From Eremomyces bilateralis CBS 781.70 (Eukaryota), in NCBI GenBank assembly GCA_010015585.1, contig ML975152.1: a stretch of DNA of 64,000 nt. The stretch is one strand, 5' to 3'. Made by a program: the position numbers and the translations under genes. Under the pieces are notes generated by a model. The model saw only the letters and a program-made list of their open reading frames with translations. It had not been told where the DNA came from and did no database searches. Below are positions 1 through 64,000 of this stretch, in pieces (within the stretch, counting starts at the first letter, position 1; each line of letters begins with the position of its first letter).

Positions 1-1160
1 GCTCTTGGATATCGATGATGATATGGGTCGGCCTCATGCTTTATCACCTCATCCGGATACTCTGTTCTGATCCGTTTCTCGCTCATTTTCTCGCAAACTC
101 CTGGATTCATTTGGCTCATCTGGCTCCGGGGAATTACGGCATAACCGTTCTTGGCGAAGTACTGCCCTGTTTCGATAGTCCGTCGCCTCGTGCTTGTCCA
201 GACTGTCATCGGCACCAACGCATTCTCCGGGCCTCCTCGGTCGATCAAGGCCTGACGCTCTTGCTCACGATGCTTGATCAATCTTTCAGTTAACTTCCGG
301 GCGTAGTCTTTGCCTTCTTCCGAGAGAGCAGCATCGGCTTTGTAGGAGTCTTCGTGTTTGGTCGTCCCAGCGCGGGCAAAGTAGGTTTGTCTCGGCTTCG
401 TATGCAAATTGAGAAGGTAAAAGACGATGCGCTGGGACAAGTATCCGAATGCGCAGTTGTTAACAACGACCCTCTCTCCGGCATTTATCAGCTTTACCCA
501 ATGCAAGTCCTGCTCTTCCATAGTTTCGAAATGCGGGATTCTGGCGGACAGACGGGCCAAGTAGTCTTTGACGGCAAGCTCGTCGGACCATCCTTTGTAG
601 TCCGGGGATGAGATCTTAACATTGCGGACGTTGTCTTCGATTATGCGCTCGTCCGTGCAGTGGGACTCGATGAACAGCGTTTGAACTTGATGTTTGGCGA
701 ATTCTTTCGCCAGTGCTCGTCTGCCTTCGGAAATGGCATTCACGGCATCATAGATGGCCACTTGGCCGTTCTCATGGTCGAGGAAATGGAAGATGTCCTC
801 CCGGCACTTCTTCAGGATCTTGTTCCTTAACAACACCGAGGAAGGGGACGCATTGATATGGAAGTAATCCTTCGGGACATCGGTGCCCGGTCCCATTGTC
901 GCTCTCCGATAATCTCCTAGATGGAAGACGTGGGTCTTCACCCCAAGCCAGCGAAGGTACCGGGCAAGGGCTACGGATATATGAGTCTTGCCACGAGCTG
1001 GCAAGCCAACGGTAGCGATGACGATCCTTCCGGAATGAAATAGACGGCCAGACTCGGTGCTATACAGTTGGGCGGGCGCCATCACTTCCTTTTCGGGGAG
1101 ATCGTGGATGGCATCGACGTATACGCTCGACCGGCGCCGGACACGCGGCGAGTTGGCCAT
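1..1160 (-). CDS. 6-phosphofructo-2-kinase/fructose-2,6-bisphosphatase family protein (YLR345W-like), 3' end runs off window
   Basis: Manual translation from ATG 1160: MANSPRVRRRSSVYVDAIHD...APAQLYSTESGRLFHSGRIVIATVGLPARGKTHISVALARYLRWLGVKTHVFHLGDYRR (P-loop VGLPARGKT). Missing from the ORF track because no stop falls inside the window. Confidence 0.9.
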   Translation of the reverse strand, partial: MANSPRVRRRSSVYVDAIHDLPEKEVMAPAQLYSTESGRLFHSGRIVIATVGLPARGKTHISVALARYLRWLGVKTHVFHLGDYRRATMGPGTDVPKDYFHINASPSSVLLRNKILKKCREDIFHFLDHENGQVAIYDAVNAISEGRRALAKEFAKHQVQTLFIESHCTDERIIEDNVRNVKISSPDYKGWSDELAVKDYLARLSARIPHFETMEEQDLHWVKLINAGERVVVNNCAFGYLSQRIVFYLLNLHTKPRQTYFARAGTTKHEDSYKADAALSEEGKDYARKLTERLIKHREQERQALIDRGGPENALVPMTVWTSTRRRTIETGQYFAKNGYAVIPRSQMSQMNPGVCEKMSEKRIRTEYPDEVIKHEADPYHHRYPR

Positions 1161-1672
1161 GATGTCGGCAGTGCTGCTTTCCGTCAACCATTGAAGCGGA
1201 AGGAGGATGGTACCACCATAACCTACAGCAGAGTGTCCATATTGAAAGAGAGTAGTGTCCGGGGGTATCGAGAAACCGGAGGCTTGAAACGGGAAGCAAT
1301 AAAGCAACGGTGGAGATCTAGTTCGCAATTTGCTTGCGGCGGCAGACAGGCAATCTCTAAGAGAGATGTTACACAAACGGCGATACTATTTCGTGCTCCG
1401 GATGGGTTGGCTGTGAGTCCACGATGTGCATATTTCCGAGAGTGACAATGGTACGGGGGACAAGAGAAGCATTGCAATATGAAGATGGGAGAAACGGAGA
1501 AGAGTCGGGGAATTGGAAGATTTAGCACAGTTTAGAGAAATGTCGCATCAAAATGAAGACCCTGCCAGTAGTACCTCCGTTGTCCGTCTCGTTCATACAA
1601 TACTAATCTGATAAATGGAAGGGAAGCTTCAGGCGTCCCCAATTTCCACGATGACAATCAAAGACGCTGACC

Positions 1673-1744
1673 GCTGAAAGGTGCAAAGATATCAAAGGTC
1701 TGATTGGCTGAAAGGTGCAAAGATTTCAAAGATATGATTGGCTG
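1673..1744. repeat. 34-bp tandem duplication (2 copies), each containing TGATTGG (CCAAT box), in a divergent promoter
   Basis: gctgaaaggtgcaaagatatcaaaggtctgattg (1673-1706) followed by gctgaaaggtgcaaagatttcaaagatatgattg (1707-1740). Confidence 0.85.
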
Positions 1745-2129
1745 TCACTGGAATTGATAAGGAACTGGTGGGAGAGTTCAAATGCACGTGATGATCAGCA
1801 GACCTAGTTGGCAGATTAACACGTGCAAGTCAGGTGACCACGCGTTAAGCACTGTTTGAGTCAGGAATATCTCCTTAACCGCTCGTGAATGAATCATGTC
1901 ATTAAGGCCCCAAGGCAATTATTCGATCCACCAGCCAGGCCATGGACTGGATATTCCCTAGAAGACTTCCCTTGATGCTGGACATCTGAAGACATGGACT
2001 TTCAAGTTGACTTGTTAGGAGTTTATCCTCTCTACCTTCATCGGCTGGAGAGACTTTCCGCACAGCTTTCATTGTCTTGAACATCATTCAGCGCTGACTT
2101 GGATTGGCAGAACGCTGCGCGAAACTTCG

Positions 2130-3967
2130 ATGATGCGCCTGCCTTCTCTCAGGCATGGCACTCTCAGGCATGGCATCAAGAACATTAACTCTCCCGGGCG
2201 CGGATTGAGTCCATTTCAATATGTGACCCTTCTCTCGCGTCCATCCGGCTCTCGCTGGTTGAGCAAGGCGACGAAACTCCCCGAACAACCGGCCAGAACC
2301 CGATTCGCACCCTCCCCGACCGGATACCTTCACCTTGGGTCTCTCCGGACCGCGCTCTTCAATTACCTCCTGGCCCGCCGAACCGGCGGGCAATTTCTCC
2401 TTCGAATCGAGGACACGGACCAGAAACGGACGGTGCCAGATGCAGAGGAAAAGTTATTCAAAGATCTACGGTGGGCTGGGTTGGAATGGGATGAAGGTCC
2501 CGAAGTAGGAGGACCGTATGGCCCCTACCGACAATCCGAGCGGACAGCGCTCTACCAGTTGCATGCCGGGCAACTCCTAGAGACCGGACACGCGTACCGA
2601 TGCTTCTGCACGCAGGAACGGCTTCAGGAACTCGCAGAGGAGCGACACAAACTCGGACTCCCGACCGACTACGACCGTCGATGCTTCCACATGAGCAAAG
2701 AAGAATCGAATGCGAAAGCAGCGGATGCGCAACCCCATGTTATCCGCCTTCTCTCCCCGCCGAAGTACCCGTCCTTCATCGATCTAGTGTATGGAAAAGT
2801 ACCAAAGGGGGCCACCCTGAAACGTACGGTCGACGACGCCTTCGACGATCCCATTCTTTTGAAGTCGGACGGATTGCCGACATACCACCTTGCGAATGTG
2901 GTAGACGATCACCACATGGAAATCACCCATGTCGTCCGAGGGTCCGAGTGGCTGATCGCAACCCCGAAACACATCGCGATGTACGAGGCTTTTGGCTGGA
3001 AACCACCGGCGTTTGCCCACGTAGGCTTGCTGGTTGACGAGGAGGGGAACAAACTAAGCAAAAGAAAGTTGGACATTGACATTGCGTCTTACCGGGACAA
3101 AGGCGTCTTGCCCGATGCACTCGTGAACTTTGTAGCTCTGCTTGGGTGGTCGCATAATATGGGCAAGGACTTTTGCACCGTGGAAAGACTACAAGAGCTT
3201 GTAAGATCAAAGAGTATGCTATTTTTTAACATTGTATTAACGCGTGGGCAGTTCCGACCGAAATTCACGAAGGGCAATACAACTGTAGATATCAGGAAGC
3301 TTTGGTTCCTTCAATCTAAGCATGCTGCCAACATTACTGAGGAGAGTGGCCAGCCATTTGCCGACCTTGTTCGCCAAGTTGAAGAGGTCGTTGTGAAGGA
3401 ATACAATGTCGCGGACAGGTAAGACTTCTGGTCTTGGAGCCTTTTGATATCGGCCATTAATCCAAAATTAGATCCCATACCCTGCAGGATACACTATTGC
3501 CAACATACATATCCAGCATCCTCAAAGCGGATGCGAGGAATTATTCCACCCCAGAGGAGTTCGTGAAACGCGTCGAATTCTTCTTCCGACCCCAGCACTA
3601 TCCCCCAATCTTCGACGGTTACCAGAAATCCAACGTAGCCGTGGACACGCTGGCATCCGCCTGCCGTCAAATTCTCCAAGCATCGCCCTGGACGAAAGAG
3701 GGTATCCAGAAGGAAATTCTGACCACCGTGGCCCAATTAGAGAAGAGCATCGCCTCTGAAGCGTCTGAGAAACACTCCCATCGAGCCGTGAGTGCCGATG
3801 TGCACCATTTTCTCCGCGGTGTTATTCTTGGTGGCCGAGCAGGACCGACGGTGGCCGAATCCATGGAGATCTTGGGGAAGGCGTTTTGCGCGGCACGATT
3901 CTCCGAATTCCAAGCCGCTCGCCCCGCAACGGCGGAGGATGGTACTGTTTCCTCTGCGGCTGGGTGA
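2130..3967 (+). CDS. MSE1: Mitochondrial glutamyl-tRNA synthetase (2 introns, ~3201-3251 and ~3419-3471)
   Basis: RTRFAPSPTGYLHLG (HIGH motif), LRIEDTDQ, KLSKR (KMSKS motif), Arg/Ser-rich presequence; anticodon-binding domain in ORF 3497-3967. Confidence 0.93.
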
Positions 3968-4710
3968 CAATTGAAGGGGGCTCGGCGATCTCGTACCACC
4001 GGTGTATAGAGGAGCCGTGTAGCCAAAACTCCACCCGTTCCGAATCCGCACAGTATGACAACCCGTTGTCGATCCGATCGCGATGGGGTATGAGGATTCG
4101 AACGGACGTGGCGGCTGCGGGCGACTGTCCGAGCAGATGGACGATGTGGCGGGGCTGTTGGAATGGGCGGTTGGTGGATGGACGAGGTTTTCGAGTAGGG
4201 TGAGGATGAGCCTGGAGGGATCGGGCATAAGGCAGCGGAGTATGGGGATAAAGAGCAGTAGATAGTTCTCTATGAAATGACCAGCGCGTCGGGGACGCCC
4301 GCTATATAAATCGATACCCGTTGACATGTTCCAGACATAAACCTGTTGGGCTTCAGTCTTATCAGCCAGCCATATATTGAGTCAGAGATGGAAACCACGA
4401 CAGAAGGAGACTGCAGCAGAAAGCATCCGCACGTTGAAACATTTGTAGCAAGGTCTAAAGATCTATTAAACGCATGAAAAGAAGTCTTTTCTCTCCGCTT
4501 TCGCTTTCCCAAATCAAACATGGCCGTGGTCCAAACATCCAAAAACAGAAAGTATACACAAAAGTACGATGAAGCTTTGGCCGAAGATTATCCCAATGCA
4601 GCAGTGGTTGAACCCGAAGTATATATGGGAGCAGGAGGTGGAAAGGCTGAGGGGGCAGTACGAGGGGCAAAACCTCTGGAGGACAAGGAGCGAAGTCAGG
4701 GCCACCGCGC

Positions 4711-6816
4711 TCACTCCCGCGAGACGTCTCGACCAAACATCTTGGTCTTGGCCCAATCCATCACTACCAGGATCCTATTTCTCACTAAACACGAAGAGAA
4801 AGCCGTTAGCATGCTATTACCGAGTCTCGGCGCGGAACGCTGTTGGGGTTCACTTACTGCTCCAGCACATGCTCAGATAGGCGCTGCGCCAGAAGATATA
4901 GGTCAGGCCACCACCGGTCGCCACGTTTCCGGTCAACCAGCTGATATCCGCCACCGCCTTGTCGCTCCCGATGTACGCCAACGATCCTTGATGGGAGTAT
5001 TCGAACGGTCCCATCTGCTTGACGCGTCGGAGGCGCTTCTGCAGTTCCTTGATGTCCGCGAAGACTTGATCCCGCTCCTCCTTGTTCGGCGCCTTGGATT
5101 GGAGGTCGCTCAATTGGGATAGCTTATCCTCGATGGCCTGGGTCTTCGCGATGTTGTTGAAGAGCCTCGCCAGGAACGCGCCCTCTTGCGAGGCGACCTG
5201 GGCCGTTGGCGCGTAGTTGGCGATGGCGCAGTCGCCGACCGCCCAGATGTCTTCAGTACCCTTCACGACGAGGTATTCGTTAACGAGGAGGCCGCGGCGC
5301 GAGTCCTTCTGCGCAGGAATCTGCATCATAAGATCCTTCACGACAGGCCGGAGAGCGTTACCAGTGGCCCAGACAAGGAGACCATAGGGGATATTCTCCG
5401 TGATTTTCTGGCCGTCCGGACCGGTGGACTCGGCTTCGATGTACTTCTCGTGGACTTTTTTGACCATGGTCTTGGTACGGATGGTGATGGTTTCTTCCTT
5501 GAATGTGCGTTCGGTGTAATCAATGAGTTGCTTGGAGAACATGGGAAGAACCTAAACGACGAATTAGTTCTCAGTACCGAGTTGAGAGTGACCGAAACCT
5601 TACGTTTGGTAGAGCCTCTACGAGGGTGACGTGGAAGTTGTCTTGAATTTCGGGGATCCATTTCCTCAGATCATCTTGGAAGAAATCCTGGAGTTCACCG
5701 GCGAATTCGACACCGGTAGGACCGCCGCCAACCACCACCATATGCAGTAGCCGGGCTCGTTCCTCGGGAGATTGGTCCCGGAAAACGGCGGTCTCACAGC
5801 AGTCCATGATGCGTCGGCGGATCTTCTGAGCGTCACCGACCTCTTTGAGGAAAAGACCATGCTCACGGACACCGGGGATGCCTAGCAAATATATATCAGC
5901 CGGCTGAACTGCACGCAATGCGAATAGCTGTGAACTTACCGAAGGTCGCATTTTCCGCCCCAACACCAACCACGAGCATATCGAACGCGATTTCCGATGT
6001 CCTCACATTACCCTTGATTTCACTCTCGTCATTGATGTATACGACCTTCTTCTTATAATCGATCTTCGTCGCCTCGGCCTCGTAGAACTTGACGGCGGTT
6101 TTCTTGTGTCGCAAGAAGTTTCGAACCGGCTCCATGATGGAGCGATGTTCGATCTGGCCGGTCGTGCAGGAGGGTAGGAGCGGGGTGAAGAGGAAATAAT
6201 TGCGCGGGGAGATGACGATGACATTGTAGTTCTCCGTATCGAGTTTCTTGAGGAGCGAGACGGAGCCCCAACCGGTGCCTGCAGGTCTCATAGTTAGCAA
6301 AGGTGTTCGATACTGTCTGCTCCTGTCCGCTCCTGTCCACGGATTTTGATGCGAGCAACTCCATGGATCCGACGTAGAGCCAGAATGTTAGACAATGGGA
6401 CACGTACCAAGAACCACCAACGTTTTCTTCCCTTCCTCTGGCACCTCCTGCTCTGCGGGATGGCGCATCAAGTAGATCTCATAACCCACATACACCAGCG
6501 CGCCCGCCGCACCCAGATATGTCAACCGCCAGAGCCATCGAATGAGTCGGAAGCGCTTCTTCGGTTTCGGGGTCTCCGCCTCCGCCGGCGTCGCATACGC
6601 CCGGGTCGACACGAGCGATGTGACCGTCGTGATCCTCGACGGCAGCGCACGGGAGACGGATGAGGATGTGAGAATCGGGCTCCGCGACGGGGCTTGTCGT
6701 CGTGCGATGGCGGCGGAAGAGAGGGCACGAGAAGTGTGGGAGATCAATCGAGGGCAATTGGCGGCCGGGAGGCCGGCTTTCAGCCGTATCGGCGCGCAAA
6801 TGATCTGTTTCATCAT
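4711..6816 (-). CDS. NDE1: External/alternative (type II) mitochondrial NADH:ubiquinone oxidoreductase, multi-exon
   Basis: VVLG|TGWG, RNYFLFTPLLPS, VVGGGPTGVEFAGE, APTAQVASQEG, HQGSLAYIG. Last exon RNRILVVMDWAKTKMFGRDVSRE* stops at 4711. Mitochondrial presequence and a TM segment at the N-terminus. Confidence 0.92.
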
Positions 6817-8391
6817 CGTGGCCGTTGGAGCGATGACTTGGAGGGAAACACGCTCAGAAATGCGATTGCAACCGGGTCAAGAAGAGGCAAAGCCTGGATT
6901 TGATCGTCACACAAATAACGAGGGTGGGAGGTGTCGATGGAGGTGGTTGCAGGTCGGGTCGACGGCTCGGACGAAATGGAGCAGAGCAAAGCTTGATCTG
7001 CAGACGTCACCGTTCTCGACTGCACTTGGATTCGGACAATTTCCTACGGCAGAAGCAGGAAATATATGTAGGCGTGCTGCCGACGAGAGGTTGGTCAGCA
7101 GAGGGCGTGAGGAGGGAGCTGAAGGATTTGAGGCCTCGTTCTGAAAAAAAGAAATGGAGTCAGATGGATGAAGAGAAAAAGGGTCTAGGAGGCGATGACA
7201 CCAGCAGCCAATGCTTACCACTTTATGGAGTACGTGCAGTCACACACTTGACACTCCCTCTAGCTGCGTCGGATAAGATTTAATTTATTAAGTACGGCAC
7301 ACAGCACTTGAATCTATCGTTGGGATCTGATTTTAACGTGTCCGATCCCAACAATGGGGAGCGGAAAATGGGAACCAGACAGCCTTCCAGCTTCTTGTAC
7401 AATGGTCGAATTCCCCAATCCGGCTAAAAGTAGAGCGTGTCGGGCTCAGTGGAATTGCTTATTACTGTTAATCCCAATTGACAAATCCATTACGAAATAC
7501 ATCCGGTAATTTAGGCCGTTTCATGAAATACTATGTACAGGTATTATAGCTTAAGGTGCGGTAACCAAAGGTATCACCGACTTAGTAACTGCAGTGTATA
7601 CCACCAGATTCGGGTGCCGCTACGATGAGAAATTGAGAACGAAGGCGACAGGAGCTTCTTCATGTGACAAGACCAACGTCACCACCTCTTAAAATCCCTT
7701 TTCAAGCAATGGTAATATATTACTAACGTTAGATTCGGAGCTGAAGATCGGGTCAACCCGGAGCCATCGAGTCCATCCGACTCTTGGGATTCTTACGACT
7801 CCTGTCGGAATATCGAGGAACCGTCCGGACGCGAGGTTGGACTCCCGTCGGTGAATCTCGTATCGTGTCTACGGAGACAATATCACAAGAGTCACGTTTC
7901 TTCCCGAGAGGACACAGGGAGCATCTTACGGCGTGCGTATTGCTGTCTGCTAGATGTACATGGTCTCCTTTCCTCCCTTCCGCATCCACGTCTCCCCGCG
8001 AGACCGATGTCGACAGGAAGGAGATCGATCGCTTTCGATCGACCGTCTCTATAGTGAACCGACCGAATGAATATCGACCCTCGCTCCACTTCAACAGCTG
8101 AATGATAAATAGCTCGGGCTCCCAGCCCCCCGGAAATATGCAGTCAAGGAAAGAACGCCATCGCGATGCCATGCCATGCAATTCCCCCCTGAAACGCGAC
8201 GGAGGGGGGAATAGTGAACAGAAAACGAAAGTGAAAAAGACAGCGGCCGAGAGCGGTGGCTTAATATAACCACGGACGGGTCCGGCAGAAAGGTCTTGAC
8301 CCTTCTGCACTATCTAGAAACGCTGTCGCCGGTGAAATAAGCTCAACGTGATGAGAGCTGCACAGGGAATGAGATAAGGAGATCCGGAAAA

Positions 8392-10740
8392 TCAGTATCT
8401 CTGCTCCCTTGTCCGGCTCCCGCCTCCGGTTGGCCCTGTTTGCTGCCAACCATACGGCTGCCCGGAATAGCTTCCCCCTTGATGTTGACCTGGACCGGGC
8501 GCCTGACCCTGCGGTTGCGAAGTCTGTCCCCAGTTCCCGACATACGGAAGACGACCCCACTTCGTCTCGCTGAAGTTCCTCCCAAGGCTGCGGTACTGCA
8601 ACCGTGGCTCGGGTCCAGAGCCCGACTGGCCGTATCCGCTGGGGAAAAGCCCACTCCCGGCGCCAATACCGCTGTTCAGAGTCCCGCTGCTCGGCTGGGA
8701 AGTGGAGTTGCGGATGGCGCCCATCATCCCGCTCGGCGGCGGGACGAGCAACGTTTGTACTGCGCGGATTGGTCGATACGGTGAGGAGCGCTGAGCCAGG
8801 AAATAGGACGGAGAGAGATGGCTCGGGGGTAGGGCAGTGGCGGTGGTTGATGGCGGCATGCTGGAGGATCCCGGGGTGAAGTGTTGGGTTGGCGGCTGCG
8901 AATGCGTCGGCGTGACGTTGCCGGATGAATTGGCAAAAGTCGCGGACACAGGAGAGACGCTCGTGGAGCCTGGTGGGTAGGGGCTGAGATTGCGAGGAGG
9001 GGGGCGAAGGTCGAGTGGAGGGACATGCGGAGGTATGGAGAGGGGGGGAAGTGAGGTCCCCATAGATGAAGGGACGTTGACTCCAGTGCCTGGCCCTTGA
9101 TATGGTGTGGGAGGTTGCAATTGCGACTGCGACTGCGGAGGGAAGACGAGAGACATGGCATTTCGTCCCGGCGGAGGGAGTTGTGGTACCAACGGGTTTG
9201 AAAAGTGATTCGATTGAGGGGTCTGAATCGAGAGATTCGGTACCGGAAGAGGTGGAAGAGAACGCTGGGGGTTTGAAGCAGCCGCGGGCACCGGAGTTGG
9301 GAGACTATGAATCGACCGGATCAGTTCTTGACGCTTTGCCGGGGGCTCGATGTTCGCATGTTCTTCATAACCGCGCTTTTGGCCGCCGAAGTGACCATCC
9401 AGCTCGGGAAGAGGTCGGATTGGGGACACGGCGGCCGCACGCATCTGTGGAAGAATGATGGGCGTGGAAGAAACAGCCGGTGGGAAATGATAACCCGGCT
9501 GTGATGGGGGCGACGTATGTGCGGATACTGGGGGAGACGGCAGCCCTCTGCCACGAGGGGTGGATTGTCGCGCCAGGGAGGCGTAGTAAAAGTAATCTCC
9601 GAATTTGCCCAGCTTCGCCTTCCACTCTGCCCAGTGCGTCTCCGAGGCGTAGAGGCTGTACCGCATGTTGCTCAGGAACTCGACCTCCATGACGTGGACC
9701 TCTTGCACCGAGATCCCGGATACTTCCGCCCAGGTCTTGTTCGTGTACGTATTATCGTCTAGGACTAATCCAAAGGTTAGTACAAAAACCGACATATGAT
9801 GAGAAGTCGAACGAGCGCACATTTGTTTCCGAGCATCAACGCAACCGTCAGCAGCCTGAATTCGCTCCCTGGCTTCCCCTTCACCATTGGGTTGATGTGC
9901 TTCAACCGGTAGATAAAGAGGAGGGCGAGCATAACCACATTCTGCGTCACCTGGGTGGTGGACAATATTGTGGCGACCCATTTCGTAAATCCGGTCGACG
10001 GTCTGGCTTCGGGTAAAAGGGACTGTGCAATGGTCGGAATGACCTCGCGGTCGGCGCTCTGGATCTTTTGGAGTAAAGTCGAGTCCTCAAACCAGAAAAG
10101 GCATGTTACCTATGAACATCCAGTCAGCGAAACAGGGTAAACGACGAGTCCCAGAACCAAATCGTACCTCGGCAGCCAATTGAGGCATTCCCAGTTGCTT
10201 GACATTGATTTCCGGTGGTATCTGAAGCGATGGAGCTACCAAACTCGTGAGGTTTTTTCTCCGCTCATTGGGCCCGTCCACGGTGGTAGAGTGCACGGTT
10301 CCATGTTGTAAAGGCGACCGTCGTATGGGGTCTACCATGCTCGCCGACGCGCTTTGATATGGTCGAGATATCAGGTTCTCCGGTTGCCGATACGGATCTG
10401 CCTGTGCCGAACGATACGTGGTATACCGCGGACCATCGGCCATCGGCGTTGGAACGGGGCCACTGGATTGACCATATCCTCGACTAGACACCCCGTACAT
10501 GGTCAGAGGGGATGCTGAGTCGTCGTTGCCGAAGGGCAGGGGTCGCACTGCGTCCGTCCACGACTTGACTGGCTCTCTGCTGCTTAATGCTTGAGGTACA
10601 GACGAGGGAAACCGCGGATATGGAGTTGGAAGCGTTCTGACTGAATCTTTCCGTCGTGTCCGGGGAGAAAGGTGTGCGAGAGGCTGCTCGTAAGGGAGCA
10701 CGGCGTGAGGCATAGGGTTTGGATAGCGTAGTTCGAGCAT
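8392..10740 (-). CDS. CLG1: Pho85-type cyclin, Clg1/Mug80-like (introns ~10110-10167 and ~9767-9820)
   Basis: Spliced cyclin box: ILSTTQVTQNVVMLALLFIYRLK...SEFRLLTVALMLGNK|FLDDNTYTNKTWAEVSGISVQEVHVMEVEFL, followed by a long Pro/Ser-rich tail. Confidence 0.85.
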
Positions 10741-13700
10741 GGGAGGCGGCGTTTTCGACGGAGGTGATCGCTACGTGATGTGAGAGCGTGATATGGTCGA
10801 GGATGCGATCGGAACTGTAGAGGCTTGATTTAAGGAAAGTGAGTTCGATATTGTGACAAGGTCGGCAAGTCAGAGGTGGAATTAATGGAAGCCGCGAGAG
10901 GCCAGTGGAGGGCAAGGGAATCGAACGGACGTGAAGGTGTGGATGGGAGAGAGGTATCGCAGCTCTCAGGACATTTTCATCAATGGGAAGTCTTTACAGT
11001 ACTGTAGGGCAGGCGTTTGTTGACGATTTCGATCCCATTCTTTTCCCATGGGCAAAACACCCGCGTGAATGTCTCAATGTCGCGGCCTGGTGGATTGAGT
11101 GATGGACCCAATGGCTCGGCCAGGCTCATGCAAGGAGCTGGCGTGGGAAAGCCTGTGTACCTCCAAACTTGTCCAATGGAATTGTGTGTCTTCGGGCCCT
11201 CACAATGCTAGATGTGAAGTATCGGTATGTGAAATATGTCCCGTGCCTGACGTCGGGCAGGTGCAACAATAGAGGGGGAGGAGTTTGGCTCCGGTCGGTG
11301 CTTGCACGTTTCCGCAAGGTCCGAAGTAGGTCGTGGTGGTCGTATGTGGTGGTGAAAGGTGGAGAGATGAATTCGACTTGCAGTCCAACGGGAGATGCGG
11401 ATATCGGCTGACGACCGCAAGCGGAAGCAGTCGGTTTGAGGCAAGCGGGCAGCCTGAATACCACCTGAGGATCGATGACCGGTGGAGAACTGGAGATTCT
11501 GAGCTGTAATCCGTGGGACGCTCGATTGTGAGAGTTCAGTTCGAGGAGATTCAGATTTGGGAGCCAGTGAAAGCGGGATTCAGGGTCGAACAGGTGGTGG
11601 TCGGAATGATTCCAATATTGAATGGACGGGATTGATCGGCAGTGAAGGGATAGTGACGATGATGCCTCCTTTCGCTCGTGGACTCCAGCGTCTTTGACGG
11701 TACAGACACGGTATAAGTCCGCCTGAGGGTCATCAATCGAGTTGGGTCTTGCTGGTCAAACCCGCAAACGTTCGTTCCTGGACTACGACGTTGCACATTA
11801 TTATGATTAAGAGAGGTCGGATTGTTCGGTTCGATCGGGAATGACAAACACTAAGGCAATCGAGTGTTCACACAGGCAAGTAATTAAGAAGGAAGCGAAG
11901 AGAGGAAGGATGAAGGAAATCAAGGAATGTGTGCGGTCCGAAGGCATTGCTCATGCTCGAGAAATGGGCCGGGTAGACGAGTGGGATGGCAATAATAAGA
12001 CGATACGCCATCCAAACCATTGCAGTGAGTCGATGACCTAGACCGGGTGGTGGAGGGCGTGGAGCCCAAGCCGCAATCAGCAATGGACACAGGAAGTCCT
12101 CCGTACCATAACCTTAGTGTTAATCCAAGTCGGTATCCAAGGAAACCCCCCCTCCACTGTCCAGGTTGTATCTGGTCAGTGGTGGTCTGGTGGAGCGGTG
12201 GCAGAGAGGGAGAGACGCAGCACAGCAGCGAGGCTAACGTCCAAGCCCGCCAAAGAATGGATCAGGATTCAGCAGACAGCATGTCATCCGTGATCCGTCT
12301 CTAAACAGAAACGAGACCATTATCAAGACAGATGACATGGGTTTCGCGGTTCGCCAAATGCTGGGCCGCGGATTGGAGGGCCCCCATGTCCCCCTAAGTT
12401 AAGCCGAATGAAAGGGCGGCTGTCCTGGTAAGTCGTATGGATCAAAGCCCAAAGGATCAATGGATCATGGCATCAGACATGGGACCTTCCGGCCGTCGAC
12501 CACTGACAGCTTCGGCACAAATGGACAATCATCTTTCATCAATCATCACACACTGGCGTCTGGCAGTCTGGGACGGCTTGTTCGCCTTGCCTCGTGCAGT
12601 CTTAGGCACGCTTTGTTGATCTTTTGACGAAGCTAAGGGCCGACCATCAGATTACAGAGGGGGAAACTTTGAGGAGTTTTCCCGCCTGTCAGTTTGAGTT
12701 ACGATACTCCGTATCCCGTCCCCACCAAGCACGGTACGCGCAGCCTGCGTACCCAGTGGGCCAGCGGGCATAACTGGTAAGTGGTAGGTCCGTAGGTGGG
12801 GGGGGAGACTAGGAGTTGTGCCCTTGACTTGCTTCATGCTTGGACGCCAACGCCAACGCCTGCCAAACGCCGCAAAGCCCCAGCTTTCCATTAAATCCAT
12901 CCATGGTCCATACCTTCTGCTGCACGCGTTCCGGGGGGTCTAGTTTCATTTTAGACGGAAGGCTCGGGAAATGCGAAAGGTGAGGCACACGGGATACAGA
13001 CGATACAGTAATACCCAGGGGGCCAAGAGTCCTGGAATCAAATCTCTCTCGTGTTGGGTTTGGCTTTCTGATAGTGGTAGGATCAACGAATAGGCGGAAA
13101 ATACGTAGTACGTTAGGAATCAGGGGATGAAAGCGGCCGTGGTAAGAGACATAAACCGCTTGGATTCTTGGAGGCTTGGGAATGGCCTCAGCACCCATAC
13201 ATCGGGAATTCGGAATGTACTGACGATGATCTTGGGCCACTTTACTTCGGGGGCGACATTTCTGTGGTACGCCCCGGTGGCCGGAAACGCCTGATTTTGC
13301 GTTGATGCTGGGGTCACCCACTGACTCTCTCTTGATTCCAGGATAGCCAAAGGCAAAAGGCAAACTACAAAACTCTTCATCGGCTTTTTTTGCTAAATTA
13401 TAGATTTTTTTAGGATCCGCTGGACCTCAGTCACTCAGCCGAGTGTGCTTCCGGTGGTCTTGAGCCTAGCCTCCACCAATCCGCCCGCGTCCACTTTGGC
13501 AGTTGCAATTTCTTCACTCTTCGCAGTCATCCAGCCTCATGCATCGCCTCCAGCCGGGACTTCTGACGATGGCTGGGTCCACTAGATCCCAGTAGCCTGA
13601 GGTCAGCATGGGTGACGACGACTGGCGAGTGACGCCCATTTGGCTGACACAGTTGACCTTCCATTCTGAGTTTGAGACCAGTCCCCAACAGACTGTATAT

Positions 13701-16700
13701 TTCGTACCCTGCCTGAACATAATGTAGAACACTGTACATTCAACACCGTACAGAGTGTACACGTATCCGGAACCTAGAATAGACATTCCCCATAGTGAAG
13801 TGGTTGCGTGCTCGAGCATCACTACTATTTAAAATTTAATGTATGGGTGATGGTGCCGTAAACGGTAAATCGGTATTAATTGCAACCCCTTGCCTCCCCC
13901 TTCATACGAGACATCTACAATGTGGAATCCTCGGTGTCCTGTATGTGATATGCCAGAATGTATCATACATATTTGCTGCTGGTCAGTTTTGCAAATTGCC
14001 ATGATCTTCCTTTCGGTACAGGGACAGGCGTAGGTAAGTCCGTTCGGTAGGAGGGCTGTACTATTACTAGGCGGTAGGATTGTAAGAACGAAATATTGCA
14101 GATACACCTAGCCGCCATTGGTCAGCTTTGCGGATCGCGTACTATTTGGATGGTATGCCCGATGCCGTACGCGGTATTAGAGGAGACTGGAGACACGCGG
14201 TTGCCTGAGACAACCGATCTTTGGAATTTGGCGAGTTCAACTGGATCATCATTGATCATTCATCAAGTCACTGGTTTACTGTGGATTTCTGTATGGGTTG
14301 TTAATAGTAGTTTCAGGCCAAGGCTGAACTTTTGGGTCTCAGACTGTCAATCGTTGGTTCAAGCCATCAGGGCTATTTGATACTCGGCTGCTTGCGGGCT
14401 GAGAGCAGCTGCAATTTGGAACTGGGAACTTGGAAGACAGCCCGAACCCTGCAGCAGTGTCTCCACGCCGTCATCGCTCATCACTCGTTGGGGAGATTGG
14501 CAGATGCCTCTTGACTACCAAACACTATGATTCTCGTATCTACAGGGCGATGTCGACAGATGATCACACCGCTCGAGGAAGCATGATGTTTAGCAGAGTT
14601 CATCACCATTCCTTCGCCTTTCCCTCCTCCCCTTTCGTTGTGAGTTTGGGTGGATGAGGTTAGGGAGATATATCGTTGGTTCACAACGGTGAACCGTACT
14701 CTCACATTTCATTGGGAATATAAGTTTAGTATCATGACCTCAGACCGAGGAGCCGATTCCACAACAACTATGCATCGGCGTATATCTCTTATGGAGGTTA
14801 GCTGTTACAGCCATACACCAATCAATATTCCTCGCTTTCAAAGTCTAACTGCGGGGGAATAACCAGGTTCACAATGGCTCAACATCAAAAAGCAAACATT
14901 TGCCTATTCGCGCGACATCCGTGTCGTTCGCTATACTGATTGGTCATTACTCACGACGTACCGTAATTCCAAAGGCTTGACGCCTGAGGGTGTGCTCCTC
15001 GGTCCGCCATTTCCTCCTTTCCTAGCGTTGGCCCTGGTCGGAGCACGCCAGCTGCCAATGCACTCCCGGTAGGGGAGGTCTCAAGGTAGGATGATAGGAC
15101 ATGATTGAGCTAAGCGGTCTGCCTGTCTTGCTGCGTGTGCTCTACTAGACCAAGGGCAAGTCGGTTTAGCAGCCTATTGGGAGCATCTTGGGTAGATCGA
15201 TGTATTTGCAATAGAGAGCAGTTTTGCCATACCGAGGAAACATCTCGATGGTCCATATTCGGAACTTCCCTGATATGAACGCTAACCCCTAAAGCATCAC
15301 GATTTCGGAGTTATGGACAACGCAAATGAAACCTCGGATTGGCATGGCTGCCTAAGTCCCTAGCAGTCTGCCGCCTACGAACAATACTTACATGTAGGCA
15401 ACTTTTGAGATATTAGTCGCCGATGAAACAGGTCATTCACCATGGCCATCCTATTAGTGCGAAACAAAGTCGTAATGCACCAGTGTCTAATCCAAAATGG
15501 CACTTTAATGCTTTGGCAGTGATCCGCATTCCTACCACATATTGTGTCATCGTGTGTGTTCTGTTCTTCGCGCCTTGTTCCATAAATGATACACACCACT
15601 CAAATCTTTGAATCCTGGGAGTTTGTCTCCAATGGCGTTTTCAAGTTGGAAGCATTCCCGCGCCCCTCAGTCGTTAATCATAAGTGTCAAGCGTCGATGG
15701 AACGCCTCCTCGGGTCGGGAACTGCCTGCAGACTAGGACGCCCCAGACGCCCGACGACGCTTGGCTGCTGGATCACGAAGTTGCAACTTGCAAGGACTCC
15801 CAAGAATCCGAACAGGCACAACAGTGTGCAGAAGTATATTGGTGATCGTTGGTATCGTTCGGATTCTATTGGAGGAAGTAGGCGAGCCTTCCGTGGCTTG
15901 AAACTTGAAAGCCGAGTTGACAAAGCGGGCAAGGGCAGGGAAAATAGCAACGTTAATGATCAACCGAAACGAGGGGAGAAGCTAGAAAGTCTGACGGCTA
16001 AAGGTGAATGCAGAATGGCATATTCCGTCTTGCGATCGGTAACGAATGTCAATGTGGCACCAAATGCCCGAATACGGGAATCAACTGGATGCAATGCATT
16101 GAGTGGATCGGTGGCCGGATTCTGTTTGTCTCAGGTTCTTTCATGTTTTGCCAGGCTCGATCACCGAATGACTGAACTGGTTCCATCGTGTTCATTGATC
16201 CATCGGATGACCCAGGCATTCTTTCACGCAAGCTGCAGACGGTATGTGAGTCGGTTGAAGCCACTCGAAGCCCATGTGCATCCTGCTCCATTCGTCGAGG
16301 TACCTGGTCGCTTTGTGCGTTGTCGGACTCTCCACATGGGTCAGGAATGAAAGTTTGTCAATCCGAAGTCGTCCATGTCACTCCGCGGTTTCGCATGTCA
16401 CGTCGAGTAAACTTTCGGTACTTACTATGGATTCCTTCGTCCAAAGTACAGTCCCATCATGATATCATGTAGCATGACAGGGGACAGTATCGCCCCCAAG
16501 TCATGAGAGTAGATATCGGCATCCGAAGCTGAGCATTAAGTACCCTGCTGTACTGGTTTTGTAGTCCTTGGGGGACAGTGGACTGGGGTAATTAAAGGCA
16601 AAACACTGGAAGCAAAAGCCTGCATGGTCCGTATCTGAGGGAGTAGGTTGGTCGAGAAAGAAGACTGTTCATGGCAGTCGACAGACGATCAGGAAACATG

Positions 16701-17968
16701 CATTCGCCAAAGTTTCGGTATCACAAGAATTTCAGTGCCAAGTTCCAGTCCGAATCGCGTTACGCGTCTCACACAGCCGCGTCGGGCGTCCCCTTACTAC
16801 TCACGTTGAGACTTGAGGGCCAGCAAAATTTATTTCATTGGTACTAAGTTGTATCAGGATTTCTCCGTACGGCGCCTGTCGTTCCGCCCACAATCGGTCA
16901 ATCCCAAGGGTTGATATTCGTCCTCCCAAGCCGTCCTTTGTAATGATACGGTAATCATCACTTCCGTCTTCGGTCCACATGCCTCCTCATGATACATCAT
17001 GATCGACCTGTGCCCCAGGGCGTGTCCCCCCTAGGCGCAGAGGGCTTGATAACTCCTGACAACCCCCAGTCAAGTACTTGTGAACGTGGTCGAAGGGTTA
17101 GGATTCATATTGCAGCCGGTTTGGCTCAGCTCCTTTGTGTAACACGGCAACACATGACAGAACCGCAAGTCCACTTGCGGTTGCAAACCGACAACCCGTG
17201 GAAAGCAACCTGTAGGCAATACAAGCATCCCTTGTCCAACCTGGTCCTGAGGAATCCGGCGTCTGAATGTGAAGGAGGGCGTTCGTTCAACCTGAGGAAG
17301 ATTGGATCTTCTTGAGCACACGGACAACCTCTGCATCTGCATGAATCTATCGATTGGAATCGTTGCGACACATTCACAACGCACTCCATACTGGGTACAC
17401 CAGTGCTAAGCCGAACAGAATGGCAACATGAGCAAATACGGGGGGTCGCAGGCTACTCTATGCGAGGCCATTCGACATGAAAATGATATTGAAAGCAGGC
17501 TAGCGAAATCGCATGATTCCATATTCTACAGACAATACTCTCAACGTACGGCTATTATTATTCCACCAGGCCATGGACCTGAACTCTCTTGATGTGGGGT
17601 TTATGAGCGGTGAGGGCTTGCACTTGTCGCTTTGCTCATGCGCCAGGAACTACCCCTTAGGCGTATATTCACGCCTTTCTATGCTATATGTAATCTCCAC
17701 TGCATTTCAAACATCGTTCTTCATGTACCTGTCCCTGTTTTATGTTATAGTCATCTTCGTTGTCCTCCAAAAGTCAACCTGTCCGCATCTACCATCCCTA
17801 CTGACCGGCTGTTTTATATACTCCGCAGGCGCTGTAAGATATCACCCGTAGGCTCAAAAGCTACTCGAATTTCAATTGCAAATACAGTAGCTCTCACGTA
17901 TTGGGGAAGTAAATTGAATATGATGGAGCGGCTGTTCAGCTCCACTGCTGCTTTGAGACCTTTGAGTG

Positions 17969-18856
17969 TTAAGTGAACTCCAAGGCCGGACAGGTTCTAG
18001 TCCTCCGCCGTCGCTGGAACAATCCTTCCAAGATATCTTCTCCTCGCGCGTGCCGATCCAGTCGCAGCTGGCTTTTCAATTGCTCGAGCATCCCTAACAC
18101 CCCGGGATCCGCCAGATCCAAGTAGCTCCAGCTACGATGGTTCGGGTGCGGGCACTGTGTTCGAACCTCCGCGGTGACATCGAATGTCTGTCCCTGTGGA
18201 CATGAATGCTGGCAGATTCTCCTGCAGGACCAGCGCCTGTGACGGTTGCCGAAGTAGATATACGATAGCTCCGCGACCGACGGGCCGGGGAATATGACTG
18301 CTCGAGGAGTTCGGCCCTGACGTTTGCGGGCGTGTGCCTCTGGATCGGTGTTGTGCGAGCACTCGCTATCTGCGTCGCTGTCGCTGTCGTTGCCAAGCTT
18401 TTGAATATCTTCTTCGGGGAAATGTGCTAGAACTTCGTCCAGGGATAGCAGATCCCCTTCCTCCAGACTTTCCATTTCGGACCTGGTAATGGGATTCAGC
18501 TGCAAGGCATCGACCCCAGGTACCGCTGGCACTGGGCTTGCTCCCTGAAACACGATTCCTGGACTACTATCTCGTACTAATACCTGCCTCCTTAGGGTTC
18601 CTGGTCCAGCCTCCTCTTCGGCGAGAAATCCCTCGATCGTTTCCATCGGATCTGTCAAGATACCAGAGGCGAGGAATGTCGCAAGGTTGGCGGTTCTCTG
18701 GCGGCTCGGGGCGTCCCTCATGATCACGTCTGGGATTTCCGGAGTGCGTGCTGGAGAAACTGCGGTGCGTTCGGACTCTGTATCATCGTCACCTTCCCGG
18801 CTGCTTCGGGGCCAGGAGGAGTTTGCAGCGGGCTGGGGACGCTGGTCGTTGCTCAT
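17969..18856 (-). CDS. Hypothetical protein, 295 aa, with an acidic middle and Cys/His-rich C-terminal part
   Basis: Long ATG-initiated single ORF with protein-like composition; no family recognised. Confidence 0.55.
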   Translation of the reverse strand: MSNDQRPQPAANSSWPRSSREGDDDTESERTAVSPARTPEIPDVIMRDAPSRQRTANLATFLASGILTDPMETIEGFLAEEEAGPGTLRRQVLVRDSSPGIVFQGASPVPAVPGVDALQLNPITRSEMESLEEGDLLSLDEVLAHFPEEDIQKLGNDSDSDADSECSHNTDPEAHARKRQGRTPRAVIFPGPSVAELSYIYFGNRHRRWSCRRICQHSCPQGQTFDVTAEVRTQCPHPNHRSWSYLDLADPGVLGMLEQLKSQLRLDRHARGEDILEGLFQRRRRTRTCPALEFT

Positions 18857-19315
18857 GGCTAGTGATTTGCTCGTGCTGTATGTTCGGAACTCTCTGCTCG
18901 ATGTAGAGGTGGATGAAGCTTCTTATAGCTTGGCCTATGCTGTCACCAGAGACCACTGTCATACTATTAGTCGATGGGGACGCCTTCACCAGAGCTCTTA
19001 ACATGGTGGCCATGACAACCCCTCCATGCTCTCTTGCTCACCGGATCCGCTCGTGGCTATCCCTCCTGAATAGCGTCCGAAGAGCCAGTGGCTTGGATAG
19101 GATATGCGAATGATTCACCACGCAAGACAGAAAGCAAACCAGTGGGGTTTTCGATCACTGCATCGGAACGTGAGCAGGGTATAATGAATACCCTTTCGAT
19201 TATTTCCACGCTATAGTCTTGCGTTGCTAGAATTAGTACAGGTTCTTGAATGCGGCCATGCCGTGGTAAGAAGATGTGCCGGAACTAAATCCAATTCCAA
19301 AGTCAATCTAGAACG

Positions 19316-22142
19316 TCAAAGCTTGCTCCGAACGACTTCGAGCCTAAACTTCACATCTTTCAGTTGCTTGGTGGTCGGCTTCCAACTCTCAAACAGCTCC
19401 AGCAGCTCCTGGACCTCCGCTCGCAGCTCCTTTCTCACAAACTCCTCTTCCAGCAACCCCCTCATCGCCCAGGGCAAGAAATACGGATTCTGGGTCGTGA
19501 ATCCTCCCGTAACTCCACTGGTGGTTGTGGTAGACGTCAAGTTGGCTTCATAGATCTCGACTACGGCTCGAGGCGCCTCGCCGATGGCCACGATGGGCTT
19601 TTCCTCTTTGACTTTGGGGGCCAAACGCGCCGGAGAAAGGCCGGACAGAGCCCCGGCCGAGATGGATGCCAGGTTCGTCGTTTCGAGGGCGCATTGAACG
19701 GAGAGGAAATACACTTCTCCTTCGTCGTAGATTCGTGAGTGCCCTTCGCCCATGTACAGGGAGCCAGCGAGGGCGGGTGACAGTTCGCGGATGAGGCCGT
19801 GATCAGGAATGCCGAGATTCCGTAGCTTCAATACGAATCCCACGAGACGGGTAAGGCTAAAGGCAACATCAGCACTAGTACTCGAGGGTTCGGCTCGTGG
19901 AACTTACAAATCCGGCGCGTGAATCCGGCCGTCGACGAAAACCGCGCGGAAGATATATGGGTGAGCTATGTTCGAGAACGTGGAGGACTGCATGGCTATG
20001 AGCGGTCGATATACGGAGACTGATTGTGGAACGTACCTCTAAAGACACCAGCTGGTCATCGATGCTGCCAATGTAAACGACTCGGACGCCGGCTTTGACA
20101 ACGACCTCTAACGCTTCTCTATACGCCTTGCTCATTTTGCTATCATTCCTAGTGAATTCGAATAATTCGAACGCCGCACCCCCCAATATCCGGCTTTTGT
20201 ACTCGGGAAATGGGCCAAGGTTTACGCCAGCCATAGCGCAGATTCCAATCCGCGCATTGGGGTGGATGCAGCCAAATTGAATGAGTTTCGAGATCAACAT
20301 AATCCCGACCGGAACCCCCTGTGAATGGCATGCCAGGAGGATGAAATCGGCGCTCTTAATGTGCTCGATCCAGTTCAGGAGTAGGTTCCAAAGGGTGGCC
20401 ACCCGATCCGACACCATGCCTTCGCCTTCCAACGCGACCTTTTCGATATCACAGGTATATCCGCGAGCATCGACCCACCGCTCAATCGCCGCGGCGGCGT
20501 GATTTGCGAATCGTATCGAAGTCCCTGTCGGCTGCCCGATGACGCCGTTGAGGAAGGCGGCGGGAAACCAGCCATGCACACCGATGGCAAGGGCTTTCTT
20601 GATGTGAGGAGGGTTGGGGTTAATGTGAACGTGGGGTGGTATGAGACCGTCACCGAGGAAGAACTGTCGGATCTGTTGCCAATAGGAGGGGGGTGGCGTG
20701 GCGTGATATGTGCCGGAGAAATGCGGCAGCAGGAGGTTATCTCGTACGGCGCCTTGCTGCTTTCCGGATGCGGTGGCAGAGGCCGGTGTGCCTTTGCTCG
20801 CATCATCCTTTGGTCCTCTCTTACTACGCAACGTCTTCGCTGTCGACTTTGGAGGGGTTGTAGCTGGCTCTTCTTGCTCATTGAACTGAGCAGCCTCCGG
20901 ATGAGATTGGGATGGAGTATCGGCAACCGCAAGTTCGCCCACCTGCTTATGTTTCCCATTCATATTTTCCTTGCCTTCCGGCTGAGGCGTTTGCCGGGAC
21001 CAAAAAGCCCAGCCTGATGATTGCGCAGATTCCTGCTTGCTGTCCTGGGGTGGAGGAACCTCTGCTGGTGGTGCATCGGGCAAATCCTTGTCTCCACCTT
21101 CAGGTACCGATTCCAGTGGCGGCTCATCTGCCTCTGCTGGTGGAGACAGCTTCGCATTCTGCGCATTGCTCCATAATCCAAACCAGGATTTGCTTGGGGC
21201 AGAGGTGTTCACCCCCTTGCTTTGGTTGTGCGCAGCAGCGGACTTCGCTTCTTCTTCCGCACCGCCGTTGGGTTCGGCTTGCGCCGCGGGATCAAGCTTC
21301 CGTTCCTCATCAGCAGTTGGCCCAGGAAGTGGCGTCTTCTTTGAGTCCTCCAACGACGTCTCGGCTGATTTTGCTGCCAATGTCTGTGGAGCTGTGTCTC
21401 CGCTGTCCGCGTCTGGTCTTGACCACCAGCCATACCAGCTGGTCGATGTTGGGCCTTTTGTTGATTGCGACGTTGATTTCGGCTTCTGTGTTTCGTCGGA
21501 AGTTCGACCAGTCCGCTCACTTTGTGTTGGATCCTGTGTAGGATCTGGCGGTAGAGGAGGTTCAATCTCTCTGGGTACATCCTCTACGTTTCCATCTCTT
21601 GGAGGTGATGGATCTCCACTTTTATTGGATGTGATATTGAGCTTCGTCATTGAGGCTGCAACGACGTCCCCTTTACTTGTTTTCCTCGGGCTACCCTCCA
21701 TGTATTGTCGCGGGGATTTCGGTGGTGGTTGGGTGGCGGTCGACCGGCGAGTCTGCGCAGGAGGCGTGTTAGGGGAGCTGGACACTGTTTCGCGAGCGAC
21801 TTCTGTCACGGGCCGCGCTTTCGATCGCCAGCTTCCTCCGTACCAACTGCGCTGGGGCTTTACTTTCGGCTCCTTAGGTTTCGTGGTGCCATTCCTTGAG
21901 ATGGTGCTGCCGTTCTCGCCGGCTGGAAGTGATCGAGACAACGCGGGCTCCTTGACACGAGCCTCTGGATTATCTAACTGTTCCGAGCTCGCTGCAGCGG
22001 TGCTGTCTGCTTTGTTTGACACATCATCCTTCGACTTATCAACTGTGGTTGTTGAACTTCCAGCTGGAGCCTGGTCAGTCCCTTTAGACTTCTTGCGGGG
22101 TCCCATTGGTGGATGTCCCAGATAAACCAGCGCTCGCTTCAT
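19316..22142 (-). CDS. YML020W-like uncharacterised alpha/beta-hydrolase-fold protein (2 introns near 19860-20035)
   Basis: KKALAIGVHGWFP...GQPTGTSIRFA, ACHSQGVPV nucleophile-elbow-like motif, GSIDDQLVSLE, GEGHSRIYD, NPYFLPWAMRG. Disordered N-terminus. The start may be 22108 (MGPRKK). Confidence 0.8.
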
Positions 22143-22540
22143 GAAAATACTGCCGACGAGAGAACATGGGAAGGCTGGGTCGAGCTGCCCATGTTATGCA
22201 GAAGGCGAGAGGGAGTGTTTTAGTAGCTGTCGTGGTTAGATGCCTGTATTAGAGCTGTGCCTGAACATATCTGGTGGCTGACTGGGACCTCAAACCGATG
22301 ACATACCGAAGGCCGAATGATGCGCATGGGCCTGAGGCTGCAAGGCAAAAACAATGAAACCCTGAATCACGTGCCAACAGTCAACTTTCGGCGGACTTAA
22401 CGCACCATACGGCAGTTACATGCCACATCCGCCTAGTGGGAACTTTTCACCGATAATTCAGATCCTGCGATCCTCGAAATCCTCTGTTAAGTCTTAACGA
22501 AAGCCAACCTGCCTCTTTAAGGGGGTGACCACACGGCAAG

Positions 22541-25175
22541 ATGGCAATCCAGAAGAAGGTACGATTGATCGTCCGATTTATGAACGACCTACTAATGTGA
22601 CCTAGCATGGCAAAGGTCGGCTTGACAAATGGTATCGCCTCGCGAAAGAAAAGGGCTATCGCGCCCGATCCGCCTTCAAGTTGGTGCAACTAAATAAGAA
22701 GTACAATTTCTTAGAAAAGAGCAAGGTCTTGATAGATCTTTGTGCAGCTCCAGGGGTAAGCACCATTGCACTTGACTCTACCGTCTCTGATACTAACAAT
22801 TCCAGTCATGGTGTCAAGTGGCCGCGGAGGTTATGCCGCCGAATAGTCTTATCATAGGAGTCGACCTTACCCCAATCAAGGCGATCCCTCGCTGTATTAC
22901 CTTCCAAGGTGATATCACTTCGGACAAAACTCGAGCGATTATCCGCCAACATCTCAAGACATGGAAAGCAGACACGGTTCTCCACGACGGTGCGCCCAAC
23001 GTGGGTGCCGCATGGGTTCAAGATGCGTTCTCTCAAGCAGAGCTGGTCTTGCAGTCGCTGAAGCTAGCAACGGTCTTCCTTGCAGAGGGAGGGACATTCG
23101 TGACGAAAGTTTTCAGATCCAAGGACTACAATCCGTTGCTGTGGGTTTTCAACCAGCTTTTCACGAAAGTCGAGGCAACGAAGCCACCCTCGTCTCGAAA
23201 TATCTCCGCTGAGATCTTTGTCGTCTGCCGTGGTTACAAGGCGCCGAAGCATGTCGACCCGAAATTCCTGGATCCGAGGACGGTCTTCGCAGAGCTGTCT
23301 GATCCCACCCCGAACAACGAGGCGAAAGTGTACAACCCTGAAAAGAAAAAGCGTAAGCGTGACGGTTACGAAGAAGGCAACTGGACTCAATATAAGGAAG
23401 TGCCTGCAAGCGATTTTATTCAAGCCACGGACCCAATTGCTATGCTAGCAAATCTCAACAAGTTTACCTTTGAGCAGGGCTCAGACGCAAATCTTGCGCT
23501 CGCGACGTTGGATCGACTTCCTGAGACGAACGAAGACATTCGAATCTGCTGTGCGGACCTAAGGGTCCTTGGACGGAAAGAGTTCAGGATATTGTTAAAG
23601 TGGCGGTTGAGAGTCCGCGAAATCTTCGGACTTTCTTCGAAAACGAAGGCGGAGCCTCAAGGAGAGGAGGTGGCCGAGGTCGCCCCGATGGACGAAGAGT
23701 TGCAGATGCAGGAGGAGATGCAACGGCTTCGAGATCAAGGCGACAAAAAGAAGAAGAAGGAAAGAAGGCGTGAAAATGAGAAGAAACAGAAGGAGGTGGT
23801 GCGCATGCAACTCAACATGCAGACTCCAATGGAACTGGGATTAGAACAAGACATCCAAGGCGAAGGGATGTTCGGGCTCAAGGCTGTTGATGGCGCAGGC
23901 CTTTCCAAGAAAATTGCCAAAGGCAGAATGCATATCCCTCTTCCCGCCGACGACCAGAAGAAAGCGGAAGCCGAGCAAGCTGAAGACGAGGATGAAGAGA
24001 GCGATCCAGAAGAGGACGCCTTGGAGCGGTCGTTGGATGACATGTACGATGACTACCAGGGTCGGATGGCTGACCGAGATGCCAAATTCCGCGCAAAAAA
24101 GGCACGCAAAGAACGCGAGGGCAACGAATGGCATGGTTTCGAAGAGGAAGAAGAGGAGGAGGTCGAAGACAGCGACGATCAGATTCAGGTGGAAGAAGAA
24201 GACAGCGATAGCTCTGACGAAGAAGATGAACCGCGTCAATTGGTCACCGATCTTGATCAGGATGCTGGCAAAACCGAAGGAGGGCTCACAAGGAGGGCCG
24301 CCATGTTCTTTGAGCAAGATATATTCAAGGGCCTGGACTTCGAGGGTGGCGCGGACGAGGACAGCGGTATTGATGTGGACAGTGCCGAGCCAGGATCCTC
24401 AGAAGAAGCCGCCGTTTCCAAGTCTAAGCAGGGAAAACCAGCCCCGTCAGACTCCGATCATTCTGAGGACGCCTCGGAAGAGGACGAGCAGGAGGATGAC
24501 GAGCACGCAGAATCCTCGGATGATGAGCCCGACAACGACAAACCTTTTGAGCTAGTCAAGCATTCAAGGGAGGACTGGGAGAGCGAAGTCCAAGACCCCA
24601 AGACGAAGCGGCCCAACATCGATATCATCACCGCCGAAGCGATGACATTGGCGCATCAACTTGCGACGGGGCAAAAGACGAAGGAAACCATGGTGGACGA
24701 TGGGTTCAACAAGTTCGCGTTCCGGGACGTGGACGGCCTCCCGGACTGGTTCCTCGACGACGAAGGCAAGCACTCCAAGCTCCTCCGCCCCATCACCGCC
24801 GAAGCGTCCGCCGCCATCCGCGAAAAGCTGCGCGCGCTGAACGCCCGACCGATCAAGAAGGTTCGCGAAGCCAAGGCCCGGAAGAAGTTCAAGGCGGCGC
24901 AGCGATTGGAGAAGCTGAAGAAGAAGAGCGCGCTGCTGATGGAGGAGGAGGGGGTCAGCGAGCGGGACAAGGCGCAGGAGGTGCAGAAGCTGATGGCCAA
25001 GGCGGCGAAGAAGAAGCCGAAGCGAGACGTCAAGGTGGTGGTGGCGCGTGGTGGAAACAAGGCGATATCGGGGCGTCCGAAGGGGACGAAAGGCCGGTAT
25101 AAGATGGTGGACGCGCGGATGAGGAAAGATGTCAGGGGTCTCAAGCGGGCAGCGGCGAAGCAGAAGAAGAGGTAG
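22541..25175 (+). CDS. SPB1: 27S pre-rRNA 2'-O-methyltransferase (FtsJ family)
   Basis: Spliced N-terminus [67 protein letters not shown], and the C-terminal Spb1 domain. Confidence 0.96.
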
Positions 25176-25246
25176 AGTGGCCCGATGTATAAATGCATTT
25201 TGGCATCTTGGTCGTCTCCCAAGTTATGAACACGCTATTTAAGGTG

Positions 25247-26372
25247 CTAATATGTCGCCGCGAGTCTGCGGATCAAATAGTCGCCACTATTGACTCCTGG
25301 ATACTTCTTCCCCGTCTGCTCATACGTCCCAGGGATCGCGTCGATGAACTTGTCGAAGTTCGGGTTGCAGAAATAGGCGATCGAGTATCTCGCCGGATAC
25401 TTCCCATCCTCATTCGGTTCGCTTGGCGGCTCAATTACTCGGTGTTTAGTGCTCTTGATCGTATCGTTCGCCCACCGCTCGAGCAAGTCGCCCGCGTTCA
25501 CAACGATACTCCCGGGAACCGGCGTCGCGTCTATGAATGTCCCGTTCGGCGATTGGACCTGGAGTCCACCGCGGGCATCCTGGAATAGGAGAGTGACCGA
25601 GCCTAACATCATTCAGTGCCTCCTTCCTGTATTCAAAATCTATACGCACCATAGTCACTGTGGGATCCAGCTCTGACCGTGCCCACTTTCTCTTTGAAAA
25701 CCTTCCCATCGACCGACGGGTAGTGCAATAGCCGCAAGGTATTATCCCCAGCACTGGTGTATTCATCGAACCAAGTCTCCTCCATACCCATACCGATCGC
25801 AACTGCCCGCATCACCTGCTGATGCAGCTGCTTGCACGTCTCATGGAACGCCATCATCTCTGCCCGGAACGTCTCCCCCTCCGCATCCTTCGGCCACATG
25901 TTTGGAAAATGCGGCTCATCATCTCTACCGATCTCAAAGCTCTCCTTGATATCGGGGACCGACGCCCGCAGCTTCGCGACCTCGTCCTTATCCACCAGCC
26001 GGGTGACCTTCTCCCGTCCGTGAGCCGTATACCCACGGTTCGCTTCAGCCGCGTACCACTCGAGCAGGTCTTTCTCGGATTGAGGGCGAGTGAAGAACCG
26101 GGCGGAGCGGGAGAAGGCCTTGTCGACGAGGGATTGGGGAATGCCGTGGTTGGTGAGGTACAGGAAGCCGGCACTCTGGAATCCCTTTAACACCGAGCTG
26201 GCCACCGAAGTCTTCAGCTCTTGGTCATTAGAGAGGAACGGGGCAAAGTCGATAAGCTGTAGGCAGAGGAATATGGTTAGCATACGACGAGATATCTTGG
26301 TCGAAATCTGGGACATACAGGGATAACTAGATCGTCCTTCTCAACCGCCGCGGTTGTTCCTGGTGCTGCCAT
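25247..26372 (-). CDS. Thymine 7-hydroxylase (thymine dioxygenase), 2OG-Fe(II) oxygenase
   Basis: MAAPGTTAAVEKDDLVIP|LIDF..., EANRGY..GREKV, HSDYG|SVTLLFQD (HxD), KHRV, RYSIAYF, ends RRLAATY. Collinear with Neurospora T7H as recalled from memory. Confidence 0.82.
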
Positions 26373-27801
26373 TGTAACACCAGACTTGCCAAATCTCAAT
26401 CGATGTTAATTGTAGTCTGCGGGAAATGCTCTTCGGAGTCCAGAACCAGATAAAGACTTTATTTCAGGAGAGAGATTAAAACCCGAATACCGAGGATGGC
26501 TTATATGCGATTGATATGAGGAGAGGGATAACAGATGTGGGGCAAGGCAAGATAAGCAATTGGCAACGAACTTTCGATCTACAGTGGATGTTGTACAGAT
26601 TGTCTTCGGAATGTGTCATTTCACTGATAGGCTAATTAACGCCGATATACTTGTCGTCTTGTCGCTTCTCACCACGCCGTTGATCCTTCAAAAAGAGTCC
26701 ACCTCGTGAAGTGTCAGGTGGAGCAAGGTAAAGATACGGAGCACAACGCAAGCAGGAATTATCTCCATTGCAATTGCATTTGTACATAAGGTACTTACTG
26801 GTCCTTATTGTACTTTCCCTACGGCCAATCGCGGTCTGATTATCGAATAGAGCTTACACCGGGTCTTGTCTTCCAGTCGATGATGTTCCGTTAGGATGTC
26901 AAGGTCGATACGAGTACCTTAGGTAATTAGTCGATGTCATCAGGATGTGCCTATAATATCCCTCATATTTTATCATCTCACCCATGACGCGAATCTATGA
27001 TATAGAAAGGAATGGCAAAAATGTCGTCTCTAAATCTTGGTACTCAAGTCTGTAATCTGTATGTTGGTGATCAAGCAGCGATCCCTTCGTGTTTACTATT
27101 TTTAATCATCCTGTCTGTCCGATTTTCCCCACACTTTCCAACGTCCTCTAATACTGCGTGTGTGGCTTCTACTATGACCATGTCCTTTCGATCAATTTCT
27201 TCATGTGGTAATCATGTCATACAAAATATCCTTCCTTCCGTTTGGGTTTTCCATCATGACGTTATTCACTCCGAGTTCCCCGAGTCCAAGTAATTTTATG
27301 CGATGGCAGACGGATGGCAGCTGCCCCCCAAGATTGCAGTGCTCCGGGTCGTATATCCGAAACATTCCATCAATGGTTCGACGAACGCACACTTGAACTC
27401 TGGACGAAGGTTGCCGTCTAGTAATAGCATGGAGAGAGGTGAGGGTCCACCTCCAATGTGGCAAGCGATCCGCTGATCGCAGGTCCCAAGCAATCAGGAA
27501 TTAACATCAGTCAAGTATACGATACCATTCATTGTTGCTTAGGACCATCTACCCGTATTCTCCAATATCGGAACCATCGGAAATGGACCACCAGATTTAG
27601 ATATCATCTCGCCAAGACTGAACACGAGGAATGAGGTAAGGTATTGACAACCTTGGGGGCAAGGAGCTGGGAGATCTGGATATATCAACCTCTTTGATTC
27701 CGCACTTGGGATATGGGATCTCCCTTATTGCATCAAGCCAGACATTCGATTCCTACTGCTGCTCATAATACAAGTTTCGCTTCCGCAGGGATACAATCAT
27801 C

Positions 27802-28262
27802 ATGCGCATGTTAAACCTTTGCACCACACTTATCAGGTTTGCAGCTTTCTCCTCCCTACTCCTGCCGTCCAACGACGTATGCTGATGATTTCCAGTCTTC
27901 TGCCCCTGGCTCTCGGGGTGCCTCCAAATCCGTCTTGCTCGGATTGTCCCGCGTCAACCACGGAGATTATCACCACGGTGGTGGCACGCCGATGTGATCC
28001 AATCTACACGAAGGTCGACAGCACCTCTCCTGGGGCATCATGCTCCTTCAACGACCACACGTGCATAGTGCCTGAGTGTCTCGCGCTCTCAACGACGACT
28101 GCACCGTGTCCAACCATTACAGACCACTGTTGCAAAGACCTGCCGAAAATTACGAGCACCTGGTACAAGCCTTGCCCAACCGCATGCCCGTCGCCGTGTG
28201 GTGGGACAAGCTGGGTTGTGGAGAGCGCTGCGGATTGTCCAACTCCTCTCCCGGCGCGATGA
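27802..28262 (+). CDS. Small secreted cysteine-rich protein (one intron ~27837-27895)
   Basis: Splicing gives MRMLNLCTTLISLLPLALG|VPPNPSCSDC...; signal-peptide-like N-terminus, 13 Cys in a ~115-aa Thr/Pro-rich mature part. Confidence 0.75.
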
Positions 28263-29179
28263 GGGTGAGTGGTTTGGCAGTCGTGTGGACTGAACGCTCC
28301 AAATTTCGATGAGAAGTGACTAATTGATGGACTGGGGGTATCGGACATGTCATCTATCTTCTAAATTGCCAAATGCGGACTCCATGGGTATTTACAGCGA
28401 TAACTTATGTGATCAGGGAATGCACATTCAGTCACTTCGAGCATCACAGAAGTAGTTTTAAACTGTGTACTGGCACCTAAGTTGTGGTGGCGCTGATGGC
28501 CCATCGTATAACTGCTCTTCCATGACGACTGCCCCAATCCAGACTCAAAGGGGCGATTTGATGGATGGCGTTTGGGACCAAGTGACGAGCCCCTGTTCTG
28601 GGCAAGCCAAAAATAGCAACCGTAAACCCGGGGAACGGACATGGATATATAGACTATAGACCCTTAAGACTAGAATATAATGCTCAACTCTCAGACTTTG
28701 GATAAGAACATGAGTGGATCTATGTTTCACGGGATTCAATCTAGGAAGTGAAAATGACGATCGTGTCTCTTCATTGCTTCGTATGGAAATGGTATTCATC
28801 GTTCCACAGATCCGGTTGCTTTCCTGCCGAGAAGGCCGGTTGGTTTGTGACAAAATCCATTAGCCACACCAGCTATTGTAGTTTGTGCGAATCGAGCAGT
28901 GAGCACGCATATGTGTTACGTCATGGGTCGATGCTAGAGAACTGACTGCATACTCATTCCGAAAGCGTGGCACCATCAATCTGGGGATCGTCGCATGGGA
29001 GGCGCAAGCCGTCTTCTGCAGGCTACTCATTGGACGAAAGGGATGCATGTTATTCAAGAATATCCCGTCTCATCGTCGGTGGAGAGCCGTACGTCTAACT
29101 CGAATGCTGGAGGGTGCCTAAACTTGCGTCTAACGACCCGGTACGAAGCAGGTATAAATATCAGTACCTTTTTCGATGT

Positions 29180-32100
29180 TCATCGTGCAATAAAGCCTGT
29201 AACGCGGGAGATTAGCCCATCGCATCATGACGAGAATGACGGCATTATGAAAACCTCGGACGGGGTCCTAATGTGTAGATGAATCGCAATGAGCGTACTT
29301 ACGATCTTCGTCAAGGAGAGTCCGCTCTTGGTAGCTTTCAATGATCCATGCGGCATCGACGATCTTTGGGATCGGTGACATTCTCCACGCTGTTAGGTCC
29401 TAACTGATTAAATGGAAGGCATGAGAAGCACTTACTGCGAGACCTTTTGACGGAGCTGATGCAAGTGCGATCGATCACGACCAACGACAACCTGAGTAAC
29501 ACTCTCATCCAGTGAGTTCGAAAGTGTACCTCCTACAAACCTCGCCTTTCGTCCTACCGCCTGCAGTTCATCGATTGCAGCAGTGAATTCGGGGGTTTTG
29601 GCAGCACCGTCTCCAAAATCAAGATAGAGAACTGACCCCTGAAATATGAAACGATCGCTTAGGTCCAGGCCATGGTCTTCCAAATGGTCCACAATCTCCA
29701 TCGCTTTGGCATGCTGATGCTTGTCTTCCGACTTAGGGAACTTTGCTAAGATCCCCCGTAATTCGCCGAGGTCGACGTCGCGGGCGTAGCTGTCACCGAA
29801 TTCGTCGGTAGTGGAATCCACCACAGCCTGGTCATCGTGCGTGGAGAAGTACATATGTTGCTCCTCGTACGGGATGAGATACCGTGGACGCCCAACATCC
29901 GCTTGAGCCTGCTTGATGCAATCGAAGAGCCAGATAGGCCGAATGATACTTCTGTCTGCCGACTTCTTTATCGATCGAGCCTTGAGGACTTCGCGGTCAG
30001 AAATGCATATGACGTCGCGGGAGGCGGTCTGAGTCTGAACGATGGAACCCCCGTGAACTTTCACCATATCCTCGAGCTCTGCCTTGCTCTTTTTCTCCGG
30101 AGCCAGAGACTCCGACATGATGAAGAAGGAAAGTCCCTCAAAGACCTTGGTACTCAGAGCGGCATATGGTGTAGAGACCTCGTCGTTGGCCCCAAGAACT
30201 TGTAATGGCCGTTTCTTTGGACGTTTGATCGTCATCCTCTTTTTCCGACGCTCGTTGTCGAGTTGAAACTCATTCTCTTTATGCTGCTTTTCCGCATTCG
30301 ATTTCAGTTGCATGAATCCCATCACACTCAGTGCATCCTTCCAATATTTATCAGGCCTCAAGCGTTTAAAGCGTGGGAACCGCAAAGTCAACCCCATCTT
30401 AAACTGATCCGTGGTTCCGACCGATGCGGCTTTGACAGAAACCACAATGGAATCTTCGGGTTTAATCCAAACATCGGGACGTTCATATTGCTTGTCGCCA
30501 CCGCCTAACTCAATCCAGTCCGATGGAGGCTTTTTTGGATCCCACTTGATCCATTTGTTGTCCGTCCTGTGTCGAATCTCGGCGTAGTCAGCTGCGCAGA
30601 AACCGCCGCCGACCTTGAAAAAGGAGTAACACTTCTGTTCGTTCGAGCCGCGTGCAACGTGATTTTGGTCGACCCTTAAACCACACAGAAAACTGGCGAG
30701 ATTCCCGCCTCGGTGCCCTGAGCCATAGTAGCCACCAATGACCACACAATCCAATTCCTCTCCGAATTCTGACATGTATTCCGGCTTGACCTTGATCCAG
30801 TCATCATTACGTTCGTTGAGTCGGTAAGGGGAGCGTGGATTCTTGATGACTAAGCCCTCAGAGGCTTCAGCAACAACTCTTCGAAGAGCGGGCTCAATGG
30901 AAGAGGCGCTATTTCCTTCAATGTACGAATGGATTTCTATCCGGCGATGTATGGAACTGATACTTGACTCGAGAGCCTTGCGCCGGTCTCTCAAGGTATA
31001 GAGAGTCAGGGCTTTGTCATTGAGATATAGACAGTCAAAGACGCGATAAAGCGGCCGTTGCCCTCCGGAGAATGGGTTGCGTTGTTCTGAAATCGCCGCT
31101 GTCTTCAGCGTCCCAAACGGAACCATTGCATCTTGCTCGACGTCCCACGTAATCATCTCTCCGTCAAGAATGACGTTGCGAACTCCAGGATTGAAGGCGT
31201 CTCTGATGTGACGAGTAAGAGAACTGTTATCGTCCTCGAATCCGGACCCGTAGAGGTATGTATAGTCCTTTGCTTTTCGGGACCAAAAGTTGAACCGGAA
31301 TCCGCCTAGAACGCTTTCATCCTCGACCATGTGCAGTTGCATCCGCTCACCGTCGAGTTTCTCTTCTATCCAGAAAACGTCATCGGCTTCAGTGGGCTTC
31401 ATTCTCTGGACCATCTTTTCAAACGAATGCATTTGGAAGGCCGCTAACTGGGGCTGGAAACATTGCATTAATGTAACCCCGCTGGTGTCCTCATCTAGCC
31501 GGATGACTGGATCATATAACTCCCAACATACTCTGCGGAGGCTGGATGACACATTAAAGAGGCTATCGGCGTCGGGGTGCCAAATATCAAAGAACGTTCT
31601 CTCGCTCGCTCCGATCTTCATTTGTCGTAGGATGATACGGATCAGCCAGATCAGCTCATCTGGGTTCATTCGCTGATAGAACTCGGAAAAAACTTTGATT
31701 TGATCCACTTCTTTAGACATGCCGGAAAGGATATCGAGTTTCTCGTTCACTTCGCCGATGGTCATATCCCCTGGCTCCGTTCGCATTGGTCTTTTCGAGA
31801 TGACTTCATAACATCGACCAGCGAAATCGCCGGCTGCATGGGTTTGGCCACCTGGAAGTTTCCAATTAAGGAGGTTGAAGCCATCTTGCGAATCTTTGTC
31901 GATTCGGAGGATCTTAACAAGAAGTTTGCCGATGGCCTTCTCCTTCAGGCCATACATGGCACGATCACGGTCCTTTTCGGGGACAACCAACCGAAACGCC
32001 GGGTATATATCGTTGCCAACCTCTTTCCTCCATCTTGAAATGAAGCTCTCAATGATATTTCTCCGGATTTCATGCGGAGTTAGATTTGAGGCTCCGTGTG

Positions 32101-32323
32101 GACCCAGTTTTCTGCGAGCAACTGGCGCCGTCGGTTTTCTGCGATTATCGTTGAGAGGGTTGAAAAGCGTCGTGTAGAGTATTGAGAAAGAAGGCGTAAC
32201 AGAATGGTTGTGAGGTCTGTTTGGATACTTCTCATCCAGTTCGGTTTCGGTGAGGCTGCCATAGCTGTACATTCGCCGCTCTTCGTCCACGGCTGCAGCA
32301 TCTCGCATGTGCGTATTCGCCAT
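29180..32323 (-). CDS. LIG4: DNA ligase IV (NHEJ) with two BRCT domains; two short 3' exons
   Basis: EEKLDGERMQLH (KxDG adenylation motif), SEGLVIK, WIKVKPEY, LRFPRF, BRCT repeats. Terminal exons MSPIPKIVDAAWIIESYQERTLLDED|RFIAR*. Confidence 0.95.
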
Positions 32324-33427
32324 GCTCTTATAGATTAAGAAGGCGGTAATATTAGTCGACCCAACGGTTCTGTCGGTGGATGAAGGAATGGTCGCATCAG
32401 TGTGATGGTTTGACGTTTTGCATATTATTCTAAATCGGATGGATGAAAGTGGCTCCAAGCATGAGGGCGTTTTGCATCCAGGCAGCCGTCACATCGAGTG
32501 CAATGATGGACACACAACAGGCACGCTAGGAGCTATCACAGACTAAACTTCAGAAACGCAACATTACATGCTTGGGGATCAATAGAATTCTTGCGAAAAG
32601 GTCGACTTAAGAGAAGTCACCAGGAAGTGAGTGAGCGATGGTGTGAGAAGCAACAAGCTTGGAGGCTTGTGGTGGTCATAATTAAATACCTGGCTAACAA
32701 ATCCCCCAGGACGACTACAAATTACTCCCTGTACAACAGGACCATTTTCATAGGTTGATTTGATTGTACCGGGCCGCAAATGACACGAGGAATATGAAGA
32801 GGGACATTCTATTAAACGTCTGAACCTGAAGTTACCTTAAGTAGTTATGTGTACCTTGATACATGTTTGAACCCTATTTCCCCTATTTCCATCAAAGCTG
32901 AGTCCCATTCTATGGTACCAGGCTGGGAGGAAAATGGACTTGCATATATCTTCATCTCCACATCAAACACCCTACCGCACCTACCTATGCGATAATTTTA
33001 TGCAATCTACAGGTACTTGGGAACGAGTGGTCCTGCACAATGAAGACTAGTTGAAACGTACATGATTGTTTCACTGGAACTGACGAGATTGGAGCAATAG
33101 GACATTGTCGTCAACTCGAATTTTATATATATCCAAAGCAGCAAAGACGGCATCCCTCCGAGTGGCTGCACGTCGCTTCCGCAGCCATCCGGGACGATAT
33201 GGCCTAGAGAACCCCGTCGCCGATGAATCCATGAAATTCAAGAAACAAGTCTTGAATCCCCGCGCTGGCATCACCTGTGTGCGCCAGCGGGAACCCTCAA
33301 CGCCGAATCTTGAAAAATAGCCATGAATGTGGCCGAGAAGAAAATGTCAAGAGCCGAAGGAGGGTGGTAGATGCGGCTGATTCATATGTTCTCTACAACA
33401 CCTCTTTCGCTGTCGGACTCGAGGTCT

Positions 33428-33631
33428 TTACATGATGGTGCACCCGTAGGGGTGGCCGTCAATATTGTTGACGGGAGCGGAGTCGGTCCCGGTCTTCATG
33501 ACGGTGCATCCATAGGGGCGGCCGTCAATATTGTTGACGGGAGCGGAATCGGACCCGGTCTTCATGACGGTGCATCCGTAAGGGCGGCCGTCAATATTGT
33601 TGACGGGAGCGGAGTAGGTCTGGAAAGTCAT
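33428..33631 (-). CDS. Putative a-factor-class (multi-CaaX, hybrid-type-like) mating pheromone precursor, 67 aa
   Basis: MTFQTY-SAPVNNIDGRPYGCTVM-KTGSD-SAPVNNIDGRPYGCTVM-KTGTD-SAPVNNIDGHPYGCTIM*. C-terminal CaaX plus two internal CaaX boxes, no signal peptide, start context gccaagATG, TATAAA upstream, near cyanase. Confidence 0.85.
   Translation of the reverse strand: MTFQTYSAPVNNIDGRPYGCTVMKTGSDSAPVNNIDGRPYGCTVMKTGTDSAPVNNIDGHPYGCTIM
33431..33613. repeat. 66-bp tandem repeat (~2.8 copies) forming the pheromone precursor repeats
   Basis: Unit catgacggtgcatcc..agggg cggccgtcaatattgttgacgggagcgga.tcgg.cccggtctt repeated with mostly synonymous differences. Confidence 0.95.
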
Positions 33632-33818
33632 CTTGGCTGATGTTGGGCTTGAAAGTTGTTTTGGTTGATTGGGATGGAATCGATCTGCCGGGGGCGTTAG
33701 CAAGGCTGAATCGACTGGTGTTGACGATGGTTCGAACTTACTGACTAACGATTGACTGAGATCGAATGTTGTGAGTGGGCGAAGAGGAAGTTCAGTTGAT
33801 CCGCAGCGAGGTCCAGCC

Positions 33819-33871
33819 TTTATAGACAACTGATGGAGTACTAGCTGTTCCGAAGCGCCTGTCCCTTTGAT
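33819..33871 (-). promoter_or_regulatory. TATA box (TATAAA, 33819-33824) and HMG-box-type motif ATCAAAG (33865-33871) of the pheromone-like gene
   Basis: Both motifs lie on the minus strand, ~190 and ~235 bp upstream of ATG 33631. Confidence 0.5.
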
Positions 33872-35462
33872 CCAGGAAGAGCTAAGGATGCAAAGCAAGC
33901 GAGTTTCAACTAGGGAGAGAAAGGTCTTGCGGACAATCGATTCACTTGAGGCGTTAGAAAAAACAAAACGCTCTGAATGATTCTCACGGAGAGGAGAAAG
34001 GCAGGAGAGGCTGGGAACTGGAATGTCTGCTGTTCTCGGATCGAAACAAAGCAATTGCTTCCAGAGGAAAGAGTTCGCAAGTTGAAGGATGCTCATTGGA
34101 AGTAGGAGATGCGGAACATCTTTGTGCCTCTGTTGGATCTATCACGATAAGTGTCCGGAAAAGGGATTTGGCGAGTTATGCTGAGAAAACGAGGCCGTCT
34201 TTGGAGCAGTGCACTGCTCAATCCTACCGCGCGCAACCCAATATCAGATGCAAATGCTGCTTCCTAGAAGCCACCCACCCATCGGAAACACACAGCATGA
34301 CGGAAATATATGACAGACATTTGCGTTGAAAGTCATTTGAAGCGCCGATACCATATGCCGCGACCAGATCTCAGACGAAATGGAAATGGCTTCCGAACTC
34401 GACGAAGGGGGAATCGCCCAAGTGCGCAGTGATCTGACAGGCGCCTACCATTCTCAGAACAGCGATACTCTGCTGATACTCTATAGATTCCTCGCTTAGG
34501 AGATTCTTTGAAAAAGCATTCAGTTGCCGTTAGTATTGTTGATGATGCTTACTATTGTTGTTGACGATGTTTACTATTGTTCTTAATATTGTTGTTGAAT
34601 TTCATATATGGCGCTAGTCCTAATCTGGAGGAGATATTCCGGTCCTTCCCAGCATCCATCCAATAATAAGCGCAATCCTTTGGAAGCGCATTGAAAGGAA
34701 ACTTGATTGATTTCGCATTCCTTGGCGGAAAAGTTCTCTAGGCGGAAAGGGATCCTTCAAATGCTTGGATTGCAAATTTGCAATGGAAAGCGGATTCGGC
34801 TTAGTGAAGCTTCCAGGTCTGTATGACGGAGTACCCCAATCCGTTGTATTTGCAGTTCTATGTTAGCTGAGTGTTTAAGGGGTAGTCTTTCTTCCTCTCC
34901 AAACCTCTATTACATTGAGGGTTCAAGGAGGAAAGTTCATTTATGGTTGAGATGGATGTAAATAGGAGAGGATGTTTAGCACCTTCTACAGTTTTACGTG
35001 ATTTGAATGACAGTATGAGAGATGAATGATCGACGCGGATAGAAAGTTCGAGAACATGCTGCTTTATTTAAGCATGTAACACGGTAATTAGATAAGGTCG
35101 GAAATGTCATGGGATTCACCGAAGATATTAATATACTGTAAGGATGCTGTTAACTGTACATCGAGGAGAGCGTAGACGTGGAAACAATTGTCCAGGCAGG
35201 CAGTGGCGGTGCGTTGAGAAATTCTGGAGGGTCAGAAGGAGGAAGGGGATTTCGCTAGTTAGTGTAACTGAATAGGACTCCATTTGCGGACCCTCATTCA
35301 CTTGCAATACCCCTGAGATGATTGACTCTGCACACAGCAGCTCTTCGGAAGGACTTGAAAAGCTCCACCATGGTGAACTGCCTCAGCAATCTTTGCCACA
35401 TCGTTCACCGCCCACTCCCCCGAGACCTGACCCATTTCGTTGGTAACGAATCCTCCATCGAC

Positions 35463-37109
35463 TTAAGTAGAAGACAGGGCAGGGCGTCCGACGACCACAT
35501 TCTTTCTCCTCCCCATCTCTTGATCCCAGCCCACGGGCTTAGCCTCACTGTACCGCTTAACAACCTCGTACTCCTGACCCTCACCCTCCCTCCCGCAGGT
35601 TTCCTCCATAGTCACGAATCCACCAGTGATCTGATCCAGATACTCATTGAACTTATTCGAGTGTCCAATGCTGCAGCGCCGGTTGTCTGGCGCGGTGACG
35701 TGGGCCGTAAGTCCCGCAAATGACTTGAACCGTCGTTGGCAAATTGGACACCCCGCGAACCTAATTGCATGGATCGTCGCGAAATGCGCCTTGACATTCT
35801 CCTTGGAGGGTAGCGTATCAGAACATGACGGATAGGGGCATGCGTAACATTCTTGGATCGGGTTGTAGAAGGGGTCGCAATTGAAGTCGGGGTGGTTGGG
35901 ATCCCAGGTTTCAAGTTTGAATATCGAGTTGTTCCCGTACGGGACGAGATCGACTCGAGACTTATACTCAACGGTCAGTGCCTTTTCCCAGCCGTGCGTG
36001 CGGTGAACAAGTTGCTCCGTGGGTTCCGCCCTCGGTTGCCGCTGGTGATGGGCATCGTCGTTCACGGAAAGGAGACCCATCTCTTCCAAGCCGCCCATAA
36101 GATCGTCCATGATGTTTCCATCCGCTGCCATGAACTTCGCGAGTAGTTCAGGAGGAAGTTCAACATCGCCCAGGGCTTTGGATTCAGTTGGGGCAGCAAT
36201 AGGCTCCACCGGGAGTGGGTGGACTGTCTTGATTTCGGCTTCGATCGGAGTGACTGGTGAGGTTGCCTTCAGTTCGTCTTGGACTGGAGAGACTGGGAAG
36301 GTTGCCTTCGACACGGAAAGAACAGGAGGATGGCTGAGTTTCAGCCCATAGGGGTCATCATCGTCGTCCCAGTTCACGAACGGAATATCGGGGTCGTCCA
36401 AACCCAACGTCGGCATCTCGACCTCATCCATCCCTTCATTGCTTCGAGCAGTCTTGACTGCTGTGGCCTCTTCCATACTAGCTTCCTTGATCGAAGGCGG
36501 GGATTTGTCATCGACAACGGCCTCAATTCCTCCGACGGGCGAGGTCACATCATTTGCATCTTCCGCAGCTCCAGAGAAGTCCTTGGCGAAAACCAATCTC
36601 GCTGCGTCGGGGTCCGTCATGATGGTTTTGACGATGCTCTTGTGTTGAACGCGTCCATAGAACCGGTCAGATGTAATTTTCTTGCAAAACCCCTTCTCGA
36701 GGTGGTTTACGTAGGCAGCGGGGGTTCCGAAGGGCTTTCCGCAGCCCACGCAGTTGACACTATGGATCAACGGGTGGAACTGAGCGGAGACGTATTAGCA
36801 ATAAGAAAGAAATCTGAAGATGTAGGCCGTAGGCCGTACCCGGGTGAAATGCTGCACGCGTTCAATCTTCTCGGCGAATTCTGTGCCACAGATGTGGCAG
36901 ATCGGGACCTCGTCCGGGTCTTCGGTGTGCCTCTCATCAGTGATCTTGTGGTCGACCATCTGCTGCCAATCGTTGAAAAGCTCATCGCACTTCACGCAGT
37001 AGTCGTGGACATTCTTCATGTGCTCCAGTGTCCATTTGAGCTTCTTGTAGCTATAGGTGCAGCCAGGAGATCTGCATTTGAACACCGGTTCGTCAGTAAT
37101 AGCCGACAT
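35463..37109 (-). CDS. Multi C2H2-type zinc-finger protein (intron 36780-36839)
   Basis: Fingers CRSPGC..H...H, CVKC..H, CHIC..H|FH, CVGC..H and C-terminal CPYPSC..H...H, CPIC..H, separated by an acidic Pro-rich linker. Confidence 0.8.
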
Positions 37110-37200
37110 GGTGAAGGTTGGAGTCCTGGACGGACAGAACAAAAGTGATGGGTCAGTGAGTTAAAAGCTCACGGTATAATTCTGTATTGGGGAAATATGT

Positions 37201-37260
37201 ATGAGAGAGAGTGAGAGAGAGTGAGAGAGAATAAGTGAGAGTGGGGGTGAGAGAGGTGGG
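37201..37260. repeat. GA/CT-rich low-complexity tract in the 5' leader of the zinc-finger gene
   Basis: gagagagagtgagagagagtgagagaga...; a CT-rich leader on the minus strand is typical of fungal 5' UTRs. Confidence 0.7.
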
Positions 37261-37888
37261 AAAAGACTTGAAGGAAGAAATATCTATCACCGCAACAGAA
37301 AATGAAGCTGGTTCTGTAGAGTGAACGTGAAATTTCGGTAGCCTCCAGGCAGCATATATGAAAAAGATCCGTGTACGTGTGCGATAGGCTATTGCATGTG
37401 ATCAAGTCAAGCAAGTGAATTTGGAGCACATGATCATTGATTAAGAAGAGAGAGCTACCAGTGTAAAGACCATGATGACTGTTAAGCTCAAGCCTGAAGC
37501 CAGTAGTTACTGCAACTGTAATAACTGGCAATGAGGAGACGGCGAAGTCAGTTCTGAGACAAAGACTCAAGAAGAAGCGCTCCGCTTCTCTGCGTCATGG
37601 CTCCCTTACTCCTTAGATCCTCTTCTTTCCATTCAATTGAGTCATTGGCATTCAGATACGTCAACAAGTCTACATTGAAATGATGTACCGCCTGCCTACC
37701 AGTTGAAACCTTTCATTAATGATTGTCGTGCCTTGCATATGTGGATTGTCCTAGTCTCCTCTTCAAGAAACCGTAGACCTGTATCATGCAGACCATCAGT
37801 CATGAAACAAACCTTCTGTTTGCTCTCCAATGTGGTGTACCGGAGCCTAGTGCCTCAGAGGCCGTTCCAATTCAACCATGAAGAACAT

Positions 37889-38556
37889 CTAGAACCGTGT
37901 ATATGGCAACCTAGACGGCGTTAATCAAACCGAAGACAAATCTACCGACATCCTCCTGGCTTACCATTTCCCTCGGATCGTAATCACTGCCCAAGTTCCT
38001 TGATCATCCACCTCTTTTTCCACCTTGGTGCTGAAGCTAATCGCACTCATGATTCCGTCTCCGAATTTCTCATTCAGGACCGCCTTATAGGCCAGACCAT
38101 AGTTCTGCACGATCTCATAAAGTCGATAGATCAACGGCTCCTTTGGCGGCATCTCAATACTACGTCCACGGTCCGGAAAGCCGGCCAGTTGCTTCGCAAG
38201 CGGTTCTTTAGGGACGGACAGCAGCGTAGAGAGGGCGTCGATGTCTTCAGCGGACGCCTTCGCCTGACCGTAGAATAGAGCCGCAACAGCAACCTCATCT
38301 CTGCCCACGGCGTTGCCGATTTCTGCGAACGTGAGATTCTTGGCTTGCTTGGCCTCGAACAGAGTCGCGGAGGACTCTGGCAGGCGGGGAGCGAGCGATG
38401 ACTACCAGGACGGTGGAGTTAGCTCGAGTCAGGAGGATCAGACATGTCGCAAATATCCCAACATGGTTTTGTACGTGCTATCGCGCCTAATGGTCGCGGG
38501 GGAGGAGGCCGTAGGAAGCACACGGAAGGTCATACCTCGAGGACGGAGACTGACAT
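37889..38556 (-). CDS. CYN1: Cyanate hydratase (cyanase), 3 exons
   Basis: [15 protein letters not shown]...[15 protein letters not shown]...[12 protein letters not shown]...[13 protein letters not shown]...GKW|LPYTRF*. Confidence 0.95.
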
Positions 38557-39082
38557 GGTTGCTCAGGGGGGGTCGGTCACAGCGATTCAATGATATGGCA
38601 GCAAAGCAAATGTTTCTGGGGTGAGAAGGCCCTTTTTGTACAAACGAAATACAAAGCAGTTACGAAACCTGTGAGCAAGTTTGGAGATGTCGATTCTAAT
38701 ATAAATTCTGACGAAGTGATGATGTGAGGTTGAATGACTGGATACGTGCGAGAGGAGGACGTGGTTCAGCGATCCGTACGAAACGAGGTGGGGATTCCGA
38801 TATCCACAGTTACCAGTCCACCGCGGAATTTCTCCGTACGGTACTGATTACTCCGCTCCACCATACACGACGGTCTAGGGAAATGATACCAAATGAGCTC
38901 CTAAGCTAAAGCTACCTAAATGGGACTGGATGCCCAGAGTGGATGGTGTGCCTTGTTGATGTGCAAAGTGAAGATCCTAGCTCCGTTCACTTCTTCACCC
39001 CACAATCGTTCAGCCTTCAGTACCTGGCAACTGTAAAGTGTCAACAGCCTCTATGTTAGCATCTGCAACCAATCCGTAACCA

Positions 39083-42000
39083 ATGCCCCGTTACAACGAA
39101 GACGACCTTGCTTACGGAGAGTATCACGGTCAGGGTGGTGAAGAGTCCAGTCGCCACTTCATTGGAGACGTCTTCCATCGATTGAGGGGTACGAAGCCAG
39201 ACAGCGAATATTCCCACGAGGCGGCACAAACACAAACACCTCCGGGCTCTGTATGTCCACGTCTTTTGACTCTTGGTGAAACACCAAACTCAGAAGCCAG
39301 TCATATTGTATGCTGATGCTATTATCCTCTAGACAACCCCATATGACCCTCATCTCATCGATCCAAACCCCACCACTGTGGGAAACATACAATCCCACGA
39401 TCCACCCGCCCAGTCTTCATCCACCATGTCATCTCTCTTTGGCAAGGTCCACCAGGCCGTGCATGGAGTCGGGGCACAGATCAAGGACAAAATCAACACC
39501 TTGGGCGATAACCAGACCGTCCACGCGCATACCAGCGTTGATGGACAGTGCTCGGATGGAGCCCATAGCAACAGTAGGCATAGATTCCATTCGTTCGCTC
39601 CTCAGCGCGAAGGCAACGAGTTGAAGTGGTACGTGGATGGCTGCAATTATATGTGGGCTGTAAGTGTAGCCATTGAGCAAGCCAGGGAGAGCATATGGAT
39701 TCTTGATTGTGAGTTCCTGGCCAATTCAGGTGGATCTTCTACTAAGACGACTCTTAGGGTGGCTGTCCCCCGAGCTCTACCTGCGTCGTCCACCAAAGAA
39801 GTTCGAGAACTACCGAATTGATCGTATGCTAAAAGCAGCCGCTGAACGAGGTGTGAAGGTCAACATCATTGTGTACAAAGAGGTTCGCTTCGAGAATGCA
39901 GTTGCTCCGATACGATATGAATGCTAACCCCCTATCAGGTGACCCAAGCACTCACTCGTAAGTTGAAGCAGACGCCCTAGACCTAGACTCCCAGATCTTT
40001 CCGAATTTCGACCCAACGACCAGTAGTTTGCTCGAGTTGGACTTGACTCTACACCGCATGTCATTGAGATTTCCAACGACATGGCCAGCTAACACATCGA
40101 CCTGTTCCAGTCTCTTCGGCGCATACGAAGCACCATCTCGAGGATCTGCACCCCAACATCGGCGTATTCCGTCACCCCGACCACCTTCCGGATACCGCCG
40201 TCCTCAGCTCGTCCTTTATCAGTTCCTTACAGAACCTGAAACTCACAGCTGCTTCTGCCGCAAAACTTCCCGGTGATGCTTTAAAAGCCGTGTATGGGAC
40301 GTCGGAAGGTACGGTGTTATACTGGGCCCACCACGAGAAGTTGTGTCTCATCGATGGCAACCTGGCCTTTATGGGAGGGCTTGACCTCTGCTACGGCCGC
40401 TGGGACACTCATCAGCATCCAATTGCAGACCTCCACCCCGCAAATATTGATGACACTGTTTTTCCAGGGCAAGACTACAACAATGCCCGAATCATGGACT
40501 TCCAAGATGTTCCCCATTGGGAGAACAACAAGTTGGACCGAACGAAGAGTGCACGGATGGGCTGGAGCGATGTCAGCCTATGCGTCAGGGGTCCGGCGGT
40601 TGAAGATCTCAAGGTCCATTTCGCCGAAAGATGGAACTTCATTTGGCAAGAAAAATACAGTGTGAAGAACGAAGGCCGTTATCATAAGATTGATATCCAT
40701 CGCTCTTCATATGGAGTGGTCGGCGAGGGCCAGACGGGTGCCGATTCAGCACAGGGATCGTACCAACCCTCAGGCGCCCAAGGCCTAGATGGCGCACCAT
40801 CAGAGTTCCAAGCACAAAGCCAAGGCCAGTATTTCCCCCCTCCGCCAACCCAAGCGAGTCGGGGAATAGATCATGCCGAAGGCGAACGCGGATTTGGCGG
40901 AGAGGATGGAGAGAGAGGGTTTCGTCATGGACGCCTCGGTGGTGCAGGAGACAAACTGTGGCAACGGGTTGAGGGTGGCCTTCAACAATTCGAGGACAAG
41001 TATCAATTACACCACGAATCTCACCATAGTGAACAGCAGCAAACCGGCCCTCTAGGAGGAGCCATCTGTCAGCTCACTCGCTCCTGTGCAGAATGGTCGC
41101 ACGGCACGCCTCTTGAACATTCCATCGCCAACGCTTACATCGAGACCATTACTGCTGCGAAACACTTTATCTACATCGAGAACCAGTTCTTTATCACAGC
41201 CACGACCCCGGAGCAGAAGCCTGTGGCAAATCTCATTGGCTCGGCCATCGTTGCGCGGATCAAACGAGCGGCACGAGAGAACCAGCCGTTCAAGATATTC
41301 GTGATGATGCCGGCCGTCCCGGCGTTTGCAGGGGACTTGCGAAGCGACGATGCCCTCAGCACCCGAGCCATTATGGAGTTCCAGTATCAGAGCATTTGCC
41401 GGGATCAGAAACGCCAGCTGAGCATCTACGAGCAACTCGCGCGCGAAGATATCGACCCGGTCCAGTACATCCGATTCTACAATCTGCGCAATTTCGACCG
41501 GCTTAACACGAGTGCGGCGTTGAGGACGGTCGAACAGAGCGCTGGTGTGAGTTATGAAGACGCACGTAAGCAGTATGACGAACAGGTTGGGGGCGGTTTC
41601 GGTCAAGGGCAACCGGAAGGACAGGAGACCTCGAGGGGATATGACCCTTCCGGATACCAACCGTACCATCCTGCTCCCGCTGAAGCAGACTCGAATCCCG
41701 GTTACCCACCGCCACCGCCTCGTCCTCAGGATCAGTACAACCCGCCTTCCCATACCGGATACGGTGCTCCACAGGACTACTCCGGCGCCGCACCATACTC
41801 GACCTACCAGTCTGCAACCTCGCAAGCCTCTTCGGACCCGACGCCCGATACCGTGTCCAATGCTTACATGCAAGGCGGACAGGACATCCGCAGCGCCCCA
41901 TGGTCCGGCGACGCGCAGTCAGAGCTGTCATCCATCGTCTCGGAAGAGCTCTACATTCACTCCAAACTGTTGATCGCGGACGACTCGGTGGTGATCTGCG

Positions 42001-42674
42001 GCTCGGCCAACCTGAACGACCGTTCCCAGCTTGGCAACCACGATAGCGAAATCGCCATCATCATCCGTGACCGCACGCCCGTGCCCGGCCCGCCGCCGAC
42101 GATCGCCGGACGTCCCAACGAGCAGGCGAACGCGTTCGCGACGAGTCTGCGGCGGTTCATCTTCCGGAAACATCTGGGGTTGGTCCCCCCGCAGCAGATG
42201 GACCGACCGGATCGCAACGCCATGCCGCTCGACGGCGGGATGGGAGGGATGACTAACGACTACGACTGGGGCAGCGAGGAAGATCGCGCAGTCCACGATC
42301 CACTGAGTGAGCCGTTCCTCGCCCTTTGGGACGGCACGGCGAGACGCAACACAGAGTCGTTTCGGAAAGTGTTCCACCCTGTCCCTGATGACACGGTGCG
42401 GACGTGGACGGCGTACGAGGAGTATTACACGAAATTCTTCGCGCCCCCGAAGCAGGAGGGCGCGGCCAAGGAAGGACAACCGGTTCCCAAGGCGAAGTAT
42501 GACGTCGGGCATGTGGTCGAGGAGAATTTCCCGGGCGGGGTGCACGAAGTCAAGGAGATCTTGAGTCAGGTGAAAGGAACGCTAGTGGAGATGCCATTGC
42601 TGTTCCTAAAGGATGAGGATATCGCGAAGGAAGGCTTGGGGTTGAATGCTTTCACTGAAGAAGTCTACACGTGA
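39083..42674 (+). CDS. Phospholipase D (fungal PLD lacking PX/PH domains), multi-exon
   Basis: Two HKD motifs (WAHHEKLCLIDG and YIHSKLLIADD..GSANLNDRS), plus KWYVDG, WILD|WWLSPELYLRRPP and YIENQFF. Confidence 0.93.
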
Positions 42675-43244
42675 GGGCATTCGAACATCTCGGCGGTGAC
42701 GTAACAGCCTATGAGTGATGAGTTCGACAAATGAGACACGAGGCTTTATGACCATGTTGATCATCGTTATGTTCACGACTCACGAGAAGCACGGCGGGCC
42801 TAGTTGATGTCATCTCAATATCATCATCGTCTGGCCCGCGTTGCTCCAGTGGCCTCTCTATCCAACACTACGGTCGCGACAGCTACCTACAATTTAAACG
42901 GCCCCTTGCAGCCACGCGAAATCCCAAAGCAGATGGAAGGTCAGGTGGCGTACGATCTGTGTCGCCAGAAGAAGACAAGGGTTAGTGAACTGCTCCAATG
43001 TAAACTGTTCTTCGTAATACTAATTAGTAAGTGCCTGCTGTGAACTGGATTTATTCTAACGCATAACTTATTCATCATAACCATCTCTTCAGTACAGGTA
43101 TTCAGATGGTATATCTACAGGTATCTATGACCCCCAACCTGGCACTGCCCGCTTGGATAAGCCTCTATCTACTCCAGATATGCCATATGTATACATCTCT
43201 ATTCAGCGCCATTTAGACTGATACTCAGAGCCTTTTCCACCCAT

Positions 43245-43943
43245 TTACAGACTCGGCTTCGGCGGCATCACCCGTGCTTCGCCATGCTCGCATGTGTAGC
43301 ATACAAGCCCGTTATCCTTCCGCCTCATAACCCCACGGACCATTCCCATCGACTTCCCAAGATGGACGATCTCGCTCTCGACAAGCAGGACAGACCCTTC
43401 CGATGCTGGTCGTATGTACGTGTAGTTCAACGTCCGCGAGACATGACCCGTGTCCCAGAAGTTCTCCTTCGCGACCGGCGCAACCGTGGCCGATGTACTT
43501 GACTTGATCAGCCTGCGGTTGCTTATGTCCGCCTCTATGCCATATACCGAGATACTCACCACATGTCGAACACGAGTGCAACCGCGCCTCCGTGCAGGTT
43601 TCCAGTCGCATTACATAATGACTTATCGCAGGTCAATTCGAACACGCTTTTCGCGAGGGTCGGATCTTTGGGGTCGAGATCGACGGAGATCACATTGAGG
43701 TGTCCGCGCAGGTGGCTATCAAAGAACTGGCTCAAACCATATCAATAAGTGATTGGAAATCCGCAAAGGTCTCATCTTTGCTCACTTTATAATTCTCGTC
43801 GTTGATATCGATCAAGAAGAGGCTAGCACGGGCGCTTGGCTCTGGTCTAAGATCTACCTAGAGACCCATGGGATGGTGATATAGGAAAACGCTGGCTCGT
43901 CAGGAGCGCAAACGACTCAAGAACTGGTTCGGAGTGGGTACAT
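43245..43943 (-). CDS. PaaI/hotdog-fold thioesterase family protein, multi-exon (start uncertain)
   Basis: Exon FELTCDKSLCNATGNLHGGAVALVFDMC, then TSATVAP..GHVSRTLNYTYIRPA..SEIVHLGKS..TCEHG. Confidence 0.8.
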
Positions 43944-44330
43944 GTCACACATCAGCAGAATATCGTTAAGGCACTGAAAGAAATGCGCTGTGGATATCGA
44001 GCAGCAAAAACTGAATACATATATGTCATGAGCATTTGCTGCAATGTTCTGTGACATCGGATCTCGTAGGGCGCAAGATTGGCTGTTTCAGGAACAGCCA
44101 AGGCTTGAGCTAGGTGCGCTAGGCTCTGTGTTAAGAGCATGGGATTGCTAAGTTACTACTCGTTGTTATTATCATGGAATAGGCAGGTATTTGAACTACC
44201 AATCATGCCACACATCTATCTCGTATCTGTTCCGTTAATAAACTTTGATGGTTTGCTCAGTACTCGTACATTCTTCTGTAACTTGAACACTGGCTGAACC
44301 TTAATCGTGGTCATACGTAGCTTGGCCGAT

Positions 44331-44790
44331 TTAGAAACATATATCTTGGAATATCATTCTGATGTTGGCGCCCTCAGCGATCCAAGGCTCCACGATCTGC
44401 TCAGACCCCTCGGCCAGTCGTCATTCCATTCAAACGCAGCGAATATAACAGCATACTCCCAGTAAGAAGGATACCAGCCTGAACTTTCCTAGTCAATGAT
44501 AGAAACCTCAAAGTCGTCAGCTGTGATGCGTTCCACGAGAATATTCTCCACTGAATATCAGTGTGTGTGAAAAATGGCAGGTGGCCCTTTAACACCTGTC
44601 CTAATTGGCGTTCATAGAAATCTGCTTTGTAGCTGTGCCTGTCGCTCATATCCCATATCCTCCGCAGCTTCCTTGCAAATCCCATATTCAATTCTTGCTC
44701 TGAGTCAAATGGGCACTCTAAGCATTCATGCATATATCTGTACCAGTTATTGTTAAAAAAGTGAAATTTTGAAATCACATTAGACAATGT
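44331..44790 (-). pseudogene. Decayed aminoglycoside-phosphotransferase-like (APH/kinase-like) gene, C-terminal lobe only
   Basis: PFDSEQELN...FTHTDIQW/(frameshift)/NILV...SIID*ESSGWYPSYWEY. The conserved DWE Trp is TAG (44489-44491), with a second frameshift near 44405. Confidence 0.75.
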
Positions 44791-44841
44791 ATCATTGTCG
44801 TAGTGCTTCTAGACATAAGTAGCGATGGCAGTCTCCGGGCA

Positions 44842-47800
44842 TTACATCACAGTACATACGGCTCCAGTTCCTTCATCGTCATCTAGCGGATCCTTGCTCA
44901 CCAGAGTAGGAGACGTGCACAGGTCTTCCCAGTAAATATGCTGCATAAATCCGGACCTTGGGGTCTGAAAAAGTTCAGCCATTACTTTCAAGCACTCTTC
45001 GTCCTCCGTTGCAAGCATCTGGGCAAATAAAAATTAGTCTTTCTTGTCTTTCGCGTTTGGGAAGTAGAGAATAGTGTAGTCATAATTGACCTCCCTATGC
45101 GCGGCGTTTGTGCATGACGTCCTATGCAATGCCTTCTCCAAAGCCCACACAAACATATCTTAAACTCAATCGCCGGGAAATGACGTACCAGACCTGTTAG
45201 CGATGCTCTCCTTTCCTTTCTCATTTTTGGATCTGCCTCATAAGCCTGGATCCACAGCGGATGACGCATCTTCTCCAGTCTAGTGAATTGAATGGTTAGC
45301 ACGGTCTGTTCTGAAATGCTTCTGCAACATTGAAAACTCAAGGAAAAGAGACGACTTTGGAGAAGAATATTTATAGGAAACGCAACCATCCTTACTTGTC
45401 TTCGATACGATGGAATAACACCATGAACATAGCAGTGGTCCAGATGTAATTTAGACCTATTGGGTCAAGGAGTTAGCGCCTTGCAATCACGGATGACTTT
45501 GGCGGTCGAAAGGTCCCAAAGCCCATAGATTGTTGAGTGTGGAGATATCTGGGGTAGAAAATCGCTTACTGGAAACCGGTTGCTGGCCAGAAACATCGTT
45601 AATAATGTCAAGTTTGAGCAAGTCCAATAGTGCTGCGTCGCTCAAACCAATCTTGCTTCTATTACCGCCGGCGGTGGGCTTGGAGATGCCGGAAGTTGAG
45701 TAATCCTTGGGTCGTGAGCTCAAGAATGCTTCAGTAAGTTCTTGGTCGACATGGCCCTTATGGATCAACGCTGACATTTCAATCATCGCGTCATCATGTA
45801 GCCCCTCTGCTCTTGCGCGTCTGACAAGTGTCGTATTCTTCAATACCTTCTTACCTGTAGCCGGATCGACTGGATGTTTCATTTGGCCAATTCGCAGTAT
45901 AGAGAGGATGGAAAGCACGGGAATATTCTCGTCGGGTATTCTTTCGGGAATCCAATCTGCTTCACGATAGAGCCTAAGAATGGACTTTTTCTTGAAGAAG
46001 CGGTTTGCATTCGTATCCAAGATTCCATGGATATCAAAGGCTGTACGAGCGGCAGCCCTTGAAGTTTGTCTTCGGACAGTGGCACGGCGAGAGCCCGACT
46101 TGTCGAGTGCTGCAGTGAAGGCTGTGGCAAAATCAGAGGTCGGTATTTGACCATCAGCAAAGAATGCCTCGGGGAAGAGCGACTGCAAGCTGGCGTAAAG
46201 CCCAACTGGCTCACTGATATAACCCTTCTGGACCAGCATGTTGTGCAGATGTATGACGCACATGGGCTCCGGTATTCTGTCCATGATCAAGAGGCCCACT
46301 GCATATGCAAGCTCTAATGCCTCCATTAGGCCAACCCCGCAAAGAAACGGAGAATACTCCCAGAGGCCGTTGGCAGTAGTATTTGAGAAGCGTGATGGAG
46401 GAATCGTTGTCAGGCCGTACATGTACTTTGACTCTCCAAGCCAATTGATGAAATCATAACGAAGCTCGGTTAGCAGTTCTGAATGATCTCGATGGCGATT
46501 CGGGTTTCCGTGCATTTTGGCATCTTTTTCGAAAAATTGATTCAAAACATCAACGCCGTTGCAAAACCCACGACCCATGGCCACATTTTCGCGATCCATG
46601 AAGAGGTCAACGTCTCTCCTCGGACGGAATGCTCGGGCGGGTGGGTATAGAAGATGTCCTTTGAGACAATTAAATGACCAGCCCCGGGAGACTGTCAGAG
46701 AATCGACGATGCATCTTTTTGATCAGAATTTAGTAATGATTCTTTTGAAATAGCCTTGGGAATAACGAAACAATATCTGAAAAAGGGATCTAGGCTATTA
46801 TCTTGGCGGCATGTCCAGCTAGAAATTGGTTCGAGCTTTCAAGGCATCATGCGGAGGTGTTATGGCAGCTCAAAATTTACTTACTGGAGTTGAAAGACTG
46901 TATGTGGAAGGATTTTTTTGCCACCGCCGGTACGAGGCTTTTGCATTGCAAGAGCAGTAATTTCGCCAGCAAACTATTTGTCACGAGCAGTTAGTATTTC
47001 ACCTATTCCGGAATGTAATGAGTTATAGAGCAATGAGAGATGTGGCAGAGAATCTGAAGCTTTCCTGAAGGGGGCAATATATTGTCGAGATTACGCACCT
47101 CATTCAAGCCGAACAATCTTCGGTGTTCATTCCACGGGCCACTGGTAGACCAATCGACGTTCTCGAGGGCAATTCGTTGATGTTTCATTGTAATTCGTTG
47201 AACGACGATTGATGAAAAGACATTCACCAAGTCATAGAGCCAATTGATTGTGTATGCCCGGCGCCACTTGATCCGCTGTTCCTTGGTGGCACGTTGAAGA
47301 TCAAGGGCTGGATCCCAGTTTCTGATCTCAGAGAGCAGGCGTTTTGTTGGCTTGCCGCTGCGAGTTGCTTGAAAATCGGTTACAAAGTCAAGGAGAGCCT
47401 GATAGGTGTGTACCAAGAATTGCTCTTTGACGTCGAGATCCATTTCCTGAACCTTTGTGAACGACTTTCCGTCAGGCTCCACTCGATGCAAAGCCGCGTG
47501 GAACATTCCTTGGGCATTTTCTACATTCCCACGTGTGATGGTATTCATAACCGTCTCGTAGGAGTCGTGTCCAGGAAAATCCACAAAGATTGATAATTCC
47601 GACTGCTCGATCATTCCAATAGCAATATTGGACATCTCGCCTGCAACAGCACTGTTGAGGCCGCCGTATGAGACCTGACGCCAAAGAGATTGAATAGAGT
47701 TCCGGAGATCGATCCACTGCCTGACAAGGGAATAGACGGCCATCAGATAGTCAGTAAGAAGTCCACTCTCGTCTTCGATGATACGGTAACTTTCCAGAGG

Positions 47801-48701
47801 GACTTCTTCAAGACTAGGCTCCTTAACAGCCGGCTGGGGGTTCTTTTTGGACTTTTGTCTTCGTTTGCCATGCTTTCTGCTTCCTTTAGACTTCTTCTGC
47901 TGTTGCCTGGTCGGGATATTTGTAGATGGTCCATCGAGTCGCTCGGTATCATCCGCTTCCTTCTCCTCCTCCTCCTCCTCCTCCTCCTCCTTCTTGCCAC
48001 CAAGCCCGAGAATGGAGAACTGGTTTGCAAATATAGCCTGGTCTAAATCTTCTTCATCGGGAGGCTCTGTCGCAGCCTTCTGCCTTGCAATCCAAGCATC
48101 GCCTCCAAGAACGTGAAAAGCCTCGGTCAGGACATCAATAAAAAGTTTGTGGGATGTATTACTCCTTTCAATTTCCGGATCGGGCTTCCTCGACACGATT
48201 TGCACGAATGCTTCATGGGTTGCCTTCCTCGCCGCTATTATAGACTGCCAAAATTGGAACCATTAGTACTTAGGCTCCGTTGGAGGTAATGAGACAATGT
48301 AGCTATTGTAGATGACTTTGTCTAGGAAAGACGTCTCAAACAGCCCAACCTCTGACGAGGAGAAAACCTACCTGGAAGAGACGGTAAATCTCTAGCGGAA
48401 CTAGATTGACATGCTGCGCAATAAGCTTTGAGACAGGGACGAAGGAGGAGATTGCAATTTGGCCGGTATTATTGATTGCTTAATAACGAATCTATCAGCA
48501 CTTGTGTTGGATTTTTGAAATCAATGGAAATAATGAGTTGGTTCTGCATTCCAAGAATGAGGATTTGCGGAGCTGGGAGCATTCACATTCTGAGATCTGT
48601 AGATTCGACGACTCTAGAATCTTGTTTGAGGTGTGTATCATCCAGCGGACTAAATGATTTTGATCTCGCTTGTACTGGTAGTATGAGTAGCGGTCCACCA
48701 T
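44842..48701 (-). CDS. DUF6604-like fungal protein with ~7 long introns and C-terminal CaaX (CTVM*)
   Basis: YYQYKRDQNHLVRWM N-terminus, ERSNTSHKLFIDVLTEAFHVLGG, WRRAYTINWLYDLVNVFSS, LWEYSPFLCGVGL. Exons join in frame through GT-AG introns to ...GFMQHIYWEDL...GAVCTVM*. Confidence 0.75.
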
Positions 48702-49859
48702 GGTGACTGTGGGGTGTCCCTTATGAGCGACACTTGATGGCTTGATGACTTAAGGAATGTCGTTTGTGGACCATCGTTGTTCGAGGTCGTGATCGCAAAC
48801 TGTAGAGTATTTTGTGGTGGGAGCCACTGCGAGCACCGCCCTGTTTTGCTGCAAGCATCCCCCAAAATGCCCCCATACAACCCCATATCACGTGATACAA
48901 AAATCTTGCATTTTGATTGGCCCATTCAAGGAAATTTACCGCGCCCCACGCGCCCATCATTACCCGTACAAGAGAAGACGCGAACTGTCAGAGATCAGGC
49001 TTTCAGGAGATCTCTATTTTTCGGGACCCGCCGGTCTCCAGACCGCGCCCCCATTTCTTAGTCGTATTTAGGTGGTCTAGCCCCTATGGTTCCCCCGTGG
49101 TTCCCACGTGGAGGAGCATCCCACACCCCAGCCAATGCTTCTTTCTTTGCTTCTTCGCTCGTTTTGAGGAAACCAAGGTCCCCACGACCATCAATTGTAT
49201 ACAGAACATATAAGATGAGCGTATTCCTGTAGTTTGTACGCTCATTAAGGATCAAGATCAATCAACACTTTCAATTCTTGGTAATCAAGTGCTCTCCTGC
49301 TGAAGTCGCATCTCCAGATCACCTGATCAAAGGAACAGCTATACTCTGTCACGAACCGGCAAGCGGTTCGCCCAAAGAGAGCCTTGAGGAACGAAGCTCG
49401 AGTTGGCGATTTTGAATTCCAAAACGGCACTTGAATTATTCACAGAAGCATCACGAAAGGTTTACAGTTCATTGGTTGGTCCGTATTCCTAATTCATTTG
49501 TTTTTGGAATAATGGCGACCTGCCCAACTGAGGGAGAGCGTTGACTTTGATATATATATCACAGTTCTGAATCGATAGATCTAATACCCATGAGTCTGTC
49601 ATTCGAAATCTAATGAAAAGAGAATACTATTTCATGCCTTTTAGTGTTTGTAACCAAATACTCTTAATCTATGTCGTGACGCTTCTGCGCTAGGTGCCGT
49701 CACGTCCACATACACATTGTCGGATGGTAGCTTACGTGATGATTTTTGTTTATACTGGCACGTCAAAATTTTTAGGAGGATGATGGTTACGACGCGGGCG
49801 AAGTCCGCTATTAGAGCTCCTAGGTAGATCAGATATATTCGAGGAGTCGCGCGGGTGCG

Positions 49860-50200
49860 CAGTGGTAGAGAGAGAGAAGGGGGAGTGGATTTTGAGCCTG
49901 TGGTGCGGTCTGTATGCGGTTGATCGAGTCTACGTGGCGTCGAGTCCGGTGGAGTTGGTATTTCAATGGCCGGGTCCGAGAGACACGGTTTTTTCGAAGG
50001 AGTCAATAGAGCAGACCGGCCCTCCCAGCGATCGAGTCGTTTCGATGGTGGAGTGGTGGCCGGGGTCGAGGTGGGTTCTGTGGACGCAGGCTTCGGCAAG
50101 TAGGCCAGAACCAGGACTCGGAGGGCCAGAAGGTTGGTGTCAGATGTATGACCGGCCACTTTTCCAGTGAGGCTGAGGAATGATCCTGCCCGAAGCAATC
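49860..50200 (-). pseudogene. 5'-truncated gene fragment (beta-strand-rich segment plus Pro/Thr/Ser-rich tail)
   Basis: AGSFLSLTGKVAGHTSDTNLLALRVLVLAYLP-KPASTEPTSTPATTPPSKR..W..TPSKKP. No ATG start, and it abuts AT-rich simple repeats. Confidence 0.4.
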
Positions 50201-50289
50201 GTAAAGTATATAAACATCTGTCGCACGTGATGTGCTAAAATGGTTGGGAGTTAGGTGCTGTTGTTATAGTAGCGAAGTTGTTGTATTGT

Positions 50290-50332
50290 GTAAGTTGTGT
50301 GTAAGTTGTGTGTAAGTTCTATAAGTTGTGTG
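50290..50332. repeat. 11-bp tandem repeat (gtaagttgtgt)n, degenerate
   Basis: gtaagttgtgt gtaagttgtgt gtaagttct ataagttgtgt. Confidence 0.8.
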
Positions 50333-51036
50333 TTCTAGCTGAATGCCTGGTCCCCCGGCCCAACAGATATACGAGAGTCACGGCAAGATTATTAATGCAG
50401 TTTGTAGCCTTGGACTCCTAGAGCTCATGCCTTGGCCTGCGACAACATCTTATCGTATAAGGTGTGGAATTGAAGTGTGGAATGGAAGTGTGCTTTGTCT
50501 CAGGGGGAGATATTTGGGAAAAGCAGGGCGCCGCCAAAAACAGCGTCATAAACCGCTCTTTTCGGCGGCAATTTCACAGGTCCTCAGATTCTATGTGTAA
50601 TTAAGGCTTCCCTTCACCCCTGACGGATTCCCTGATGGGTTCCCCACACCGATAGCGGAGAAATGCTCAGCGTGAAATTACCTAGATGTAATATACACTC
50701 CAGCGAACTCGTTCAGTTTAAAATGATAACTGTTTGCGTTCCATTAGACCTATACTTAAAATGGAATATCAGAACCACCACAGATTTGATACAGAAAGGA
50801 AGATTTAAATTTGGACATTCACCGTACGAACCTGTAGGGGATCCCCTGCCCCAACCAGCCCGCTACGCCTCCGCATCTGACTCGGGTCGACATGCGCGCC
50901 ACGTCTGAAATCGGCCCTCATCCACCGCCCCCTCTCCCCCTCCGCCAAATCCCACCACGCGCACCACCGCATCGCGCCATTCGATCCCTCAGGTCATGGA
51001 CCACCCCGCGCTTCATTGGCGTTCACGACCGCGGGA

Positions 51037-52876
51037 ATGGCGTCGGAAGAATTCCTGACGCAGCTGCCGCTAAGGATCGTCGATCGGCTGGTGCATCTGG
51101 ATCGGAGCTTTGGGGACACCGCACGGGCGGTGGGCGAAGCGTTGGAGGGAGGGGATGGGAAGGGAGCGGAACGGGAGGGGAGGGGAGGGCAGGTGGGGAT
51201 TGGAGGGCTGGAGGAGACTTTTCAGACGGGGTTGATGCTGAAGCGGCAGTTGGATGAGTTGGAGAAAGAGTGTAAGCATCGCATTTGCTGTGTCCTTCCC
51301 TCTGGTGTTCTGATGTCGGTTTGCGCTTGCGACGACTTCACGGCATAGTCCTTTACTACAGACGCTGATACGGAGGAATGCCATAGCCTCTATTCCTGAC
51401 CGCTCTGGTCACCTCGCGCTGCTTTTGAATAGCGAATATGTCCTCTGGTCGCTGAACGCCCATACCCCGCTCCGGCTCAACCCCTTCCTGTCGCACTGGG
51501 TCGAGGTGGTGAGGAACTACGAGATGCGAAACAGCATTGTGATCGAGGAGGTGGGAACGAAGATGAATGATTCGAGCCTCCAGAGCGCTCGAGTGGAGAT
51601 GGTGAAGCTCATCCTCGCTGGAGAGATCGAGGTATGTCAAGGGTAGATGCTCCTGGTCGATGAATCTTTCATCTGAACGTCTTAGACACTGTCGTCTCTG
51701 GCTCCGAAACAATTCGCCGACCGCCTACGCCTCTTCCCACCGCGCGACCTCGACATCGCTCCCTTCATCGAAATGCTGGAGGAAGAAGGCATCTGGGATC
51801 CTGAGTCTCCTGTGCCCTCGTCCCGTCCGACCCCCACCCACTCCCGATCGTCCTCCTTTCAAAACCGCGAGACTTCCGAGCCCAGCGCCGATTCCGGGTC
51901 CAATAAGCCTCCACCGTCTGAGTCTCCCAACGCGGATGCCATGCCGTCTCACGAACCCCAGGCCCGGGTTCCAAAATTCAAATCTCGACCTACCCCTCTC
52001 ACACCCTCCACACTCGAACACCACCTTCAGGCCAACCCCATCCAAACCCTTCGTACGCTCACGCACCTCCCCATCGACCTCTCCTCCCTCGACCTCCTCA
52101 CCACCGCGCTCACGTCTCCATTTCTGGTCGTCATCGGCATTGAGCCCCCCTCCGTTGCGCGAGACTACATCCAGCACGCGTTACGCGTCATAGAAGGGGG
52201 CGTGAACGCTCCCGACCCCAATGATGCGCCCTCTCGCGCACCGCCGCAGTGGAATGAGTGGCGGGACACCCAGCCTCAGAGCGTGTACGAAGACGACGAC
52301 GACGAAGACGACGACGACGAAGACGAAGAAGATGACGGAGACGAATATGAGGACGACGGCGAAGCATCCACCCCACGCGGACGCACAGCCGAGCTCCACG
52401 ACATGGGCATCGAGATCATGTGGGAGCGCGGCGCGACGCCGAGCCTGCCGCATCCGTCGCTGGGCGTCCCTCCGAGCCGTCGGAGCGGTGAAGACGGCCG
52501 AGCGGCGGAAGGAAAACAGGCAGGGACGGCCGCGCAGGCTCAGAATCGTGCTTCAGCCACCGAAGCAGCCCGCGCAGGCGCCATCGCAACCGATCCCGCG
52601 GAGGACATGCCAACGGACCGGGCGTCGCTGCAACGCGCCGCGACGCTGTTAGTGCTGTTCGTGCGGTCGCTGATTAGGAAGGGGATCGTGGAAGTGCAGG
52701 ACCTGTACTGGGAGATCCAGGAGCTGTGCGTTCGGTTCCTGTGGGTGAAAGACGTGAGGAGGTTGAAAGCGTGGGTCGAGACGGGGGAGGACGAGGAAGA
52801 AGACACGAATGTGGAGGTAGGTGGAGGGAAGGAGAAAAGCAAAGGCGTGGACGGGGAACGAGAAAGGGGAGGCTGA
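51037..52876 (+). CDS. CCR4-NOT subunit 11 (CNOT11/DUF2363)-like protein, multi-exon
   Basis: C-terminal LPIDLSSLDLLTT..RDYIQHALR....RAATLLVLFVRSLIRKGIVEVQDLYWEIQELCVRF resembles the CNOT11 C-terminal domain. Upstream exons include LLNSEYVLWSL..PLRLNPFLSHWV. Confidence 0.65.
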
Positions 52877-53318
52877 TAGATGTCGTATTGTAAGGGACAA
52901 CGGGCACGAAAGGGGCATCTTTATGCCTACCAAAGAAATCTATCTAGCTGCAAGGAGTAGGCCCGGGGTCAACTTTGAACAACTGGGTCATCATTTGAAA
53001 CTGGGAACTTATGCTGCATACTGATGGGAGATCCACTCCACCCAGAACGATCCGCTTGTCAGTGTGTCGTATTCTAGCGTTCCTTGTCACTGCGTCGATG
53101 AAGCTTCTGGCGTCTCTTGCTCGAGGTTTCGCAACTCTGAATTGGTATCTAGCTATAACTCAGGGGTATTCGCAAGGGTGTTCGTCCAGATCGCTCCGCA
53201 ATGCTAAGTTATTCCAACCCGCATAACCATAGGTTCCATCTCCATCATAATCGTACAATCGGACCATCGCGACCCACGCCTCACTCGATCGCCTCCGTCT
53301 CCCGGATCCCAGTTTCAT

Positions 53319-53849
53319 CTATCTCGACACCTCCTCCTTCTGCAAATCCACCTCGACTCCCCGTTGCCGGGTCTTCCCCTCATCATGCCGCCTGTTCGCC
53401 TCCGCCTGTGATTCCCGATTCCCTGTTAGCCCTGCTACTGCGCCGCCCACCGTACCGCCCACGCGGTCCCCGATGCCCTGCCCCAGATCGCGCATCTGCC
53501 CCTCGGCCTCCTGGCCCTGGCCCTCCTTGTTCTGGCGGATACCCTCGTTCTTCAAGCCCTCGGCACCGACCAGGCCGCCGACCGCCTGCTTGCTGGCGCC
53601 CACGGTCTGGTTCCAGGAGCCGGCGGTGCGGTCGTGGTCATCTTTGGTAGCGCCGGTGGAGGAGACGGTGTAGGGGCCGGCTTTGGCGGCGGTGTGGGAG
53701 AGGTCGTGGCGGGCATCGGATTCGCCTTTGTATTGATCTGCTTTGGTCTGATCCCCGGGGTTGCCGGTTAATTTTCCGAGGAGCGATTGACCTGTGCCCT
53801 TCACTTGGTCCACGTAGGACTGGGGGGTAGATGTGTTCTTGTCCGTCAT
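53319..53849 (-). CDS. CsbD-like/Hmp1 (mismatched base pair and cruciform DNA recognition) hydrophilin, 176 aa
   Basis: MTDKNTSTPQSYVDQ...DRTAGSWNQTVGASKQAVGGLVGAEGLK.EG..QN.EG.GQEAEGQ..D.G.G..DRV.G. Confidence 0.8.
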   Translation of the reverse strand: MTDKNTSTPQSYVDQVKGTGQSLLGKLTGNPGDQTKADQYKGESDARHDLSHTAAKAGPYTVSSTGATKDDHDRTAGSWNQTVGASKQAVGGLVGAEGLKNEGIRQNKEGQGQEAEGQMRDLGQGIGDRVGGTVGGAVAGLTGNRESQAEANRRHDEGKTRQRGVEVDLQKEEVSR

Positions 53850-54040
53850 GATGTTGGTTGGTTTGGTTTGAATTGGTGTTTGGAAAGGATGACTTTGAAT
53901 ATGAGATTCAGACAATTGATTGATAGGATTTATAGGATTGACAGGATTGATAGGACTGAAGAATTGAAGAATTGTAGGAGCGAAGGTTGATCCTTTTATG
54001 CGCGATACCACAGCAGTATCTAGACACCTCAATGAGCCGA

Positions 54041-54048
54041 TGACGTCA
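54041..54048. promoter_or_regulatory. CRE palindrome TGACGTCA upstream of the CsbD-like gene
   Basis: Perfect TGACGTCA ~40 bp upstream of a TATA-like CATAAAA (53994-54000, minus strand). Confidence 0.55.
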
Positions 54049-54721
54049 GGTATGACCTTCCCCCGGTGGGCTGGCCAGACCATTGGTGGCTAATCCATTG
54101 GGAGAGCAGGGTCTCAAAGTGACTGCACGTGACCGAAATGGAGAGCCAGAATCACATGTGCCCTTCGCAATCACGTGTTTGATCCTTGTCTGGCCCACAA
54201 TTCAGGATGGCGTTGTTGCAGCTCCACCACGTGCAACTGAGAGTCGATCCTCGTAACAGAACAGCCACCAAATACGGACAGAAAAGAATATGGACAGGTA
54301 GAGCAATGGTGCAGCTGCGAAAGACTCGAGGTTGAAGCCCGATATTCTGGCACAGATGGATGCTTCGAAACGGAAACCTAAGCTCTACAATTAGGCCCAG
54401 CTTGTTCCTCGTGGTGCCACCGCTTAATTCCTGTATTCCGTAAATGGCGCATCAGATGGGACCCGCGCGGGGTGTGAGATCATTCAAGTTCCAACTTCCA
54501 AGGCAGGGGTTGCGCTTCTCGATACTGCGTCGCCTTCTCTCCCGGATTCCACCATTCCGAACAACCTTGACCTTCAGATGAGAAATATGAATGTGTCGTC
54601 ATAACTTACCTATCGGAATAACCAGGGTAGAATCAAAACAAGCCATCGCACTAGTGCTGGATGACAAGAAATCGATCCTGCATCCCGACCGCCGAGCGTG
54701 ATCTCGAGGTGGACTGCAAGT

Positions 54722-55561
54722 ATGGGCTACGATTCGCAAATATCCTTTACTTTGGACACAATATGTCCCTGGTCAGTGTAACTCCGCTGAGCGCCGCGCC
54801 GATACTGCGTGCTGAAAAGCTTAGGACATACCTCGCCAAAAAACGTCTGGACGCGGCTTTGGATCAGTATCGCACCGCTCATCCCGACTCATCAGTCCGG
54901 TTTAGTGTGAAATACCTCCCATTTCAACTCTATCCGGAAGTATCGAAGGAAGGTGAAGGCAAGTACGAGTGGTACAAACGGTCCAAATATGGCGATTCAG
55001 ACGAGAAGATGCGGATGTATACCACTATCATGAGTGCGTATGGACGGAGCGTCGGGATCGACTTCAAGTTTGGAGGCACCGTCGCCAATACTCTGGATGC
55101 CCACCGTTTAATACAACGGTACCAAGAGGTCCGAGGGCCTGACTGTGCGGACAAACTAATCAATAGTATTTCCCTCTACCGCAACATTAAGCTCCCTCCC
55201 TGATAACTGGATTAGCTTTGTACATGCTGTATTTCGAGAACGAGGAGCATCCTAGCTCCCTGGACACCCTCCTCAAGGCAGCGAAGGAAGCGGGGATACC
55301 GGAGGATGAAGCGAAGGCGTTCCTTGAAGATGAGTCCGAAGGTCTCCAAGAGGTCAAGAAGTTGATGCAGGAACAGGCGAGGAATGGAACGGATGCAGTG
55401 CCAACTGTCGTGTTTGAAGGTTCGTTCTCTCAAGGTTGCCAGGCTAGACTCGGGCACATGGCTTACCAAGCGCAGGCAGAAAGCGCGACTTCACGCTGGT
55501 TGGCGCAAAGGAAGTTCAGGAATATTTCAAGACGATGGAGCAGGTCGCAAAAGAAGCTTGA
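54722..55561 (+). CDS. DSBA-like/FrnE thioredoxin-fold protein, 4 exons
   Basis: MGYDSQISFTLDTICPW|TYLAKKRL...PFQLYP...ANTLDAHRLI...DAVPTVVFE|GRKRDFTLVGAKEV...EA*. Confidence 0.85.
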
Positions 55562-56086
55562 GATAATATGCTTGATATAGCAAGAATCGATGATTCAACG
55601 CAGGCTGATGCGAATCATGAACAGGTATATAAGAACCGCGCACTTCCCTCGCTGGCACTGAAGGTGGGGGAGTGTTCGTGGATATGAAGACGCCATTCCA
55701 TGTCTCCACCATTTCTCAATGGCCGATATAAATCTCATAGATATATCATGTATAGGTGTAGAATGATGGCTTCCTGTACTCTGCTGTCGTCGTGGCTTGA
55801 AGCAAGAAGTATCAAATAAGGCTATGAACTAAGCCTATTTTGGTTAGTGTGTCGGATATGCAAGGGTCTCGAATCGCATATCGTGTCCTGAACCCTGAGG
55901 GACTTCAGTCCTCCAACACAACTCAACGACTGTCCTTTACGCGAACGCAGATGAGAAGCAGGAGTTGGAAATTGAAAGGCCTCAATCAGAAATGATGATC
56001 CAAATACCGTCCTAAAACAATTTCTTACTCCACCGGCGCTATTTGTGTTGTAGTATCCGCCCAGGCGATGTACCCTCGCTTTCACC

Positions 56087-57404
56087 ATGAACGGATTCGC
56101 GGACCACGGCCTTAGTGCGTCCGACTTCGAGACGCCAAAAGGAGGCTTCGCGACATTTGACGCCTTCCGTAAGTCCTTACCGAACCTGGTGGCTGCCATT
56201 ATGCCGCAATGAGCAATGAGCAATGAGAACCGAAGAGAGTCTAATATGCAACCGCAGCAAAAACAAAAGCCACCTATTTAACCCGAACACGGACCGGTTC
56301 AGCATGGACTCTGCTCTTGATCGTCACGACCGTCTACCTATGCATCACCGAAATCCGCCGCTGGGTTGACGGGACCATTTCGCACAACTTCTCCGTCGAG
56401 AAGGGCATCGGCCACCAGCTCCAAATGAACCTCGACATCATCATGGCCATGAAGTGTGAGGACCTCCGCATCAACGTGCAAGATGCCAGCGGGGATCGCA
56501 TCCTGGCGGGCGAGATGCTACAGATGGACCCCACCAAGTGGCTGCAGTGGGGCGGAGGGAAGCAGAGGAAGCAGGTTCATAAGTTGGGAGAGTCGGAGGA
56601 CAGGGACTCGATATATGGCCTCGGGGAGGATGAGGACGTTCACGACTACTTGTCGATGGCAAGAGGGAGGAGCCGATTCCCACGCACGCCGAAGGTGAAA
56701 GGCGAGGCGGACGCCTGTCGGATCTACGGAAGCTTCGACGAGAACAAGGTGCAAGGGGACTTCCACATCATGGCAAGAGGTCACGGATACCGGGAGTTTG
56801 GCGATCATCTAGATCATGGCCGTGAGTTCTTAAGGTATCCCCGATGGTTCGCAGAATGCTGACACCTTCATTCGCAGTCTTCAACTTCTCTCATCAAGTC
56901 AATGAATTGTCCTTCGGTCCGTATTACCCGAACCTGGTCAACCCCATGGATAAGACCATCGCCACCACCGAATTCCACTTCTACAAGTTCCAATACTATC
57001 TCTCCATCGTCCCCACCATTTACACGACCAACTCGCGGAACCTCGCAAAACTCCCGCAAAACTCCCACAACCCATACATTACCTCCGCGTCCGACACCGT
57101 CGTCACCAATCAATACGCCGTCACCGAACAAAGCCACCCGGTCGGCGAGGCGAACGTCCCCGGGATCTTCTTCAAATACGACATCGAGCCCATCCTTCTG
57201 CTGGTGAGCGAAGAGTCGAGCAGCTTATTTGCCCTCCTAGTGCGCCTGGTCAACGTGGTGTCCGGCGTCATGGTCGCGCTGAACTGGTGCTCCCTGCTGA
57301 GTGATTGGGTAGCCGATGTGCTGGGGCGGAGGCAGAAACGCGAAAGCCTGGGCATGCTGCACGGGCGGACGCAAAGTCTGGATAAGAAATTTCGGTACGA
57401 CTAG
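56087..57404 (+). CDS. ERV41: ER-Golgi intermediate compartment protein, Erv41 (ERGIC2) family
   Basis: FDAFP|KTK, VQDASGDRILAG, CRIYGS....KVQGDFHI.ARGHGY, FNFSH.VNELSFG, PGIFFKYDIEPI, two TM segments. Confidence 0.9.
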
Positions 57405-57736
57405 CAGGGTGCATGCATGACATAAGACCTTGGACTTGTAAATGGCCTGGAGATGACTTGCATTTAACGGCGTTGGCAATTTTAGAGACTTCAATTTTTA
57501 CGCGGGATGTTTTTTATGACCGTTAAACGCCCCCCCTATGCATTTTTCTTGCGAACTGACCATTCGTTCCGAGTAATCCAAGTCAGGAATGTTCGATCAA
57601 TACGTTCCGGATTTCTCTTCTTCGATTGTGCTGTCTACGCCTGTCCCGGTCATTCCCTGCTGCTTCTCGTACCCCTCATCGTGCGCTCTGCGCATTTGCA
57701 CCCTGAATTACCCCGAGTGCATAACGTCCCGGGCCA

Positions 57737-58129
57737 CTATCTCTTCCCCTCGCCATCGCCCTCATTCAGAAACCCCCAGCCAGTCCGACTCTCCTGTCCT
57801 CTCCGCGCTTGAGAGTCCGGCGCCGCGTTCAACTTCATCGCGGAGTGCGTATCCGTGACGTTGCTAGTGGTGCCGTGTGCGGACTGTTTCATCGCGGATG
57901 CCGATTGGCCGGCCGCGAAGCCGCCGCCGGACTGGAGGGACTCGGATGCGAGGGAGTCGGAGAGCACTTCGCCGGTGGGTTCGGAATTAGGGGCGTGGGA
58001 TTTCGGGTCCGTGGAGACCTGGTCGGGATGTCAGACTGCGGTACTTGCATCAAAGAGTGGTGGTATGGGAGAGCGGTGGGTCTGTGGGAGGTTCGTCGAG
58101 CATACCTTGGTTCCTGCGGATGACGGCAT
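57737..58129 (-). CDS. Small hydrophilic conserved fungal protein (one intron ~58021-58105)
   Basis: MPSSAGTK|VSTDPKS...VLSDSLASESLQSGGGF...TTSNVTDTHSAMKL.AAPDSQAR; canonical GTATGC donor and CTGAC..CAG acceptor. Confidence 0.65.
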
Positions 58130-58478
58130 CTTGAAATTTGTCGATCGGATGGTGGAGGAGGGATATAGGCGGATTTGGATATGGGATACTTCAGTCAGTT
58201 CTTAAGTTAAACTCGACATGCTCCGGTGTTGCAATAGAGGCGTGTAGACATTCATCCCATCTGACCTATTTCGACCCTGCGATGACATCACCTTGAAATC
58301 ACAACCCGTTTTGGGGGCGTGAAGGATGCTGATCAAAACACAAGACATTTTCGTGAAGTGTACATTTTCAATTGGATTGTAGTCTCGCTATATCCTGAAT
58401 TTTATGCCTTACACTTCTCAATGGCGCAAGCAAGCGATAAATGCTGCCCGATAAAATCTCACTCCTCCCACTGACATC

Positions 58479-58820
58479 CTATTTCGTCGTCTGAGACAAG
58501 CCAGCGGCATCCTTCTTGTCCCTCGTCACCGCATCGTTTGGAATGCCGTCCAAGTTATCCTTCGCCACGCGTCCGACGTTGCTTCCAGCCGTGTGCTTCA
58601 TGGTCTCTGAACTGTCTTCTCTTACGTCACTGCCCGCTGTGGCGGGCCCTCTCAATGTGTCACCGCCCTGTCCCGATGCTGAGATGTCGGATTCGACACG
58701 ACCCGAGCCAACGTTGACAGTGCTGGAGTCGGAAGAGTTCCAGTCGGATTCAACGGGGGGTTTATCGGGGAGCGGGAGGTTGGATTGACGTTGGTTGATG
58801 GTGTCTCCTGAGGCAGGCAT
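58479..58820 (-). CDS. Small hydrophilic (hydrophilin-like) protein, 113 aa
   Basis: NLPLPDKPPVESDWNSSD.STVNVGSG..LRGPAT..S.VR..VGR.AKD.L.G.P.DAV; ATG in A-rich context with TATAAAT upstream. Confidence 0.7.
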   Translation of the reverse strand: MPASGDTINQRQSNLPLPDKPPVESDWNSSDSSTVNVGSGRVESDISASGQGGDTLRGPATAGSDVREDSSETMKHTAGSNVGRVAKDNLDGIPNDAVTRDKKDAAGLSQTTK

Positions 58821-59025
58821 ATTGATGATATGTAGAATCGGAAAGCTATGCTGAGATGGGAGTTAGTAGAGGAGTACAATGGAGCCTGGGGCAAGAACTT
58901 ACCGACAGTCTGTGTATGTTCTGAATAATGATATACTTCTTGCTTATGCGGCTTGGAGAAGGGAGAGGCACTGGGAGACATTTATATCGTCAGTCAGTGG
59001 ACGCAACTGGGGCGGCCCCACCGAG

Positions 59026-59033
59026 TGACGTCA
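59026..59033. promoter_or_regulatory. CRE palindrome TGACGTCA upstream of the 113-aa hydrophilin gene
   Basis: Perfect TGACGTCA ~40 bp upstream of TATAAAT (58980-58986, minus strand). Confidence 0.55.
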
Positions 59034-59494
59034 ATATCACTGACCTCAGAGACAGCTGGTCCGATACAGGGACTAGAATCGTCAGACCCCACAGTGCAAG
59101 TGTCCAACTCTATTGCAACCTACACCGAACATCAGTGTACATACGGTCATCACTAATCGGAGGAACTCAATCAAGGATTTCCCCTGGGTATCCTGATCGT
59201 CCGCTGCACCTCGTACGCTGGGAGGCTACCGCTTTCGTCATGATCGTGCCAGGAATTCACCATGCTCTCATAATCCATAGATGATCGTCCATGTTTATTT
59301 ACGGGGAAGGACAGGGTGGAGCGGTAAATAGGTGTAGATAATTGCCATTCGTCGTATGTACGTGTCGATCAAATCCTGCTCCAGCCTCCAATGCTCGCTC
59401 AAAAAACAATACGAATCGTAACAGCCGCAAGCCAAAAAGCCTTCAATGTGTATTTTAGTCCTTGTCCCGTAAATGCTGCGCAGTCAATCAGGTA

Positions 59495-60746
59495 TCATTG
59501 CCCGCTCCAGACTTGGGCCAGCCAATCCCGAAATCGCAGCGGGTGAATCTCAGGGAATCTCCGATTCAAACTCCGGTCGGTGACGTCGTACCGTCCTTCG
59601 ATGGTCGCGACATGATCGTGCGCTCGCAGCAGCCGCTCCCCATCGTCCTCATATTCCGCCATCACAATCTCGGAGCGGAGCGAATTGATATCGTGCCATT
59701 GTACGGATGCGCTCGGAAACCCTACATTGATTATCAGGTAAGTCAACTCGTTACCGACATCGCGATGGGGATCCACTCACCCTTGACTTCCGCTGCTAGT
59801 TGGGTAAGCTGGTACACGGTCATCTTCTCGCCATACATGGTCAGTTGGGCGGGCCACGACGGCATGTCGAGTGCCCGCACCACGAATTGTGCTACGTCCC
59901 GCATGGCAGTGAGACAGATGATGACATTGGTTCGGCCTTGCGGATCATAAATCGGCGCTTGGACCCGCATGTCCCGCATGTTCATGATGTAGTCGCCCTC
60001 GCCCGCGAGGCCAAATTCCAGTCCGATCTGGTACGCCGCGAGGCCGCCCGGCGCGAATCGCTCGTAGAAAACCCCACACGCGAAGGTCGTCGACTCGAGC
60101 TCGCGTCGGTAATGCTGCAGCCAGGTGAGCGCGGCCGTCTTGTCTCGGTCGAGAGCGTCATTCGCGCGCCGATTCGACGGCAATCCTTCAAACTCCGCCG
60201 GAGCAAATCGTCGGACACCGGTCTGAACCGCAGCTTGAATCAGTTGTAATTGTGGAGGACCGGTGACCGTGGATATCACGGTGTGCACTCCAGTCAGGGC
60301 ATGTTTCACTGAAGTGTCGTCGTCGTAGTCAACGAGAAGAACTTCGAAGCCGTGAGATTTTAGTTGCGGTTGCTCCTATACGCATCGCATCAGCCAACAC
60401 TTTCCACATTCATACGGTAATCCCAAATATCTCTCAGAAGTTCCACAGTGAACTGCCAAGCTCGCTGAAGCAAGGCCGTATCAGTCGCACGGCGAAATAT
60501 GGGATGTCGCCATTATCCTGGGCCTCCAGTGCCAAAGCCACGTTCGGCAGCAGTTGGCGAGGCCATTCAACACAGGAACTCCCGCACCTCGTAAGGTGTC
60601 CTGCCAAGGGGCCACGCAGCCACGGAACAATCGGGGGTAAAACGTACAAATCGAGATAGGATGATGAGTTGATGGCTCGTCATCTCCTTCACATAGGAAG
60701 CGATTAACAAAGCAAGCGAATTGGTCCCGGCAATAACAACCCTCAT
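59495..60746 (-). CDS. NmrA-like/isoflavone reductase family NAD(P)-binding protein, 3 exons (first intron ~270 nt)
   Basis: MRVVIAGTNSLA..LSRF|EQPQL...VDYDD...LTGVHTVISTV..QLQLIQAAVQTGVRRFAPAEFE...FPEIHPLRFRDWL. Confidence 0.85.
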
Positions 60747-63225
60747 GACGGCAGCTTTCTTTGAAGACCTGGGCATCCTTGATCAAGGCTGTTCTCGGGG
60801 CGTAATTGGGGATATGAAGGGGATAGCCAAAAGCACTGAATTTATTGCGGATTCGAGGGCCGTGGACTAAAACATAAAACTGTATATGAACTTCCCGAAC
60901 GGCGACTCTAGGCTGGGGGTTAAAGAAGATTCTGCAAATGAAATATACAATAGAGTTACAAGATTTGTCAGGAACAAATTCGAAGGCAACGATGGATGTG
61001 AAAGATAAGACTTATATTTCAGGTTTTCTGCGCAATGAGAGACGCGATATACGACAGCAACGGGCGACGCTATTCTAGAACATGATTCGGGCTAGAACGT
61101 AGGTTCAATGTACCAGCCACAGAAAGGGGCCACGGCATGCGAAGCCTCATTACGCCGAAACTTCAACTGGAATAGAGTGTACTCATCATCGCTCATTGCT
61201 TACGGCCATATTGAGCGAAGGTTGCGAATGGTACGACCGGCTCGATTGACTGTCGCACGGGCAGAAGAGATGGCCACCGGAAGGAAGCTAGTCTGGGATA
61301 CCAACTGGATGGATGATCTGCTGCACCGACGCCATTAGCTCTGCCCGATCGATGAACCACGCCAGGGCAACTCCGAGATAGCGTTATGGATCCCCCTGGC
61401 GTTCAATCGGACCGTTCAGCCCTACGGCTGGAGCCTAGATGCGTCTGCACGTCCGACCTATTAGGTCATGAACCGTCAGTTGTTACAGAAACACACCAGG
61501 CATCAACACTCCGCAGATTCGTTGGCGTGCGAGGCTTATGAGGCGGTCGAACTCTCTATCCGACCAAGGGATTACAGACAGGAATGGGCCTGTTCCGGAC
61601 GAAAAAGATATTGGAAATCAAATGCCAAAGACCATTTTCGAGGCGCCACCACGGTTGTCAGGCCGCAAGTTGACAGCGACGCGCACGACGGCGACAGATA
61701 TCTCTAAAGAAAGAAGCGGTCGCACCATGTTCGCCGGCATGGAGTGGCCATTGGTGCATGGACCGATCGCTCCATTCCCCGTTCCCGTCCGAGCGCCGTA
61801 AGCCGCTAAACACGAGGGGAGGTTGTATCGTGGATTTCCAACATCGTGGGGTTATGGTGATGGCTGCGGAGTTTTTGGGCTGTTTGGTGGCAAGCACGGC
61901 TCCCTCCGGAGCAGAAGCCTCGCGAAAGTCGCCAGCCATCCCTCAATGAGGATCTATGGAAATCCATGGTGCGATGAATATGCTCCTAAAGTTCGGGCCT
62001 GAGCGACGCAACATGACGAATATTTCGAGGTTGAGCAACTTGGTCGTTGAAATAGAAACGGGCGGTGCGCGATGTGGTTGCAATTGGATATTCAAGGCGT
62101 CAAGGCGCCAAGGGGGCCGTCCGAAGACCGAACTCCGAAGGATTTCACATCAAGGATGAGGTCGTCCAGACTCCGTCCCCACTTGAGCCGCGTTGAGCCT
62201 CATATCTGAGTAAGGTAAGGCAGAATTCGTGTCTGCCTACTTGACCTTTCTGGGGTTTCTTGCGGGGTGCCAACAGTCGACATAGTTATGCATCTGATGA
62301 GTGTGGTGGTGGCGTTGTTTAGGAGCCGCAGAGCCTCCACAGAAGAGTAAAGCAACAAGCGGTGACGTCGAATGTGTGGCGCAGTGTAAGCCGCCACACA
62401 TCCCTGTTAGGAGGTCTTGCACGTGTGGGATGATGATCATGGACGGAGTAGTTACAGTAGAGATGTGCACTTCTATCGTGGAGGAGTTAGGACTTAGGAG
62501 GCTTCAACCTCCCGTCGCAGCACCGCAGCCAGATTCCTTGACTGCCCGGTCTACAGTGCAATTAGGTCATCAAGTCAGCCTTGGTGTGGCTTCACGCTGC
62601 TGCTTGAAACTCCAAGCATGTCCTGATGCTAGTATACACGGCTGCATCTATATGGGCCGGACGGTGTGGAGGAGAAACCCACGGTGGTCGCGAAATCCTC
62701 AAGGTACCAGACCCTGGGCTCGCATATCATCGTGTGAATGAACCGAACCTCCGCAAGACTACCCCTTCGGGTTTGAGGGACGGCCGAATCAAGGATTACA
62801 AATGGATGGCTTACAAAAACTAATGCAACGAGAGAGGAAGGTTGGCGATTAAGTATTCGTCCAGGGATATTATCTCGGGCAACTCCGTCGGTGATAAGGC
62901 ACATCCTCACAATGTATCGTGGAACGAGCCCCGGCCCCGGCCTACCCTGAGCCACAGACTGACCATCTTACTTGACCCTGTCCTGCGGATGGGAATGTCT
63001 TGATACATTGACCGACGCCCCGAGCCGCCCACGGTCTACCCGACTCTGACTATCGTGTTTGCCGGTCCTATAGATAAGAATCTTATGTCCATTGACCAGC
63101 GCCCCCAGCCGCATACTTGATTCTTAAACCGAGACCCGCACATGCTGGGACATGGTCCACTCGAGTCGATCCATCAGGCAACGATCATCGTGACCTGTCG
63201 GCGAGCAATTCGAAGGTTGAATTGG

Positions 63226-64000
63226 TCAGAAACCCGCCTTCTGCCTCTTTTTCACCGGCCGTCCCTTGTCCGATTCGATCGATGCGTTCGACTTGTTTCG
63301 CTTCAAGGCCATCCATCCCTCCTCCTCTGCCTCTCCCGTCGCGCCCTTCGCACCTGTCCCCGGCCTAGAATCGCCCGTATCCGAACCCCCAGGCATGCCC
63401 ACGCCTTCGTCCCCATCATGCCGGAATTTCGCCCGCTTTCCCCTACTTTTGCCCATGCGTAAATCCATCACGCCGCCTTCCACCTCCGCGATGGAATCCT
63501 GCGACCGTCGCTTCCGTTTGTTGCGCTTCCGCTTGGTGTTGGGGGACATGGTTCGTTCGCGACGCCGTTCGGCGCGGCGGATCGCTTGCGCGCGGAGGCG
63601 GACTTCCACTTCGGCGGTGATGTCGTCGTACTCGACCGGGACGGTGTTGCTCTCTTCGGTGGATGGTTTAAGGCGCTTCGAAGGAGAGAGCTCGATCACG
63701 CTGTTTTCTAGAGAGCGTTTCACGGGGGTATCCGGTATGTGAGCTCCGGGAGCTGTAGCCAGCCGTACTTTGTGGGTTCTCGTCGCATCGTCCTCCGGAC
63801 TATTGCCACTCTCGTTTCGCTGATCGAAGGTCAACATGCGAGCCGGAGGGCAGGTCATGACACTTACCAGCTCTGCTTTGACCAGCCTTGCCTGGTCGAG
63901 CAATCGCGTGGATATGTCTAGCATTCCCTGTATGCGTCCGCGGAACACGCTCGAAGCATCATTGGCCAGGTCGGGATGTTGGACGATTTGGCTGATGATG
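63226..64000 (-). CDS. Hypothetical protein with basic NLS-like C-terminus; 5' part lies outside the window
   Basis: Frame open to the window edge. VPVEYDDITAEVEVRL..., KRKRNKRKRRS, KKRQK; probable in-frame intron ~63821-63868. Confidence 0.65.
   Translation of the reverse strand, partial: IISQIVQHPDLANDASSVFRGRIQGMLDISTRLLDQARLVKAELVSVMTCPPARMLTFDQRNESGNSPEDDATRTHKVRLATAPGAHIPDTPVKRSLENSVIELSPSKRLKPSTEESNTVPVEYDDITAEVEVRLRAQAIRRAERRRERTMSPNTKRKRNKRKRRSQDSIAEVEGGVMDLRMGKSRGKRAKFRHDGDEGVGMPGGSDTGDSRPGTGAKGATGEAEEEGWMALKRNKSNASIESDKGRPVKKRQKAGF

Follow-up and report, generated by a model that had tools for sequence, protein, structure and literature searches.

A spliced minus-strand transcript of Eremomyces bilateralis carries a three-unit CaaX repeat ORF that is a probable a-class pheromone precursor gene

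In a 64,000-nucleotide stretch of contig ML975152.1 of Eremomyces bilateralis CBS 781.70 (hereafter the window), the minus strand from 33631 to 33428 holds an ORF of 67 residues plus a stop codon that probably encodes an a-class mating pheromone precursor of the repeat type ("hybrid" or multi-CaaX) in a Dothideomycete. What we observed directly is a transcribed and spliced ORF built of repeats, together with a homologous unit in another organism. The a-class assignment had been put forward in an original prediction made from the letters alone. It survived all tests run, gaining support from the spliced transcript, from a variant unit in sequencing run X5 and from coding signals whose onset coincides with ATG 33631, and stands as partly supported.

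Repeat architecture of the ORF

Translation of 33428-33631 reads MTFQTY, SAPVNNIDGRPYGCTVM, KTGSD, SAPVNNIDGRPYGCTVM again, KTGTD, SAPVNNIDGHPYGCTIM and TAA. The ORF thus consists of three tandem 22-aa units, each ending in CT(V/I)M, with TAA directly after the last; the near-identical units and the terminal stop claimed in the original prediction are confirmed. The coding features are as follows.

33428..33631, minus strand: proposed CDS, 67 codons; TAA at 33428-33430, ATG at 33629-33631 in the context GCCAAGATGA
33563..33613, minus strand: unit 1 core, SAPVNNIDGRPYG-CTVM, residues 7-23; CaaX box 33563-33574
33548..33562, minus strand: linker 1, KTGSD, residues 24-28; a single Lys right after the CaaX Met, no dibasic site
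33497..33547, minus strand: unit 2 core, residues 29-45, peptide identical to unit 1; CaaX box 33497-33508
33482..33496, minus strand: linker 2, KTGTD, residues 46-50, from the translation
33431..33481, minus strand: unit 3 core, SAPVNNIDGHPYG-CTIM, residues 51-67; CaaX box 33431-33442

Only unit 3 has its CaaX box at the true C-terminus. At the nucleotide level, Tandem Repeats Finder reports a period of 66 over 33431-33620 (2.9 copies, 91% matches, no indels, score 324), and a repeat search places three 66-nt copies at 33431, 33497 and 33563 that are 83-91% alike. The motif G-C-T-[VI]-M, back-translated as GGNTGYACNRTNATG, matches three times in the 64-kb window against 0.03 expected, with all three matches in the ORF, and three or more matches arose in 0 of 100 shuffles. 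Additionally, endings of the form C-[polar/aliphatic]-[aliphatic]-X are carried by 4 of the 642 stop-delimited window frames able to give an ATG-started ORF of 20-100 aa (~0.6%), the 67-aa ORF being among the four.

The 17-aa cores vary at five positions. Three of these changes are synonymous, in the P, Y and G codons, which is what the "most differences" of the original prediction amounts to, and the other two change the residue (R/H and V/I). Specifically, units 1 and 2 differ by two synonymous changes and no amino-acid change, and the remaining two unit pairs give pS 0.169 and pN 0.051, tiny numbers drawn from five variable sites in all. When the stop-free frames were compared, synonymous variable codons were most numerous in the ORF's own frame (3 of 5). 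The likeness of the units could also come from gene conversion.

The product, which begins MTFQTYSAP, has a mean hydropathy of -0.40, a longest hydrophobic run of 2 residues and a maximum 9-residue Kyte-Doolittle mean of 0.20. By these hydropathy and hydrophobic-run criteria, the 67-aa ORF has no signal peptide, in agreement with the original prediction. No dibasic site (KR, RR, KK or RK) is present anywhere in the 67-aa ORF, and its only cysteines are the three of the CaaX boxes. An alpha-class pheromone precursor was considered and rejected, because a signal peptide and Kex2- and Ste13-flanked repeats are both missing.

Transcript, leader intron and the proposed start codon

The stretch 33148-34535 is covered by run X3 contigs that match the window without differences. 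One of them joins 33684 to 33742 with 57 nt removed, the boundaries being CT..AC on the plus strand, that is, GT..AG on the minus strand, and the ORF therefore sits on a spliced minus-strand transcript. That X3 is RNA is a guess from its run-table label ("RNA?"), supported by the exact GT..AG junction; no listed run is on record as RNA, and X3 is the single RNA-like run and carries no condition labels. Contig depths were left out of any expression ranking, and the contig-free stretches 32632-32825, 32992-33147 and 34536-34614 were not counted as evidence for transcript ends. On the minus strand, the intron opens with GTAAGT as its donor and contains CTAAC as branch site. The features of the transcript and its upstream region are as follows.

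33685..33741, minus strand: leader intron, 57 nt, GTAAGT ... GCTAAC ... CAG, from an X3 contig and the sequence
33632..33684, minus strand: leader, exon 2 segment before the ATG, from X3 contig 5; no ATG in any frame
33742..34535, minus strand: upstream exon, up to the limit of contig cover; 33742-34093 without ATG in any frame
33148..33427, minus strand: 3' UTR of at least 280 nt; X3 contig 3 spans 33148-33545 with 0 differences
33819..33824, minus strand: TATAAA, possible core promoter element by consensus match, 188 nt (genomic distance) upstream of the ATG

Run X4 contributes one 154-nt contig at 33235-33388, identical to the window and too little to interpret, and run X6 gave no contig on the locus. 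In the 1.37 kb upstream, CAAAG occurs 7 times (5.1 per kb vs 2.6 per kb in the window, not significant), a motif search of the upstream promoter region found no TGAAACA, and a search of 32500-35400 against Rfam returned no RNA family at E<=0.1.

GC3 and codon score both step up at the ATG at 33631, where the coding signals begin. The ORF scores 0.25 per codon, next to a coding mean of 0.245, whereas the 118 in-frame codons upstream score -0.00, under all 45 coding control windows (minimum 0.021), and GC3 is 0.78 in the ORF vs 0.46 upstream. This ATG has an A at -3 and is preceded by 462 nt without any ATG (p = 0.019, 20,000 dinucleotide shuffles). The 67-aa start is nevertheless a proposal, as a 203-aa spliced in-frame alternative exists.

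In that alternative, which we consider unlikely, translation from ATG 34096 through the spliced leader would give a prenylated protein of ~203 aa with the three units as its C-terminal tail; such a product might be anchored in a membrane, or it might be a pheromone precursor of unusual length. In line with this reading, the frame upstream of ATG 33631 is open for 169 codons, a length reached by only 1.1% of 20,000 shuffles (p = 0.011), transcript contigs reach past 34096, and the RNA-supported intron is 57 nt long, a multiple of three, so that splicing keeps the frame. The upstream codons, however, are those whose codon score falls below every coding control and whose GC3 drops to 0.46, and the upstream sense strand is G-poor (17% G), which leads to fewer stops and fewer ATGs. 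The unspliced 222-aa form of this frame is on record as a protein in the NCBI/UniRef/nr collection, but that annotated model disregards the intron shown by the RNA contig, matches no Pfam family and has no relative other than itself among 1.84 billion representative proteins.

The 222-aa record forms a cluster of one member with no name shown. The original prediction had described this enclosing ORF as TTG-started; its start codon is in fact the ATG at 34096. The expectation that gene callers would probably miss the gene was right for the 67-aa form, which has no record in the NCBI/UniRef/nr collection, and wrong in that the unspliced 222-aa ORF is recorded. The small ORF is thus hidden inside an unspliced public "protein" model, which is an annotation problem.

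Homologue searches, neighbourhood and the remaining alternatives

In run X5, which comes from a divergent organism, two short contigs align to 33467-33508 and differ at 6 of 42 nt. By hand translation they continue in the ORF's frame as L-D-G-F-P-V-G-C-T, compared with N-I-D-G-R-P-Y-G-C-T here, and a homologous variant unit thus exists in another organism. Among proteins, phmmer against the 1.84 billion representatives at E<=0.001 returned 17 hits, one of them the 222-aa model that contains the ORF and the other 16 long proteins with repeats. Four of the 16 were inspected (P0006, P0008, P0015 and P0016); they look bacterial or phage-like, carry DGRP(Y/H)G-like or other repeats, none of them CaaX-ended, and were rejected as convergent. 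No Hypocreales h-type protein was matched by phmmer, and such tiny genes are rarely annotated. A word-index search of proteins of 36-118 aa gave 18 candidates, none at E<=10. In metagenome contigs, a pattern search for related loci gave 157 matches with 0 confirmed by tblastn, and a degenerate two-linker pattern matched 0 times. A Tudor_2 match of the 67-aa ORF in Pfam (21 bits vs a cut-off of 31.4) was sub-threshold and dismissed as noise.

These searches bear on a second alternative, that a young tandem duplication lies in a non-coding or weakly expressed transcript and that the ORF and its CaaX endings have no function. Consistent with such an origin, there are only three units, 83-91% alike, no protein homologue emerged from the protein or metagenome searches, and nine ATGs would lie in the leader before the ORF if the transcript really starts near 34535, as far up as contig cover reaches. 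On the other hand, a functionless repeat sits poorly with the D-G-x-P-x-G-C-T variant unit in the divergent organism, with units 1 and 2 differing only synonymously, with a stop exactly after the third CaaX, with coding-type GC3 and codon score that start at the ATG, and with the rarity of such a terminal box, which only ~0.6% of comparable window ORFs carry by any cause. We therefore judge this reading to be rather improbable.

The genes around the ORF are in agreement with the original prediction, which had named the interval LIG4 / C2H2 / CYN1; LIG4, the C2H2 gene and cyanase were all located, and a 100% match of LIG4 assigns the window to E. bilateralis.

29432..32488, minus strand: LIG4, neighbour
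35463..37160, minus strand: C2H2 gene, neighbour
37961..38401, minus strand: cyanase, neighbour

Further neighbours in the window are Spb1 and a phospholipase D. A second CTVM-ended ORF in the window (44842-45033, minus strand) was weighed as a competing pheromone gene and rejected, because it belongs to a 956-aa DUF6604 protein, of which it forms the last exon.

Tandem identical cores in a small precursor also bring to mind a non-pheromone repeat peptide, be it a fungal RiPP similar to ustiloxins and dikaritins or some other secreted peptide of repeat type, since fungal RiPP precursors are likewise small and contain tandem identical core peptides. This is very improbable here: the ORF has neither a signal peptide nor dibasic Kex2 sites between its cores, each unit bears a prenylation box that RiPP cores do not need, and the genes nearby encode LIG4, a C2H2 factor, cyanase, Spb1 and a phospholipase D. 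In addition, Pfam searches of window ORFs (10, 4, 7 and 25 queries) found no DUF3328/UstYa, tyrosinase, prolyl oligopeptidase or peptide methyltransferase. Finally, an 89-aa plus-strand ORF (33371-33640) runs through the same repeats in an open frame, with a codon score over one repeat period (0.287, minus strand 0.209) that does not separate the strands inside the repeat, but we give it almost no credence, given that the splice junction reads GT..AG on the minus strand only, its GC3 is 0.48, 4 of its 5 variable codons change the amino acid and it shows no recognisable motif.

Relation to known pheromones and proposed maturation

With these alternatives weighed, the ORF can be set against described a-class precursors. 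Excerpts of PMC10569646 and PMC13037118 give as criterion for such genes a small ORF (<100 aa) with a CaaX/CpaX box right before the stop; the present ORF has 67 aa and ends ...GCTIM, TAA, and it is transcribed, as seen from the spliced minus-strand contig and the flanking X3 contigs. In the former source, as excerpted, CTVM is the most frequent ending of putative Leotiomycete a-factors. The ORF shows neither the hydrophobic N-terminus used as a criterion in Ceratocystidaceae nor the S/T-rich N-terminal region and GY motif of Sordariomycetes and Leotiomycetes, its motif before Cys being YG, not GY. Single-CaaX precursors (S. cerevisiae MFA1/2, N. crassa mfa-1 and the putative Leotiomycete BCIN_13g03330) resemble the ORF in being small, without signal peptide and with a C-terminal CaaX/CpaX, but they yield one mature peptide, have an S/T-rich N-terminus and usually GY, unlike the three units and YG found here.

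What defines the h-type class is a (L/I)GC(T/S)VM motif that is present three times, once at the extreme C-terminus (PMC3068285, in excerpt), and in the ORF the corresponding series is YGCTVM, YGCTVM and, at the C-terminus, YGCTIM. Multi-repeat CaaX precursors of this kind are known from Fusarium and Verticillium as well as from the two systems compared next. The founding member, HPP1 of Trichoderma reesei (Hypocrea jecorina), likewise has three GC(T/S)VM-ended motifs of which the C-terminal one is a prenylation box, is small (48 aa vs 67 aa here), lacks a signal sequence and has a long 3' UTR; the residue before G is L/I in HPP1 and Y in the ORF. HPP1 also contains two Kex2 (dibasic) sites and a phosphorylation site, neither of which is present in the ORF, where no Kex2 site separates the repeats. 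As far as the excerpted text of PMC3068285 goes, Kex2 sites occur only in H. jecorina HPP1 among h-type precursors and are thus not a class-wide requirement. The same excerpts remark on long 3' UTRs of a-type precursor genes, report HPP1 orthologues only in Hypocreales, and describe HPP1 as needed for male fertility, which is a functional precedent.

The a-factors of Huntiella (Ceratocystidaceae, Sordariomycetes) share with the ORF short multi-repeat precursors without signal peptide, made of tandem CpaX-ended units with the last at the C-terminus. In Huntiella, a lone basic residue comes after the CpaX box that closes each repeat (excerpts of PMC10569646 supplementary file 6, PMC10182648 and PMC13037118), and the internal boxes in both are followed by a single basic residue with no dibasic site, R in Huntiella and K in the ORF. 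At 22 aa, however, the units of the ORF have about twice the length of those in Huntiella (~12 aa), and apart from G-C-[polar]-[aliphatic]-M the peptides are unrelated, with no homology detectable by phmmer and the fungi belonging to different classes.

We propose the following maturation, in which all biochemical steps and the biological role are modelled on the established yeast a-factor pathway. A minus-strand mRNA, once freed of its 57-nt leader intron, would be translated from ATG 33631 into a 67-aa cytosolic precursor without signal peptide. Cys64 in the C-terminal CTIM box would be farnesylated by Ram1/Ram2, for which X = Met in CaaX directs the farnesyl transfer; the last three residues would be cut off by Rce1/Ste24, and the new C-terminal Cys would be methyl-esterified by Ste14. 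The N-terminal part would then be trimmed, and a Ste6-type ABC exporter would release the lipopeptide, whose target would be a Ste3-type receptor. Because farnesyltransferase uses a C-terminal CaaX only, the internal units need a further protease: Cys20 and Cys42 could join the route only if an endoprotease cut the junction between the CaaX Met and Lys, which would expose a new C-terminal CTVM. Among the proposed steps, this internal cut has the least support. The predicted yield is two ...IDGRPYGC peptides and one ...IDGHPYGC peptide; for a mature peptide of the form (N)IDG(R/H)PYGC, the position of the N-terminal cut is a guess.

Fungal mating relies on two pheromone classes, of which the lipid-modified one is very short and fast-evolving, and in filamentous ascomycetes lipid-modified pheromones were for decades known from Sordariomycetes only. 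The statement in the original prediction that a-class genes are hard to find beyond yeasts and Sordariomycetes is dated, as a putative a-factor was reported from Leotiomycetes in 2023 (PMC10569646, in excerpt) and an a-factor-like pheromone from Aspergillus fumigatus (Krappmann et al. 2025, Curr Biol 35:2414, as cited in excerpts of PMC11787670 and PMC13712828), the latter being, like the present ORF, a recent a-class case outside Sordariomycetes. The full-text literature searched describes no a-class gene in Dothideomycetes; Krappmann 2025 may hold surveys that bear on novelty. A bolder and more doubtful reading is that this is the first a-class lipopeptide gene of a Dothideomycete, with a multi-CaaX build independent of the Sordariomycete h-type and an unknown cytosolic endoprotease that frees the internal units. 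If so, one 67-aa precursor would give two ...GRPYGC and one ...GHPYGC lipopeptides, each unit being farnesylated in turn, and the shared junction of a CaaX followed by one basic residue would point to a cytosolic endoprotease acting on the internal units.

Dothideomycetes are the largest fungal class and include many major crop pathogens. Since E. bilateralis is an obscure and phylogenetically isolated member, with LIG4 only 65-68% identical in its nearest full-length relatives, direct transfer to those pathogens by homology is unlikely. The locus from LIG4 to the C2H2 gene and cyanase is a place to inspect in relatives. Being transcribed and having a clear gene model, the candidate also offers a concrete peptide to synthesise. 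It further allows a direct test of whether internal CaaX units of repeat-type precursors mature, a question that it shares with HPP1 and Huntiella (PMC10182648, in excerpt).

Repeat architecture of the 67-aa ORF

Translation of the minus strand yields a 67-aa candidate precursor that consists of MTFQTY, SAPVNNIDGRPYGCTVM, KTGSD, the identical 17 residues, KTGTD and SAPVNNIDGHPYGCTIM, followed by a stop codon.

Features of the locus and its surroundings (X3, a sequencing run whose assembled contigs were compared with the window)
33631 (ATG) to 33428-33430 (TAA), minus strand: 67-codon ORF, from translation
33431, 33497 and 33563: three 66-nt repeat copies, from the repeat search
33428-34096, minus strand: public 222-aa model, reading across the intron removed in an X3 contig
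29432-32488, minus strand: LIG4 ORF with DNA-ligase and BRCT domains
44842-48262, minus strand: multi-exon DUF6604 gene, 956-aa product ending in CTVM

Tandem Repeats Finder places the repeat at 33431-33620, with a period of 66, 2.9 copies, 91% matches and 0 indels. The back-translated motif G-C-T-[VI]-M has three matches in the 64-kb window, all of them inside the 67-aa ORF, where 0.03 are expected and none of 100 shuffles reaches three or more; a prenylation-type box ends 4 of the 642 small-ORF-capable frames of the window. Since translation, Tandem Repeats Finder, repeat search and motif count agree, the three-unit ORF of the original prediction, with its final unit directly before TAA, is confirmed. 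The predicted absence of a signal peptide is borne out as well, because the product contains no hydrophobic segment (hydrophobic runs of at most 2 residues; peak hydropathy over 9 residues, 0.20); its cysteines are solely those in the three CaaX boxes. The enclosing 222-aa ORF starts with ATG at 34096, not with TTG as had been proposed.

Two other small frames of the window, 43851-44054 (plus) and 12465-12542 (minus), end in C-N-V-L and C-L-M-P, respectively, and neither contains repeats. The frame 44842-45033 (minus), which lies 11 kb away and ends in CTVM, was rejected as a pheromone gene, as it is the last exon of the 956-aa DUF6604 protein. Two relatives end in CTVM and CSIM, so a C-terminal prenylation box appears to be conserved in the DUF6604 family (function unknown).

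Transcription, splicing and annotation

X3, the type of which is RNA by guess and the sample and study of which differ from those of the probable source runs, provides contigs identical to the window at 33148-33545, at 33518-33611, and at 33584-33684 joined to 33742-34535. The joint omits 57 nt with CT..AC ends on the plus strand, corresponding to GT..AG on the minus strand, where they read GTAAGT...GCTAAC...CAG, and this segment is a textbook example of a fungal intron. As the 57 nt are present in the genome, only splicing of minus-strand RNA can explain the joined form, and the minus strand is also the coding strand of the 67-aa ORF. The contig breaks inside the repeats are the usual behaviour of a 31-mer assembler at repeats. 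The small gene is real and transcribed; its existence, its splicing and its repeat build are direct observations. On the 3′ side of the stop codon, at least 280 nt are under X3 contig cover, which is consistent with PMC3068285, where a-type precursor genes are described as having long 3′ UTRs. One 154-nt contig of run X4, from another study, matches the 3′ UTR region at 33235-33388 without differences, which is too little to interpret.

NCBI/UniRef/nr list the unspliced 222-aa ORF as a protein (a cluster of one), so the gene is buried, not missing, in the annotation. The 67-aa form is absent from the same collection; the expectation that gene callers would miss the gene therefore holds for the short form but not for the locus. 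As it reads across the intron, the public 222-aa model is likely a mis-annotation.

The interval 34529-34598, just upstream of the transcript contig end (34535), holds four direct repeats, each about 17 nt long. They share the core TATTGTTG, AACAAT in minus-strand orientation, which we take to be an HMG/Sox-type core, and ATTGTTGACG is common to these repeats, the coding repeats and the intron; the cluster could be regulatory or due to chance. Separately, X3 includes a contig of 2921 nt and high depth (290) that aligns to 34727-34930 with 15 differences plus a gap of 8 nt and contains a joint between opposite strands (34727-34930 and 35220), and a 27-nt imperfect inverted repeat (arms 33202-33228 and 34717-34743) brackets the candidate locus. 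These observations suggest either a dispersed repeat or a related copy elsewhere that is highly expressed.

Extent of the product and variation of its units

An A stands at -3 of the ATG at 33631 (GCCAAGATGA), and the 462 nt upstream contain no ATG in any frame (shuffle mean 3.2; zero in 1.9% of 20,000 shuffles), both of which count for the 67-aa ORF. Its codons score 0.25 per codon, equal to the 0.245 average of genuine coding windows. The 118 in-frame codons upstream reach -0.00, lower than any of the 45 coding control windows (minimum 0.021), and GC3 rises from 0.46 in that stretch to 0.78 within the ORF. The 67-aa ORF is favoured as the true product over a 203-aa spliced, prenylated protein beginning at the ATG at 34096, which we consider unlikely. 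Removal of 57 nt, a multiple of three, keeps the frame and makes such a protein possible, and upstream of 33631 that frame runs open for 169 codons, as in only 1.1% of shuffles. The sense strand in this stretch has a G content of only 17%, which lowers the numbers of stops and ATGs alike. Should transcription actually start near 34535, the 67-aa ORF would be preceded by nine ATGs.

Between units 1 and 2 there are two synonymous and no amino-acid differences, and for units 1-3 and 2-3 pS is 0.169 and pN 0.051, figures that rest on five variable codons. Three of these five are synonymous in the ORF frame, the most among stop-free frames, so that the claim of mostly synonymous differences stands for three positions of the 17-aa cores and fails for two. 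Units 1 and 2 are kept protein-identical, a weak hint that the internal units may matter, and gene conversion could contribute to their likeness.

Run X5, associated with the window solely through a shared species label, holds next to none of the window's 31-mers and thus comes from a divergent organism. On 33467-33508, two of its short contigs (60 and 75 nt) align with 6 differences over 42 nt and run on for 26 letters that by hand translation read L-D-G-F-P-V-G-C-T in the ORF frame, compared with N-I-D-G-R-P-Y-G-C-T in the window. Another organism therefore has a homologous unit, likewise a direct observation; this unit keeps the linker and D-G-x-P-x-G-C-T, differs in the intervening residues and is one residue shorter. 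This comparison appears more telling than the substitution counts within the ORF, and a conserved scaffold with a variable core would be the pattern expected of a recognition peptide. That the units are a functionless young repeat inside a transcript seems improbable.

No protein homologue of the 67-aa product was found in the searched collections (a word-index search of 36-118 aa proteins and phmmer against 1.84 billion representatives), and no related sequence in metagenome contigs. Three phmmer matches (P0006, P0008 and P0015) are unrelated repeat proteins whose DGRP(Y/H)G(M/F)T-like repeats resemble DGRPYGCT and have no Cys and no CaaX end, a likeness that is probably convergence. A RiPP-type precursor is very doubtful, given the lack of a signal peptide, of dibasic sites throughout the 67-aa sequence and of tailoring genes among the window ORFs scanned with Pfam. 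That a plus-strand 89-aa ORF is the coding frame is hardly credible in view of the minus-strand splice polarity, its GC3 of 0.48 and its variable codons, of which 4/5 alter the amino acid and 1/5 is synonymous.

Relation to known precursors and proposed maturation

The gene probably encodes a lipopeptide pheromone precursor of the multi-CaaX a-class. In PMC3068285, h-type (hybrid) precursors are defined by three motif copies ending GC(T/S)VM, the last at the extreme C-terminus, which the 67-aa ORF matches exactly. The closest architectural match seen is the Huntiella a-factor, in which the CpaX box is followed by a single Arg opening the next repeat, whereas the 67-aa ORF has a single Lys (PMC10569646 and PMC10182648); use of the internal units is described as an open question there too (PMC10182648). 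CTVM, the ending of units 1 and 2, is the commonest ending of putative Leotiomycete a-factors and also ends that of Gibberella zeae (PMC10569646). The known repeat-type a-class precursors belong to Sordariomycetes throughout, namely Trichoderma, Fusarium, Verticillium and Huntiella (PMC3068285, PMC10182648, PMC13037118). According to PMC10569646, the Leotiomycete candidate presented there was preceded by no a-factor gene from filamentous ascomycetes outside Sordariomycetes. Compared with the known repeat-type precursors, the candidate's units are longer and its junction carries Lys.

In the full-text literature searched, which leaves most subscription journals outside, no report of an a-class pheromone gene for Dothideomycetes or E. 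bilateralis was found, and the Dothideomycete full texts examined contain only receptors or general statements and no such gene. An A. fumigatus pheromone was reportedly described in 2025. As a probable multi-CaaX a-class precursor, the candidate belongs to a fungal class for which no such gene seems to have been described.

The neighbouring LIG4 product is 100% identical to the DNA ligase of E. bilateralis CBS 781.70. The next full-length relatives (Saccharata, Aplosporella, Coniosporium, Macrophomina) show only 65-68% identity, and the window therefore comes from an isolated Dothideomycetes lineage. According to PMC4150071, Eremomycetaceae are coprophilous with cleistothecial ascomata, the E. 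bilateralis type strain is from pack-rat dung, and the species has no asexual morph. It should therefore possess a working sexual cycle, and we infer that it is self-fertile.

As a predicted small cytosolic peptide ending in C-T-I-M, the product would be of the farnesyltransferase substrate type; Met as X in CaaX directs farnesylation (cited in PMC3068285). Modelled on yeast, Cys64 would be farnesylated, -TIM removed and the new end methyl-esterified; after N-terminal trimming and export via a Ste6-type transporter, the mature lipopeptide would act on a Ste3-type receptor. The yeast a-factor pathway itself is established. The (N)IDG(R/H)PYGC of the original prediction would be only one option for the mature peptide, because its N-terminal boundary is not predictable. 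Internal units would be usable only if a protease cuts Met/Lys, exposing a new C-terminal CTVM, and we know of no enzyme that cuts between a CaaX Met and Lys. Taken together, the kind of precursor is already known and the Dothideomycete taxon would fill a gap, and the locus would offer a clean test case for the maturation of internal CaaX units.
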